A stretch of DNA of 64,000 nt from an uncultured Clostridia bacterium (GCA_937885645.1 CALABJ010000017.1:25270-89269), one strand, 5' to 3'. Positions 1 through 64,000 are shown, counted from the first letter of the stretch. The notes: generated by a model not told the origin, from the sequence alone. Numbers and translations are program-made.

Positions 1-92
1 TCAGCAATTCTTTTCAAAAGTTCATTTAGTTCCTTTGTAGTCAGTTTAGGAAGAGTTGACGTGTCAACTCCTGTCACTTGTACACGATTCAT
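1..92 (-). CDS. sigG: Sporulation sigma factor SigG, first ~30 codons only (gene runs off the window start)
   Basis: Minus-strand ATG at 90..92 is preceded by AAGGAG. Translation MNRVQVTGVDTSTLPKLTTKELNELLKRIA fits the SigG N-terminus pattern (V.V.GVDTS.LP.L). It lies immediately after spoIIGA-sigE, as in Bacillus. Confidence 0.65.
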   Translation of the reverse strand, partial: MNRVQVTGVDTSTLPKLTTKELNELLKRIA

Positions 93-167
93 AAAAAAAC
101 TCCTTACACAGCAGTTTTGCTATGTAAAGAGTTGTATTATTCTATAAATTGAGCATTTTTAGAAAAC

Positions 168-881
168 TTATGAGCCAAGTTTTAAGATTTCTTTTTTCAG
201 TTGAGATATGATTTTCTTCTCTAGCCTTGAAATATATGACTGAGATATTCCCATCATATCTGCGATTTCTTTTTGCGTCATCTCATCTTTTCCATCGAGA
301 CCAAAGCGCAATTCAACAATTTGTCGCTCTCTTGCACCTAGTTTTGAAAAGGTTGCTCTCAACATTTCCTTCTCGTCCTTTTCCTCTACTCCGTGATAAA
401 TTTCGTCGGGGTCACTGCCTAGGACGTCGCTGAGCATAAGCACGTTGCCTTCATAGTCCGTATTCAACGGCTCATACAAAGACACTTCTGCTTTCATTTT
501 GCTTGTCTTTCTCAGATACATCAAAATTTCATTTTCAATGCACCTTGAAGCAAACGTAGCCAGTTTTATGTTTTTGTTTGGGTCATAGCCTGATATTGAC
601 TTAATGAGACCGATTGTGCCGATTGACACCAAATCGTCAAGTTCCACCCTTGTGTTGTCAAATTTCTTTGCTATGTACACAACTAGACGAAGATTTCTTT
701 CTATCAACGTAAGTCGGGCGTTTTCATCTCCTGACAACATTCGTCTTACCGTTTCTTGCTCTTGCTCAGGTGTCAATGGAGACGGCAGACTTTCACCAGA
801 AGATATGTAATCTACGCTATTTTCCGCCTTAAAGCCTAAAAAACGTAGTATTTTTGTCAAAAGTTTACGTAGCATAAGCAT
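168..881 (-). CDS. sigE: Sporulation sigma factor SigE (pro-sigma-E)
   Basis: 237 aa. Near-colinear with B. subtilis pro-sigma-E (IERNLRLVVYIAKKF, KLATFASRCIENEILMYLR, MGISQSYISRLEKKII). Has an N-terminal pro-sequence and directly follows spoIIGA. Confidence 0.93.
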   Translation of the reverse strand: MLMLRKLLTKILRFLGFKAENSVDYISSGESLPSPLTPEQEQETVRRMLSGDENARLTLIERNLRLVVYIAKKFDNTRVELDDLVSIGTIGLIKSISGYDPNKNIKLATFASRCIENEILMYLRKTSKMKAEVSLYEPLNTDYEGNVLMLSDVLGSDPDEIYHGVEEKDEKEMLRATFSKLGARERQIVELRFGLDGKDEMTQKEIADMMGISQSYISRLEKKIISQLKKEILKLGS

Positions 882-894
882 TCCCCTTCAAATT

Positions 895-1659
895 TCATTT
901 ATACGTCAAGGTGTTTTGCAAAATCAAATCACAACCTTTCATATCTTGCTCAGTAAGTGCACCGAAGCAATTATATGTATTTTGTCCACACCTCACCTCT
1001 TCAAGTTCAATTATGGGCATAGAACTTTCACCATTAACAGTCTTTACGTCCACAAATCCGTCATAAATGACGGAGTCCCCGTGGCGAATTAAATCTACTG
1101 CCGCTTTTGACAACAAAACCACTGGTCTTCCTGTCAGAGTGTCAGTCAAAGTATTTCCGCTGTCATAAAAACCTTTGAGCCACACAACTTTCCCTTTATA
1201 TTTCACTGAAACATCAAAAGTTTCCTTGCTATAAGCAGGCTTTTTGTGCAAAACGAACCACAAAACACCTTCCATAATGAGGATTGACAGCACAAGCACA
1301 CCAAGTACGGCATAACTTTTGAGATCAACACCAGTTAGGCTTGACAGTCCATACACTCCCCCTCCTAAGGCAAAGGTCAAAATAACGTACAACACCAATG
1401 AAACAATATAATCTTTCACCGAGGAGTACTTATCCACAATGACTACAAGCAGTGGGGCTAGTAAAATTTTGATAACTATTTGTATGACGGATGGCGCAAG
1501 AGGATACAAGACTGCAACAACAGTGCCGATGATGGCCGACAATGTTTGCCTGATCTTTTTCACTTTACGCCGTCTGCATAATGAAGTCGTGATCCCCAAA
1601 AGAAGATCGATCAAAAGGTTGTTGAAGATCACAATTTCCACATACACCGTCACAGGCAT
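895..1659 (-). CDS. spoIIGA: Sigma-E processing peptidase SpoIIGA
   Basis: 254 aa with N-terminal multi-TM region plus a C-terminal domain carrying the aspartic-protease-like motif FYDSGN. Synteny is ftsZ-spoIIGA-sigE. No Shine-Dalgarno before the ATG, so the exact start is uncertain. Confidence 0.85.
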   Translation of the reverse strand: MPVTVYVEIVIFNNLLIDLLLGITTSLCRRRKVKKIRQTLSAIIGTVVAVLYPLAPSVIQIVIKILLAPLLVVIVDKYSSVKDYIVSLVLYVILTFALGGGVYGLSSLTGVDLKSYAVLGVLVLSILIMEGVLWFVLHKKPAYSKETFDVSVKYKGKVVWLKGFYDSGNTLTDTLTGRPVVLLSKAAVDLIRHGDSVIYDGFVDVKTVNGESSMPIIELEEVRCGQNTYNCFGALTEQDMKGCDLILQNTLTYK

Positions 1660-1755
1660 ATAGTAGGACTGTGCAGGTGCAAATGCTTTCCGTTTGTGTC
1701 GTTAAGGAATAAATAATTTAATGAAAATAATGCAAAACAGATATTCTAATTGGGT

Positions 1756-1786
1756 AAAATAAAAAGCCCACGAAAATTCGTGGGCT
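1756..1786 (-). terminator. Rho-independent terminator after ftsZ
   Basis: AGCCCACG-N6-CGTGGGCT stem followed by a T-run on the minus strand. Confidence 0.7.
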
Positions 1787-1811
1787 TCAACAATTTTATA
1801 GCAAGGACTAA

Positions 1812-3224
1812 TTATTGACGGTCGCCTCTGATTCTTCTAAGGAATGCGGGGACTTGCTTTCCGCTTCTTGTATAGTCAATGCGTGAAGTTTGAACTTCTT
1901 CTTCGTAGACGGGTTCTTGCACAGGTTGAGGTGCGGGTGCTTCAACCACAGGTGCAGGACGTGTGAAGACAGGTCTTGAAACAAAGAGTTGTTCGGGTTC
2001 TTCTTCCTTGACGGGTTCCTCTTCGATGGTTGCTGCAACTTCTTCTGCTGTTGAAAGTGCTGCTGCCACAGGCTTGCCACTGACGATAGGTGTTGAACCT
2101 ATGCTACGTGCAGGTGCTGCATTTTTGTCCATGAAACCGGTTGCGATGATTGTGATTTCAATATCCTTCTTGTCGGGGACAAATGCAGTGCCAAGAATGA
2201 TGTTTGCAGTGGGATCAACAACTTGTTTGACGATGTCGCATGCTTCGGTGACTTCGCTGAGGAGCATATCTTCACCACCACTGATGTTGACGATGATGCC
2301 AGTTGCGCCTTCGATGTCTGTTTCGAGGAGGGGTGAGAACACTGCTCCGCGGACTGCTTCGATGACTCTCTTTTCGCCTTTGCCGTAGCCAATACCCATG
2401 TGAGCAAGACCTTTGTTGCGAAGGACTGTTCTGACGTCTGCAAAGTCAAGGTTGATGAGTTCAGGATTTGCGATGACGTCACTGACGCCTTGGACACCTT
2501 GACGGAGAACGTCGTCTGCGATTTCAAATGCGCGCTTGAATGAAACGTTTTTGTCGAGAACTTCGATGAGTTTTTGGTTGGGGATGACAAGAAGTGTATC
2601 CACAAAGTTTTGAAGGTTTCTGATGCCCATTTCTGCATTCTTCATACGAAGTGCACCTTCAAAGTTGAAAGGCTTTGTGACGACTGCAACTGTCAAAATA
2701 CCCATTGATTTTGCGATTTCTGCAATGACGGGTGCTGCACCGGTGCCTGTTCCGCCACCCATACCTGCGGTGACAAACAAAAGGTCTATGCCTTTCAGTG
2801 CTGCCTTGATGGTTTCGCGTGATTCTTCAGCAGCAAGTCTGCCAACTTCGGGATCTGAACCTGCGCCAAGACCACCGGTTTGTGAATTGCCCAGTTGAAT
2901 TTTGCATTGAGGGGGAACGAGTGACATATTGAGAGCTTGAAGGTCGGTGTTCATCACAACAAAACTTGCGCTCTTGATGCCAGCGCGGATCATGTTGTTG
3001 ACAGCGTTGTTTCCGCCACCGCCTACACCAACGACAACGATATTTGCCTTGCCGGGTGTTTTTCTTGAAACAGGCTCTTGATGGACAACGGGTTTTTCGT
3101 CCTTGTAGTTTTGGACTTCTTCCACGACGTCGTCAAAAGTTTGTTCGAGGATGCCATCATTCTCTTCTTCAACTTCGGGAGTTTCAGGAATATCGTTGAG
3201 TCCGTATTTGTCAAAATCTATCAT
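1812..3224 (-). CDS. ftsZ: Cell division protein FtsZ with a long C-terminal linker
   Basis: 470 aa. Tubulin signature GGGTGTGAAPV, plus GVGGGGNNAVNNM. The P/E/V-rich linker of roughly 100 aa ends in a conserved basic C-terminal peptide (IPAFLRR). Confidence 0.97.
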   Translation of the reverse strand: MIDFDKYGLNDIPETPEVEEENDGILEQTFDDVVEEVQNYKDEKPVVHQEPVSRKTPGKANIVVVGVGGGGNNAVNNMIRAGIKSASFVVMNTDLQALNMSLVPPQCKIQLGNSQTGGLGAGSDPEVGRLAAEESRETIKAALKGIDLLFVTAGMGGGTGTGAAPVIAEIAKSMGILTVAVVTKPFNFEGALRMKNAEMGIRNLQNFVDTLLVIPNQKLIEVLDKNVSFKRAFEIADDVLRQGVQGVSDVIANPELINLDFADVRTVLRNKGLAHMGIGYGKGEKRVIEAVRGAVFSPLLETDIEGATGIIVNISGGEDMLLSEVTEACDIVKQVVDPTANIILGTAFVPDKKDIEITIIATGFMDKNAAPARSIGSTPIVSGKPVAAALSTAEEVAATIEEEPVKEEEPEQLFVSRPVFTRPAPVVEAPAPQPVQEPVYEEEVQTSRIDYTRSGKQVPAFLRRIRGDRQ

Positions 3225-4390
3225 AAGTTACCTCCGTTTATTACACGTTTAAATAATCCGCCAATCTTTGAATTGGACAGTGTTTCAGCAACCACCAACA
3301 GTGAGATTTTTGATGAATTGCAGGGTTTTGCATATCCGGGCAGTTTGGGCATGACGATGTCAACGTTCATGCCGAGGGTGGAGCTGAGATATTTTTTGAC
3401 TCCACGGATTGAAGCCACGCCTTCGCCTGTGAGATACACGGGTGCATAAGGAGGCAACTTCACATTTGACTGCTCAATTATATCGTAGATGATCTCTGCA
3501 AAGAGATCCAATTTTTCTCTTACAACTTCTGAGGCATCTGCTCCGCAGATGATTTGGTCAGCATCTGCCACAAGCACCGAGCCTTCTTGGTAGTTGAGGT
3601 TGAGGTCGACAAGTTCTCTTGCTTGCTCTGCAAGTTCAAAGTCAACGTTCATAGCCTCGCACATATCCGCAGAGATGTGTCCGCCACCAAGTGAGAAAGA
3701 TCTCATAAACTCAACGCCTTCCCCTCTGCCCACGATGACTGAAGATGAAATATAACCGATGTCAACAAGGACGTAGGGATCATCACGTTCTTCTTTTTCA
3801 AAAATAGTGATGCCTTCTGCCCAAGCAGTTGAGATATACTTCACGTCTTTGAAACCAAGTGACGCAACGATTTCATCAAAGAAACGTGTGAAACTCTTTT
3901 CACAAAGGATATAGGACACTGTGCCCACAACCTTTGATGCCACAAGACCGCGCACGTCACGATAAAGTCTGTCTGAAGTGTTGATTGAGAATGAGATGGG
4001 TGATGAGTTGATGAGAGCAAACTTGCTTCCGTCAAACGTATCGCCTTTCTTCAAAAGAAAATCTATGTCAGCATCAACGATGCGACGCTCTCTGTCAAGG
4101 GTGATTGCCACGTCTTTTTTCACCACAGCCGTAAATTCTGCAGGGACGCCAATGAAAATCCTCTTTGTGTGGGACTCTGCACTGCGCATTGCTTCTTTCA
4201 AGACTGCCATGGCAACACTTCTAGTATCATCAGCATCGAACCATTCACCCTGTTCATAGCCTGAATGTTCCTTTTCAACAACCGCTTTAATGCCGAAAAC
4301 GCTCTGCGCCTTTTTCACGCCCACGATGGCGCTGATAAGACGAGAACTGACGTCCAGCACGGCGATGTCTTTTGTGAAAATATTTGCCAT
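3221..4390 (-). CDS. ftsA: Cell division protein FtsA (actin-like ATPase)
   Basis: Directly upstream of ftsZ and overlapping it by 4 nt. Actin-fold motifs DIGYISSSV and GGGHIS. I moved the start to MANIFTKD (ATG at 4390, AAGGGGA 5 nt upstream) rather than the ORF-track start at 4435. Confidence 0.85.
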   Translation of the reverse strand: MANIFTKDIAVLDVSSRLISAIVGVKKAQSVFGIKAVVEKEHSGYEQGEWFDADDTRSVAMAVLKEAMRSAESHTKRIFIGVPAEFTAVVKKDVAITLDRERRIVDADIDFLLKKGDTFDGSKFALINSSPISFSINTSDRLYRDVRGLVASKVVGTVSYILCEKSFTRFFDEIVASLGFKDVKYISTAWAEGITIFEKEERDDPYVLVDIGYISSSVIVGRGEGVEFMRSFSLGGGHISADMCEAMNVDFELAEQARELVDLNLNYQEGSVLVADADQIICGADASEVVREKLDLFAEIIYDIIEQSNVKLPPYAPVYLTGEGVASIRGVKKYLSSTLGMNVDIVMPKLPGYAKPCNSSKISLLVVAETLSNSKIGGLFKRVINGGNL

Positions 4391-4537
4391 AAGTCCCCTT
4401 GAGCACGCGCACACATTGCGTGTGTGCACGTACACGTTAATTTATTCTATAATTTATTATATAATATAATACGGACTTGTCAAGAATTTTTTTATATTTT
4501 TTCAAAAATTTTGAAATTTTTTAATTTACTTTGTAAA

Positions 4538-5791
4538 TTAAACATTTTTTCTGACAATTTTTGCCTGAAGATTTGAGAATAAATATTCGATGTTTTCATA
4601 GCCTCTGTCAATATGCTCTACCCCACCGACCTTCGTGACACCTTTCGCTTTCAGCCCCGCAACAACAAGACCGGCACCTCCGCGCAAGTCGGTTGCAGTG
4701 ACATCTGCACCCAAAACATTCTTTCCTCTAATCAGCAATTTATCTTTGAAAACGTTGATTTCCGCACCCATCTTTTGCAATTCATTTGCATACAAAAATC
4801 TATTTTCAAAAACTTTTTCTTCAACCAAACTCTCCCCTCTGAGTTGACAAAGCATTGCCGTTGCTATGGGCTGTAAGTCAGTTGGGAATTTTGGATATGG
4901 GCCACTGAAAACGTCAAAAGGCTCAATTTGCCCATCGCTTTCAACCGTCACTCCGCCAACTGAGTCAATGACGACAAAATGTTTGGATACAAGTTTGGTG
5001 ACAAGTGCCCCTAGGTGTCTTATGTCGCAACCCTCAACGCGCACTTTTCCTCCAGTCAGTGCCACGGCAAGTATAATTGTGCCTGCCACAATTCTGTCAG
5101 TGACCGGCGTCACCGTTGTGCCGTACAGGCTTTCAACTCCTTGTATCTTTATGACCGACGTGCCTGCCCCTTGGATTTTTGCACCCATACCAATGAACAT
5201 ATCACAAAGTGACACCACCTCGGGCTCTCTTGCAACACCTATGAGTGTGGTTTTGCCCTTTGCTTTCACTGCAGCTGAAATCAAATTTTCAGTTGCACCG
5301 ACGCTTGGATATCGAAGCACTATTTCCGCTCCGTGAAGTCTATCCGCAGAGCACTCTACTCCGTCATCTAAAAGGCGGATTCTTGCACCTAGTTTTTCAA
5401 GTCCGTCAAGGTGAATATCAATGGGACGAGCACCGATTTTGCAACCGCCTGGGGTGTGCAATTTCACTTTGCCTGTTTCCACTAGAAGCGGACCTAGCAT
5501 AAAAACCGATGACCTCATAACTCCCGCCAAGTGCTCAGGAATATGATTGTTTTCAACCTTGCCAGAGGCAACAATATCTCTCCCATGCCAAGTTGTTTTA
5601 AGTGAAAGACACTCTCGTATTTTCACCATATTTTCTACGTCACTTATGTGGGGACAATCCTTTATCACAACGCTTTCGCTTGTGAGCATTGCGCCTGCAA
5701 GCATAGGTAAAACCGCATTTTTTGCAGAATAAACCTTGGTTTTGCCAAAAAGAGGATTCCCTCCAACTATCTCAAAATACTCATTTCTCAT
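4538..5791 (-). CDS. murA: UDP-N-acetylglucosamine 1-carboxyvinyltransferase MurA
   Basis: 417 aa EPSP-synthase-fold enzyme with the active-site region TPGGCKIGARPIDIHL. Confidence 0.93.
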   Translation of the reverse strand: MRNEYFEIVGGNPLFGKTKVYSAKNAVLPMLAGAMLTSESVVIKDCPHISDVENMVKIRECLSLKTTWHGRDIVASGKVENNHIPEHLAGVMRSSVFMLGPLLVETGKVKLHTPGGCKIGARPIDIHLDGLEKLGARIRLLDDGVECSADRLHGAEIVLRYPSVGATENLISAAVKAKGKTTLIGVAREPEVVSLCDMFIGMGAKIQGAGTSVIKIQGVESLYGTTVTPVTDRIVAGTIILAVALTGGKVRVEGCDIRHLGALVTKLVSKHFVVIDSVGGVTVESDGQIEPFDVFSGPYPKFPTDLQPIATAMLCQLRGESLVEEKVFENRFLYANELQKMGAEINVFKDKLLIRGKNVLGADVTATDLRGGAGLVVAGLKAKGVTKVGGVEHIDRGYENIEYLFSNLQAKIVRKNV

Positions 5792-6917
5792 AACTCAATT
5801 CCCAGTTGTTTACTCCAACAAGATTGCCGATTTTTGATTGCCTCGACACGTTCATCAAAAGCCCTATTGCCATAAGATACGCCACAAGTGAACTGCCTCC
5901 TGCGCTGACAAAAGGAAGAGGCAATCCCGTTGGCGGAATTGCACCGCATACCACTGCAATATTCAGGGCAGTCTGCACTGCAAGGACAGCGGTTATTCCA
6001 GTTGCAAGATATGATGAAAATCTGTCTTTTGCACGGACCGCCACCATCCAACCTTTGACCACAATAAACAAGAAAAGTGCCACCACAAGCAGTATACCGA
6101 CAAACCCTATTTCCTCACCTATTACAGACAAAATGAAATCACTTTCCGCAAAGGGCAAAAACAAATATTTTTGTCTAGAGTTGCCTATGCCCACTCCAAA
6201 CAATCCGCCCGACCCAAGAGCATAATATGACTGAATCAGTTGATAACCTTCGTCAAGAGGTGACGCCCACGGATCCACAAAGGCAAGCAGTCGGCGTATT
6301 CGATACGGCTCTGAAAATATGAGAGCCACTCCTGCCGCCAAAACAGGCAAACCTATTGCAATCAAGTGTTTGAATTTTGCTCCGCCCACAAATATCATCA
6401 ATACTAGCACCAAAACAACACAAATTGTGATGGACATGTTCGGCTCAAGTATGAGAAGAAGCGCAACAGCTCCCCCAATCAAAAACAGCAACATTAGTTT
6501 TAGGAAGGTGTCTGCGCCCTTGTCTGCCATAACCTTTGCGAGCATTATCACCATGCCGAACTTCGCGTATTCGCTGGGCTGTATAGTGAAAAATCCAAGA
6601 TTAAGCCACCGCTTTGCCCCATAACTTTCAACACCTAAAACAGGCACGAAGACAAGAGTTAAAAGCACAAGTGAAACTATGTATATGGGCAGTGCCACCT
6701 TTTTCACCTTTCTTAGGTCAACAAAGGTCATTCCTGCCATAAAAAGAACGCCTACAAATAGTGCCAATCCTTGTGTTTTCACATAGTGAAAAGAGTCGCC
6801 AAGTTGCACCTCAGCGGAATAACTCGAAGCGGAATATATGAAGACTAAACCTATTGCAGAAAGCAATATAGCAACTAGCCCCAAAGATATGTCAAAATCT
6901 ATGATTTTGCGCTTCAT
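5781..6917 (-). CDS. ftsW: SEDS-family peptidoglycan polymerase FtsW/SpoVE/RodA
   Basis: 378 aa polytopic membrane protein with SEDS motifs (QPSEYAKF, GLPLPFVSAGGSS). Sits between murD and murA. Confidence 0.9.
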   Translation of the reverse strand: MKRKIIDFDISLGLVAILLSAIGLVFIYSASSYSAEVQLGDSFHYVKTQGLALFVGVLFMAGMTFVDLRKVKKVALPIYIVSLVLLTLVFVPVLGVESYGAKRWLNLGFFTIQPSEYAKFGMVIMLAKVMADKGADTFLKLMLLFLIGGAVALLLILEPNMSITICVVLVLVLMIFVGGAKFKHLIAIGLPVLAAGVALIFSEPYRIRRLLAFVDPWASPLDEGYQLIQSYYALGSGGLFGVGIGNSRQKYLFLPFAESDFILSVIGEEIGFVGILLVVALFLFIVVKGWMVAVRAKDRFSSYLATGITAVLAVQTALNIAVVCGAIPPTGLPLPFVSAGGSSLVAYLMAIGLLMNVSRQSKIGNLVGVNNWELSYEK

Positions 6918-8203
6918 TTTAGTCTGGCAACAACTTTGTCAAAGAACTTGCCCCGCTCTTCATAGTTTTTGAAACTATCAAAGCTTTTGCTTGCAGGAGA
7001 AAATAGCAGATTGTTTTCGCCCTGTTCAACCGCAATAGTCATGCCCTTCAAAACAGCGTCTTCAAGATTATCCGCTATAATTATTGAAAAGCCATATTTG
7101 TCTGCAGAGGCAAAAACGTCTTCTCTGTTTTCACCATAGACGACAACTGCAACCACCTTTTTTGGCAACCCGCAAAAAAGTTGGTCAAAGTCTTCACTTC
7201 CCTTTGCACCACCAACCAGCAAAATCGTGTCTCCATCCATAGCATTGACCGCAGACAAAGTTGAAGCGACGTTGGTTGCTTTGCTGTCGTTGAATACAGA
7301 AATTCCATTTATTTCTGCGACTTTTTGCCGTCTATATTGAGGACGCTTGTATGAGCAAAGTGCCGTTGCAACGGTAAATTTGCTTATGCCTTTGCGCATC
7401 GTCACCGCAACTGCGGCGAGGACGTTTTCAATTTCTGCGCCTTTTACGTCAAGGTCGGCAAGCTCAACAACAATCATACCCTTGTAGCAAACAAAACCAG
7501 ATGACAAATATGCACCGTCCACTGGGTGTGTTGCACTGAAAGGGATTTTCTCCCCTTTCATATATGGCACTAGACCCTTGATGACTTTGTCATCATCGTT
7601 ATAGACAACCACATCACACTCACATTGGTGCATAAAGATGTTTGATTTTGCACTGACATATCTTTCAAAAGTTTGATGTCTATCTAGGTGATCGGGAGTG
7701 ATATTCAAAAGCACCGCATAGTCGGGCGAAAAGGTTCTTACACTTTCAAGTTGAAAACTTGAAACCTCAACAACCGCAGTATCCAGTGCGTCAAGCTTGT
7801 CAGCAATAGACGAAAATGCCACGCCAATATTGCCCACTGCTCTTGAACTGACATGCGCGCACTTCAAAATGTGATCTATGAGGGTGACGGTTGTAGTCTT
7901 TCCATTTGTGCCGGTGACGGCAATTTGCTCTCCTACACAAAATGAAGATGCCAGTTCGATTTCACTGACGACAGTCTTTCCTTCAAGTCGCGCATCTAAA
8001 ACATAGGGATTTCCGCTTTCAATGCCGGGGCTTAACACAATCAAATCGGCACGAGCAAATACCCCTGCCGATGACGTTGTATGAGGGCGGTCGTAGTCAT
8101 CATAGATCATCACTCTTCCGCCCTTTTCCTTCACAAGCTGATATGCAGATAGTCCGCTTATTCCACCGCCATAAATCACCACGTTTTTGCCTTGAACGTT
8201 CAT
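6914..8203 (-). CDS. murD: UDP-N-acetylmuramoylalanine--D-glutamate ligase MurD
   Basis: 429 aa Mur ligase with P-loop GTNGKTT and an N-terminal Rossmann motif GGGISG. dcw position. Confidence 0.92.
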   Translation of the reverse strand: MNVQGKNVVIYGGGISGLSAYQLVKEKGGRVMIYDDYDRPHTTSSAGVFARADLIVLSPGIESGNPYVLDARLEGKTVVSEIELASSFCVGEQIAVTGTNGKTTTVTLIDHILKCAHVSSRAVGNIGVAFSSIADKLDALDTAVVEVSSFQLESVRTFSPDYAVLLNITPDHLDRHQTFERYVSAKSNIFMHQCECDVVVYNDDDKVIKGLVPYMKGEKIPFSATHPVDGAYLSSGFVCYKGMIVVELADLDVKGAEIENVLAAVAVTMRKGISKFTVATALCSYKRPQYRRQKVAEINGISVFNDSKATNVASTLSAVNAMDGDTILLVGGAKGSEDFDQLFCGLPKKVVAVVVYGENREDVFASADKYGFSIIIADNLEDAVLKGMTIAVEQGENNLLFSPASKSFDSFKNYEERGKFFDKVVARLK

Positions 8204-9210
8204 ATTCCCCTCGCAAGCACAAGGCTCACCACTCCACCTATCAAAGTGAGGGCAAAATAGACGATGCCAATGCGAGTTTCGCTCATACCTTTCATTTCAA
8301 GATGGTGATGAAACGGCGACATCAAAAACACTCTCTTCTTTGTCAGTTTATAGTGAAGCACTTGTATAATAACTGATATGCTTGACCACACAAACATTAT
8401 GCCTGCGCTGACTATAAATATGGTATTTTTGCTCATTACAGCAACGCTTGCAACGGTTGCTCCGAGGGCAAGTGACCCAGTGTCACCCATAAACACCTTT
8501 GCAGGAGAGGAGTTGAACACCAAATATCCCAAAAGTCCACCCACCATTGTCACTGATATGGCAGACAATGAAAACAGCTGTTTTGAGTATTCTACGTCGG
8601 TGTTTTCCACCTCAAAAAACTCTATGGTTAGTATGATTGAAAACACTATAAAATACCCCACCGAGGTCATCCCTGCAAGGCCGTCAAGACCATCCGTCAA
8701 ATTGACGGAATTTGTGGTCGCAATATATACAATTATGACAAAAGGTATAATCCCCCACTTGAAATCAATCTCACCATAATATGGAATATTCACCCCTGTG
8801 CCTATATATCCTGAGGCAAAAACAAAATATGCCGCAATGGCACTGAGCCCAAATTGAGCAATGATTTTTTGATATGCTTTGAGCCCTAAATTCCTGCCAA
8901 GTTTCACCTTGATGAAATCATCAAGAAAACCCACAAGCCCAAAGCCTATGGTCAAACTCATTGCAACAAGTGAAAATGCAGTGAATTCAATGAGGCACAC
9001 TATGACAAATGGAATAATAAATATTATTCCACCCATAGTGGGCGTGCCCGCTTTTGCCTCGTGTTGTACCACGTATTCAAGGATGTTTTGCCCTGTTTTC
9101 AGTCGTTTCAGCCCTTTTATGATAAGGGGCGCAACGGCAACCGCCACCACAAAAGCGCCAATGAAATACAAAGCAAGTTTCAGTGAGGGAGTCATCTTGC
9201 TTGCCCCCAC
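8200..9210 (-). CDS. mraY: Phospho-N-acetylmuramoyl-pentapeptide transferase MraY
   Basis: 336 aa polytopic protein with motifs GTPTMGG, NLTDGLDGLA and FMGDTGSLALG. The start could be the internal MTPSLKL. Confidence 0.93.
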   Translation of the reverse strand: MGASKMTPSLKLALYFIGAFVVAVAVAPLIIKGLKRLKTGQNILEYVVQHEAKAGTPTMGGIIFIIPFVIVCLIEFTAFSLVAMSLTIGFGLVGFLDDFIKVKLGRNLGLKAYQKIIAQFGLSAIAAYFVFASGYIGTGVNIPYYGEIDFKWGIIPFVIIVYIATTNSVNLTDGLDGLAGMTSVGYFIVFSIILTIEFFEVENTDVEYSKQLFSLSAISVTMVGGLLGYLVFNSSPAKVFMGDTGSLALGATVASVAVMSKNTIFIVSAGIMFVWSSISVIIQVLHYKLTKKRVFLMSPFHHHLEMKGMSETRIGIVYFALTLIGGVVSLVLARGI

Positions 9211-10661
9211 CTTCTTGCCACGTCAAAATCACTGTATGGGATTCTCTTCCCCTTGACTTCAAGATATTCCTCGTTGCCCTTGCCTGCAATGACAACTGTG
9301 TCTCCCTCTACCATTTCACTTATTGCGTGGATGATTGCTTCAGTGCGGTCAAGGATACACTTGTAGTTGCGCCCTGCAAATCCCACTTCTATGTCACGAA
9401 GGATATTCTCCGCATTTTCTCCTCGGGGATTATCCGTTGTCACCACAACGTAGTCGCTGTAGTTTTCGGCAATTTCACCCATAAGAGCCCGCTTTGCTTT
9501 ATCTCTTTCACCCCCACAACCGAAAACTGTGATAAGCCGTGACTTTGTGATTGTCCGCGCTGTGGACAAAAGTTGTTGAAGTCCGTCGGGCGTGTGGGCA
9601 TAATCTATGATTATGGTTCCTTTTTCTGCCCGTAAAACACTGAATCTCCCCTTGACGTTTTTCACTTTCTTCACCGCTCTTGCCAGCGCTTCTCCGTGGA
9701 CACCTAGTTCGGCACATACGGTGAGAGATGCAAGGAGATTGTACACGTTGAATTCCCCATACAAAGATGACCGTATATCCACCAAATCGTCACAAAGGTT
9801 TGCAACAAATCGTATTCCGTCAATACCCTCATACACGTCAATGGCAAATGCATCTGCCGGATTATTGAGTCCGTAAGTGACGACGTCCATATCACTCTTA
9901 TCCAACATGGAGGCAAGTCTTTTCCCTGCATTGTCATCTACGTTGACAACCGCTTTTTTCACGTATTTTGGACAAAAATATGATAGTTTTGTCTTTTCGT
10001 AGTCCTTGAAGGTGTGGAAAAAGTCCAAATGGTCCTGCGTCACGTTGGTGAGCACTGCAATATCTGCCACGATACCACACATTTTTTTGAGATATATGGC
10101 GTGAGCGCTGACCTCACTGACAACAACCTCAACCCCTTTTGCTCTCATTTTGAAAAGCAATGAGTTCATTTCGTATGGGTCGGGTGTTGTCAACGTGTGA
10201 GCGACTTTTTCACCCAAGATATAATGCCCCTCCGTACCGATTAAACCCGTTTTGAATCCGCAATTTGTCAAAATTGAATTGATATAATGGGCGGTTGAAG
10301 TTTTGCCGTTTGTGCCCACAACTGCCACAAATTTCATGCCCTCAAGAGGGTGTGCAAAATAGTTTGAAGAAATGATAGCGTAAGCCTCTCTTACGTCTTC
10401 AACTTGAACGTATTTTATATCCGTATTTTGAGGAGGAATTTCAGTGATTGCCACAAAATTTTTCTTGATTTCGTCAAGGTGTTTGTTGCCGTCATCGCGG
10501 ACACCTTTCATACACAAGAAAAGGTCACCATCATCAACTGATTTTGAGTGGATTTTTATATCTTTAACTTCAAAATTTTCATCTACGTTTGTGCTTAAAA
10601 TCTTTAATCCGTCAAGTAAAGTTTTCAGTGTCATATTTTGCCTCCAACCAGTTTTGTACAC
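9192..10661 (-). CDS. murE: UDP-MurNAc-L-Ala-D-Glu--2,6-diaminopimelate ligase MurE
   Basis: 489 aa with P-loop GTNGKTS and the DNPR motif (TTDNPRGE) typical of meso-DAP-adding enzymes. Confidence 0.92.
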   Translation of the reverse strand: MYKTGWRQNMTLKTLLDGLKILSTNVDENFEVKDIKIHSKSVDDGDLFLCMKGVRDDGNKHLDEIKKNFVAITEIPPQNTDIKYVQVEDVREAYAIISSNYFAHPLEGMKFVAVVGTNGKTSTAHYINSILTNCGFKTGLIGTEGHYILGEKVAHTLTTPDPYEMNSLLFKMRAKGVEVVVSEVSAHAIYLKKMCGIVADIAVLTNVTQDHLDFFHTFKDYEKTKLSYFCPKYVKKAVVNVDDNAGKRLASMLDKSDMDVVTYGLNNPADAFAIDVYEGIDGIRFVANLCDDLVDIRSSLYGEFNVYNLLASLTVCAELGVHGEALARAVKKVKNVKGRFSVLRAEKGTIIIDYAHTPDGLQQLLSTARTITKSRLITVFGCGGERDKAKRALMGEIAENYSDYVVVTTDNPRGENAENILRDIEVGFAGRNYKCILDRTEAIIHAISEMVEGDTVVIAGKGNEEYLEVKGKRIPYSDFDVARRWGQAR

Positions 10662-10731
10662 TTATTTTAATAAGTGTATTTACGCTGGTCAATAGGACCG
10701 CAAAACTAGTCACCAACCGAAAATATTTGCA

Positions 10732-12528
10732 CTATTCAACCAAATCTATATAGTCCTCAACGTTGTCAGGATTGAAACTGCTTTCAACGTCAAAATCATT
10801 GGATTTTGGCAAACTAAACAGGTCAAAAACACTGCGGAAAATATCGCCCACAAGAGGTGCTGCCACAAGTGAGCCGTAGTAAACGTATCCCTTGGGCTCG
10901 TCAACGATCATAAGCACTCCATAAGGCGCGCCTGCTTCCAGTGAAAAGCCAAGGAAAGACGAGATATATTTCCCTTGTGCAATTCCGCCGTTTTCATACT
11001 TTTGTGCAGTGCCTGTCTTCCCTGCAATGTTATATCCATTGACACCTGCACCTTTTCCACTGCCGTGAGACACAACCCTTGACAGCAATTCACGCATAGT
11101 AGCCGAGGTATCACCGCTGACAACCGTATTTTTTTCTTCGATTACAAAAACATCATCTATCTTGTTGCCTTTTTCATCGGTAAATCCTTTTACAAGATGA
11201 GGCGTCACTGTCTTTCCGCCATTTACCACCGCCGAGCAAGCGGTCATCATACCAATGGGAGTCACTGCAACCGCTTGACCAAATCCTATGCGGGCAAGGT
11301 CAACAGTCTTTACAAGGTCTTGGGATATGAATATCCCACTTGTTTCACCAGTCATATCAACACCAGTCTTTGCACGCAATCCAAAATTTTTGAGATAGGT
11401 GTAAAACTTGTCAGTGCCCATAGCAAGTGCGCTGTCCATAAACACACAGTTGCAACTGCTCTCCACTCCCTCTCCAAAATCTATTGAGCCGTGACCTTTT
11501 GTCTTCCAACAACGAATCCTTTTGCCGTCAACAATACGAAATCCCGGGCAATAAAACCTTTTCGCAGTATTCATAGCCCCTGTATCAAGAGCCGCTGCGG
11601 CAGTCAAAATTTTGAAAGTTGACCCCGGCTCATACACCGAAGACACAAGCATACTTTTTGAAGATGAAAACAATTTTTCAAGATCATCTCTTGGCACGTT
11701 GTTTAGATCAAAAGACGGATATTCCGCAAGGGATATAATTTCACCATTTGTATAGTCCATCACAAGACAAGCCACTGCCTTCGGGTCGTATAAAGCAACC
11801 GCCTTTTCAACTGCACCTTCAACAATTTCTTGCACCCTGCTATCAAGCGTAGTGGTCAAATTCAGTCCGCTGATAGATGGTAAATAATAGTTTTCACCGC
11901 CTTCGATTTCTCTGCCGACTAGGTCGGTTTCAGTCAAAATATATCCGTTTATTCCTGTGAGATACTTGTCATAATAGGCTTCAAGCCCAGTTTGTCCATT
12001 TCCGTCTGCACCAGTGAAACCAAGCACTTGCGTCATAAAATCGCCGTATGGATAATAGCGGAAGTTATCCTCAGAATAATACAACCCATCAAACCCCATA
12101 TCAAACAAAGCGGACATTTGCTCCTTGGTCACTTTTGTTGCGACAGTCACCTCAGAAACTTTCTTTGATATTTTTTCAAGGACTTTGTCCTTGTCATAGC
12201 CAAAAACCTCCGCAAGACACTGGGCTAGACCTTCTTTATCGGTTGCGGAGTTTGGGCGGACGTACAAGTTGTATCGTGTGGCAGTGCCTGCAAGCACAAC
12301 TCCATTTCGGTCGAGAATTTGACCTCTAGGCGCATCGTTTGGCAAGTCTCTTGTCCATTGGTCAAGAGCTTTCACTTGAAGGCTTTTCCCCTCAACAAGC
12401 ATAACGTGTATGAGTTTTGCAAAAATTAAAGTAAACAAAAAAACTGCCAGCAATATTGAAGCAAGCAGTCTTTTCTTTGGAAGATATGATTGAGTACTTT
12501 TATTTGATGTAGAAGTTGAACGCGCCAT
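10732..12528 (-). CDS. Class B penicillin-binding protein (FtsI / SpoVD / PBP2B type)
   Basis: 598 aa with an N-terminal TM anchor, a dimerisation domain and transpeptidase motifs STFK and KTGTA. No PASTA domains seen. dcw position. Confidence 0.9.
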   Translation of the reverse strand: MARSTSTSNKSTQSYLPKKRLLASILLAVFLFTLIFAKLIHVMLVEGKSLQVKALDQWTRDLPNDAPRGQILDRNGVVLAGTATRYNLYVRPNSATDKEGLAQCLAEVFGYDKDKVLEKISKKVSEVTVATKVTKEQMSALFDMGFDGLYYSEDNFRYYPYGDFMTQVLGFTGADGNGQTGLEAYYDKYLTGINGYILTETDLVGREIEGGENYYLPSISGLNLTTTLDSRVQEIVEGAVEKAVALYDPKAVACLVMDYTNGEIISLAEYPSFDLNNVPRDDLEKLFSSSKSMLVSSVYEPGSTFKILTAAAALDTGAMNTAKRFYCPGFRIVDGKRIRCWKTKGHGSIDFGEGVESSCNCVFMDSALAMGTDKFYTYLKNFGLRAKTGVDMTGETSGIFISQDLVKTVDLARIGFGQAVAVTPIGMMTACSAVVNGGKTVTPHLVKGFTDEKGNKIDDVFVIEEKNTVVSGDTSATMRELLSRVVSHGSGKGAGVNGYNIAGKTGTAQKYENGGIAQGKYISSFLGFSLEAGAPYGVLMIVDEPKGYVYYGSLVAAPLVGDIFRSVFDLFSLPKSNDFDVESSFNPDNVEDYIDLVE

Positions 12529-13261
12529 GGTTATAGTTTATTTCAGGCACGTCCACAATATTACTTGTGTTTGCGTCCGCGGACACCACACCCGAGATGG
12601 AGGAGGAAGGTGTGGTGGCGGAACCGCTATTGAGGTCGCCTGCGTTGACGATAATCAACACAGCAACGAGTATGATCACTGCAACGTACACGCCAAGAAG
12701 AATCTTGCCCTTTGTGGTGAGGCGTGCTTTCTTTTGGGTGTCGTTCTTTTGCTTTGTCTTGACATGGGTGAACTCACTTGTTCTTTGAACTTCTTTTTCA
12801 GTCTTTTGAACAGGACGTGCCACTGCTCCAGTTGAAGACAATCTGTCATAGAGTTCTCTGTCAGAAGGTCTTTCCTTGTCTTGACGTGCGTATTCATAAA
12901 GTGTATTCACACTTTCTTCAACTTGGACAGGTTCAGCATAAACAGGTCTTTCGATGGTTTGAACCGCTTGTGCTTCTCTGCGTGCGCGGAGTGCGTCAAA
13001 ATTATAGTCGATGTTTTGATATTCACTTTGCATAGGACGTGCATAAGGACGAGTGGCTTCATACTCTCTCATGAATTCAACACTACGTGCACCGTTTGAT
13101 TGAGGTGCGGGAGTGTATCCATTGTATGAAACGCGCTCTTCATTTTGATAAGCACGGTTTCTTCTTGTGAAATCATCATATGACGGAAAACGATCCATAG
13201 GTTCAGCATCGTTTCTTGTCCTGGTGTTCATGCCAAGCAATTCATCAAGTGTGATAGCCAT
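12500..13261 (-). CDS. Hypothetical single-pass membrane protein in the FtsL slot
   Basis: 253 aa. AAGGAG Shine-Dalgarno before the ATG. About 190 aa of R/E/Y/Q-rich low-complexity N-terminus, one TM (ILLGVYVAVIILVAVLIIV) and a tail of about 45 aa. Overlaps the PBP start by 29 nt. Confidence 0.6.
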   Translation of the reverse strand: MAITLDELLGMNTRTRNDAEPMDRFPSYDDFTRRNRAYQNEERVSYNGYTPAPQSNGARSVEFMREYEATRPYARPMQSEYQNIDYNFDALRARREAQAVQTIERPVYAEPVQVEESVNTLYEYARQDKERPSDRELYDRLSSTGAVARPVQKTEKEVQRTSEFTHVKTKQKNDTQKKARLTTKGKILLGVYVAVIILVAVLIIVNAGDLNSGSATTPSSSISGVVSADANTSNIVDVPEINYNHGAFNFYIK

Positions 13262-13273
13262 AATTTTCTCCTT

Positions 13274-14209
13274 CTATACTCTTTCGACTATACGCAGTTT
13301 TGCACTTTCTGCACGTGAATTTCTGTTGAGTTCTTCTTGTGATGCTACAATGGGCTTTTTGTTGACCAGCTCCACTTCTTTCACCTTGCCACATACACAC
13401 ACAGGGAAATCAGGTGGGCACGTACAAGACAGAGCCATATCTTTAAATGCTGTTTTGACAATTCTGTCTTCAAGGGAGTGGAAGGTGATAACCGCCATTC
13501 TACCGCCCTTTTTCAGTCGTCTTGCCATATTTGTCACTGTGTCGCCAAGACCGGTAAGTTCATTGTTGACACAAATGCGAATTGCTTGGAAAGTTCTTTT
13601 TGCAGGGTGTCCGTATTTCCATCTTGTTTTTGCAGGATAGCAACCTTCCACAAGTTTTGCCAGTTGCAGTGTGGTTGAGATTGTCTCTTTATCTCTCACT
13701 GCGGCAATTCTTTCTGCAATGCGGGGTGCCAACTTCTCTTCGCCATACTCATAGAGTATCTTTGTCAGTTGACTCACCGTGAACTCGTTGACCACGTTGA
13801 ATGCTGTAAGGAATTGACTTTGATCCATTCTCATATCAAGGGGTGCGTCCTTCATATAACTGAATCCGCGTTCTGCGTTGTCAAGTTGATATGAGCTGAC
13901 ACCAAGGTCAAGGAGTATGCCGTCCACTTCATCAATGCCCAGTTCGTCAAGAACGGTACAGCAATTTTTGAAGTCGTCGTGCACGTATGTTATTTTTGAC
14001 GCGTGTGCGTGAAGCTTTGCACCTGCCGCCATCAATGCATCTGCGTCACGGTCGATTGCAATGAGTCTTCCCTTTTCACCAAGTCTTTTGACGATTTCAA
14101 GTGAATGACCACCGCCTCCGAGAGTTCCGTCAACGTATATGCCGTCTTCTTTAATTTTCAGTCCGTCGATGCACTCATCCAGCAATACGGAAACGTGAGA
14201 AAATTCCAT
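13274..14209 (-). CDS. rsmH: 16S rRNA (cytosine1402-N4)-methyltransferase RsmH (MraW)
   Basis: 311 aa with motifs VDGTLGGGGHS, DLGVSSYQLD and ITFHSLEDR. Confidence 0.95.
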   Translation of the reverse strand: MEFSHVSVLLDECIDGLKIKEDGIYVDGTLGGGGHSLEIVKRLGEKGRLIAIDRDADALMAAGAKLHAHASKITYVHDDFKNCCTVLDELGIDEVDGILLDLGVSSYQLDNAERGFSYMKDAPLDMRMDQSQFLTAFNVVNEFTVSQLTKILYEYGEEKLAPRIAERIAAVRDKETISTTLQLAKLVEGCYPAKTRWKYGHPAKRTFQAIRICVNNELTGLGDTVTNMARRLKKGGRMAVITFHSLEDRIVKTAFKDMALSCTCPPDFPVCVCGKVKEVELVNKKPIVASQEELNRNSRAESAKLRIVERV

Positions 14210-14210
14210 T

Positions 14211-14672
14211 TTACACTCCGTGCTTTTTCAGATTATCAAGGACCTTGTCAAGATTTGCCTTGTTGAGGATGCTATATCTTTCGTCCCAAACTTCTGCGGA
14301 CCAAACTTCGAGATAAGTTCCCTTGCCTACGAAGACCATATCTTTGTCAATTGATGCGCAAGAACAAAGTTCCTTTGAAAGTCTTACACGACCTTGAGGA
14401 TCTTCGGTCAGCTTGTCTGCTGCACCTAAGATTGTGGTGGCTGCATCAATCTTTTCATCTCCGCCATAAAGTTCGTCAGTGTCAAGTTTTTCAAGGACCT
14501 TTTCGAACTTTTCGTAAGGGATGATATAAAGGCAACAATGGTTTCCGTCCACTTTTCTGCCCGGAAGAATATAAGAAGTGCCGCCCAGTGCCTCACGGAA
14601 CTTGGCAGGTATTCTCATTCTATCTTTTTCGTCAAGTTGATGACGAACGTTGCCGAGCATAAAATCGAGCAT
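14211..14672 (-). CDS. mraZ: Transcriptional regulator MraZ
   Basis: Two SpoVT/AbrB-like halves with DxxxR motifs (DEKDRMRIP, DPQGRVRL). Start set at ATG 14672 (GGGTGG upstream) because the ORF-track start at 14711 lies upstream of the predicted -10 box. Confidence 0.88.
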   Translation of the reverse strand: MLDFMLGNVRHQLDEKDRMRIPAKFREALGGTSYILPGRKVDGNHCCLYIIPYEKFEKVLEKLDTDELYGGDEKIDAATTILGAADKLTEDPQGRVRLSKELCSCASIDKDMVFVGKGTYLEVWSAEVWDERYSILNKANLDKVLDNLKKHGV

Positions 14673-14701
14673 AAACCACCCTACTTTCTTTATTCGAGCA
14701 T

Positions 14702-14755
14702 AGTATAACACACGCGATGACCACTGTCAACCACTTTTTTTACTGAATTTCCCAC
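14702..14755 (-). promoter_or_regulatory. dcw/mraZ promoter (TTGACA-17-TATACT) with three AGTGG(G/T) direct repeats (candidate MraZ boxes)
   Basis: On the minus strand, TTGACA lies at 14730..14725 and TATACT at 14707..14702, with a 17-nt spacer. GTGG repeats are at 14755..14752, 14734..14731 and 14724..14721 (spacing 21 and 10 nt), overlapping the -35. Confidence 0.7.
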
Positions 14756-14923
14756 TTTTTTTTAGTTAACTTGTCAACTATATGCAAAAATGCAATTTTC
14801 TCTGCCTTTTGCACCAAATTTGAGCAAATTATTTACACCAAAAAACGGCTCTTATTCGCCCTTCTCTCACCAAAAACAAACCGCTCGCATATTGTATAGC
14901 GACAACAAATAGGAGGTAAAAAG

Positions 14924-15565
14924 ATGTCTTTTTGCAACAACAATGGCGCTGATAGATGCCCAGGGAATATCAGCGGAAACCCAATCAATGGACTGAGTGA
15001 AAAGGTTTGTATTCAAGCACGAAAAGTGTTTGATGCTTGCATGACTCAATCCACCCTAGAATCAACCACCGTCACACTGACAAATCTAACCCCCGCAGAC
15101 CCTGCTCTGCCTTTGACTTTTGTCAGCGGTCAATCAACCACTAGTGTAGGCACGGTCACCGCCCTCACAGTCACTCCCTTGTCTGACAGACAAGGATTGT
15201 CAAGAGTTCAAGCCACAATCTCAATCCCCGTAGTCATCAACTACACCGATGCAAACGGCGTTGCAGGCAGTGGCACAGGCACCATAACCTATCAACAAGA
15301 CGTGGTGATGTGTGTCCCCACAGGAAGTGTATTCCCTGTTGAACTTGCAGCAAGAGTTAATATGGCAAGCCCCAATGGTGTGTACATAAGCGATAGCACC
15401 TTCTCAATCACCGCCTGCACAACCGTAGTTCTCAAAGTGGAAGCAGACGTCGAACTTCTCATACCCTCATACGGCTACTGCCGTATCCCAGAATGCACAC
15501 CATTTTCACAAGAGGTGTGTCAAGGAGTGTTTGACTTGCCGCTCTTCCCCACTTGCAACCAGTAA
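14924..15565 (+). CDS. Hypothetical Cys-rich, Thr/Val-rich (beta-rich) protein
   Basis: 213 aa with a strong Shine-Dalgarno (AGGAGGTAAAAAG-ATG). 11 Cys are clustered at both termini (CNNNGADRC, VCIQARKVFDAC, YCRIPEC, VCQG, TC). No signal peptide or TM. Followed by a terminator. Confidence 0.7.
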   Translation: MSFCNNNGADRCPGNISGNPINGLSEKVCIQARKVFDACMTQSTLESTTVTLTNLTPADPALPLTFVSGQSTTSVGTVTALTVTPLSDRQGLSRVQATISIPVVINYTDANGVAGSGTGTITYQQDVVMCVPTGSVFPVELAARVNMASPNGVYISDSTFSITACTTVVLKVEADVELLIPSYGYCRIPECTPFSQEVCQGVFDLPLFPTCNQ

Positions 15566-15580
15566 AGTCAAAACAAAAAA

Positions 15581-15605
15581 AGGACGGCAAAACCGTCCTT
15601 TTAAT
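15581..15605. terminator. Bidirectional rho-independent terminator
   Basis: AGGACGG-caaaa-CCGTCCT flanked by an A-run and a T-run, between convergent genes. Confidence 0.75.
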
Positions 15606-15628
15606 TTTTCAATTTTCTACATTTTTCG

Positions 15629-15838
15629 CTATTCTAACCCTACCAAATAATCAATTGATACGTCAAAATACTTTGCAAGCGCAATAAGATACGACATCGT
15701 AGGCTCACGCTTTTCGTTTTCCCACAAACTTATTATACCCTTGCTTACACCAAGGTCTAGCGCAAGTTTAACCTGCCCTATTCCAGCGCCTTCACGCAAT
15801 GCTCTTAAATTTTTTCCAAATGTGTTTTTGTTTTCCAT
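15629..15838 (-). CDS. XRE-family helix-turn-helix transcriptional regulator (HTH only)
   Basis: 69 aa with a classic Cro/C1 HTH (GKNLRALREGAGIGQVKLALDLGVSKGIISLWENEKREPT). Confidence 0.9.
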   Translation of the reverse strand: MENKNTFGKNLRALREGAGIGQVKLALDLGVSKGIISLWENEKREPTMSYLIALAKYFDVSIDYLVGLE

Positions 15839-15858
15839 ATTCGTATTTTCTCACAAAA

Positions 15859-15900
15859 GTAAGAAAATATCTTGACTTCTTACTATTGTAAGATTATAAT
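15859..15900 (+). promoter_or_regulatory. Near-consensus promoter TTGACT-17-TATAAT with an embedded palindromic operator CTTAC-TATT-GTAAG
   Basis: -35 at 15872..15877 and -10 at 15895..15900. The inverted repeat at 15879..15892 sits in the spacer, with an extra GTAAG at 15859..15863. Divergent from the XRE gene. Confidence 0.65.
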
Positions 15901-15965
15901 TTAATCAACGAGATTGAAAACTCGCTAGCAATGAAAACACCTCCCCGTTTTTATTGCAAAAAAAA

Positions 15966-15990
15966 GGACGGCTTTTAGCCGTTCTTTTCA
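15966..15990 (+). terminator. Rho-independent terminator ending a transcript of about 85 nt from the 15895 promoter
   Basis: GGACGGC-tttta-GCCGTTC followed by TTTTCATTTTT, and preceded by an A8 run. Confidence 0.6.
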
Positions 15991-16037
15991 TTTTTGAAAA
16001 CAATTTTCAATATATCCGCTATTTTTTACGTTTACAT

Positions 16038-16066
16038 TTGAAATCCAGCAGGTTTTGTGATACACT
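16038..16066 (+). promoter_or_regulatory. Promoter TTGAAA-17-(TGa)TACACT feeding a leaderless ATG
   Basis: -35 at 16038..16043, extended -10 TGaTACACT at 16058..16066. The ATG at 16073 is 7 nt after the -10, with no Shine-Dalgarno. Confidence 0.55.
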
Positions 16067-16072
16067 ATGTGT

Positions 16073-16762
16073 ATGAAAGTTTTTGCAATCAGTGATCTCC
16101 ATCTCTCTACTGCCGTCCATAAGCCTATGGATGTTTTTGGCGCAGACTGGGACAACTACTTTGAAAAGATCACCGCAGACTGGAAAGAAAAGGTGACCGA
16201 TGAGGACATTGTCCTCATCGGCGGAGATATTTCTTGGGGGATTTCCATTGAAGAAGCTGCGCCTGACTTTGCATTGCTTTCTGCCCTTCCTGGTTGCAAG
16301 GTCGTTTTGAGAGGCAACCACGATTATTACTGGAACTCTCTTGGCAAAATGCGCACCGCGTTTCCTGACTTTTTGTTCTTGCAGAACAACTGCATCCGCA
16401 TCGGCAACCTTTTAGTTGCTGGCTCAAGAGGCTGGACAATCCCCACAAACGATTCTTCTGCCGAGGACGTCAAAATCTATCAGCGCGAACTTCTTCGCCT
16501 TAAAATGTCCCTTGACGCCATGAAAGAACAACGTTGTGATGAAGACAACGTAGTTGCACTTCTCCATTACCCTCCCTTTGACGTTTTATTCAACGACAGT
16601 GAGGTGACGGCGCTTCTCGAAGAATACAAGGTCGACAAGGTCCTGTACGGCCATTTGCACGGCAAAAACGCCCGTGTCAACCCAGTTGTCAACAAAAACG
16701 GTATCAGCTATCATTTGACCTCCTGTGACCTTATAGGCAACAAACTTATTGAAGTTTTATAA
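16073..16762 (+). CDS. Calcineurin-like metallophosphoesterase
   Basis: Motifs MKVFAISDLHL, GGDISW, LRGNHDYYW, HYPP and GHLHG. Start taken at the second in-frame ATG (16073). Confidence 0.85.
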   Translation: MKVFAISDLHLSTAVHKPMDVFGADWDNYFEKITADWKEKVTDEDIVLIGGDISWGISIEEAAPDFALLSALPGCKVVLRGNHDYYWNSLGKMRTAFPDFLFLQNNCIRIGNLLVAGSRGWTIPTNDSSAEDVKIYQRELLRLKMSLDAMKEQRCDEDNVVALLHYPPFDVLFNDSEVTALLEEYKVDKVLYGHLHGKNARVNPVVNKNGISYHLTSCDLIGNKLIEVL

Positions 16763-16817
16763 ACAAGTTTATAACAAGCAAAGAAAACCTTTGCTTTCTC
16801 AACGATATTTAGACACA

Positions 16818-17207
16818 ATGAACAAAACAATCAATCTACGTCCCCATCATCTTCTTTGCATTGCCTTCTTCAAAGGCAAGGGTTATAGCGATGAATTTGT
16901 GTCCAATATGACCAGCATTGTGTCCACACTTAAAGAAAACAAAGACTCTCCCATTTCATTGGTATCGGGAGAAGACGACCTTTGCGGCCACTGCCCCAAC
17001 AATCAAAACGGCATCTGCACAGCCGAAGACAAATCATCAAGATATGACCAACTGACTTTATCCGTACTCGGCATAGACACATACCCACACTCCACAATCA
17101 CATACTCTACACTTCGAGCACTGGCCGATGAAAGAATAATCAACTGTGGAAAACGTGAAAACATCTGTGGCGATTGTGAATGGACAGACCTCTGCCACAA
17201 GCAATAA
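16818..17207 (+). CDS. DUF1284-family protein (Cys-rich, probable metal or Fe-S binding)
   Basis: Family signature RPHHLLCIAFFKGKGYSDEF ... DDLCGHCPN ... GIC. Start taken at MNKTINL (ATG 16818). Confidence 0.75.
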   Translation: MNKTINLRPHHLLCIAFFKGKGYSDEFVSNMTSIVSTLKENKDSPISLVSGEDDLCGHCPNNQNGICTAEDKSSRYDQLTLSVLGIDTYPHSTITYSTLRALADERIINCGKRENICGDCEWTDLCHKQ

Positions 17208-17233
17208 TGCATAAACAAACGCAAACAAAAAAA

Positions 17234-17260
17234 CTCGCATCACTGCGAGTTTTATTTTTT
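17234..17260 (+). terminator. Rho-independent terminator
   Basis: CTCGCA-tcac-TGCGAG followed by TTTTATTTTTT. Confidence 0.7.
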
Positions 17261-17319
17261 ACATTTTTCGATTATTTTTTGGAAAAGTATTCCGATTTTT
17301 ACTATTTTTTAGAGTGGTT

Positions 17320-17904
17320 TTATTCCAAAATTTGAGCAATTCTATCAAAAATCGCTTCTTTTCCCGTTTTGTTAAGTGCTGACGTAAGATAGACGTTGTC
17401 CACCCCTACCCCCATTTCTGCTGCCAACATTTGTCTATTTTTGGTCTGTTGCATACGGCTCAACTTGTCCGCTTTTGTCGCGATAAGGGTGAAAGGAATG
17501 TTGTAATGAAACAAGAAATTCACCATCATTTTATCGTCGTCTGTGGGCTTGTGACGGATGTCAAGGAGGACAAATACATTCTTAAGACGCTCACTGCTTG
17601 TGAGATAACCTTCAATCATTGCTCCCCATTTTGCCTTCTCCCCTTTTGCAACTTTTGCATATCCATAGCCAGGGAGATCCACAAAATAAAACTCTCCTCC
17701 ATTGACTTCAAAGTAATTGAGGAGTCTTGTTCTGCCGGGGTCACCAGAAGTTCTTGCCAGTTTTCCGTTGTTGCAGATATAGTTGATAAATGATGATTTG
17801 CCAACGTTTGACTTTCCTGCTATTGCAATTTCGCAAGTACCTGTATCGTAAAGCGCTTTGCTGTCAGCAACAGACGTGACAAATTTTGCATTTTTTATGA
17901 CCAT
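17320..17904 (-). CDS. engB: Ribosome biogenesis GTPase EngB (YsxC/YihA)
   Basis: 194 aa with G1 motif GKSNVGKSSFIN, G3 DLPGYG and G4 TKADK. Follows clpX as in Firmicutes. Confidence 0.92.
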   Translation of the reverse strand: MVIKNAKFVTSVADSKALYDTGTCEIAIAGKSNVGKSSFINYICNNGKLARTSGDPGRTRLLNYFEVNGGEFYFVDLPGYGYAKVAKGEKAKWGAMIEGYLTSSERLKNVFVLLDIRHKPTDDDKMMVNFLFHYNIPFTLIATKADKLSRMQQTKNRQMLAAEMGVGVDNVYLTSALNKTGKEAIFDRIAQILE

Positions 17905-17950
17905 AATCTCACCTTTTGAAAAACAGCACGCTAGGTGCTGTTTTCATTTC

Positions 17951-19189
17951 TTATGCGGTTTCCGCTTGATTTCTGCGGATAATCTTGGGTTGTGCCTTTG
18001 ACGTGATACAATCTTCTCTGACGACCACCTTTTCAATGGACTTGTCACTGGGGATATCATACATCATATCAAGAAGCAGATCTTCAAGTATTGCACGAAG
18101 TCCACGTGCGCCTGTGTTCAGTTGAATTGCCTTCTTTGCAACAGCCTTCAAAGCATCGTCTTCAAATTCAAGATCAACGTCATCAATCTTAAATTGGGTC
18201 TTATATTGCTTTGTAAGGGCGTTTTTAGGCTCAGAAAGGATCTTGACAAGGGCGTTTTCATCAAGAGCATTGAGGCCCACTACAATGGGAACTCTGCCCA
18301 CAAATTCAGGGATAAGACCAAATTTGATGAGGTCTGCAGGTTGAAGTGCTGCAATAAGTTCATCATAATGATAGTCGAGAGTGCCCTTGACAGAACTGCC
18401 AAAACCAAGTTTTGAGCTGTCCTTTCTTTGGTCAACGATTTTGTCGAGATCAACAAATGCGCCACCGCAAAGGAACAAAATATTGGTTGTGTCAAGCATA
18501 TAGCACTCTTGGTTGGGGTGCTTTCTTCCACCTTGAGGAGGAACGCTTGCAACGGTGCCTTCAATGATTTTGAGGAGTGCTTGTTGCACGCCTTCACCAC
18601 TTACGTCACGGGTGATTGACACGTTTTCACTCTTGCGAGCGATTTTGTCGATTTCGTCGATATAGATGATGCCAACCTCTGCCTTTTTGATGTCACCGTT
18701 TGCGGCTTGAATAAGTTTGAGCAAGATGTTTTCAACATCTTCACCCACATATCCTGCCTCAGTGAGTGTGGTTGCGTCAGCCACTGCAAAAGGCACGTTG
18801 AGGATTTGGGCAAGAGTCTTTGCAAGAAGGGTTTTTCCGCTTCCTGTAGGGCCGAGAAGGAGCACGTTGCTCTTTTCAAGGACTACGCCGTCTGAATTAT
18901 GTTTCTTTGCATGATTGACTCTCTTATAGTGATTGTACACGGCAACGGACAACACCTTTTTTGCGCTGTCTTGACCGATGATATATTCATCCAGTTTTGC
19001 CTTGATTTGTTGAGGAGTGTAGAGTGAAACAAGGTCACCTGTGTTGCCTTTTTTTCTTTCAAGGACAAATGACGCTTGCTCTATGCATTCATTGCAAATG
19101 AACAAGTCATTGGGTCCTGCAACAAGGTCAGAAACTTCGTTTCCGCTACGTCCGCAAAAACAACAATGTACTACTTTTTGATAATCCAT
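17951..19189 (-). CDS. clpX: ATP-dependent Clp protease ATP-binding subunit ClpX
   Basis: Zinc-ribbon CCFCGR...CNEC, Walker A GPTGSGKT, and IYIDEIDKI. Start at MDYQKV (GGAG upstream). Confidence 0.96.
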
Positions 19190-19271
19190 TTCTACTCCAA
19201 ACACGCTCAAGGGCAAAACTATGCCCTTGAACGTCATTTATTGTTTTGTTGCCTTAACTCCTATGGAGTTA

Positions 19272-19874
19272 TTAAATGCGATTGGTGAAAATTCTATCCA
19301 CGATACCGTAGCTGAGTGCTTCATCTGCGGTCATATAGTAGTCGCGATCAGTGTCGATTTCCACCTTGTCCAGAGATTGTCCTGTATTTTGAGCAAGAAT
19401 TGTGTTGAGCTTCTTCTTGGTCTTCAGGATTTCTTCTGCGACAATTGCAATATCACTGGCTTGACCTTGTGCGCCACCCAGCGGTTGATGAATCATAATC
19501 TTTGAGTTGGGCAATGAATATCTCTTGCCCTTTGCTCCGCTTGAAAGAAGGAATGCGCCCATCGATGCTGCCATGCCGATGCAGATGGTTGACACGTCGC
19601 ACTTGATATAGTTCATTGTGTCATAAATTGCCATGCCTGCAGACACAGAGCCACCGGGGCTGTTGATGTAAAGACTGATGTCTTTGCCTGCGTCTTTGCC
19701 TTCAAGATAGATAAGTTGTGCAACAACAGTGTTTGCCACGGCATCATTGATTTCGCCGGTGAGGAAGATAATCCTATCTTCAAGAAGGCGTGAATAGATG
19801 TCGTAGGAGCGTTCGCCACGGCCTGTTTGTTCCACGATATAGGGGATGAGTGTGTTGTGCATATTATTCTCCAA
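19272..19874 (-). CDS. clpP: ATP-dependent Clp protease proteolytic subunit ClpP
   Basis: 200 aa with catalytic-Ser context [11 protein letters not shown] and the motif IMIHQP. Confidence 0.97.
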
Positions 19875-19886
19875 CTTCCCTAAAAA

Positions 19887-21296
19887 TTATGCTTCGGGTT
19901 GTTCTGCTTTTTTGGTTGATTTCTTTGCAGGAGCCTTCTTTGCGGGCTTTTCTTCGGTTTCTTCACCGACTTTGCCAACGGGTGCTGCTGCGGGCTTCTT
20001 GCTTGCTGTTTTGACAACTGCGCTGTTTTCCTTCTTAAGGAGTGCCATCAACTTGTCTGAAAGGATTTGGTTGACGATATAGTCGATTTGTTCCTTGCGG
20101 AGAGTCTTTCTATAGTCATCAAGGTCCTTGCCTGCATCTACTGCCATCTTTGCAAGTTTGTCATCGATTTCTTCATCGCTGAACTTGAGGTCTTCTGCTC
20201 TGACGATTTGTTCCATAACAAGACGGACCTTCACGCTCTTTGCAGCTTGTTCTTTGTATTCGTTCTTAAGACCTTCCTTGTCGAGACCAACATAGTTGAG
20301 ATAGTCGTCAAGTTTGATGCCTTGATACATAAGGCGGTATTCAAATTCTGCAACCATATCTTCGGTTTCAGTTTCCACCATTGCATCGGGGACGTCAACG
20401 GTTGCGTTTGCAACGATTGTATCCACAAGTGCGTCTTCGTATGCATGTTCTGCACGAAGTTCTGCATCTGCTTTCATTTTATTTTTGATGTCGTTTTTAT
20501 ATTCTGCAAGAGTGTCAAATTCAGAAACATCTTTTGCAAATTCGTCGTCGAGTGCGGGGAGTTCCTTCACTTTGACTGCGTGAACGGTGCATTCAAAGAC
20601 TGCGTCTTTGCCTGCAAGGTTTTCTGCGTGATATTCTTCGGGGAATTTGACGTTGACTGCCTTGCTGTCGCCTGCTTTGACGCCCACAAGTTGTTCTTCA
20701 AAACCGGGGATAAATTGGCCACTGCCAAGTTCAAGTTCATAGTGTTCTGCTGCGCCACCTTCAAACTTCACGCCGTCAACACTGCCCACAAAGTCGATGT
20801 CGACGATGTCGCCGTTTTCTGCGGTTTTGTCGGTGTCAACAAGACGTGCTTGCTTTTGACGATTTTGTTCAACCACTTCGTCAACTTGCTTTGCTGTGAC
20901 TTTGTCAACTTTCTTTGCGATTTCGAGACCTTTGTATTGACCAAGGGTGACTTCGGGTTTCACTGTGACAACGAGAGTAAATGTTGCGCCACCGTCTTCT
21001 TTGAAATCAAATGCTGTGAGTTCAGGTTGTGCGACGACGTCAAGATTTTCTGCTGCAAGTGCTTCGCCGTATGCCTTGGGGATGACGATATCCATTGCAT
21101 CTTCATAAAATACTTCTTTGCCGTAAATTCCTTCGATGACCTTCATGGGCACGTGACCTCTGCGGAAGCCTTGGATTTGGAATTTGTGCTTTGTCTTTTG
21201 ATAGGCTTCTTTAATTGCGTCTGCAAAGGTTGTTGAATCTACGTCAAATTGGAATTTGACTTGACTCTTTTCAAGTTTTTCAAGTGTATAACTCAT
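19887..21296 (-). CDS. tig: Trigger factor (PPIase) with a Lys/Ala/Glu-rich C-terminal tail
   Basis: Start at MSYTLEKLEKSQVKF (GGAGG upstream). FKBP-type middle domain. The 111-codon upstream extension in the ORF track is not supported. Confidence 0.93.
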   Translation of the reverse strand: MSYTLEKLEKSQVKFQFDVDSTTFADAIKEAYQKTKHKFQIQGFRRGHVPMKVIEGIYGKEVFYEDAMDIVIPKAYGEALAAENLDVVAQPELTAFDFKEDGGATFTLVVTVKPEVTLGQYKGLEIAKKVDKVTAKQVDEVVEQNRQKQARLVDTDKTAENGDIVDIDFVGSVDGVKFEGGAAEHYELELGSGQFIPGFEEQLVGVKAGDSKAVNVKFPEEYHAENLAGKDAVFECTVHAVKVKELPALDDEFAKDVSEFDTLAEYKNDIKNKMKADAELRAEHAYEDALVDTIVANATVDVPDAMVETETEDMVAEFEYRLMYQGIKLDDYLNYVGLDKEGLKNEYKEQAAKSVKVRLVMEQIVRAEDLKFSDEEIDDKLAKMAVDAGKDLDDYRKTLRKEQIDYIVNQILSDKLMALLKKENSAVVKTASKKPAAAPVGKVGEETEEKPAKKAPAKKSTKKAEQPEA

Positions 21297-21426
21297 TTGT
21301 CCTCCATATTGCCGAAATTGCTCGGCTGAATAAATATTTTCATAAAGTATGAAAGAGTATATCACAATAGGCTTGAAAATGCAAACAAAAACTTTGTCAC
21401 GAAGTGAATTTATAGTCAAATTCCCG

Positions 21427-21454
21427 TTGATTATGACAAAATTTGGTGTATAAT
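21427..21454 (+). promoter_or_regulatory. Promoter TTGATT-16-TATAAT feeding a leaderless rqcH ATG
   Basis: -35 at 21427..21432 and -10 at 21449..21454. The ATG at 21461 is 7 nt after the -10, with no Shine-Dalgarno. Confidence 0.5.
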
Positions 21455-21460
21455 AGGCGT

Positions 21461-23158
21461 ATGGGAAGCGATTTGGTTGCACTGTCAGCATTGACAGCAG
21501 AGCTGAATAACACACTTTCAGGGGCAAGAGTTGACAAAATTGTCCAACCTGACCCTGATGAATTGAGGTTTTTCTTGCGCAATGGTGGCAAAAACCTCTG
21601 CCTTTGCGTGTCTTGCAATGCCGGTGCACCTAGAATGCATATCACGTCTACGAAGAAACAAAATCCATTGAATGCACCTTCCCTCTGTATGCTCCTTAGA
21701 AAGCACTTGCAAATAAGCAGTGTTGAGGGTGTTTCCGTATTCAACAACGATCGCATTTTGCAGATAAAATTCAATGCTCGCACTGAGATGAAAGACGACG
21801 CTGTCTATTATCTTTTTGTTGAGATAATGAACCGCTACTCAAACATCGTTTTCACAGATGAAAAGTTGACAATTCTTGATGCGGTCAAACATCTTCCTCT
21901 TGACGCAACCCGCAGTCACGTTGTGCTTCGCGGAGTCAAATATGAGCCTGTTGGACAAAACAAAATCAGTTATCTAACCGAGCATTTTTCAGTTTTTGAC
22001 AATTTCAACGGCGGAGACCTTCACAAATTTATCCTTGACAATATTTCAGGTTTTTCAGGCGTCACAGTGTCCGAAATCATTTCTCGTGCAGGACTTGAAA
22101 GCAATCATTCCACTGCCCTAAACGATGACGAAAAAGACGCAATTTGTGCTGTCATAAGAGAGTTTCAAAACATCACCGAAAGCGAAAAATATTGCCCTGT
22201 CATCATAGGCAAAAACGACGTGTATCCCTATCACTACAACGTGCTAAAAGACAAGGAATCAAAATCATTTAGCACAATGAGTGAGGCATATGATGCCCTG
22301 TTTTCAGTGGCCGACACAGAAATCCGCAACAAAGCACGACTGAAAACCTTGACTACTGCTGTCAAGCACTTGAAAGCAAGGGTTGAAAAGAACATCAAAA
22401 CCGACCTTGAACGATTGAAGGAATGCGAAAATATGGACGAATATCGCCTTTTTGGTGAACTTATCGTAGCCAATATTTATCGCATAAACAAAGGTGACAA
22501 GTCAGTGGTTTTGGACAACTACTACACTGGTGAAAAAGTTGAAATCAAGTTGGACGAAAAGTTGACACCTTCTGGAAATAGCAAGATGTATTATACAAAG
22601 TATAATAAACTAAAACGTCAACAAGAGTTTACCGAGAAAAAACTGGTGACAGACCAAAACCTTTTGGACTACGTTTTGTCAATAGAAAATGAACTGAACT
22701 CATTGCCCTACGATTGCTCTACAATTGCAATTGAAGAAGAGCTTGAAAAGTTGGGCGTCTTGAAAAAGAAAAACGTAAAAGGCAAAGTCCGCAAAGAAAA
22801 GAGTGAGCCTCCCTACACCTTTGAGCACAATGGTTTCACCATTATGAAAGGACGGAATAATTTGCAAAACGATGAACTTACCTTCCGAATTGCCTCGTCA
22901 AGTGATCTTTGGTTGCACGTGAAGAATGGACACGGGGCTCACGTCATTGTTTTTGCAGAGGGCAAAAAAGTCCCCGATGAAACAATCAAGGTTGCAGCAG
23001 AAATAGCCTGCTCTGATTTCCAAGGAAGTCAAAACGTGGACTACACAGAAAGACGAAACGTCAAACGTATGCTCAACGGTCACCCCGGTCAAGTCATCTA
23101 CGTCAACTACAAAACTGCACTTGCAAATCCTTGTGCACACGATGAATTGAAAAAGTAG
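21461..23158 (+). CDS. rqcH: Ribosome quality control protein RqcH (NFACT family; FbpA-like)
   Basis: NFACT-N N-terminus, a coiled-coil middle, and a C-terminal DUF814 motif (DLWLHVKNGHGAHVIV). Confidence 0.88.
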   Translation: MGSDLVALSALTAELNNTLSGARVDKIVQPDPDELRFFLRNGGKNLCLCVSCNAGAPRMHITSTKKQNPLNAPSLCMLLRKHLQISSVEGVSVFNNDRILQIKFNARTEMKDDAVYYLFVEIMNRYSNIVFTDEKLTILDAVKHLPLDATRSHVVLRGVKYEPVGQNKISYLTEHFSVFDNFNGGDLHKFILDNISGFSGVTVSEIISRAGLESNHSTALNDDEKDAICAVIREFQNITESEKYCPVIIGKNDVYPYHYNVLKDKESKSFSTMSEAYDALFSVADTEIRNKARLKTLTTAVKHLKARVEKNIKTDLERLKECENMDEYRLFGELIVANIYRINKGDKSVVLDNYYTGEKVEIKLDEKLTPSGNSKMYYTKYNKLKRQQEFTEKKLVTDQNLLDYVLSIENELNSLPYDCSTIAIEEELEKLGVLKKKNVKGKVRKEKSEPPYTFEHNGFTIMKGRNNLQNDELTFRIASSSDLWLHVKNGHGAHVIVFAEGKKVPDETIKVAAEIACSDFQGSQNVDYTERRNVKRMLNGHPGQVIYVNYKTALANPCAHDELKK

Positions 23159-23203
23159 GGCAAAAAAACATCACCAACACTGAAATAATCTAAAAACATA
23201 AAA

Positions 23204-23229
23204 ATCGAGCGAAAACGCTCGATTTTTTA
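23204..23229. terminator. Bidirectional rho-independent terminator
   Basis: ATCGAGCG-aaaa-CGCTCGAT flanked by A- and T-runs, between convergent rqcH and rluD. Confidence 0.75.
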
Positions 23230-23309
23230 ATTTGTTTTCTAAATTTTTGCCTTTTTTAGAATAATTTTGAATATAAATATTGATAAAAATTGGGAAATCT
23301 ACGTGTTTT

Positions 23310-24215
23310 CTACTTTTGCAACTTTCTCAATTTTTCCAAAACGTTTTCAAAATAATCTGGCAATTCTGCCTCAAAAGTCATTCTTTCTCCAGATATAGGA
23401 TGAGTCAAAACAAGTTGTCTTGCGTGAAGAAGTTGACCATTTTTGTAGAGTGCGGTTGAGCCACCATACACCTCATCCCCTACTATTGGATGATGAATAT
23501 GCGATGAGTGCACACGGATTTGATGGGTGCGACCTGTTTCAAGTTCGAAACGAACAAGGGTGTACTTCCCAAATCTTTCAAGGACGGTGTAATGAGTGAC
23601 CGCTCTTCTGCCGTCGGTGTCAATGCCCATTTTCTTTCTATCGCGCTTATTTCTTGCAATGGGTGCATCAATTGTGCCGTTGTCTTCCTTGAAATTGCCA
23701 TCGCACAAACCGAAGTAAATTCGTCTTGCAGTCTTTCTCTCTATTTGTGATGCAAGAGATTTGTGTGCTTCATCAGTTTTTGCCACAACAATAAGCCCAG
23801 AGGTGTCCTTGTCAAGCCTGTGGACGATCCCAGGACGGATTACGCCGTTGATAGAACTGAGCTTGTCAAGGTCTGCAAGAAGCGCATTGACAAGAGTGTC
23901 GTTCTTTTGATAACTGCTTGCAGGGTGCACAACCATACCTTGAGGCTTGTTGATGACGGCAAAATGCTCGTCTTCATAGACGATATTCAGTTTGATTTCA
24001 CTGTTAGGCTCAACGTCAAGGGTTTTAGGCTCGGGCAAGGTGAACTCCACCTCATCCCCTTCCTTCAACTCAAAACCGCTCTTTTTGCGCAAAACTCCGT
24101 TTACAAAAACACCGTCGCTTTCAACGACGGTCTTGATGTTTGAACGTGATGCTCCCGTTTCTTTTGCGAGAAACACGTCCAGGCGGATTTGTTCATTTGC
24201 TACGTATGTTGCCAT
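23310..24215 (-). CDS. rluD: RluA/RluD-family 23S rRNA pseudouridine synthase
   Basis: 301 aa with an S4 domain at the N-terminus and the catalytic motif HRLDKDTSGL. Confidence 0.9.
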   Translation of the reverse strand: MATYVANEQIRLDVFLAKETGASRSNIKTVVESDGVFVNGVLRKKSGFELKEGDEVEFTLPEPKTLDVEPNSEIKLNIVYEDEHFAVINKPQGMVVHPASSYQKNDTLVNALLADLDKLSSINGVIRPGIVHRLDKDTSGLIVVAKTDEAHKSLASQIERKTARRIYFGLCDGNFKEDNGTIDAPIARNKRDRKKMGIDTDGRRAVTHYTVLERFGKYTLVRFELETGRTHQIRVHSSHIHHPIVGDEVYGGSTALYKNGQLLHARQLVLTHPISGERMTFEAELPDYFENVLEKLRKLQK

Positions 24216-24217
24216 AA

Positions 24218-24922
24218 TTATTCTTCGTCTGCCTTTTCTTCGACAGTTTCTTCGGATTTCTCTTCAGCTGCAACCACTGAGTCAACTTTGTCGTCAACTG
24301 CGGTTTCTGCGACGTTTGATGCGGTTAGAGTGGCATTTTCATCCTTATCCGTGTTTTTGCCGTTCAAAAACTCCTTCACCAAAACGTAGATGAGGTAGAA
24401 CACCAACATAAATGCCCCAACGGTGACAAAGAAGTCCGCAATGTTGAAGATTGCAAAATCCATAAAGGTGAATTCAAAGAAGTCACGGACGTATTTGAGA
24501 CCGATTCTGTCAACCAAGTTGCCTATGCCACCACCTGCAATGAGAACGAGAGATATTCTAAGCCAAATTTCATTGCGCTTTGAAATGAGCAAATAACCGA
24601 AGATTGCCACAATGATGATTGCGGTTATGACTGTAAGCGCCAAAGTGCCATCTTTGAACATGCCAAAGCCCGCACCAGTGTTTTCTGAATAGGTCAAGTC
24701 AAGAAAACCCTTGATGACTGTGTAGTTTCCACCCTTGTCCAAAAGGAAGTCGTAGAGATATTCCTTCATGCAAAGGTCAAAGACGATTGTAAATGCAAGA
24801 AGCAAAAATTCAATCCCGCTGATGATGAGAAACTTTTTCAGCAGAGATTTGTCAGTTTTCAACTGGTTAATTGAGTTTTTGAAGTAGTCTTTGACTTTGT
24901 CAAAGTCCAAAATTTTTTTCAT
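24218..24922 (-). CDS. lspA: Lipoprotein signal peptidase II (LspA) with N-terminal and acidic C-terminal extensions
   Basis: Motifs NTGAGFG, GNLVDR and FNIADF. A D/E-rich tail of about 45 aa. Confidence 0.88.
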   Translation of the reverse strand: MKKILDFDKVKDYFKNSINQLKTDKSLLKKFLIISGIEFLLLAFTIVFDLCMKEYLYDFLLDKGGNYTVIKGFLDLTYSENTGAGFGMFKDGTLALTVITAIIIVAIFGYLLISKRNEIWLRISLVLIAGGGIGNLVDRIGLKYVRDFFEFTFMDFAIFNIADFFVTVGAFMLVFYLIYVLVKEFLNGKNTDKDENATLTASNVAETAVDDKVDSVVAAEEKSEETVEEKADEE

Positions 24923-24935
24923 AGGTTATCCTTTT

Positions 24936-25322
24936 CTATTTGCTTATTGTAGAGCCATACGCCACAGCCATATTGCTTGGCGCAAACAAAAATATATCGG
25001 CATTGATTTTTCTCACCGAGCCACCTAAGGCGTAGACGGCACCGCTCATAAAGTCTAATATCCTTGCCACAACACCTTGATTTGTGAATGAAAAGTCGAC
25101 GATGACTTGTTCACCACGTTTCAAGTGGTCAATGATTTTGCCCACGTCATCATAATTTTTAGGGTTGAAGATGACGGTGCCACTGGCAACGTATTGCTCT
25201 GGCGGTTGCTCGGCAAAAAGACGGCTTATACGCGCGCCTACAGTTGCTTCTGAGTGATATTTGCCACGAGGTGTTTCCTTGAAAGCACCTGCATAGCCCT
25301 TTTGAAATTTGTCCATAGTCAC
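24936..25322 (-). CDS. sepF: Cell division protein SepF
   Basis: 128 aa with a C-terminal DUF552 core (VIVDFS...ARILDFMSGAVYALGGSV..I....FLFAP). Follows ylmE. Confidence 0.85.
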   Translation of the reverse strand: MTMDKFQKGYAGAFKETPRGKYHSEATVGARISRLFAEQPPEQYVASGTVIFNPKNYDDVGKIIDHLKRGEQVIVDFSFTNQGVVARILDFMSGAVYALGGSVRKINADIFLFAPSNMAVAYGSTISK

Positions 25323-25997
25323 CTACACGCTCGGCGTATAGATTCTTTCACCAAAGATGATTCTGCCGAGCCTTAACACGTTTGATTTGTGGCTGAGGGC
25401 GGTCTTGTAATCCCCACTCATACCTGCGGATAAATACTTGATTTCCACGTTGTCTTGCTTGATTTTTTTGACTTTGTCAAAAATCACATCAAGTTCATCA
25501 TAAAGTGCGTCAAGTTCGGGTGCGTCTATATTTGGAAGGACGGACATTATCCCTTCAATTTTTATGTGTTTGTAGTTTTCAAGTGAGCGGATGAAATCTG
25601 TCACTTCATTGGGGGCAACACCGCCCTTTGTGACTTCTCCGCCCATATTGATTTCAACAAGGCAAGATTGCACCTTTTGGTGCTTGGACGCTTGCTTTTC
25701 AATCTCCTTTGCCAACTCAATGCGGTCAAGAGAATGAATAAGCTCCACCTTGTCGATTATGTATTTCACTTTGTTTGTCTGCAGTTGACCTATAAGATGC
25801 CATCTATAACGCTCGTCATATTTTGCAACAAGCTCCTGTACACGATTTTCACCCAGCACAAAATCGGGCGCAATGGTCATAAACTCGTCCACAGTTTCCT
25901 TCGTTTGGGTTTTTGTGGCTGCTATGAGCATAATTTCTCTGCCCGTTGCCGCCACGTCTTCCCTTATGCGTTTGAGAGCGTCTAAATCAATCATCAA
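25323..25997 (-). CDS. YggS/YlmE-family pyridoxal-phosphate homeostasis protein
   Basis: 224 aa. Contains the PLP-lysine context (AATKTQ), HLIGQLQTNKVK and LSAGMSGDY. Confidence 0.9.
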   Translation of the reverse strand: MMIDLDALKRIREDVAATGREIMLIAATKTQTKETVDEFMTIAPDFVLGENRVQELVAKYDERYRWHLIGQLQTNKVKYIIDKVELIHSLDRIELAKEIEKQASKHQKVQSCLVEINMGGEVTKGGVAPNEVTDFIRSLENYKHIKIEGIMSVLPNIDAPELDALYDELDVIFDKVKKIKQDNVEIKYLSAGMSGDYKTALSHKSNVLRLGRIIFGERIYTPSV

Positions 25998-27686
25998 TTA
26001 GTCAACGACTGAGTCTGTATGTTTGCCGGTGAGAGTGTTGTATGCAAGGCACTTCTTCACGCCGTTTTCTTCATATTCGATGGCGATGACTTCGTCTCCA
26101 CTGCCTTTTTCCTTGATGTATTCTGCGGAAATGACTTTGCCGTCAAACTTCTTGAATGAGTCAAGGAGGACTTCCACTTTCTTGTCGTCGTATGCACCTG
26201 CGTTGTCACTGACAAAGAGCACTGAGCCAAACATATGGTTTATGCGTGCAAGAAGTTTCTTTTGTTCCCAGTTGAATTTTGCGGGCTTCATACCGTCGTC
26301 ACGGAGGAAGAACACATCGGGGTCATTTGCAAAGATTCTGCCATTGAGGTGTCTGCGGAAGATGCTGTTGTTCATTGCCATCTTTGCAGAGATGATTTCC
26401 TGGTTGGTCACCTTAACGTAGAATTTTTCCTTGAAGGAAAGTTCAACGTCACAACTGATTCTGCAAGCATCAACAATGCCAAAACTTGCACTGAGAGGAA
26501 CGCCACAGCCAAGGATAATCTTGTCGCCACAGCATTCGCGGAGGAAATCCATTGCTTCGTGCATAAGTTGTCCGCGTGATTTGTTGTTTCTGGGTTGTAT
26601 TGCCACTGAATACAAGAAGTCAAGTTTGACCATATCATAGCCCCATTCATCAAAGACGACTCTAAACACGTTCTTGATATAATCACGGACTTCGGGTTGT
26701 TCAATGTCAAGGACGTAGAATCCGTTCCAAGCAAAACCACCAATCATATTCTTGCCCTTGGGGGTCTTGATGAGCCATTCGGGATGGTTTTTGACAACTT
26801 CTGCCTTGAATTGTGCGCTGAAAGGTGCAAGCCACAATCCTGCCTTGTATCCCTTCTTGTGGATTTCATCTGCAAGATAACCCATTCCCTTTGGGAATTC
26901 AGGCTTCAAAGTGAGCCAGTCACCGACCATGCTTTCATAGCCGTCGTCGATTTGGAAGATGTTTGCCTTGTCGCCAGCCTTTTCATACATGCCGTTGAGG
27001 TCACGCATGATGATTTCTTCACTGATGTTTTGGAAGTAGTTGTACCATGAGGTGTAGCCTGCAAAGTGATCAACTCTGCCAGTTGCTTTGCGGGGATATT
27101 CTTGGAAATACTTGTCAAAGACTTCATCATAAGTGCCAACGTGATGAGTGACGTTGAAAAGTTCATAGTCGCCGATGATTGTGACACCTTCAACGTCCTT
27201 TTCAATGGCAAAGACGTTTTCTCTCATATCTGCATAGAACACGGTGTAGCCAGTTCTGTCGTTGAGAGTGCCAAAGAATTCAACGTCTGCTCCCTTACGG
27301 AGATAGGTGTATGTGTTTGAGTGATAGAGGTCCTTGCCGTATTCAGTGAAATAGGTGTCACCAGATGCTGCTGCAAAGGTACGTGCAAGAGGAATAATGT
27401 TGCAGGGGAAACGAAGACCATATTGTCTATCTCCACGCTTATATTCTCTTGAAGTTGACCAGCTTTGATAACCGCCGCCATAGAACCATTCTTCACTTTC
27501 AAAATAGTGATCATAGATAAGCTCTGCAAGAGTGATCTTGACTGCTTCTTTTGCAGAGACTGTGATATGGACATGATTGTCATCGCCATTATCCACAAAT
27601 GTGAGAATATCATCGCTCTCATTGATGACTCTTGTTTTGCCTGCGTACTCGTAAACGACTTTCAGTGTGTAATCTTTTATGTTCAT
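25998..27686 (-). CDS. Alpha-galactosidase-like glycoside hydrolase (clan GH-D, GH36-like)
   Basis: 562 aa with motifs FQIDDGY, GLWLAPF, KLDFLY and NDPDVFF. Confidence 0.75.
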   Translation of the reverse strand: MNIKDYTLKVVYEYAGKTRVINESDDILTFVDNGDDNHVHITVSAKEAVKITLAELIYDHYFESEEWFYGGGYQSWSTSREYKRGDRQYGLRFPCNIIPLARTFAAASGDTYFTEYGKDLYHSNTYTYLRKGADVEFFGTLNDRTGYTVFYADMRENVFAIEKDVEGVTIIGDYELFNVTHHVGTYDEVFDKYFQEYPRKATGRVDHFAGYTSWYNYFQNISEEIIMRDLNGMYEKAGDKANIFQIDDGYESMVGDWLTLKPEFPKGMGYLADEIHKKGYKAGLWLAPFSAQFKAEVVKNHPEWLIKTPKGKNMIGGFAWNGFYVLDIEQPEVRDYIKNVFRVVFDEWGYDMVKLDFLYSVAIQPRNNKSRGQLMHEAMDFLRECCGDKIILGCGVPLSASFGIVDACRISCDVELSFKEKFYVKVTNQEIISAKMAMNNSIFRRHLNGRIFANDPDVFFLRDDGMKPAKFNWEQKKLLARINHMFGSVLFVSDNAGAYDDKKVEVLLDSFKKFDGKVISAEYIKEKGSGDEVIAIEYEENGVKKCLAYNTLTGKHTDSVVD

Positions 27687-27822
27687 AATGCCCCCTTACG
27701 TGCAAGCGTGCCCACACGTAACGCTAATATTTTTCTAAATGTATATTATACATGAAAAAATCGCTCTTGTAAATACCGATATGCAGAAAGAATGGTTTTT
27801 TGCCTATTTTTCTATCCGCCGC

Positions 27823-28437
27823 CTACTCTGTCTTCTCCAACTTGTTTATTGACACCTCGTATGCCGTTCTACTTTCATATGAGCCGTCCTCTAATCCCTT
27901 TTGATATTCTCTTGATTGGATTCGTCCTGAAAGTAGCACCTTATCTCCAACCGCAAAGGACTCGGCGTATCTTGCGTTTCTTCCCCAAGCGATGCAGGGG
28001 ATATAGTCCGACTTATTGTAAGCGCGGTTGACTGCAAGGAGCACGTCACATATCTCTCTGCCGAAGGGGGTTGTTCTATATACGGTGGGCTTGCACACGT
28101 AGCCCTCGATTTCTATATAGTTGGGGTTTTGATCATCTCCTATGCCTAGTTCTCGCACAAAGACTTTGAGGACAAGTTTGCTTCTTTCCCCCACCACTTT
28201 GTTATAACTGCGCAATTGACCATATACTCCTATTTTTTCGCCCACGCTGAGAGTCATATCTCCCATAAGTCGCTCAGATATAGTGAGAGGGATTTTGTCA
28301 TATTGTCCGCTGAGGCGTTGCACGTCTAGGGTGAAGTCATAAAAACCCTCCCCCATAACTTCGTGGGAAAAGACTGGCTCTGTGGACACTATTCCGCTCA
28401 AGTACACTTTGTTGTTTTCAAGTTGATCGTAGCTCAT
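27823..28437 (-). CDS. SSB-like protein with two tandem OB folds and no acidic C-terminal tip
   Basis: 204 aa from MSYDQLENNKVYLSG (GGAG upstream). Two repeats of the SSB pattern (N.V.L.G ... D.I....W...A ... G..V...G.I.SR.Y). Ends in KLEKTE rather than the DDD(I/L)PF-type tip. Confidence 0.6.
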   Translation of the reverse strand: MSYDQLENNKVYLSGIVSTEPVFSHEVMGEGFYDFTLDVQRLSGQYDKIPLTISERLMGDMTLSVGEKIGVYGQLRSYNKVVGERSKLVLKVFVRELGIGDDQNPNYIEIEGYVCKPTVYRTTPFGREICDVLLAVNRAYNKSDYIPCIAWGRNARYAESFAVGDKVLLSGRIQSREYQKGLEDGSYESRTAYEVSINKLEKTE

Positions 28438-28456
28438 TGATTTCTCCTTTTTTGTT

Positions 28457-29227
28457 CTAATCATTTTTCCGTTGGACACCTTGTGAGTCCACCGTGTAGT
28501 TGTCTGTCAGCACCATTTGACTCAGTGCCACAAATTTGAATCCTTTGTTCTTTAGGGCTTCAAGGACAAGGGGCAAGGCGTCTAGGACGTGGTCGCTGTT
28601 GTTGTGAAAGAGGACTATATCCCCACTCTTTGCCTTTGGCACTATTCTCGCCACAATGTCCTTTGCTGAAAGCCCCTTCCAATCTAGGCTGTCTATTGAC
28701 CACTGCACTCCCACCATGCCTAAGTCCTCTAAGGCGGTCATAAGGCTATTGTCGTAGTCACCGAAAGGAGCACGAAAATAAGTGGGCGTTTTGCCTGTAA
28801 GGTCACAGACCTTTTTGTTTACTGACTGAATCTCCTCCACAATCTTTTCACGGGATAGCCGTGGCATATTGAGGTGGTTTTCAGAGTGGTTGCCTATGTC
28901 AAAGCCGGCTGATGCTATTGCCTTTGTTTCCTCTGGGTATTTGTCAATCCAAAATCCAACAAGAAAGAAAGTGGCGTCTGCGTCGTATTCCTTCAAGATT
29001 TCAATGATTTTCAAGGTTTTGTCCGCGCCCCAAGCGGCGTCAAATGTGAGGGCGATGACTTTGTCCTCCTCCGCCATTGACACTGAATATACGGGGATCT
29101 TCCGTGAGGTTTTGCCAAAGAACACTCCTGCCACCGAAGAGGTGGATATGAGGGTCACAAGGACTGCAATCAGCACAATGGCAACACCGTAGAACAAAAT
29201 GTTTTTACGTTTTAGCACTACAAACAT
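28457..29227 (-). CDS. Polysaccharide deacetylase family protein (PdaA/PdaB-like), membrane-anchored
   Basis: NodB motifs TFDAAW, HSENH and LFHN. N-terminal TM. Start at MFVVLKRK (GGAGG 5 nt upstream). Confidence 0.85.
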   Translation of the reverse strand: MFVVLKRKNILFYGVAIVLIAVLVTLISTSSVAGVFFGKTSRKIPVYSVSMAEEDKVIALTFDAAWGADKTLKIIEILKEYDADATFFLVGFWIDKYPEETKAIASAGFDIGNHSENHLNMPRLSREKIVEEIQSVNKKVCDLTGKTPTYFRAPFGDYDNSLMTALEDLGMVGVQWSIDSLDWKGLSAKDIVARIVPKAKSGDIVLFHNNSDHVLDALPLVLEALKNKGFKFVALSQMVLTDNYTVDSQGVQRKND

Positions 29228-29381
29228 TTCTGCCTCCATATTAGACCAACCGCCTTGACAGAAAATGACAAATCCTGTCGTAAAAGTTCGCACTTCGTCT
29301 ATAGTGATACATTACGCGGAGCAAATAAGGTTTAGAACTGGGCGGAAATCTTTTGACAAAAGGCGCAACCGCCCCAATCTG

Positions 29382-29409
29382 TTGACTTTTTTCAACTAAG
29401 TTGTAAAAT
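29382..29409 (+). promoter_or_regulatory. Promoter TTGACT-16-TAAAAT feeding a leaderless ATG
   Basis: -35 at 29382..29387 and -10 at 29404..29409. The ATG at 29416 is 7 nt after the -10, with no Shine-Dalgarno. Confidence 0.5.
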
Positions 29410-29415
29410 GATGGT

Positions 29416-30216
29416 ATGGGAACAGAAAACAAACACAAAGAAAACTTGAAAAAGGTGATGACCTACACTCCTCTGGTGCTGGCAATGTTGTTTGCAGTAG
29501 TGTTTTTTGGTGCATCGGTCATCGCTTTGATATACTCCGCAGTCACCTATCTCGCCTTTGGCTCTGCAATGGTGTTCCTCATTTTGTTTGGATGCTCAGT
29601 GCTTACGTTAGGCATCGGCACTGCCCTTGTGGACAAGTTCATTTCTCTCAAAAAGAAACTTGACGGCAAAGACGTCGCCCCCGAAAAGGAAGAACAAAAG
29701 ACTGCCGTTGTGAAAAAGAAATTCACCGTCACAATGCAAACAATTTGCTTTGGCGTTATGATTGTTGGCGCAGTGTTCATCATCGTGTCCGCAGGCCTTG
29801 GTGTCACAAGTGCAGACAAATGGGATGAGGCAACAAAGGACTATATCCTCTCCAACGGCTACTATCAAGACGCAAAGTCCTTTGAGGTGGCCTACGACAG
29901 CACCAACCCCGACAAACCCATCGATAAAATCGTCTTAGACCTTGATGGCAAAAACGCAGTGGTCATCTACACCGATGACAGTTTTGTCACCATAAAGGGA
30001 TATGAAAACTTCCCTGCACAACTGTCTGTCACTTACGGCGGTGGCACAATCGTCATCCACGAAAATCCCTCTCCCAAAAAAGACGGAAATCTTGAAAAAA
30101 TGCTCTTCTTCATCTTTGATGAAAATGAGGTTGAAGCACAAATCCGCATCTACTTGCCTAAATCCATGGAAGGACAAGTTGAATTTGCCGGCGACTACGT
30201 AGTTGCACAAAACTAA
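29416..30216 (+). CDS. Hypothetical membrane protein (three TM segments plus a beta-rich C-terminal domain)
   Basis: 266 aa with hydrophobic segments at about residues 17-75 and 108-130. No recognisable catalytic motif. Confidence 0.6.
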   Translation: MGTENKHKENLKKVMTYTPLVLAMLFAVVFFGASVIALIYSAVTYLAFGSAMVFLILFGCSVLTLGIGTALVDKFISLKKKLDGKDVAPEKEEQKTAVVKKKFTVTMQTICFGVMIVGAVFIIVSAGLGVTSADKWDEATKDYILSNGYYQDAKSFEVAYDSTNPDKPIDKIVLDLDGKNAVVIYTDDSFVTIKGYENFPAQLSVTYGGGTIVIHENPSPKKDGNLEKMLFFIFDENEVEAQIRIYLPKSMEGQVEFAGDYVVAQN

Positions 30217-30270
30217 AAAACAAGAAAATAAAAAATACGCTACCTATGGTAGCGTTTTCTTTTTGTCAAA

Positions 30271-31398
30271 TTACATTTTTTGCGTTTTTCCACCGCCTTT
30301 GAAGTTGTCGAGGACGCCTGTTGAGAAGTTGTGGGTGCGGGATTTGCGGTCTAGGTGGTCCTCTATTGCAGTGTTTATCATCTTGTCCAAAAGGTCTTTG
30401 AAGGTTATCCCTACGGATTCAAAGAGGTAATGCGCCAGTGACCCCGGCACGGTGTTGATTTCGTTGAGGTATATCTTTTCTCGTTTGACGTCAACAAGAT
30501 AGTCCACTCTCACCACCCCGCTCATTTCAAGTTCACGATATATCCGCTCAGTCAATGCCTTCACTTGGCTGTTGAGATCGCCTATTTCTGCAGGGATTAT
30601 ATGACCACCACCGCCCATTTTGCCTGTGGAGTATTTGTCGTTGAAAGACAAGAAATCACTGGTGGACAAAGGCTGTTCGGTTTCAGACACAACAATTTTA
30701 TCGCCGTCCTTGAATGCGGCGCAGTTGACTTCTATGAAGTCAGTGAGTTTTTCTTCAACGATAATTTTGTCATCAAACTCCCCTGCGATGTCTATTGCAG
30801 AAATCAAGTCCTCTCTTTTGTAGGCAACCCCTATGCCTATGCTGCTTCCAAGCCGTGCAGGTTTGACTATGAGTGGATATCGCAAAAAACTTTCTGCGTG
30901 GAAAAGGACTTTGTCACTGTCCCTCTCCCACTCCTTTCTTGAAAACACAAAGTGTTTCACTTGGTTGAAAAGCATATTTTCAAAAAGCTCTTTGCTGACC
31001 GCTTTGTCCATACAAAGGGCGGACGGCAACAAACTTGGGCTTGTGTGAGGCAGTCCGTTGAACTCAAAAACCCCAGATAGAACGCCGTTTTCACCCTCTC
31101 CGCCGTGACAACAATTGACAACAACGTCGGGCTTCAGTGCCACTGTCATCTTGTCTTTTTTGACGTAATAGAATTTGCCACTGACAAGCACCAATTTCTT
31201 ATGGTTTGAGGGCACAAAAGGTGCAAAATCCTTTATCGTTTTCATATCACCGGTGTAAAAATCACCCTCATACAAAAACACAGGAGTGACTGCATATTTT
31301 TTGTCATCAAGGTGTCGATAGGTTTGCACTGCGGTGATGACGGATATATCCCTTTCCACCGATCTTCCACCAAAAATCAAAGCAACTTTTTTCTTCAT
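30271..31398 (-). CDS. ddl: D-alanine--D-alanine ligase
   Basis: 375 aa ATP-grasp enzyme with FGGRSVERDISV, CHGGEGENG and NEINTVPG. Confidence 0.93.
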   Translation of the reverse strand: MKKKVALIFGGRSVERDISVITAVQTYRHLDDKKYAVTPVFLYEGDFYTGDMKTIKDFAPFVPSNHKKLVLVSGKFYYVKKDKMTVALKPDVVVNCCHGGEGENGVLSGVFEFNGLPHTSPSLLPSALCMDKAVSKELFENMLFNQVKHFVFSRKEWERDSDKVLFHAESFLRYPLIVKPARLGSSIGIGVAYKREDLISAIDIAGEFDDKIIVEEKLTDFIEVNCAAFKDGDKIVVSETEQPLSTSDFLSFNDKYSTGKMGGGGHIIPAEIGDLNSQVKALTERIYRELEMSGVVRVDYLVDVKREKIYLNEINTVPGSLAHYLFESVGITFKDLLDKMINTAIEDHLDRKSRTHNFSTGVLDNFKGGGKTQKM

Positions 31399-31406
31399 TT
31401 CTCCCC

Positions 31407-32984
31407 CTAATCTTCATATATGTCTGGCAAGTCGTTGAGAAGCAACAAGTTATCCCCTATGTGGAGAAAGTCCTTAAAGGACTTTTGTGCCTCTGCTAGG
31501 GTGTTGAAGCAGAGGATTTTGCCGTCAAAATCACTTAGCCCTCTTGCCACTTGCTCACCTCTTTTCCCTATGAGCACAACAACGTGAGCAACCATTGCTA
31601 TTTTTTTACCAAGAGCGTAGTTTTCCTCTTCTTCAAGGTCACCAAGTTCAACAAGCCCCGGTGTCACCACCACTTTTCTGCCCTCAAATTGTGACAGGGT
31701 GTCAAGAGCTTTTCTTGCCCCGTCTGGGTTTGAGTTGAAGGTGTCGTCAATGATGGTCATACCATCACGGACAATCAGTTGCAAGCGGTGTGGCACAGGC
31801 TCTACGTGGGCAATCCTCTCCACAATATGCTTTGGACTGATGCCAAGTGCAAAGGCCACTGCTGACGCCACTGCCAAATTCTCCACGTTGTGCTCGCCAA
31901 TGAGCCCAGTCCTTGCCCTATGAACCTCATCACCAAAATGCAAGTTGAACTCACTTCCTCGTTTTGACAAGGCTACGTCGCTTGCCCAGACTTCTCCACC
32001 GTTTCCTGCAAAATCTACGTTTGCCAAAATCTTGTTTTGCTTGTCTTCAATAATCTTTATAAGATTGTTGCTTACGACAGCAAATCCATCTCTTTTTAAG
32101 TCGGTAATGACCCTCATCTTTTCATCCACTATATTCTTTTGACTTTTGAATGTTTCAAGATGTTGAGAGTTTATCCCCGTCAAAACCGCCACGTCGGGGT
32201 TGACAATTTTCATCAATTTTTTGATGTCGCCGACTCGTCTTGCACCCATTTCCGCAATGAAAACTTCGTGGGACATATCAAGGTCCTTCACTGTCTTTGA
32301 AATGCCCATAGGAGTGTTGAAACTTTCAGGGGTTGCCAGCACCCTATATTTGATTTCAAGCAAATCTTTGAGATAGTTTTTCACTGAGGTTTTGCCGTAG
32401 CTTCCTGTTATCGCAATTTTGATGCAATCACTACGAGATAGAATAGCCCTCGTTTTCTTCTCATACCTCAAATTATTTAGCCTTTCAAATACGTTGACTA
32501 CGGACATTGTCAAAAGGAAAACAAGCGGATAGAATACTGGAAAAATAAAAAATCCTGCATAGCGGTAAAAGACATTTTCGCCACTGAGTACGCCGTTCAA
32601 GTAAAACAGAGTGCCAACAATCAATGCGCTTTCAACCACTGCCACGGACACAAAGCCTCGCACTGCTCTTTTTGTGTATTTAAGCGGTTTCTTTTTGTCG
32701 CCGTCTTCTGCAAAGTACAACACCATTTCCGCAATGAAAAAGAACATTGCAGTGAGAAACCCCCAAAACACCCGAGAGTGCAAAAAACTGACTCCAAAAT
32801 ATATCCCGCCAAACACCAGCACCGACACCAAGTCCATAAGATATGCGTTGCGGATATTCTTGCTTTTGAAAATCCCCTTCAATCGGTAATTGTCCTGCTG
32901 AATCACGTATATGTACGGCTTTGCCATAAAGGTGGTGGCAAGGATTGACAACAACAAAAAGAACCAGTTTCCCCTGACTAGCAT
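31407..32984 (-). CDS. murF: MurF-type Mur ligase with a polytopic N-terminal membrane domain
   Basis: 525 aa. Residues 1-170 contain about 4-5 hydrophobic helices. Then P-loop ITGSYGKTS, FIAEMGAR, DDTFNSNP, and a Mur ligase C-domain. Immediately upstream of ddl. Confidence 0.75.
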   Translation of the reverse strand: MLVRGNWFFLLLSILATTFMAKPYIYVIQQDNYRLKGIFKSKNIRNAYLMDLVSVLVFGGIYFGVSFLHSRVFWGFLTAMFFFIAEMVLYFAEDGDKKKPLKYTKRAVRGFVSVAVVESALIVGTLFYLNGVLSGENVFYRYAGFFIFPVFYPLVFLLTMSVVNVFERLNNLRYEKKTRAILSRSDCIKIAITGSYGKTSVKNYLKDLLEIKYRVLATPESFNTPMGISKTVKDLDMSHEVFIAEMGARRVGDIKKLMKIVNPDVAVLTGINSQHLETFKSQKNIVDEKMRVITDLKRDGFAVVSNNLIKIIEDKQNKILANVDFAGNGGEVWASDVALSKRGSEFNLHFGDEVHRARTGLIGEHNVENLAVASAVAFALGISPKHIVERIAHVEPVPHRLQLIVRDGMTIIDDTFNSNPDGARKALDTLSQFEGRKVVVTPGLVELGDLEEEENYALGKKIAMVAHVVVLIGKRGEQVARGLSDFDGKILCFNTLAEAQKSFKDFLHIGDNLLLLNDLPDIYED

Positions 32985-33700
32985 ACCCCTACTCCCTTTA
33001 CAAATGCGGACAAAATCTTGACAAAATTGGCAAGGTCTTCAACGTAAGCGTAGTGTCCGCCTTCAAGCAAAATCAACTTGCTATCCTTGATTTTCTTTTC
33101 AAGTTTGTTTGCCATGTATAAAGGCGTTTCCTTGTCGTTTTTACCCCACAAAATAAGGGTGGGGGTATTTATGTTTTCAAGGAGATAGGTTTGGTCATAG
33201 GACACCACTTTTTTGAAAGTTTCTTTCATTATAAATGAAAGAACTCGGTAATCTCGTGAGCCTTGTAGTCCACGAAAACCGAGTTTTTTCAATATCTTGT
33301 GTATTATGATTTTTGCGTAATATGATGGCTTCCGCCGAGGCTTCAAGCCGGCGCTGTCCACAAGCACTAGTCCATTTACTGCATCGGGAAATTTGCCTGC
33401 GATTTCTAGGGCTACTCTGCCACCAAAGGAGTGACCAACGATGATTGCTTTTTTCACCCCTTCCTTTTCAAGGACTGACAGCACTTCACCTGCGTAATCC
33501 CCAACCGAATATGGTCTATCAGGTTCAGGGGTGTCACCAAAGCCGTTGAAGTCCACAACTATGCTCCGACAAAAACTTTTCAGTCTTTCCGCAACAAATA
33601 AAAAGGCGGAAGCGTTTCCGCCCCAGCCATGTAAAAATACTACGTTTATGCCGTCACCGACTATCTTATAATTGATAACTCCTCCTATACGTCTAGCCAC
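32978..33700 (-). CDS. Alpha/beta-fold hydrolase
   Basis: 240 aa with HGWGG and the nucleophile elbow GHSFGG. Confidence 0.85.
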   Translation of the reverse strand: MARRIGGVINYKIVGDGINVVFLHGWGGNASAFLFVAERLKSFCRSIVVDFNGFGDTPEPDRPYSVGDYAGEVLSVLEKEGVKKAIIVGHSFGGRVALEIAGKFPDAVNGLVLVDSAGLKPRRKPSYYAKIIIHKILKKLGFRGLQGSRDYRVLSFIMKETFKKVVSYDQTYLLENINTPTLILWGKNDKETPLYMANKLEKKIKDSKLILLEGGHYAYVEDLANFVKILSAFVKGVGVC

Positions 33701-34116
33701 ATAATAAGGGCATCGTCACGATTGTTGTAATACTTCTTTCGTATGCCTGCCCCTTTAAAGCCGTAGCTTTCGTATAGGTGTATTGCGGGTGCGTTGTTGA
33801 CGTTGACTTCAAGTGTCATATGCTCTACGCCAACCTCTCTTGCCTTGCTGATGAGGGTTGCAAGAAGAAATTTGCCTATTCCTCTGCCTCTCTCTGTGTG
33901 CTTGACTGCTATGTTTGTTATATGCCCTTCGTCAAGGACTTTGTGAAAACCGCCGTAGCAAATGACCTCGTCACCACGGACACCAACGGTGTAAAATGCT
34001 TCCGCCGAATAAAGTTCGGGGATAAACATCGCTTTCGTCCAAGGTGTGTCGAAGGCCTCTTGTTCAATCTCTGCCATTTGGGCGAGATGTTCGTATTTTA
34101 GCGGTTCAAATCTCAT
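33685..34116 (-). CDS. rimI: Ribosomal-protein-alanine N-acetyltransferase RimI (GNAT)
   Basis: 143 aa GNAT with motif RGRGIGKFLL. Follows tsaB. Confidence 0.85.
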   Translation of the reverse strand: MRFEPLKYEHLAQMAEIEQEAFDTPWTKAMFIPELYSAEAFYTVGVRGDEVICYGGFHKVLDEGHITNIAVKHTERGRGIGKFLLATLISKAREVGVEHMTLEVNVNNAPAIHLYESYGFKGAGIRKKYYNNRDDALIMWLDV

Positions 34117-34678
34117 TATTTCTCTCTGCTTGTGATTTTCTCATATAGTAGGGCTCAAAGACGTTGACAAAGTCGTTTTCTGCCCATTTTGTGCGGACGA
34201 TATTGTCAAGAGCCGTGACCACACTACAACTTGTTGTAGTGATTTTGTCCTCAGGCAACGTGGCACTGTCCTTTTCTTCAACAAACTCCGTTGACACAAT
34301 CTTGCCATTTTCAAGCTTTGCTGTGTATGTGTGGCCGTGGCCTGCGTCAATGGCAAGCACTCCGCTTTCTCTACTATATGCAAGAAGTTCAAAGGAGTTG
34401 ACCGCAATTCTCTTTGCTCCCGTGCCATAGGCTATGGCCGTCACTGCGGATACACCAATACGTATGCCTGTAAATGAGCCGGGGCCAACAACCACTGCTA
34501 CGCCGTCAAGGTCTTTCACCTCAACTCCGCCTTCAGTAAGAAGGTCGGCTATTGTGGGCAAAATGAGAGATGAGTGACCGCTCTTGCCCACCTCAAAGGA
34601 TTTTGAAAGAGTTTTGTCACCATCAATCAACACAGCGGTGAAGGTTGTAGAGGTTGTATCAACTGCAAGTATTTTCAT
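34106..34678 (-). CDS. tsaB: tRNA t6A37 biosynthesis protein TsaB (YeaZ), short form
   Basis: 190 aa with MKILAVDTT, GPGSFTGIRIG. Sits between tsaE and rimI. Confidence 0.85.
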   Translation of the reverse strand: MKILAVDTTSTTFTAVLIDGDKTLSKSFEVGKSGHSSLILPTIADLLTEGGVEVKDLDGVAVVVGPGSFTGIRIGVSAVTAIAYGTGAKRIAVNSFELLAYSRESGVLAIDAGHGHTYTAKLENGKIVSTEFVEEKDSATLPEDKITTTSCSVVTALDNIVRTKWAENDFVNVFEPYYMRKSQAERNNEI

Positions 34679-35819
34679 ATCTTACGTTAAATTTCCTATT
34701 CTTTTTGTCAACTGTGACATCGATATAGATGACTTTGTCACCAAGTGAGGTCAGCTTGTTCCACTCAATGACCGTCACCGTATCTCCGCCGATGGCGTCT
34801 TCGACGCCAAGTTCATAGAGGTCGTCTTCGTGCTCGATGCGGTACATATCAAGATGGTTCAGTTTCAGTCTGCCCTCTTCATATACGTTCATTATGGTGA
34901 ATGTGGGGCTTGTCACCTCACTCTCTACTCCAAGAGCCTTTGCCAAACCCTTTGTGAAGGTCGTTTTGCCTGCGCCGAGGTCACCGCTAAGGATAATCAC
35001 CTCTCCGCCCATCAAAGTGTCTGCAACACGCTTTGCAAGGGCTTCAGTGTCCTTCACACTTCTTGAAATGTGTTCTCCCTCTATTTCGCCGTCGTCAACA
35101 GTCTTGTCGGGCACTTTTGAAAACGCCAACTTGAAGAGTTTGCCTGTTGCCTTGTAAAGCACAAATGTCAATCCTGCGTTGCCTGCATATTTCAGTACGT
35201 TGAACGGAAGTATGGTTGTGGGGAGCATTGTGAGGACAACACTGCGCTCTACACCCATAAATATGGGTGTAAATAATATATTCCAAAGGAGCATCGTCAC
35301 AACACCACTCAAAAAACCTGTCAACAAACCGATGAGCGCGCCTTTCAGGTTGTGTTTGAATTTATAGACAAGACCTGCACTCAACACAAATACGCCTGTT
35401 GAAAGCAAGTTCATTGCTATGCCGATAAGTCCGCTTGACGCACTGACTGTAAAACCTTGAATAAGTGACACTATAATAGTGATGACAAGACCTGCCACAG
35501 GACCGTACATAAAGGATGCGATGAGGATGGGCACGTCACTGGGTGAATATTCAAGGAAGGGTGCGGCAAAATACGGGATATGCACCGTGCATGCAAGTGT
35601 CACCGCAAGGGCGGCTAGCACTGCCATCCCACAAAGTTTTCTTGTGGGAATACGTATCTTTTTCTTTGAAAGTTTTCCTTTGGAAAACTTGCCTTCGTTA
35701 TCGCTGGATGTTTCTGCGCCGTCTGCCACGGCGGTTTCAGCTTCTACATCCTCTGCCACTTGAACTTCGGCGACTTCTTCAACCAAAGTTTCTGTTTGCT
35801 CATTAAGTTTTTCTGTCAT
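34659..35819 (-). CDS. tsaE: In-frame fusion of a riboflavin ECF-transporter S component (RibU) and the t6A ATPase TsaE
   Basis: 386 aa from MTEKLNEQ. Residues ~60-250 are RibU-like (FLEYSPSDVPILIASFMYGPVAG ... ILPFNVLKY). Residues ~270-386 are TsaE (GDLGAGKTTFTKGLAKALG, VTSPTFT, HLDMYR). An FMN riboswitch lies upstream. Confidence 0.8.
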   Translation of the reverse strand: MTEKLNEQTETLVEEVAEVQVAEDVEAETAVADGAETSSDNEGKFSKGKLSKKKIRIPTRKLCGMAVLAALAVTLACTVHIPYFAAPFLEYSPSDVPILIASFMYGPVAGLVITIIVSLIQGFTVSASSGLIGIAMNLLSTGVFVLSAGLVYKFKHNLKGALIGLLTGFLSGVVTMLLWNILFTPIFMGVERSVVLTMLPTTILPFNVLKYAGNAGLTFVLYKATGKLFKLAFSKVPDKTVDDGEIEGEHISRSVKDTEALAKRVADTLMGGEVIILSGDLGAGKTTFTKGLAKALGVESEVTSPTFTIMNVYEEGRLKLNHLDMYRIEHEDDLYELGVEDAIGGDTVTVIEWNKLTSLGDKVIYIDVTVDKKNRKFNVRYENTCS

Positions 35820-35840
35820 AAGAATATCCTTTCGGGCATT

Positions 35841-35990
35841 AAAAAACCCAAGAATTATTCTCGGGGGAAACAAAAATCTGCCTCTTTCATCCGGACTATA
35901 CCGTCGGTTGAGGAATTGCACCTCATCAGCACGCAATGCGTGGTCGTGGACTGTCACCACCGGTAGGGAATCTCACCCTGCCCCGAAGCA
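35841..35990 (-). promoter_or_regulatory. FMN riboswitch (RFN element) with a terminator expression platform
   Basis: The minus strand reads CUUCGGGGCAGGGUGAGAUUCCCUACCGGUGGUGACAGUCCACGACC...GAGGUGCAAUUCCUCAACCGACGGUAUAGUCCGGAUGAAAGAGGCAG. It is followed by the hairpin CCCGAGAAUAAUUCUUGGG plus U6 at 35865..35841. Confidence 0.93.
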
Positions 35991-36155
35991 ATAATATTTT
36001 ATTATGTTATATTGTTGTTGTCAATGACTAAGCACAATAAAGTGCCAATTTTTGTGATTTTTGTGCGGTTTTTGATAAAAACAGTGGGTTTACACTGCAT
36101 TACAACTCAAAACTTAGTTTTGAATATTTTCTCCTACACGGGCAAAAATAGTGGT

Positions 36156-36464
36156 ATGTATCTTTCAACCGCAGAAATTGACACAGCAACCTATATTGCC
36201 CTATCAAATGATAACGTATTATCCGCTCGCACCTTTGAGCACGATGGATACGTGGTCATTGCCCTGCTCACCGGACCGATTTTTTCACAAACTGAGCGTA
36301 TAGCACTAAAAAATTCAGTGCAAGCCGACGTCAGTGATAGGCTTGATGTGAGCCTTGAACAGGTCATAGTCACCTTTGATATGGAACTTTATAGGGCCAT
36401 GGATGAGGTTGATGACTCAGACAAGCAAAAACTCCTTGCCATGGCACTGGAACGCTGTGATTGA
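36156..36464 (+). CDS. Hypothetical small protein (possibly YhcN/YlaJ-like sporulation protein)
   Basis: 102 aa from MYLSTAEID. The ORF is open from 36012, so the start is uncertain. Candidate promoter TTGAAT(36120)-18-AAAAAT places ATG 36156 at +1. The functional guess is weak. Confidence 0.4.
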   Translation: MYLSTAEIDTATYIALSNDNVLSARTFEHDGYVVIALLTGPIFSQTERIALKNSVQADVSDRLDVSLEQVIVTFDMELYRAMDEVDDSDKQKLLAMALERCD

Positions 36465-36531
36465 CCTATAAATAGGTCAATACTCATATTGATTAAGGGG
36501 ACAGAGGTAAACTCTGCCCGCTATTTTGTTG

Positions 36532-44533: not shown

Positions 44534-44665
44534 TTGACTTTTGCCCCTGAAAAGTGTAGTATCAAATCAATCGAATATCAATCTTGTTTTTGCCGTCGGG
44601 TAAAAACGCTGGCATCAGGACGCTCACCAGTAGACCTTTGAAGGTGACGTCAAGGTGCCTTTTTT
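44534..44665 (+). promoter_or_regulatory. Promoter TTGACT-17-TAGTAT plus a ~100-nt structured leader ending in a terminator-like, Shine-Dalgarno-sequestering hairpin
   Basis: -35 at 44534..44539 and -10 at 44557..44562. The hairpin GGCA..GACGcTCACC-N14-GGTGACGTC..TGCC spans 44611..44659 and is followed by T6 (44660..44665), which abuts the GTG start. AAGGTG (44652..44657) lies in the 3' arm. Confidence 0.5.
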
Positions 44666-46048
44666 GTGAGTATGACTGAGAAACACCCTTATCTTAAACC
44701 TTTTGCTAAATACGTTATGCTCAACGTCCTTGGAATGCTTGGGCTGTCTTGCTATATTTTGGCGGACACCTTTTTCATTTCAAAAGGTCTTGGCACCCTT
44801 GGTCTTACCGCACTGAATCTTGCTCTGCCTGTGTTCAGTTTCATACAAGGCGTGTCCCTTATGCTGGGCGTTGGCGGTGGCATAAAGTATGCTGTGGCAA
44901 AGGCTTCTGGAGATCAAAAGTCTGCAAACTCCACCTTCAGCGTCACACTGGTGCTGTCCGCGGTGCTTTCATTGATATTTGTGCTTCTTGGGGCTCTTGC
45001 ATCAAGACCTCTTACAACTTTCCTCAAAGCAGACAGTGAAGTCTTTGAGATGACTCATCAATATCTCAAAGTCATACTTCTCTTTGCTCCTGCTTTTATT
45101 TTCAGCAATGTATTTGCAAGTTTTGTCCGCAACGATGGAAATCCTAAACTGGCAATGTTTGCAACGTTATTTGGCAGTTTATTCAACATAGTATTTGACT
45201 ACGTGCTCATCTTCCCTTGCGGTTTAGGCATACTTGGCGCAGTGCTTGCAACAGGCATCGCACCTGTCACAGGCATCGTCATTTGCGGATTCCACTGGAT
45301 ACTGAAAAAGGGTCCCCTCCGTGTTGCAAAAACAGATTTCAAGCCTAAAACAGTGTTTTCAGTCCTCGGTCTTGGTCTGCCCTCTCTGGTGACAGAGTTT
45401 GCAGGTGGCATTGTTATGATTGTGTTCAACAGCGTCATTTTGGACCTTGAAGGCAACGTCGGTGTGTCTGCATATAGCGTGGTGGCAAACATCGCTTTCG
45501 TAGTTCTATCCATGTATTCTGGTGTTGCACAGGGTGTTCAACCTCTTCTCAGTGAGGCTCACGGAAGAAAGGATTTGAAGGCAAAAGACACCCTTCTCAA
45601 ATACTCACTTTTAACTGTTGGTGTGGTGTCAAGTGTGATATACGTCTTCATCGCAGCATTTGCCCCTGAAATCACCGCAATCTTCAACAGCGAAAATAAC
45701 GTGAGACTGGCAGAAATTGCTTCCTTTGGCATGATAATCTACTTTATCGGCTCAATTTTCGCCAGCGGAAATGCAATCTTCTCAACCTACTTTGCTTCAA
45801 TTGAAAAGCCTATCCCCTCGCAAGCCATAACCATACTTAAAGGCCTTGTGATAATAATCCCTTTCATCTATCTATTTTCACACTTTATGGGCATGACGGG
45901 CGTGTGGCTTGCCTACGTCCTCACTGAGCTTATTGTTCTTGTTATGGCAGTGGCAATCTATATCCTCTTCCGCAAACGTACAAAGAAGAAACTGCTGAAA
46001 GAAGCAAAAGTCGATGACATTCCTGAAAAAGTCACTTTTGAAAATTAA
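44666..46048 (+). CDS. MATE-family multidrug/sodium efflux transporter
   Basis: 460 aa with 12 predicted TM segments and a typical MATE N-terminus (LNVLGMLGLSCYILADTFFISKGLG). The start is GTG 44666 or ATG 44672. Confidence 0.88.
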   Translation: MSMTEKHPYLKPFAKYVMLNVLGMLGLSCYILADTFFISKGLGTLGLTALNLALPVFSFIQGVSLMLGVGGGIKYAVAKASGDQKSANSTFSVTLVLSAVLSLIFVLLGALASRPLTTFLKADSEVFEMTHQYLKVILLFAPAFIFSNVFASFVRNDGNPKLAMFATLFGSLFNIVFDYVLIFPCGLGILGAVLATGIAPVTGIVICGFHWILKKGPLRVAKTDFKPKTVFSVLGLGLPSLVTEFAGGIVMIVFNSVILDLEGNVGVSAYSVVANIAFVVLSMYSGVAQGVQPLLSEAHGRKDLKAKDTLLKYSLLTVGVVSSVIYVFIAAFAPEITAIFNSENNVRLAEIASFGMIIYFIGSIFASGNAIFSTYFASIEKPIPSQAITILKGLVIIIPFIYLFSHFMGMTGVWLAYVLTELIVLVMAVAIYILFRKRTKKKLLKEAKVDDIPEKVTFEN

Positions 46049-46070
46049 CCCCTAGCAATTGCAAAAATAA

Positions 46071-46095
46071 AACCACACTTTGTGTGGTTTTTTAA
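46071..46095 (+). terminator. Rho-independent terminator after the MATE gene
   Basis: AACCACAC-ttt-GTGTGGTT followed by a T-run. Confidence 0.75.
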
Positions 46096-46200
46096 TTTTA
46101 TAAAAATGAAAACACACTTAGATGCACCGTGCAAAACCTTAGCAATTTCAGCATAATCTTAAAAAAACGTGATATTTGGATGGATGACAAGAAAGAAAAA

Positions 46201-46480
46201 CTCACAGGGGTCGTAGCGTACTTATCGTACGTGAGAATCCTGTGAGTTGAATCTGCCGAAGTCAGGCGCCAAATAGCGCGTTTGTTGAAAAGTATTAAAA
46301 GGCATCACAGTGATGTATAATGAGAAAAGCCTCAGCTTTCCGACTGATACGTACTTGTTGTACGTGACTGGTTCTCATTTGAGAGAATATAAAAAGGCAA
46401 TAAATCGATGAAGAGCGCGAAAAAGCCCTGATAGACCGTCCGCAGTGTACTTAGCGTACATAAGGGTGGGATATCAGGGC
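46201..46480. repeat. Three related long imperfect hairpins with a conserved GTAC-N5-GTAC apex
   Basis: A (46201..46246) has outer stem CTCACAGG/CCTGTGAG. B spans about 46329..46386. C (46425..46480) has outer stem GCCCTGATA/TATCAGGGC. Apex sequences are GTACTTATCGTAC, GTACTTGTTGTAC and GTACTTAGCGTAC. Each has an A-run before it on the plus strand, which is a T-run after it on the minus strand. Confidence 0.7.
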
Positions 46481-46512
46481 TTTGACAATGCTATTCGCGA
46501 TTTAGTGCCTTT

Positions 46513-47811
<1,299 letters not shown>

Positions 47812-49179
47812 CTATTTTTCAACACTTTGCAATTCGTTTAATATGGCTTTTGCAGACTTTTTGCCTGCTCCCATTGCAAGAATAACCGTGGCAGCGCCTG
47901 TCATGGCGTCTCCGCCTGCGTATAGGCGAGGAACGGACGTTAGTCCGTTTTCGTCTGCAACGATGGTGCCCTTGGGGCTAAACTCAAGTGATGCAAAACT
48001 ATTTTTGATGATAGGATTTGGGGACGTGCCAAGGGCGACTATGACCTCATCGCATTCGATGTCATACTCACTGTCCTTGACTTCAACAGGGCGACGGCGT
48101 CCGCTGGCATCAGGCTCACCAAGTTCCATCTTAATGAGACACATACCTGTCACTTTTCCGTCTTTTCCAAGGATTTCCACAGGGTTTGTCAGAAGATTGA
48201 ATTCGATTCCTTCCTCTTCCGCATGGTGGATTTCCTCTTCACGGGCGGGCATTTCTGCTCTACTGCGACGATAGACAAGGCGGACGTCTGCACCTAGACG
48301 ACGAGCGGTGCGAGCGGCGTCCATTGCCACATTGCCTGCGCCTACAACAACAACGGACTTGCCAAGCAAAACGGGTGTTGCTGAGTCTGTCTTGTATGCT
48401 TTCATCAAATTGACTCGGGTGAGATATTCGTTTGCAGAATACACTCCACCAAGATTTTCCCCCTTTATACGCAAGAACATAGGAAGTCCTGCCCCTGAGC
48501 CAATGAAAACTGCATCGTATTCTTCAAGAAGTTCGTCAACAAAAATTGTTTTGCCAACAACTACGTTTGTTTCAATTTTGACACCCATATCTACAAGTTT
48601 CTCAATCTCTTTGCGGACAAGTTCCTTAGGAAGACGAAACTCGGGGATGCCATATACAAGCACTCCACCTGCTTCGTGAAGAGCCTCATATACTACAACG
48701 TTGACACCTGCTTTTGCAAGGTCACTAGCGCAAGTAAGACCGGCAGGTCCACTACCTACAACTGCAACTTTGAAGCGGTTAGATGCCTGTTTTTCTGGCT
48801 TAATACCCTTTTCAAGTGCCCAGTCTGCCACGTATCTTTCAAGGCTTCCTATTGCCACTGAGCCACCAAGTTTTACCTTGCGGACGCAGAGGTTTTCGCA
48901 TTGGTGCTCCTGAGGACAAACTCTGCCACAAATTGCGGGAAGATTGTTGTCAAGGGTGATGGTGTGATATGCGCCCTCAACGTCCCCCTCTTTCAGTTGA
49001 GAAATAAATACAGGGATTTTGACTCCAACAGGACAACCTGCCATACAAGGTGCGTGCTTGCAATTAAGACATCTACTTGCTTCTTCAAGAGCAAGGGCGG
49101 GAGTGTAGCCTAAAGCAACTTCTTTGAAGTTGTGGATTCTTTCATTTGGTGCCTGTGTGGGCATAATTGTTCTATCCAT
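47812..49179 (-). CDS. nfnB: NADPH-dependent glutamate-synthase-beta-like oxidoreductase; NfnB-type subunit
   Basis: Start at MDRTIMPTQ (GGGGG upstream). Has 4Fe-4S Cys clusters (CLNCKHAPC, CPV...CGRVCPQEHQC) and two dinucleotide folds (VVGSGPAG, VVGAGNVAMD). Paired with an NfnA-like gene. Confidence 0.8.
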   Translation of the reverse strand: MDRTIMPTQAPNERIHNFKEVALGYTPALALEEASRCLNCKHAPCMAGCPVGVKIPVFISQLKEGDVEGAYHTITLDNNLPAICGRVCPQEHQCENLCVRKVKLGGSVAIGSLERYVADWALEKGIKPEKQASNRFKVAVVGSGPAGLTCASDLAKAGVNVVVYEALHEAGGVLVYGIPEFRLPKELVRKEIEKLVDMGVKIETNVVVGKTIFVDELLEEYDAVFIGSGAGLPMFLRIKGENLGGVYSANEYLTRVNLMKAYKTDSATPVLLGKSVVVVGAGNVAMDAARTARRLGADVRLVYRRSRAEMPAREEEIHHAEEEGIEFNLLTNPVEILGKDGKVTGMCLIKMELGEPDASGRRRPVEVKDSEYDIECDEVIVALGTSPNPIIKNSFASLEFSPKGTIVADENGLTSVPRLYAGGDAMTGAATVILAMGAGKKSAKAILNELQSVEK

Positions 49180-49180
49180 A

Positions 49181-50005
49181 CTACCCCCTAATATTGCAAA
49201 CATGAGCTTGCTCAAACTCTCTATAGGTGGACGAGCGTGCAATTGCTTCGTCAAAATCTACTTTTGCTCCGTCAAATTCAGGGCCGTCAATGCAAGCGTA
49301 TTTCACCTTGCCATCAACTGTCAAACGACAGCATCCGCACATGCCTGTGCCGTCAACCATCATTGAATTCATGCTGACAACTGACTTTATACCATATTTC
49401 TCTGCCAGTTTTGCCACAAATTTCATCATCACAAGAGGACCAACTGCAAAAATTACGTCAAATTTCTTTCCACTTTCAACAAGTGCAGTTATTTCATCGG
49501 TGACAAGACCGCGTCTTCCCTTACTGCCGTCATCGGTGACGTAGTGAGTGGGGGCAAGAGCGGTGAATTCATCTTCATAGAAGAAAAGGCTTTTGTTTCT
49601 TGCGCCTAAAATAATTTCAAACTTTTTGCCTTTTGAGTGCAATTCCTTTGCTTGAGGATAGATAACAGCAGAGCCAATTCCACCGCCAACGAGAAGGATA
49701 TTTTCAAACTCGTCAAGGTCGGTAGGATTGCCAAGAGGGCCGACAAAATCACGAAGACACTCACCCTCTTTCATTGTGGCAAGTTTCATTGTTGTTGCGC
49801 CAACTTCTTGCACCATAATGGAAACTGTGCCATTTTCACGGGAGTAATCGCAAATGGTGAAAGGCACTCTTTCTCCTTCACTGTCTGTGCGCAAAATGAT
49901 AAATTGACCGGCACGGCAGTGTCTGGACACAAGAGGTGCGTATATCACATACTCGTTGACGCGGTCACACAAATACTTTTTTGAAACGATTTGGTATTTC
50001 TCCAT
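49181..50005 (-). CDS. nfnA: Sulfide/dihydroorotate dehydrogenase-like FAD/NAD-binding subunit; NfnA-type
   Basis: 274 aa ferredoxin-NADP-reductase-like fold with a C-terminal 2Fe-2S Cys cluster (GTGMCGCCR ... C). Immediately upstream of nfnB. Confidence 0.8.
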   Translation of the reverse strand: MEKYQIVSKKYLCDRVNEYVIYAPLVSRHCRAGQFIILRTDSEGERVPFTICDYSRENGTVSIMVQEVGATTMKLATMKEGECLRDFVGPLGNPTDLDEFENILLVGGGIGSAVIYPQAKELHSKGKKFEIILGARNKSLFFYEDEFTALAPTHYVTDDGSKGRRGLVTDEITALVESGKKFDVIFAVGPLVMMKFVAKLAEKYGIKSVVSMNSMMVDGTGMCGCCRLTVDGKVKYACIDGPEFDGAKVDFDEAIARSSTYREFEQAHVCNIRG

Positions 50006-50045
50006 GATTTTATCCTAAAAAACGATGATTTTGAGAAAAGTATTC

Positions 50046-50672
50046 TCAATTTTGGCTGTTTTTATAGTGGTTGCAGTGGTTTTTCAAAGGACACTCTCCA
50101 CAATTTGGCTTTTTTGCGGTGCAAACGTATCTGCCATGAAAGATGAGATAATGGTGAAGTTTTGACCAAACTTCCTCGTCAAAACCTGCCATCAACTGCT
50201 CCTCTACCTTTTCTGGCGTGTCGCCATTTGCTATGCCTAAACGATTGGAAACTCTAAACACGTGGGTGTCAACTGCGATTGCATTTTTGCCAAATGCAAC
50301 TGCACTGACTACGTTGGCGGTCTTGCGACCTACCCCACTGAGTTTCATAAGTTCCTCTCTCGTTTCGGGCACTCCGCCGAGGGCAAGGACGCTTGCAGAC
50401 ATTTCTTTGATTGACTTTGCTTTGTTGTGATAGAATCCACAGGAGTGGATATGCTCTTCAAGTTCCTCTATGGGCATATTGACAAACGCCTCAGGGGTTG
50501 AGGCAATCTTGAAAAGGTCCTTGGTGACCAAATTGACACGCTTGTCCGTGCATTGGGCAGACAAAATCACCGCTACGAGAAGCTCGAAGGGGGTGGTGAA
50601 GTCCAGCTCACATTTGGCATCAGCGTGCAACGTGGACAAAAGATTGTAGATTTCTTCGTTGGTTTTTGTCAT
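50046..50672 (-). CDS. nth: Endonuclease III (Nth), DNA glycosylase/AP lyase
   Basis: HhH-GPD motif (LMKLSGVGRKTANVV) and a C-terminal 4Fe-4S cluster C..........C..C.....C. Confidence 0.93.
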   Translation of the reverse strand: MTKTNEEIYNLLSTLHADAKCELDFTTPFELLVAVILSAQCTDKRVNLVTKDLFKIASTPEAFVNMPIEELEEHIHSCGFYHNKAKSIKEMSASVLALGGVPETREELMKLSGVGRKTANVVSAVAFGKNAIAVDTHVFRVSNRLGIANGDTPEKVEEQLMAGFDEEVWSKLHHYLIFHGRYVCTAKKPNCGECPLKNHCNHYKNSQN

Positions 50673-50737
50673 ACACAAATAATATCACTTCACGCGTGTT
50701 TTATCAAGCGCAATAAGGAACTCCACTCCTAAGTTCC

Positions 50738-50986
50738 TTAAAATTTTACACTTTTTCCGTCACTATTCAAGTAAAATCTGCCGATGACTGAGTTGTATCT
50801 CCCCCTTTCAAGGACTTGCATGGCAACGGGTAAGTTGCGGACTAGGCATTTTACAGACAATCCACAGCCTACTGACGCCGATGAGGGCGTGTTGATGAGG
50901 GTGGCGGATATGCGATAGACTGCAAGTTGCTCATAGTAGAGTGCCGCTTCTCTTCTGGAACGGAACGCAATAAAAAACTCTCTCAT
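50738..50986 (-). CDS. DUF3343-family small protein
   Basis: 82 aa. The pattern F.S...A...E..L....I...L...P.S.S.GCGLS resembles DUF3343. Confidence 0.6.
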   Translation of the reverse strand: MREFFIAFRSRREAALYYEQLAVYRISATLINTPSSASVGCGLSVKCLVRNLPVAMQVLERGRYNSVIGRFYLNSDGKSVKF

Positions 50987-51096
50987 AACTCTCTCTCCAA
51001 AATATATGTATCCGTTCCTATTTATACTCTACTCAATTCGACATTTTTTGGTGAAAAGCCTAGCAAACGGAAAACTGTGCGGTCATATACTATAAC

Positions 51097-52203
51097 ATGA
51101 TTTATCTTGACAATGCAGCGACATCACATTTCAAACCTAAGTGCGTGTATGACGCTCTTCTTTACGATGTAAAAAATTCTGCAAACAGCGGGCGCAGTGG
51201 ACATAAACTTGCCCTATCTCGCTCGCTAGCCATTGAAAATTCAAGGTCATACCTTCTTGAAAAGTTCGGTGGAGATCATCTTGTGTTCACAAAAAACTGC
51301 ACCGAGGCCTTGAATTTGGGCATTTTGGGTTATTTGACGGAGGGAATGAAGGTTGTCACCACAGAAAACGAGCATAATAGCGTGCTGCGCCCTCTTTACG
51401 CCCTTGAACGACGTGGGGTGATAACTTTACTCGTCCTGCCCGTAATTGACGGAAAAACGCCCTTTGAGAGCCTCGTAGAGGCTGGGAAGACGGCGGACCT
51501 CGTTGTGGTGAGCCTTGCATCTAACGTTTTGGGGGCAACGGTTGATATCCCTGCACTAAAATCAGCACTGAAAAACTCAAATGCTAAGATCCTTGTGGAC
51601 GGTGCACAGGGTGTGCCATATATTCCTTTCGATATGAATTCTGCGGATATGCTTGCCCTTCCTGCCCATAAAGGGCTTCACGGGGTGCAAGGGGTGGGCG
51701 CGCTAATCTTCAACGATGACGTGAAATTGAATCCTATCCTCTATGGTGGCACGGGGACGGAATCTTTCAGCCCATATCAACCTACCACTATCCCCGAGTG
51801 CTTTGAATCAGGCACTATGTTTTCAGGAGGGATATGTGCTTTTGGTGAGGGAGCTAGGTGGACTTTTGATCGAGTTGATAAAATACGCAAGATTGTCCGC
51901 TCTTTGGCAACCGAATGCGCCTATAACCTTAAAAATATGGGCATGATGGTGTATTCTAAGGAATATGACACCGGCATCGTCACTTTCAACATTGACGACA
52001 AGGACTCCCAACAAGTGGCATCTAGCCTTGACGAAATGGGTTTTGCGGTCCGTGGGGGTGTCCATTGTGCGCCCCTCATTCACAAACGGCTTGGCACGGA
52101 CAAGCAAGGTGCGGTGAGAGTCAGTTTCGGTGTAAATAACACCGAAAGGGATTTAATAAAGTTGCTGTCTACCGTTGAAAAAATCAAAGGTCAAGGACTT
52201 TGA
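51097..52203 (+). CDS. Class V aminotransferase-fold cysteine desulfurase family protein
   Basis: 368 aa with YLDNAATS, the PLP-lysine context PAHKGLHG, and the catalytic Cys loop RGGVHCAP. Confidence 0.85.
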   Translation: MIYLDNAATSHFKPKCVYDALLYDVKNSANSGRSGHKLALSRSLAIENSRSYLLEKFGGDHLVFTKNCTEALNLGILGYLTEGMKVVTTENEHNSVLRPLYALERRGVITLLVLPVIDGKTPFESLVEAGKTADLVVVSLASNVLGATVDIPALKSALKNSNAKILVDGAQGVPYIPFDMNSADMLALPAHKGLHGVQGVGALIFNDDVKLNPILYGGTGTESFSPYQPTTIPECFESGTMFSGGICAFGEGARWTFDRVDKIRKIVRSLATECAYNLKNMGMMVYSKEYDTGIVTFNIDDKDSQQVASSLDEMGFAVRGGVHCAPLIHKRLGTDKQGAVRVSFGVNNTERDLIKLLSTVEKIKGQGL

Positions 52204-53275
52204 TTCCGTCCTTTTCCTTTGCTAAGGACATAACCAAACCTTTTGCCTGCCTAGGTGAAAGGTTTTTGTATTTTTGGTGAAGCAAACAACATAATCCTGC
52301 AACGGCAGGCGCTGACACCGACGTGCCACTCATATAGGAATAAGTGCCACCTACCTCCAAACCTTTGAGCCTTACGCCTTTGGCGTAAACATCGGGCCGT
52401 GATATGCCGTGATAAGTGCCGTATGAGGAAAATTTGGCGAGGACTCCATCGTCATCAACTGCGCCTACTGATATGACCTCACCGCTGACGGCTGGGGATT
52501 TCAGATTATTTTCTCCGTTGTTGCCCACCGCACAAACCACCGTCAAGCCTCTTCGCACAAGCATTTCTGCGCCGATTTTCAAGGGGTCTGCAGTGTCTGT
52601 GGGTTCTGCACCAAAACTCATACAAGCCACTTTAATTCCAAGGCGATGAAAATTGTCGTAAAGCCATTGCATACCGTCAAGGATTTTGAAGGTGCTGCTG
52701 TCACCATTTGCGGATATTGCCTTTATTGCCACAACACCGCTTTCAGGGGCTATGCCTTTGCAAGTTTTGCCCGAGCAAAGTCCGTTGCCCACCGCAACTC
52801 CTGTGACAAAAGTGCCGTGGCCGTTGTCGTCGTAGGGGTTTTCCTCTCCGTTGAGGACGTCGTAAAAGCCGTAAATTCGGTTTTTCGGCACACACAAATC
52901 TAGATGAGTGCCAACGCCTGTGTCGATGACTGCAAGGCCTACTCCCGCGCCGGTCAGTCCTTCCGCTTTCAAGGCGTGGACACTGCCGTTTTCAGGCAAA
53001 TAGGCTTCGTCAAAAGGATTTAGGAGTGTGTCACCTAGGGCGGATACGTGCATTGAAGCGGAAACGAATTCCACCGAGTGGCTTCGTGAAAGTTTGACAA
53101 GGTCATCTCTCACACACTCTACTCCTATGGAATTGATGAAGGGATAATATCGCACTACTTTAAGACTTTGTCTTAATGAGGCGAACTCCAAGGGTGAGCG
53201 CAACTTGACAACTGCCTGCGCTTTATCCTTGACCGACAAGACGCTTACAAGATTTTCGTCTATCCGTGCCGTCAT
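52184..53275 (-). CDS. Subtilisin-like serine peptidase (S8 family), no signal peptide
   Basis: 363 aa with the catalytic triad motifs VIDTGV, HGTFVTG and GTSVSAPAVAG. Confidence 0.88.
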   Translation of the reverse strand: MTARIDENLVSVLSVKDKAQAVVKLRSPLEFASLRQSLKVVRYYPFINSIGVECVRDDLVKLSRSHSVEFVSASMHVSALGDTLLNPFDEAYLPENGSVHALKAEGLTGAGVGLAVIDTGVGTHLDLCVPKNRIYGFYDVLNGEENPYDDNGHGTFVTGVAVGNGLCSGKTCKGIAPESGVVAIKAISANGDSSTFKILDGMQWLYDNFHRLGIKVACMSFGAEPTDTADPLKIGAEMLVRRGLTVVCAVGNNGENNLKSPAVSGEVISVGAVDDDGVLAKFSSYGTYHGISRPDVYAKGVRLKGLEVGGTYSYMSGTSVSAPAVAGLCCLLHQKYKNLSPRQAKGLVMSLAKEKDGIKVLDL

Positions 53276-53577
53276 TTTATTGCGTCAATTAGGGTGCGGA
53301 GTTTTTTCAGTTGGTCGGGTGACATAAACATACCTGCGGTTTGATACAACCTTTCAAGGTCGTTTACGTTCAGTGAGCCGTTCATGTTCATTTTGCCGGC
53401 GGTGGACATAAGTTCACTGAGCCGTTCCTCTTCACTCATAGAGTTGAGCCTTGCGATTTGCTCTGCCATATTTGCGTTTGCACTGCTGTTTTGACGAGGA
53501 TTGACCTTGCCTTGATGAGGATTAGCGTTGCTTTGATTTTCTGCCAAATTATGTAAGTCCTTTTCCCAAAAATTCAT
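53272..53577 (-). CDS. Hypothetical small protein (N/M/S-rich)
   Basis: 101 aa from MNFWEKDL (GGAG upstream). Translationally coupled to the S8 peptidase gene by a 4-nt overlap. Confidence 0.55.
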   Translation of the reverse strand: MNFWEKDLHNLAENQSNANPHQGKVNPRQNSSANANMAEQIARLNSMSEEERLSELMSTAGKMNMNGSLNVNDLERLYQTAGMFMSPDQLKKLRTLIDAIK

Positions 53578-53632
53578 ATTGTCTCCTTCACATTCATAGT
53601 ATGCAAGCATATACTGATTGTGCAGGTGAATT

Positions 53633-54070
53633 ATGTTTTTTGACGAAAAAATGATGGGTATCATCAATATGCTGGGCGCACTAAACGGCGGTCAAGAAAA
53701 GACGGATAAATCAAACATTCCGCAGTCTAGTTTTGATATGTCAAAATTGATGGGGATGATGAGCCTCCTTCAAGGATTGAACAAAACTGGACAAAACTCC
53801 GCAGGATTTGGGCAAATGGGTGGTCAAGGTGTTGACGTCGGGAAACTACTGCCCCTCATCTCTATGCTGAAAAGCGGAAATCCGCTTAATAACTTCAGTG
53901 CGACAACCACTGAAAAGGTTGAAAAACAATCTGCCCAGGTGCTCAGTGAAGAAAACGTGAAAGAAAACAAAATAGGTGGATACAAGGGGAAATACTCCGC
54001 CGTATCCTTCGCAGGAAATGAGGTGATATACAACCTGGGCAAGTTGTGGAAAATAAAAAGACAGGACTAA
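53633..54070 (+). CDS. Hypothetical small protein (M/G/N/Q-rich)
   Basis: 145 aa with Shine-Dalgarno AGGTGA. Low-complexity repeats (MGMMSLLQGLNK, LPLISMLKSGN). Confidence 0.55.
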   Translation: MFFDEKMMGIINMLGALNGGQEKTDKSNIPQSSFDMSKLMGMMSLLQGLNKTGQNSAGFGQMGGQGVDVGKLLPLISMLKSGNPLNNFSATTTEKVEKQSAQVLSEENVKENKIGGYKGKYSAVSFAGNEVIYNLGKLWKIKRQD

Positions 54071-54119
54071 GTCCTGTCTTCTTTTTGTGTTTCAGTTTAA
54101 TTTTGTTTCAATTTGATTA

Positions 54120-55382
54120 TTAAAACAAAACGTCGTTGGTGTAGATGGGATATTTGTCGCAGAGAGCGATGACTCTTGCCTTTACGTCTTCAAGGATATC
54201 TTCACCTTTGAAGATGACGTCTGCGATGCAGTCTGCGATGACCTTCATATCATCTTCCTTCATACCGCGGGTTGTGATGGCGGGTGTACCGATGCGAAGA
54301 CCGCTGGTGACGAAGGGTTTTTCGGGGTCGCCGGGTATTGAATTCTTGTTGGCGGTGATGTGTGCTTCATCAAGCATCTTTTCAAGGGCTTTGCCTGTGA
54401 CGCCTGTGCCTACAAGGTTAAGAAGCATTAGGTGATTGTCTGTGCCACCGGTGACGAGGTTGATGCCTCTGTCTGTCAAACCCTTTGCAAGAGCCTTTGC
54501 GTTTTTCAACACTTGTGTTTGATATGCGGTGAATTCAGGGGACAATGCTTCCTTGAACGCCACTGCCTTTGCTGCGATGATGTGCATAAGAGGGCCACCT
54601 TGTGAGCCGGGGAAAATGGCTTTGTCCACTGCTTTTGCAAGGTTTTCATCGTTGGTCATAATCATACCACCACGAGGTCCACGAAGGGTTTTGTGGGTGG
54701 TTGTGGTGATGAAATCTGCATAAGGCACAGGGCTGGGATGAAGACCTGTTGCCACAAGACCTGCGATGTGTGCGATGTCAACCATAAGATAGGCGCCCAC
54801 TTCGTCTGCGATTTCTCTAAACTTGGCAAAGTCGATGATTCTGGGATATGCGCTTGCGCCTGCAACAATCATCTTGGGCTTGTGTTCAAGTGCAAGACGG
54901 CGGACTTCGTCATAGTCAAGAAGACCTGTGACAGGGTCAACGCCATAACTGACTGAGTTGAAGAATTTGCCGTTGCCACTGAGGTTGACCTTTGAGCCGT
55001 GTGTCAAATGTCCGCCTGCGTCAAGTCCCATGCCAAGGATTGTATCCCCTGCTTGAAGGACACTGTAATACACGCCAAAGTTTGCGTTGCAACCTGAATG
55101 AGGTTGAACGTTGGCAAACTTGACACCGAACAGTTGTTTTGCGCGTTCTATTGCAAGATTTTCTGCCACGTCAACGCAACCGCAACCACCATAATAGCGT
55201 CTTGAAGGATAACCTTCTGCATATTTGTTGGTGTGGAAACTGCCTGCTGCTGCAAGGACTGCAGGTGACACGATGTTTTCACTGGCAATGAGTTCGATGT
55301 TGTGTTGTTGTCTTTTCAATTCGTCAACAAGAGAGCCGTAAAGCTCAGGGTCTGCTGACTTGATTACGGATAGATCTACCAT
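54120..55382 (-). CDS. glyA: Serine hydroxymethyltransferase
   Basis: 420 aa with the PLP site [14 protein letters not shown]. Confidence 0.97.
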
Positions 55383-55402
55383 ATTCCACCCCCGATATTA
55401 AT

Positions 55403-55732
55403 TTAAAGGACTGCGCTCAATGCTTCTGCAAGTTGTGCTTTTTGTCTGAAACCGATGAGTTTGTCTACCACTGCGCCGTTTTTGAAGATGAACACTGAAG
55501 GGATGCTCATAATGCCAAATTTTCTTGCAAGAGCTTCGTTTTCATCAACGTCAACCTTGCCGATGACTGCTTTGCCTTCAAAGTCTGCTGCAAGTTCCTC
55601 GATGACGGGAGCAAGCATTTTGCAAGGGCCACACCAAGTTGCCCAAAAGTCAACGACGACTACGGGGTTTGATGCAAGGACTGCGTCAAAGTTTTCTTCT
55701 GTCAATGTGATGTATTTTGCGTTTTCACTCAT
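55403..55732 (-). CDS. trxA: Thioredoxin
   Basis: 109 aa with active site WCGPC. Confidence 0.96.
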   Translation of the reverse strand: MSENAKYITLTEENFDAVLASNPVVVVDFWATWCGPCKMLAPVIEELAADFEGKAVIGKVDVDENEALARKFGIMSIPSVFIFKNGAVVDKLIGFRQKAQLAEALSAVL

Positions 55733-55762
55733 ATTACGTTCTCCTTGAGCATTTTGCTCTAT

Positions 55763-56197
55763 TTATTTTTCAATATTGTCTTTGATTTCAGGCTCACCCG
55801 TGGTGATTTCTTTCATAACAGGGCTGAAACCTTTTCTTTTGCGGATGACGAATCTGTCAAGGAAAAATGCGATGACAAATCCAAGAACAAGTCCGCTTAT
55901 TGCCATAATGATTTGGGCTGTTTCTGATAAGAGTGTGCCGATGCCAATGCCTGCACCCACCAAGAGAAGGGGCAACACGTAAACTATGGCAGCCGCGGTC
56001 AAAACAAACCTCTCTCCCATCTCGACGGTGACAAAGTCACCGACGTTGGCTCCAAGGGTGTTTTCAACCACCACTTCCACTTTCATACCGTCCTTTGTGA
56101 CGGCGCACATATGACACTGGTCACAGGCGCTTCGTCTGTCAAAACTGACGGTGGCACGCTTGCCTTTCACTTTGGTGACGACACCACGTTCTACCAT
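55763..56197 (-). CDS. RseC/MucC-family (SoxR-reducing system) membrane protein
   Basis: 144 aa. N-terminal Cys motif (CDQCHMC) followed by two TM helices. Confidence 0.7.
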   Translation of the reverse strand: MVERGVVTKVKGKRATVSFDRRSACDQCHMCAVTKDGMKVEVVVENTLGANVGDFVTVEMGERFVLTAAAIVYVLPLLLVGAGIGIGTLLSETAQIIMAISGLVLGFVIAFFLDRFVIRKRKGFSPVMKEITTGEPEIKDNIEK

Positions 56198-57441
56198 ACT
56201 CTGCCTTCTTTAAGGTCAGCAAGTGTCACTTGCTTTGATTGGCCTTCTGCCATATTTTTGACTGTTGCAACACCGCTGTCCAATTCATCGTCACCGATGA
56301 TTGCAACGTATGATGCTTTGATCTTGTCTGCATACTTCATTTGTGCTTTGAGGCTACGTCCCATAAGGTCAGTTTCTGCACTCAAACCTGCCATGCGAAG
56401 TGCTTGACAAATGGGTTGACTTTCAACTGCTGCTCTGTCTCCAAGAGGTGCGACGTAGACGTCAATGCCCTTTTCAACTGCTTTCATATTGCCTGTATTT
56501 TCAAGGACGAGGAGGAGTCTTTCAAGACCAAGACCGAAACCTGCTGCGGGAGTGGGCTTTCCGCCAACTTCTTCAACGAGGTGGTTGTATCTTCCGCCGC
56601 CACATACTGTGCCTTGTGCGCCGATGTCTGTTGAGATAAACTCAAAGACTGTGCGTGTGTAGTAGTCAAGACCACGGACGATGCCGGGGTTGACTGCAAA
56701 AGGAATGCCGAGGGCGGTCAGTCCGTTTTGCACTTCGTGGAAATGGTCCTTGCAGTCGTCACAGAGATAATCTATGATTTTGGGGGCTTGTGCAGTGATA
56801 AGTTTGCACTTCTCTTCCTTACAGTCAAGGATGCGGAGAGGATTCTTGTCAAAACGTGACTTGCAAGTGGGACACATATTGTCAAGATTTGCACCGATAT
56901 ATTCCTTCAAAGCCTTGTTGTATGCTGCTCTACATTCCTTACAGCCAATGCTGTTGATGTTGAGTGCCAAATCTTTGAGGCCTGCGTTTTTCAAGAATGT
57001 GTATGCAAGTGAAATGACCTCAACGTCTGCCTTGGGGAGGTCACTGCCGTACATTTCAACGCCAAATTGGTGGTGTTCACGAAGACGACCGTTTTGAGGC
57101 TTTTCATAGCGGAAAATTGATGCTATGTAATAGACCTTCAAGGGGAGGCCGTTTTGTGCAAGACCATTTTCAATGTATGAGCGAGCAACACCTGCAGTGC
57201 CTTCGGGACGAAGGGTCATACTTCTGTTGCCCTTGTCGTCAAAGGTGTACATTTCCTTGGTGACTATATCCGTTGTTTCACCTACGCCACGAAGGAATAA
57301 CTCTGTGTGTTCAAACGTAGGAGTGCGGATTTCCTTGAAGCCGAAGGAGTGTGCCGTTCTTCTTGCGATGTCTTCTACGTAGTGCCATTTGTATGCTTCA
57401 CCGGGGAGCATATCTTTTGTGCCTTTTGGTATGTTGATCAT
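56191..57441 (-). CDS. hisS: Histidine--tRNA ligase
   Basis: 416 aa class II aaRS with LRPEGT, FRYEKPQ.GR.REH and GGGRY. Confidence 0.96.
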   Translation of the reverse strand: MINIPKGTKDMLPGEAYKWHYVEDIARRTAHSFGFKEIRTPTFEHTELFLRGVGETTDIVTKEMYTFDDKGNRSMTLRPEGTAGVARSYIENGLAQNGLPLKVYYIASIFRYEKPQNGRLREHHQFGVEMYGSDLPKADVEVISLAYTFLKNAGLKDLALNINSIGCKECRAAYNKALKEYIGANLDNMCPTCKSRFDKNPLRILDCKEEKCKLITAQAPKIIDYLCDDCKDHFHEVQNGLTALGIPFAVNPGIVRGLDYYTRTVFEFISTDIGAQGTVCGGGRYNHLVEEVGGKPTPAAGFGLGLERLLLVLENTGNMKAVEKGIDVYVAPLGDRAAVESQPICQALRMAGLSAETDLMGRSLKAQMKYADKIKASYVAIIGDDELDSGVATVKNMAEGQSKQVTLADLKEGRVW

Positions 57442-57449
57442 AACCCACC

Positions 57450-58775
57450 TTAAATAATATAGCGTTTGAGATTTGTTTCGCGGAGTGCACTGCCGATGTG
57501 TTCATCAACAAATGCTTTGTCCACGTTGATTTGCTTTGTTTCGTTGTCGTCTGCCTCGTAAAGGACGTCTTTCAAGAGATGTTCCATAACTGCGTGGAGA
57601 CGTCTTGCACCGAGATTTTCATTGTTTTCATTTTCAATGAAAGCCACTTTTGCGATTTCGTCAATGGCGTCGTCTGTGAAGTTGAGTTCAACTCCGTCAA
57701 CACCAAGAAGTGCCTTGTATTGCTTGAGCACTGCGTTGTCGGGTTCTCTCAAAATTCTCACAAAGTCGGCTTCGGTCAAGTTGTTCAGTTCCACACGAAT
57801 GGGGAATCTGCCTTGAAGTTCGGGGATCAGGTCTTCCATCTTTGAAATGTGGAATGCGCCTGCTGCCACAAACAAGATGAAATCTGTTCTGATTGTGCCG
57901 TGTTTTGTTTGGACTGTGCAACCTTCAACAATGGGAAGAATGTCTCTTTGCACGCCCTCTCTTGACACGTCGTGGCCGTGTTCACGACCGCTTGATGCCG
58001 CCACCTTGTCAATTTCATCAAGGAACACAACGCCGTCTTGCTCTGCTCTTTGCAGTGCTTCAGTGACGATTGCGTCTTGGTCAACCATCTTTTCGCTTTC
58101 TTGGTTGATCATAAAGTCCATTGCTTGCTTCACTGTCAGGGTGCGCACTTTCTTTTGTCCGCCACCACCGAAAATGTTGCCGATGATGCCGTTCATATCA
58201 ATTTCACCGCCGTGGGCGTTTTGATTAAGTTGGATAGGCTTGGGTGTGGCCTTCACTTCCATCTTGATGGTGATGCCGTCAAGGTGTCCTGCACGGATGT
58301 CTTTGAGAAGTTCTTCACGAAGTTCTGCATCTGACTTGTCGCCGGTTTCTGCCCTTTTGCGGAGAGGAAGGATGATTTCAACAAGGTTTCTTTCTGCAAT
58401 TTCTGTTGCACGAGGAAGGACCTCTTTGAATTTTTCGTCCTTGACCATGCGGATTGAAACTTCAACAAGGTCACGAATTATGCTTTCGACGTCACGTCCT
58501 ACGTAGCCAACTTCGGTGAACTTGGTGGCTTCAACCTTGACAAAAGGTGCTTTGACGATTTTGGCAAGACGACGTGCGATTTCGGTTTTGCCAACACCGG
58601 TAGGGCCTTTCATAAGGATGTTTTTGGGGGTGATTTCCTCTCTCATTTCGGGGGAGAGTTTGCTACGGCGATAGCGGTTGCGGAGGGCTATTGCCACTGC
58701 AATCTTTGCTTCGTCTTGACCGATGATGTATCTGTCAAGTTCTTGAACTATTTGTTTTGGGGTTAAGGTGTCCAT
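57450..58775 (-). CDS. hslU: ATP-dependent protease ATPase subunit HslU
   Basis: 441 aa with TPKQIV.ELD.YIIGQ and Walker A GPTGVGKTEIARRLA. Confidence 0.96.
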   Translation of the reverse strand: MDTLTPKQIVQELDRYIIGQDEAKIAVAIALRNRYRRSKLSPEMREEITPKNILMKGPTGVGKTEIARRLAKIVKAPFVKVEATKFTEVGYVGRDVESIIRDLVEVSIRMVKDEKFKEVLPRATEIAERNLVEIILPLRKRAETGDKSDAELREELLKDIRAGHLDGITIKMEVKATPKPIQLNQNAHGGEIDMNGIIGNIFGGGGQKKVRTLTVKQAMDFMINQESEKMVDQDAIVTEALQRAEQDGVVFLDEIDKVAASSGREHGHDVSREGVQRDILPIVEGCTVQTKHGTIRTDFILFVAAGAFHISKMEDLIPELQGRFPIRVELNNLTEADFVRILREPDNAVLKQYKALLGVDGVELNFTDDAIDEIAKVAFIENENNENLGARRLHAVMEHLLKDVLYEADDNETKQINVDKAFVDEHIGSALRETNLKRYII

Positions 58776-58845
58776 ATTGCTCCTTTATACCGTGAAAATC
58801 AAAGATTTTCAAAAAATCGTATTTCTGTTTTCCGTATGCCACCGA

Positions 58846-59379
58846 TTAGACGGTTTCAACGGTGATGTGGTCGTTGGTGTAAACACAGAGTTCACTTGCA
58901 ATGTGCAAAGCACGTTTTGCAATGTCTGCGGCGTCAAGGTCGGTTGCCCCTGCAAGTGCTCTTGCGGCTGCGAGGGCGTAGTTTCCGCCACTGCCGATTG
59001 CACAAATTCCACTTTCGGGCTCAAACACTTCACCACTGCCTGAAACGATATACAGTGAGTTGTGGTCTGCCACGATCAAAAGTGCTTCAAGTTTTCTGTA
59101 CATTTTGTCGGTGCGCCAAAGTTCTGCAACGGCAACTGCTGAACGCATAAGATTGCCACTGTACTTGTTGAGCATCTCTTCAAACTTTTCGCTGAGTGCA
59201 AATGCGTCTGACACTGAGCCTGCAAAACCGATGACGACTTTGCCGTTGTAGATGCGCTTCACCTTGACGGCGTTGCCTTTCATGATGACGCTTTCACCCA
59301 TGGTCACTTGGCCGTCTCCTGCGATTGCGGTGACACCGTTTCTCTTTACTGCACAAATGGTTGTTCCTCTAAATTCCAT
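58846..59379 (-). CDS. hslV: ATP-dependent protease subunit HslV
   Basis: 177 aa with an N-terminal Thr-protease start (FRGTTI) and GDGQVT. Confidence 0.95.
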   Translation of the reverse strand: MEFRGTTICAVKRNGVTAIAGDGQVTMGESVIMKGNAVKVKRIYNGKVVIGFAGSVSDAFALSEKFEEMLNKYSGNLMRSAVAVAELWRTDKMYRKLEALLIVADHNSLYIVSGSGEVFEPESGICAIGSGGNYALAAARALAGATDLDAADIAKRALHIASELCVYTNDHITVETV

Positions 59380-59406
59380 AATTCCTCCAAATGCCTAAGC
59401 ATTAGG

Positions 59407-60714
59407 TTAATTTTCTTTTGACAAAAACTCGCCTAAATTCTTGATTGCCCTGTCGTGATAGGCTTGTTTACGTTGTTTTTTGTGGACTGTATGTAGTTCA
59501 GGAAGCAGTCCAAAGTTTGCGTTCATAGGTTGGAAATCATTGGCGCAAGACGACACGTATTCAGTCAAAGCACCTGTGATTGTTGTGGCGGGCAATTTGA
59601 GTTCATCCTTGCCTGTCAACTCTCTCACCATAGCATCGGCTGCGATAAGCCCACTCATTATGCTTTCAACGTAGCCTTCAACCCCTGAAATTTGACCTGC
59701 TATATACACTGGTGTGGTTGAATTCTTCAAGCGGAAGCGGTTGGTGAGAAGGTCGGGAGATTTGATGAAAGTGTTGCGGTGCATGGTGCCGTAGCGGAGG
59801 AATTCCGCACTGTGGAGGGCGGGTATCATGCTGAACACTCTCTTTTGCTCACCGTATGTAAGGTTGGTTTGGAATCCTACAAGGTTGTAGCAATCCCCTG
59901 CTACGTTTTCCTTCCTCAGTTGCACCACTGCATAGGCACTTTCGCCCGTGTTAGGATTGCGGAGGCCTACTGGGCGCATAGGGCCGTAGCGCATTGTGTC
60001 ACCACCCCTCTTTGCCATAATCTCAATGGGCATACAGCCGTCAAACAATTCCTTCTTTTCAAAGTCGTGAAGGTGGACTGTTTCTGCGGTGACGAGGGCA
60101 TTGTAGAAATCTTCGTACTCCTCTTTCTGCATAGGCAGGTTGAGATAGTCGTCTCCTCCCTTGCCGTATCTGCCACCAAAATATGCCTTTGTCATATCTA
60201 CGCTGTCAAAGGACACGATTGGGGCGATTGCATCATAGAAAAATAATCTATCTTGACCTGTCAGTTTTGCAAGATAGTCAGCAAAGTCCGGTGAAGTCAA
60301 TGGGCCTGTGGCGATGATTGTGGGCACGCCTTCTTCAAGGCAAGTGACTTCAGTGTCCTTGTGAAGAGTGAAACCCTCATACTTAGCAAGCTCTCTTTCA
60401 ACTGCGGTTGAAAAAGCAACTCTGTCCACGGCAAGTGCACTGCCTGAGGGCACTGCGCTCTCCCTTGCCAAAGGCAAGAGTCGTGAGCCAAGCATATCAA
60501 GTTCCTCTTTCAGCAGTCCGCTAGCGGTTTCAGGTGAAGTGGACTTCAAACTGTTTGAACACACCAACTCTGCCAGTCCACCGCTCTCGTGAGCCCCTGT
60601 GAGGCGTTTTGGGCGCATTTCAAACATTTCCACTTGAAATCCCGCGTCAAGAAGTTTGAACGCTGCTTCCGTGCCTGCCAGTCCGCCGCCTATTACCACT
60701 ACTTTTGTTGCCAT
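59407..60714 (-). CDS. trmFO: Methylenetetrahydrofolate--tRNA-(uracil54-C5)-methyltransferase TrmFO
   Basis: 435 aa with FAD motif VIGGGLAGTEAA and the topA-trmFO-hslVU synteny seen in Firmicutes. Confidence 0.94.
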   Translation of the reverse strand: MATKVVVIGGGLAGTEAAFKLLDAGFQVEMFEMRPKRLTGAHESGGLAELVCSNSLKSTSPETASGLLKEELDMLGSRLLPLARESAVPSGSALAVDRVAFSTAVERELAKYEGFTLHKDTEVTCLEEGVPTIIATGPLTSPDFADYLAKLTGQDRLFFYDAIAPIVSFDSVDMTKAYFGGRYGKGGDDYLNLPMQKEEYEDFYNALVTAETVHLHDFEKKELFDGCMPIEIMAKRGGDTMRYGPMRPVGLRNPNTGESAYAVVQLRKENVAGDCYNLVGFQTNLTYGEQKRVFSMIPALHSAEFLRYGTMHRNTFIKSPDLLTNRFRLKNSTTPVYIAGQISGVEGYVESIMSGLIAADAMVRELTGKDELKLPATTITGALTEYVSSCANDFQPMNANFGLLPELHTVHKKQRKQAYHDRAIKNLGEFLSKEN

Positions 60715-60715
60715 A

Positions 60716-62821
60716 CTATTCTTCTGAAGGGGTTTCTACGTGCTTGCACTCGCTGTTGGCGCAAACGTATTTCTTTTCATAGTTTCTTGTCCTGACGTTC
60801 ATAAGTGAACCGCACTTGGGACAGAGGTGAGGTGCAGGAAGATCCCACGTGACAAAGTCACACTTGGGATAGTTGGCGCAACCGTAGAAGGTTTTGCCTG
60901 CCTTTGACACTCTCTTTTCTATTGCTCCACCGCACTTGGGACATACGCCCACTTGCTCGTGGATATTTTTGATGTTTTTGCACTTGGGATAGTTGGGGCA
61001 AGAAAGGAATTTGCCGTGCTTGCCTTCCTTGATGACCATCTTTGCTCCGCACTTTTCGCAGACAACATCCGTTTCAACGGCGGGCATAAGGTTGGGACCA
61101 CCTGTCTTTGATGCATATTCGATATATTTTGCAAGGTGGTTGTAGTAGACCTTGACAAGGTTATGCCACTCTTCTCCGCCTTCTGCAACCAAGTCCAGTT
61201 TTGTTTCAAGACGGGCTGTGAAGGACAAGTCCATGACCGTGGGGAAATAGTTTTGCATATATTGGCAGACTGTTTCACCAAGTTGGGTGGGAGCAAGGTT
61301 TTTGCCTTGTTTTTCAGTGTATTCTCTCTTTGCGATGACTGAGATGATTGAAGCGTAGGTACTAGGACGTCCAATGCCGTTTTCTTCCAGTGCCTTGATG
61401 AGAGTTGCGTCGTTGTATCTGGGAGGAGGTGTGGTGAATTTTTGCTCCTTGACAACCTCTGCCAGTTCAAACTTGTCACCTTCCTTCAGGTCAGGCATTG
61501 TACCAAGTTCATCCTTGTCCTCTTCCTTGTCGCTTGTTGCGGTGTACACTGCTGTGAAGCCCTTGAATTTGACGCTCTTGCCCTTCACTGCAAAGCCGAG
61601 GGGTTTGCCTGTGGTTTCGCCTGTGATGTGGACTGTCATTGTATAAAACTCCGCATTGGTCATTTGAGATGCCAAATAGCGCTCGTAAATCAACTTGTAA
61701 AGACGATAGCTGTCACGGTCAATCTTGTCCTTCAACGACTCGGGAGTGCGTTCAAGGGAAATAGGACGGATTGCTTCATGGGCGTCTTGTGCCTTTTCGC
61801 TGGTCTTGTAGATATTGGGACGAGCAGGTGCAAATTTGTCGCCGTACTTTTCCTTCACGTAGTGAAGTGTCTTTGAAGCAAAGTCCGGTGAGATGCGGAC
61901 AGAGTCTGTTCTGATGTATGTGACAAGGGCATGTTGACCTTCACCTGTGATGGTGACACCTTCGTAGAGTTGTTGTGCAACTCTCATTGCGCGGTCTGAG
62001 GACATACCCAGTTTGTGGTTGGCCTCTTGTTGCAATGTTGAGGTGGTGAAAGGAGGTGCAGGACGTGAGGTTGAAGTGCCCTTTTTCACTGCGTCAACAA
62101 AGTAGGATGCGTTTTGCATCAAAGATGCAATTTCCTCCGCCAAGTCACCCTTTTCAACTTTAATCTTCTTTTTGCCGTATTCAACAAGGTTTGCCTTGAT
62201 AAGGTTTGCCTTCACGCGTTTGTCGCCCTCTTTGTAGAGCATTGCTGCCAGATTCCAGTACTCTTCGGGGACAAAGTTGCGGATTTCGTTTTCACGCTCC
62301 ACAATCATTTTGAGGGCTGCTGATTGCACTCTGCCTGCTGATGAGCCACTTTTGATTCTTCTTGAAAGGATAGGTGAAATCTTGTAGCCCACAAGGCGGT
62401 CAAGGACGCGTCTTGCTTGTTGGCTGTTGACAAGGTCATCGTTGATTTCACGGGGGTTTTCCATTGCTTTGAGCACTGCATTCTTTGAAATTTCGTTGAA
62501 CTCAATGCGGATTTTGTCGTCTTTGAGTCCAAGACAATTCTTCAAGTGCCAGCTGATTGCTTCACCTTCGCGGTCCGGGTCGGTTGCGAGGTAAACTCTG
62601 TCATATTTTTTGACTTCTTTGACAAGATAATCGATGGTCTTTTGCTTTTCAGGTGAAATGATGTATTGGGGCTCGAAATCGTGCTCCATATCAATGCCCA
62701 GCGTCTTTTGGGGCAGGTCGCAAACGTGTCCCTTTGATGCAACAACCTTGTAGCTTTGTCCAAGATAGTTTTGAATTGTCGTTGCCTTGTGAGGGGACTC
62801 AACTATTATGAGTTGCTTCAT
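60716..62821 (-). CDS. topA: DNA topoisomerase I
   Basis: 701 aa. TOPRIM domain (LIIVESP), active-site Tyr context (YIRTDS), and three C-terminal C4 zinc ribbons. Confidence 0.97.
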   Translation of the reverse strand: MKQLIIVESPHKATTIQNYLGQSYKVVASKGHVCDLPQKTLGIDMEHDFEPQYIISPEKQKTIDYLVKEVKKYDRVYLATDPDREGEAISWHLKNCLGLKDDKIRIEFNEISKNAVLKAMENPREINDDLVNSQQARRVLDRLVGYKISPILSRRIKSGSSAGRVQSAALKMIVERENEIRNFVPEEYWNLAAMLYKEGDKRVKANLIKANLVEYGKKKIKVEKGDLAEEIASLMQNASYFVDAVKKGTSTSRPAPPFTTSTLQQEANHKLGMSSDRAMRVAQQLYEGVTITGEGQHALVTYIRTDSVRISPDFASKTLHYVKEKYGDKFAPARPNIYKTSEKAQDAHEAIRPISLERTPESLKDKIDRDSYRLYKLIYERYLASQMTNAEFYTMTVHITGETTGKPLGFAVKGKSVKFKGFTAVYTATSDKEEDKDELGTMPDLKEGDKFELAEVVKEQKFTTPPPRYNDATLIKALEENGIGRPSTYASIISVIAKREYTEKQGKNLAPTQLGETVCQYMQNYFPTVMDLSFTARLETKLDLVAEGGEEWHNLVKVYYNHLAKYIEYASKTGGPNLMPAVETDVVCEKCGAKMVIKEGKHGKFLSCPNYPKCKNIKNIHEQVGVCPKCGGAIEKRVSKAGKTFYGCANYPKCDFVTWDLPAPHLCPKCGSLMNVRTRNYEKKYVCANSECKHVETPSEE

Positions 62822-62833
62822 TATATCTCCTTG

Positions 62834-63916
62834 TTATGACAGGCTGTAAAAGTTTCCGCCCGTCTGTTCAATTATTCCATTTATTTCGAGATTCATAAGC
62901 ATTGTGCTCAATTCTCCCGCGCTCAGTGACGTGATTTCCAAAAGTTCCTCAAAGTGAAGTTCCTTGTCGTGGAGGGCCTCCACAATCAACGTCTCGCATA
63001 TATTCAATTCAACCACTTCGGTGTCCACGGACACTGCTCTAACACCCAGCCTTGACAACACGTCTTCGGACTCGATGACAAGAGCGTGTGGCATTTCTTG
63101 AAGAAGTTTGTTGGTGCCTTCACTTTCAGGTGAATTTATGTTGCCGGGCACAACAAACAACTCTTTGCCTTGCTCAACTGCAAGCCTTGCAGTGATGAGT
63201 GAGCCACTCTTCAAAGTCGCCTCGGGCAAGAATACGCCACGGGACAGACCTGATATAATTCTATTCCTCTCGGGGAAATGATATTGCAACGGTTTTGTGC
63301 CAAGAGGATATTCACTTATGACCGCGCCTCCTGAGGACAGAATGCTTTCATAAAGCCCTCTGTTTTCTGCGGGATAGCAAACGTCTAAACCTGCGGCAAA
63401 CACCGCTATCGTAGGTGAATCTGTGGTGACACAGGCTTTGTGTGCCACTGAATCCACTCCCCTTGCAAAGCCGGACACCACCGTGAGCCCTGCTCTTGAA
63501 AAGTCGTGGGTGAAGGCGTCACAAACCTTTTGACCATATCTTGTAGGAGTGCGTGTGCCAACCACTGCAATACAATCACTGGTGAGAAGTGACACGTTGC
63601 CTTTCACGTACAGCACCAAGGGGAAATCGTGAGTTTCACGAAGCAAGGGCGGATATTCCTCGTCGTAGTAAGTCACCCAGCCAACTTCCTTCCTTTCCAT
63701 CTCTTCCATAATGGAATCGATAAGTGAATATTTTGTTAAAAACTCTGTTTTGTGCTTGTCGCCTAGCACCTTTTCCACTGTTTTTGCGTGCTTTTCATTT
63801 ATCCAGTCGGTGGGATTTGGCAAAACTGAAAGGATATCCCTTTTCTTTTTCAGGGACAACTCTTCCACTTGTGTCAATGCCACTATAATTTTTGCTTCGG
63901 GAGTTTTCTTGTTCAT
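62834..63916 (-). CDS. dprA: DNA processing protein DprA (Smf)
   Basis: 360 aa with Rossmann-like DprA core motifs (VVGTR.PT.YG, SGFARGVD). Confidence 0.92.
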   Translation of the reverse strand: MNKKTPEAKIIVALTQVEELSLKKKRDILSVLPNPTDWINEKHAKTVEKVLGDKHKTEFLTKYSLIDSIMEEMERKEVGWVTYYDEEYPPLLRETHDFPLVLYVKGNVSLLTSDCIAVVGTRTPTRYGQKVCDAFTHDFSRAGLTVVSGFARGVDSVAHKACVTTDSPTIAVFAAGLDVCYPAENRGLYESILSSGGAVISEYPLGTKPLQYHFPERNRIISGLSRGVFLPEATLKSGSLITARLAVEQGKELFVVPGNINSPESEGTNKLLQEMPHALVIESEDVLSRLGVRAVSVDTEVVELNICETLIVEALHDKELHFEELLEITSLSAGELSTMLMNLEINGIIEQTGGNFYSLS

Positions 63917-64000
63917 TATCTGTTGTATTTTCTGTCCAAGCCACGATATTGAATTGCTTCTGCAACGTGCTTGCTTTCAATGTTTACACTTCCGTCAAGG
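63916..64000 (-). CDS. C-terminal 27 codons of a YifB/ComM-family Mg-chelatase-like ATPase (gene starts beyond the window end)
   Basis: Minus-strand translation ...LDGSVNIESKHVAEAIQYRGLDRKYNR*. The stop overlaps the dprA ATG (TAATG). The tail matches the YifB pattern H..EAIQYR.LDR. Confidence 0.6.
   Translation of the reverse strand, partial: LDGSVNIESKHVAEAIQYRGLDRKYNR

Follow-up and report, generated by a model that had tools for sequence, protein, structure and literature searches.

An in-frame RibU-TsaE fusion in uncultured gut Clostridia, encoded mostly behind an FMN riboswitch

It was found that a group of uncultured gut Clostridia encodes a single membrane protein in which a RibU-type S-component continues in frame into TsaE, mostly behind an FMN riboswitch, and that this fusion is real and conserved. 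All of its component parts are well known. The gene lies in a stretch of 64,000 nucleotides from an uncultured Clostridia bacterium (CALABJ010000017.1:25270-89269, assembly GCA_937885645.1), here called the window. A sequence-only reading of the window knew of no description of such a fusion. In the literature searched, I found no paper that describes a RibU-TsaE fusion, none that links TsaE or YjeE to RibU or to an FMN riboswitch, and none in which "FMN riboswitch" occurs together with "TsaE".

The ribU::tsaE gene is one ORF of 386 codons (34659..35819, on the minus strand like all features here), from the ATG at 35819 to the stop at 34659. Its product begins with a disordered N-terminus, which is followed by the RibU-type S-component (residues 59-233); about 14 linker residues then lead into TsaE (residues 248-383). 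The continuous frame, which the sequence-only reading had pointed out, is borne out by the ORF list, by the Pfam and NCBIfam domains, and by its recurrence in other loci; PGAP also called a protein of 386 amino acids (P0174) in the 97%-identical MAG of Clostridia bacterium RGIG4097, on contig JAFTSA010000004.1. The domain boundaries proposed in that reading need adjustment. The first 250 residues or so had been assigned to RibU, and a RibU-type domain is present there, but the first 55 or so are disordered, poorly conserved, and outside RibU. Likewise, the TsaE domain is complete as claimed but comprises about 135 residues, not the last 115 or so. The N-terminal extension (residues 1-55; 35655..35819, minus strand) is acidic and then basic, is predicted to be disordered (pLDDT 34-42), and varies in length and sequence among relatives, with a dN/dS of 0.39-0.68 versus about 0.1 in both domains. 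Such fusion proteins are already public. Since NCBI records call them only "TsaE" and some gene callers extend the ORF into the riboswitch, yielding 433-aa versions, reconstructions of riboflavin-uptake pathways in uncultured gut Clostridia miss the transporter half.

The membrane domain (residues 59-233; 35121..35645, minus strand) matches the Pfam families ECF_trnsprt (PF12822; residues 61-222, 2e-17, 64.2 bits versus 30.7) and ECF-ribofla_trS (PF07155; residues 59-224, 30.9 bits versus a cut-off of 26.7). Its nearest solved relatives by sequence are the RibU proteins of Thermotoga maritima (5kbw, 1.8e-17) and Staphylococcus aureus (3p5n, 1.8e-12). The AF2 model of this domain, with pLDDT above 90, superimposes on T. 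maritima RibU 5kbw with a TM-score of 0.93 and an rmsd of 1.4 A over 173 aligned columns, while the mutual placement of the two domains in the model of the whole fusion is not confident (pTM 0.58). The dN/dS of the RibU half is 0.06-0.13. The topology of S-components is established and was used for placing TsaE. Because the helices of the RibU fold are even in number, with basic flanks on either side, the C-terminus and hence TsaE would lie on the cytoplasmic side of the membrane.

The TsaE half (residues 248-386; 34662..35078, minus strand) is a complete TsaE (YjeE/YdiB) P-loop ATPase domain. It matches PF02367 (residues 253-373, 4e-37, 127.4 bits versus 26.6) and the NCBIfam equivalog model TIGR00150 (113.4 bits versus 60.1). 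The motifs already recognised in the sequence-only reading, GDLGAGKTTFTKG, SPTFT, and HLDMYR, are all present. In 53 aligned fusion proteins, the Walker A motif GxxGxGKT (G279-T286), SPTF (S304-F307), HxDxYR (H322, D324, Y326, and R327), and EW (E352 and W353) are invariant. T. maritima TsaE (6n9a_E) and Bacillus subtilis YdiB (5np9) are matched in the PDB by sequence at about 1e-24, and the fold of this half agrees with solved TsaE structures at TM-scores of 0.74-0.79. Its dN/dS is 0.05-0.16.

Is this domain still a t6A protein? A TsaE-like domain might have been taken over by the transporter, perhaps to regulate or energise RibU through its ATPase activity, and have lost its t6A role. Physical fusion frequently signals functional partnership, and the scan of window ORFs turned up no EcfAA'T genes. 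I nevertheless consider recruitment very unlikely. The domain fills the canonical slot that a free-standing tsaE occupies in unfused relatives, just 5' of tsaB-rimI; it passes the equivalog model well above the cut-off; and none of its signature motifs varies. Between subgroups, the TsaE half keeps about 60% identity, versus about 28-32% for the RibU half. The 64-kb window has no second tsaE, ribU, or tsaB and no tsaD at all, and no close free-standing TsaE paralogue was found among the protein matches. The fused TsaE is a variant architecture, and there is no ground for removing it from the TsaE family.

The same open frame runs uninterrupted from RibU through TsaE in 17 other independent loci. 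A database search for the same domain architecture, which had been proposed as a check, found both Pfam domains together in more than 100 protein clusters at 90% identity; at 50% identity, the clusters with matches over both domains number at least 31. The fusion is kept in independent assemblies from different studies and hosts, at identities from 97% down to about 40%. The dN/dS of 0.05-0.16 over both halves indicates purifying selection, with synonymous sites saturated. Judged from these sequences, the recurrence of the fusion is far beyond chance. It could be argued that two separate genes lost the stop and start between them through an indel in sequencing or assembly, since the window comes from a metagenome-type assembly; one MAG contig (L039) differs by a single base, which puts an in-frame TGA into its ribU part, so single-base differences do occur among such records. 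However, the uninterrupted frame is found in all of the 17 other loci and in the clusters at 50% identity, and linker lengths and sequences differ among relatives with the frame kept every time. The assembly frameshift that the sequence-only reading wished to see eliminated is thus excluded by conservation in independent assemblies, and I regard an artefact as extremely improbable. A metagenome scan with the fusion alignment added little to the count; since its search patterns were TsaE-only peptides, 77 of the 80 loci proved to hold an ordinary tsaE gene standing by itself. The useful loci from that scan are one fused locus (L040) and two unfused neighbours (L050 and L091).

Some related Clostridia have the two genes side by side without fusion. 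In seven such loci (L009, L010, L014, L015, L024, L050, and L091), ribU is followed by tsaE-tsaB-rimI as in the window, and an FMN riboswitch lies upstream in six of the seven. They differ from the window in that the ribU stop codon and the SD and start of tsaE are retained. In L014, ribU and tsaE are separated by a full terminator and a promoter, while L010, L015, and L024 have short spacers and a tsaE with its own SD and start. L009 is one in-frame stop away from the fusion: its ribU is followed by a single in-frame TAA and a tsaE with a TTG start. Because a single in-frame stop divides ribU and tsaE in this sister lineage, the fusion most likely arose through loss of the ribU stop codon. 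In the ancestor, a ribU gene controlled by an FMN riboswitch would have come to adjoin tsaE-tsaB-rimI before its stop codon was lost.

It was then asked whether TsaE could also be made as a free protein. The linker (residues 234-247; 35079..35120, minus strand) has the lowest inter-domain confidence in the model (pLDDT 71-75, with residues 241-243 below 50), and the tryptic peptide spanning the fusion junction is TVDDGEIEGEHISR. The sequence-only reading had noticed that the junction lacks a stop codon and a suitably spaced start, and this holds: the junction has no stop codon, and the linkers of the 15 fused loci checked share no conserved in-frame ATG, GTG, or TTG with an SD. The same reading drew attention to a GAGGGAG 5 nt before an ATT codon. 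The motif is present (35081..35075, followed after 5 nt by ATT at 35069..35067, residue 251), but it is not conserved and is only one of 11 equal SD-like sites. A free soluble TsaE might arise in addition to the fused protein, either by initiation at ATT 35069 or by proteolysis of the linker, which is flexible and of low confidence in the model. The motif is shared by the window and a near-identical relative (L001), and in L039, where ribU is interrupted, PGAP called a TsaE of 141 amino acids (P0173) from a neighbouring ATA codon. As a separate gene, this P0173 was rejected, as it comes from the MAG contig with the in-frame TGA in its ribU part and has an ATA start.

Other observations speak against a free TsaE, which I judge improbable. 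GAGGGAG with ATT is confined to the window and L001; it is missing in L002-L004 and in the distant fused loci, where the equivalent codons are ACA, GTA, GAA, and similar. ATT is a poor initiator codon. Hybridisation energies place 4-17 SD-like sites in each fused gene, at positions that are not conserved; the window site is one of the 11 at -6 kcal/mol or stronger within its gene, and 5 of the 15 fused loci have no site of that strength in the linker region scanned. A profile of synonymous-site conservation from only six sequences is flat (0.56-0.83, mean 0.65), with no excess at the junction. GAGGGAG with ATT is a lineage-specific by-product of Glu-Gly-Glu codons. The semi-conserved Gly-Glu or Gly-Lys residues of the linker (GGAGA-like codons) were also considered as a live relic of the ancestral tsaE SD, but the hybridisation energies gave no positionally conserved site, and this idea was discarded. 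Since the junction has no conserved start codon or ribosome-binding site, TsaE is most likely produced in membrane-tethered form only. The membrane tethering suggested in the sequence-only reading is accordingly the interpretation best supported by the sequences.

Upstream of the fused gene, a sigma-A-type promoter, TTGACA-17-TAAAAT (35996..36024, minus strand; 11/12 match), abuts the riboswitch and is the top promoter match in the 6.6 kb scanned (30000..36600). Most related loci have a near-consensus promoter at the equal position, with the end of the -10 hexamer about 2 nt from the aptamer, while the flanks diverge. The FMN riboswitch aptamer (RFN element; 35875..35994, minus strand) matches the full Rfam model RF00050 (positions 1-138) in a covariance-model search, with 107.5 bits versus a gathering threshold of 66.2 (E=4.8e-24). 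The expression platform (35841..35868, minus strand) was found by a terminator scan as a hairpin, CCCGAGAA-UAA-UUCUUGGG, followed by U6. Both the aptamer and the terminator platform had been proposed from the sequence, and both are confirmed by these searches. The terminator stem (35865..35847, then TTTTTT) is weak, with a hairpin energy of -9.1 kcal/mol. Its 5' arm has an alternative partner in the 5' strand of the aptamer, UUCGGGG (35987..35981), a putative antiterminator. In prefix folding, when the 3' arm is still untranscribed, the best predicted fold joins 35987..35981 to 35866..35860 (-44.7 kcal/mol); in constrained folding with P1 enforced, the terminator is predicted to form (-48.3 kcal/mol). 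A hairpin and U-run lie 3' of the aptamer in most related loci. The ribosome-binding region AAAGGA (35822..35832, minus strand; read directly from the sequence), 7 nt 5' of the ATG at 35819, is unchanged in L002-L004 despite the saturated synonymous sites.

Of the 17 other fused loci, 14 have the riboswitch ahead of the fusion. Riboflavin specificity of the S-component is indicated by this control in those loci and in the window, and stays a prediction from the riboswitch. One fused subclade (L124, L127, and L129) lacks the riboswitch and has a consensus promoter in its place. FMN control is thus no inherent property of the fusion. A T-box and a PLP-enzyme gene upstream in this riboswitch-less subclade were considered as a possible threonine-related link to t6A; the enzyme is TrpB-like (NF009057, 676 bits), and the link was dropped.

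How far does the FMN control reach? The fusion is followed by tsaB (34106..34678; TIGR03725, 120 bits versus 69), which overlaps its end by 20 nt, and by rimI, encoding the ribosomal protein S18-alanine N-acetyltransferase (33685..34116; TIGR01575, 131 bits versus 86), which overlaps tsaB by 11 nt. In every related locus, tsaB follows the fusion gene, and the order of rimI is likewise kept. Next come an alpha/beta hydrolase gene with a GTG start (32978..33700; Pfam Abhydrolase_1 and Abhydrolase_6), overlapping rimI by 16 nt; a gene for a MurF-like Mur ligase (31407..32984; Mur_ligase_M and Mur_ligase_C), overlapping the hydrolase gene by 7 nt; and, after a gap of 8 nt, a D-alanine--D-alanine ligase (ddl)-like gene (30271..31398; Dala_Dala_lig_N and Dala_Dala_lig_C), all five genes being on the minus strand. 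The best NCBIfam model for the Mur ligase is murF TIGR01143, at 240.6 bits under a cut-off of 288.6, and the ddl-like gene scores 239 with TIGR01205 versus a cut-off of 245.65. The tight packing of tsaB, rimI, hydrolase, murF, and ddl described in the sequence-only reading was recovered, with murF only as a murF-like gene. A terminator-like hairpin, seen on both strands in the terminator scan and hence bidirectional, closes the gene string (30237..30255).

The same scan found a terminator-like hairpin with a U-run inside the hydrolase gene (33593..33624, minus strand), which may limit read-through to the murF-like and ddl genes. The hairpin and U-run are kept across relatives, as TTT TTR TTT codons even at a GC3 of 0.73-0.77. 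In the covariation analysis, 85% of the cells pair, no better than in the shuffled control, and the sequence of the 5' arm is dictated by the HGWGG codons. The retention of this hairpin would suit a situation in which FMN effectively controls the transporter only, internal promoters drive tsaB, rimI, and the murF-like and ddl genes, and t6A and the cell wall are little affected. Intergenic gaps before murF and ddl in several relatives, a subclade whose entire fused operon is under a consensus promoter, and weak promoter-like sites on the coding strand of the window (35498..35470, 35302..35273, 34144..34115, and 33537..33508) point in the same direction. Such a restricted reach is possible, though I think it rather unlikely. 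Every internal promoter-like site matches at just 9/12, the 16 promoter-like sites compare with 9.7 +/- 2.9 expected from shuffled sequence, and the covariation of the hydrolase hairpin shows nothing above the coding-sequence requirement. All gene junctions in the window overlap or are no more than 8 nt apart. Moreover, TsaE itself is beyond rescue by any internal promoter because it has no start codon of its own. Flavin gating of the t6A and cell-wall genes is plausible.

These data can be joined in one account, which is probably correct: RibU::TsaE would be a conserved single polypeptide, anchored in the membrane, that originated by stop-codon loss and is expressed from a leaky, FMN-switched operon. 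Transcription would start at the strong promoter next to the aptamer. At low FMN, the 5' strand of the aptamer would pair with the 5' arm of the terminator, and RNA polymerase would continue into ribU::tsaE-tsaB-rimI and probably past it. With FMN bound, P1 would form, the weak terminator would fold, and most transcripts would stop. As TsaE lacks its own start codon, its synthesis would be tied to that of RibU and, in the window lineage, to the FMN status. Basal read-through of the leaky terminator presumably gives the small supply of TsaE, TsaB, and RimI that is required when flavin is plentiful. In the protein, RibU would serve as the membrane anchor and carry TsaE, through a flexible linker some 14 residues long, at the cytoplasmic side, where the tethered TsaE would still serve the TsaBD complex.

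The locus resembles the FMN riboswitch-controlled ribU (ypaA) of Bacillota in its RF00050 aptamer and OFF-type platform, and in that the first gene under control encodes a RibU-type S-component. Unlike in ypaA, the window ORF runs in frame into TsaE, and tsaB, rimI, the hydrolase gene, the murF-like gene, and ddl follow without spacers. The FMN regulon, as known so far, consists essentially of genes for making and transporting riboflavin. The complete TsaE followed by tsaB and rimI also recalls the tsaE-tsaB-rimI(-tsaD) operon, ydiB-ydiC-ydiD-ydiE in B. subtilis; unlike there, tsaD is in neither the window operon nor the window. Cytosolic TsaE, YjeE, and YdiB are free proteins, and so is every solved TsaE chain found (141-184 residues), whereas the window TsaE lacks its own start and is C-terminal to a six-helix membrane protein. 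A link of YjeE to the cell wall was suggested earlier, based on gene neighbourhood. One PDB entry (6nak/6s84) keeps a cell-wall-type name for a YjeE protein, and a murF-like gene and ddl share the window operon. Fusions of t6A subunits are known, namely the archaeal Kae1-Bud32, the Mycoplasma genitalium TsaC/HemK, and the modular enzyme TsaD-TsaC-SUA5-TcdA (PMC4615747; PMC10484737). These differ from the present case in having soluble partners from the pathway or related to translation. The t6A reviews examined do not mention a membrane or transporter partner for TsaE.

In the current view, TsaE binds TsaBD and leaves it again in cycles, resetting the enzyme after each turnover. If TsaE is present in a whole clade only as the cytoplasmic tail of a transporter, either t6A synthesis tolerates or uses a membrane location or TsaE has a second role. 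The genes behind the riboswitch here are essential in most bacteria. An FMN riboswitch would thus head essential genes, beyond flavin synthesis and uptake, and offer a natural test of how leaky such a switch is in vivo. The fusion may be a neutral stop-codon loss. It is conceivable, with a rather low probability, that it is adaptive instead, in that an FMN-controlled TsaBDE at the membrane ties t6A to flavin or that the cycles of TsaE and RibU regulate each other. In the former case, t6A capacity, and so translational fidelity and growth, would hinge on the flavin supply in riboflavin-dependent gut Clostridia.

As proposed in a sequence-only reading of this region, a single minus-strand ORF of 386 codons (from the ATG at 35819 to 34659) encodes a RibU-type riboflavin ECF S-component followed by TsaE, the ATPase subunit of t6A synthesis. 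In Pfam, PF12822 (ECF S-component) covers residues 61-222 (2e-17), PF07155 (ECF-ribofla_trS) scores 30.9 bits against a cut-off of 26.7, and PF02367 (TsaE) covers residues 253-373 (4e-37), and the match to the TsaE equivalog model of NCBIfam reaches 113.4 (cut-off 60.1). In sequence comparisons with solved structures, the RibU half comes nearest to two riboflavin S-components, that of Thermotoga maritima (5kbw, 1.8e-17) and that of Staphylococcus aureus (3p5n, 1.8e-12). The TsaE half comes nearest to B. subtilis YdiB (5np9) and to the T. maritima TsaE chain of the TsaB2D2E2 complex (6n9a_E), each at about 1e-24. Both alignments begin around residue 13-15 of these unfused proteins; thus, the TsaE domain is complete.

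In an AlphaFold2 model computed from 53 fusion sequences (mean pLDDT 83.4), a disordered segment (residues 1-51) is followed by a helical membrane domain (59-233), a low-confidence linker (234-247), and an alpha/beta domain (248-383). With a pTM of 0.58, the model gives no confident packing between the domains. In Foldseek superpositions, the membrane domain matches TmRibU with a TM-score of 0.93 (rmsd 1.4 A), and the alpha/beta domain reaches TM-scores of 0.74-0.79 on YdiB and TsaE; a solved chain spanning both domains was not found. None of the 53 fusion proteins departs from the TsaE motifs: Walker A (G279-T286), SPTF (304-307), H322/D324/Y326/R327, and E352/W353. It is established that both termini of S-components are cytoplasmic. 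Together with the basic flanks of the first (KGKLSKKKIRIPTRK) and the last (YKATGKLFKLAFSK) of the six modelled membrane helices, this suggests that the TsaE half would face the cytoplasm.

Is this fusion real? Among 5.8 billion protein clusters, more than 100 (39-98% identity) carry both an S-component and a TsaE domain according to precomputed Pfam annotation, so that the database search suggested in the sequence-only reading finds the same architecture widely. In an exhaustive HMMER search of 1.84 billion 50%-identity representatives, at least 31 were aligned in one stretch over both domains. Moreover, the frame is open from the RibU part through the TsaE Walker A in 17 other DNA loci (L001-L008, L040, L120, L122, and L124-L129), drawn from several assemblies, among them ones of roe deer, sheep, rumen, and chicken samples, as well as from other metagenomes. 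One of these loci, L001, belongs to a 97%-identical relative, Clostridia bacterium RGIG4097 of a roe deer cecum. The linker varies in length and sequence among lineages, and the frame is kept throughout. The open frame in these 17 loci and in the at least 31 50%-identity clusters excludes an assembly frameshift as a general explanation. For the pairs of the window with L002-L004 and L126, dS exceeds 1, which means that synonymous sites are saturated, and dN/dS lies at 0.06-0.13 in the RibU part and at 0.05-0.16 in the TsaE part; thus both halves are maintained by selection. The ribU::tsaE fusion is real.

Two deviating records were noted. In L039 (positions 1..600; NCBI JAFVUI010000205.1), a MAG near the window's organism, a G-to-T difference produces an in-frame TGA within the ribU part; either the fusion is naturally split there, or the difference is a sequencing error. 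The protein P0173 of L039, a member of the same 90%-identity cluster, is a 141-aa TsaE for which PGAP chose an ATA start codon. In P0084 (218 aa, on a 1848-nt ENA contig), an N-terminus resembling PF02901 (pyruvate formate-lyase-type) precedes a TsaE domain that shares 93% identity with that of the window; this probably reflects chimeric assembly and not a second type of fusion.

TsaE might also be produced separately, from an internal start codon or by cleavage of the linker. The sequence-only reading had seen neither a stop codon nor an ATG, GTG, or TTG with a Shine-Dalgarno (SD) sequence at the junction, while pointing to a GAGGGAG 5 nt before an ATT codon (35081..35067). In 15 fused loci, I scanned the 55 codons before Walker A for in-frame ATG, GTG, TTG, and rarer start codons and for SD-like motifs upstream of them. 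No canonical start codon with an SD sequence was found at any junction position shared across lineages. The GAGGGAG-ATT motif is present in the window but shared only with L001; the matching codons in L002-L004 are GAAGGA..ACA, GAAGGC..ACA, and TTGGAAAG..GTA. Anti-SD hybridisation predicts 4-17 sites per gene at -6 kcal/mol or stronger, and the window GAGGGAG (-7.1) is one among 11 such sites in its own gene. Five of the 15 loci have no such site in the linker window, and synonymous-site conservation, a measure of low power here, has no peak at the junction. These sequence comparisons thus lend no support to a separately made TsaE as a conserved feature, and low-level ATT-initiated TsaE in the window's organism or linker cleavage, taken jointly, seems improbable.

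How did the fusion arise? In seven loci of related Clostridia (L009, L010, L014, L015, L024, L050, and L091), ribU and tsaE are adjacent but separate genes, and six of them have an FMN riboswitch 5′ of ribU. In L009, the two genes share a frame and are divided by one TAA, with GGGGAGG 5′ of the stop codon and a TTG start codon 3 nt past it; thus, one substitution would suffice for a fusion. In L010, L015, and L024, the spacers are short and tsaE has its own SD sequence and start codon. The spacer of about 190 nt in L014 (4606..4802) contains a clear terminator (GGAAACCCTCTCC...GGAGAGGGTTTTTG) and a TTGCAA/TATAAT promoter, which would uncouple the transcription of the two genes. The fused clade has a conserved wider gene order, namely (obg-yhbY-)nadD-rsfS, a small ORF, the riboswitch, ribU::tsaE, tsaB, rimI, hydrolase, murF-like, and ddl. 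This shared neighbourhood indicates that the fused TsaE domain is the orthologue of the ordinary tsaE heading tsaB-rimI, and rules out a stray paralogue. Most likely, ribU and tsaE were joined by loss of a stop codon, and in a single event, as the shared junction pattern G-E/K-x-x-S-x-S suggests.

The fused gene lies behind a full-length FMN aptamer (35994..35875, minus strand; Rfam RF00050, 107.5 bits against a gathering threshold of 66.2, E=4.8e-24) with the terminator platform recognised earlier. On the same strand, a promoter-like TTGACA-17-TAAAAT (36024..35996; 11 of 12 matches, the top-scoring site in 6.6 kb scanned) directly precedes the aptamer, a hairpin (CCCGAGAA-UAA-UUCUUGGG, 35865..35847) followed by U6 lies 3′ of it, and an AAAGGA ribosome-binding site is located 7 nt 5′ of the ATG. 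With P1 enforced, the leader forms the terminator hairpin (-48.3 kcal/mol). Without the terminator 3′ arm, the best structure (-44.7) pairs UUCGGGG (35987..35981) with CCCCGAG (35866..35860), and since the latter overlaps the terminator 5′ arm, its pairing with the aptamer 5′ strand would act as an antiterminator. The predicted folds thus give the standard OFF logic of an FMN riboswitch. The window stem (8 pairs including one G-U) has only -9.1 kcal/mol, while some relatives reach -13 to -22; such a weak terminator would fit substantial read-through. Most related loci examined have terminator-type platforms 3′ of the aptamer, and in most a near-consensus promoter adjoins it at constant spacing while the flanks have diverged. 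The leader, including the terminator and SD sequence, is nearly identical between the window and L002-L004 despite the saturated synonymous sites in the gene.

Many gene calls in ENA and Logan (e.g. P0001-P0013) are 433 aa long, with a GTG start within the aptamer and 47 spurious residues (35820..35960, minus strand); the PGAP call is 386 aa. Opposite the riboswitch promoter, a diverging ORF of about 102 aa (36156..36464, plus strand), matching no Pfam or NCBIfam family, is kept in L001-L004, L006, and L008 at 30-93% identity.

Downstream on the minus strand, the overlapping or near-abutting gene string described before was recovered: starting from the fusion, tsaB (34678..34106), rimI (34116..33685), an alpha/beta hydrolase gene (33700..32978), and a MurF-like Mur ligase gene (32984..31407) each overlap the gene before them, by 20, 11, 16, and 7 nt, respectively, and a Ddl-like ligase gene (31398..30271) follows after 8 nt. 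The terminator-like hairpin at 30255..30237 is bidirectional. The two ligases are best-hit assignments slightly under the NCBIfam cut-offs (240.6 against 288.6 and 239 against 245.65). In the Mur ligase, about 185 residues precede the Mur_ligase_M domain, and the enzyme may be either a MurF that has diverged or a different ligase of the Mur type. Elsewhere in the window are three tRNA genes (41634..42003) and, at one end, a SpoIIGA-like protease and a sporulation-like sigma factor (168..1659, minus strand), consistent with a spore-forming Clostridia lineage.

Since translation of TsaE needs the ribU start codon, its synthesis in the window lineage would depend on transcripts passing the riboswitch. 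For the genes beyond ribU::tsaE, the sequence evidence for FMN control is mixed. The window operon has no intergenic space for promoters, and the internal promoter-like sites (16, all 9 of 12 matches, against 9.7 +/- 2.9 expected) occur at about the chance rate. Inside the hydrolase gene, about 60 nt past the rimI stop codon, a terminator-like hairpin (GGGGCGGAAACGCTTCCGCC) with a U-run (33624..33593, minus strand) lies in the coding sequence for HGWGGNASAFLF and recurs in most relatives. Its U-run is TTT TTR TTT even in genomes with a GC3 of 0.73-0.77, in which only 26-29% of Phe codons are TTT and 8-9% of Leu codons are TTR; the stem has no covariation beyond the HGWGG...SAF coding constraint. 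This hairpin may be an intragenic terminator ending a ribU::tsaE-tsaB-rimI unit. One fused subclade has no FMN riboswitch (L124 3268..5010, L127 1295..3010, and L129 1209..3005), and thus the fusion persists without FMN control. Its operon lies behind a T-box-controlled TrpB-like PLP enzyme gene and has its own TTGACA-17-TATAAT-type promoter (exact in L124 and L129), whose -35 hexamer is within or overlaps an inverted repeat. As the start codon comes almost directly after this promoter, the mRNA may be leaderless.

An FMN riboswitch 5′ of a RibU gene and a tsaE-tsaB-rimI cluster are textbook parts. What is new is the fused architecture and the riboswitch position, which here heads t6A genes and genes resembling those of cell-wall synthesis enzymes. 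The solved TsaE chains found are all free proteins of 141-184 residues, unlike the TsaE of the window. In a full-text search that leaves most subscription journals outside its coverage, no paper combined "FMN riboswitch" with "TsaE", and RibU with YjeE, or riboflavin with TsaE and riboswitch, returned only unrelated papers. Reviews of t6A (PMC4615747 among them) describe Kae1-Bud32 and TsaC/HemK fusions and name no membrane partner for TsaE. The earlier impression that the fusion is undescribed thus holds for the literature searched, but the proteins are already deposited in NCBI, ENA, JGI, and Logan, in NCBI under the name "tRNA ... ATPase subunit type 1 TsaE".

In summary, the sequence-only reading was essentially right and its observation is confirmed. 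Judged from these comparisons, a conserved RibU::TsaE fusion, mostly behind a transcription-terminating FMN riboswitch, is a trait of a clade of uncultured gut Clostridia. A functional coupling of flavin supply, or of the membrane, to t6A synthesis is unlikely. The likeliest reading is a tolerated fusion by stop-codon loss, with TsaE working from a membrane tether behind a leaky riboswitch; I regard this whole package as probable, and the fusion itself with greater confidence still.
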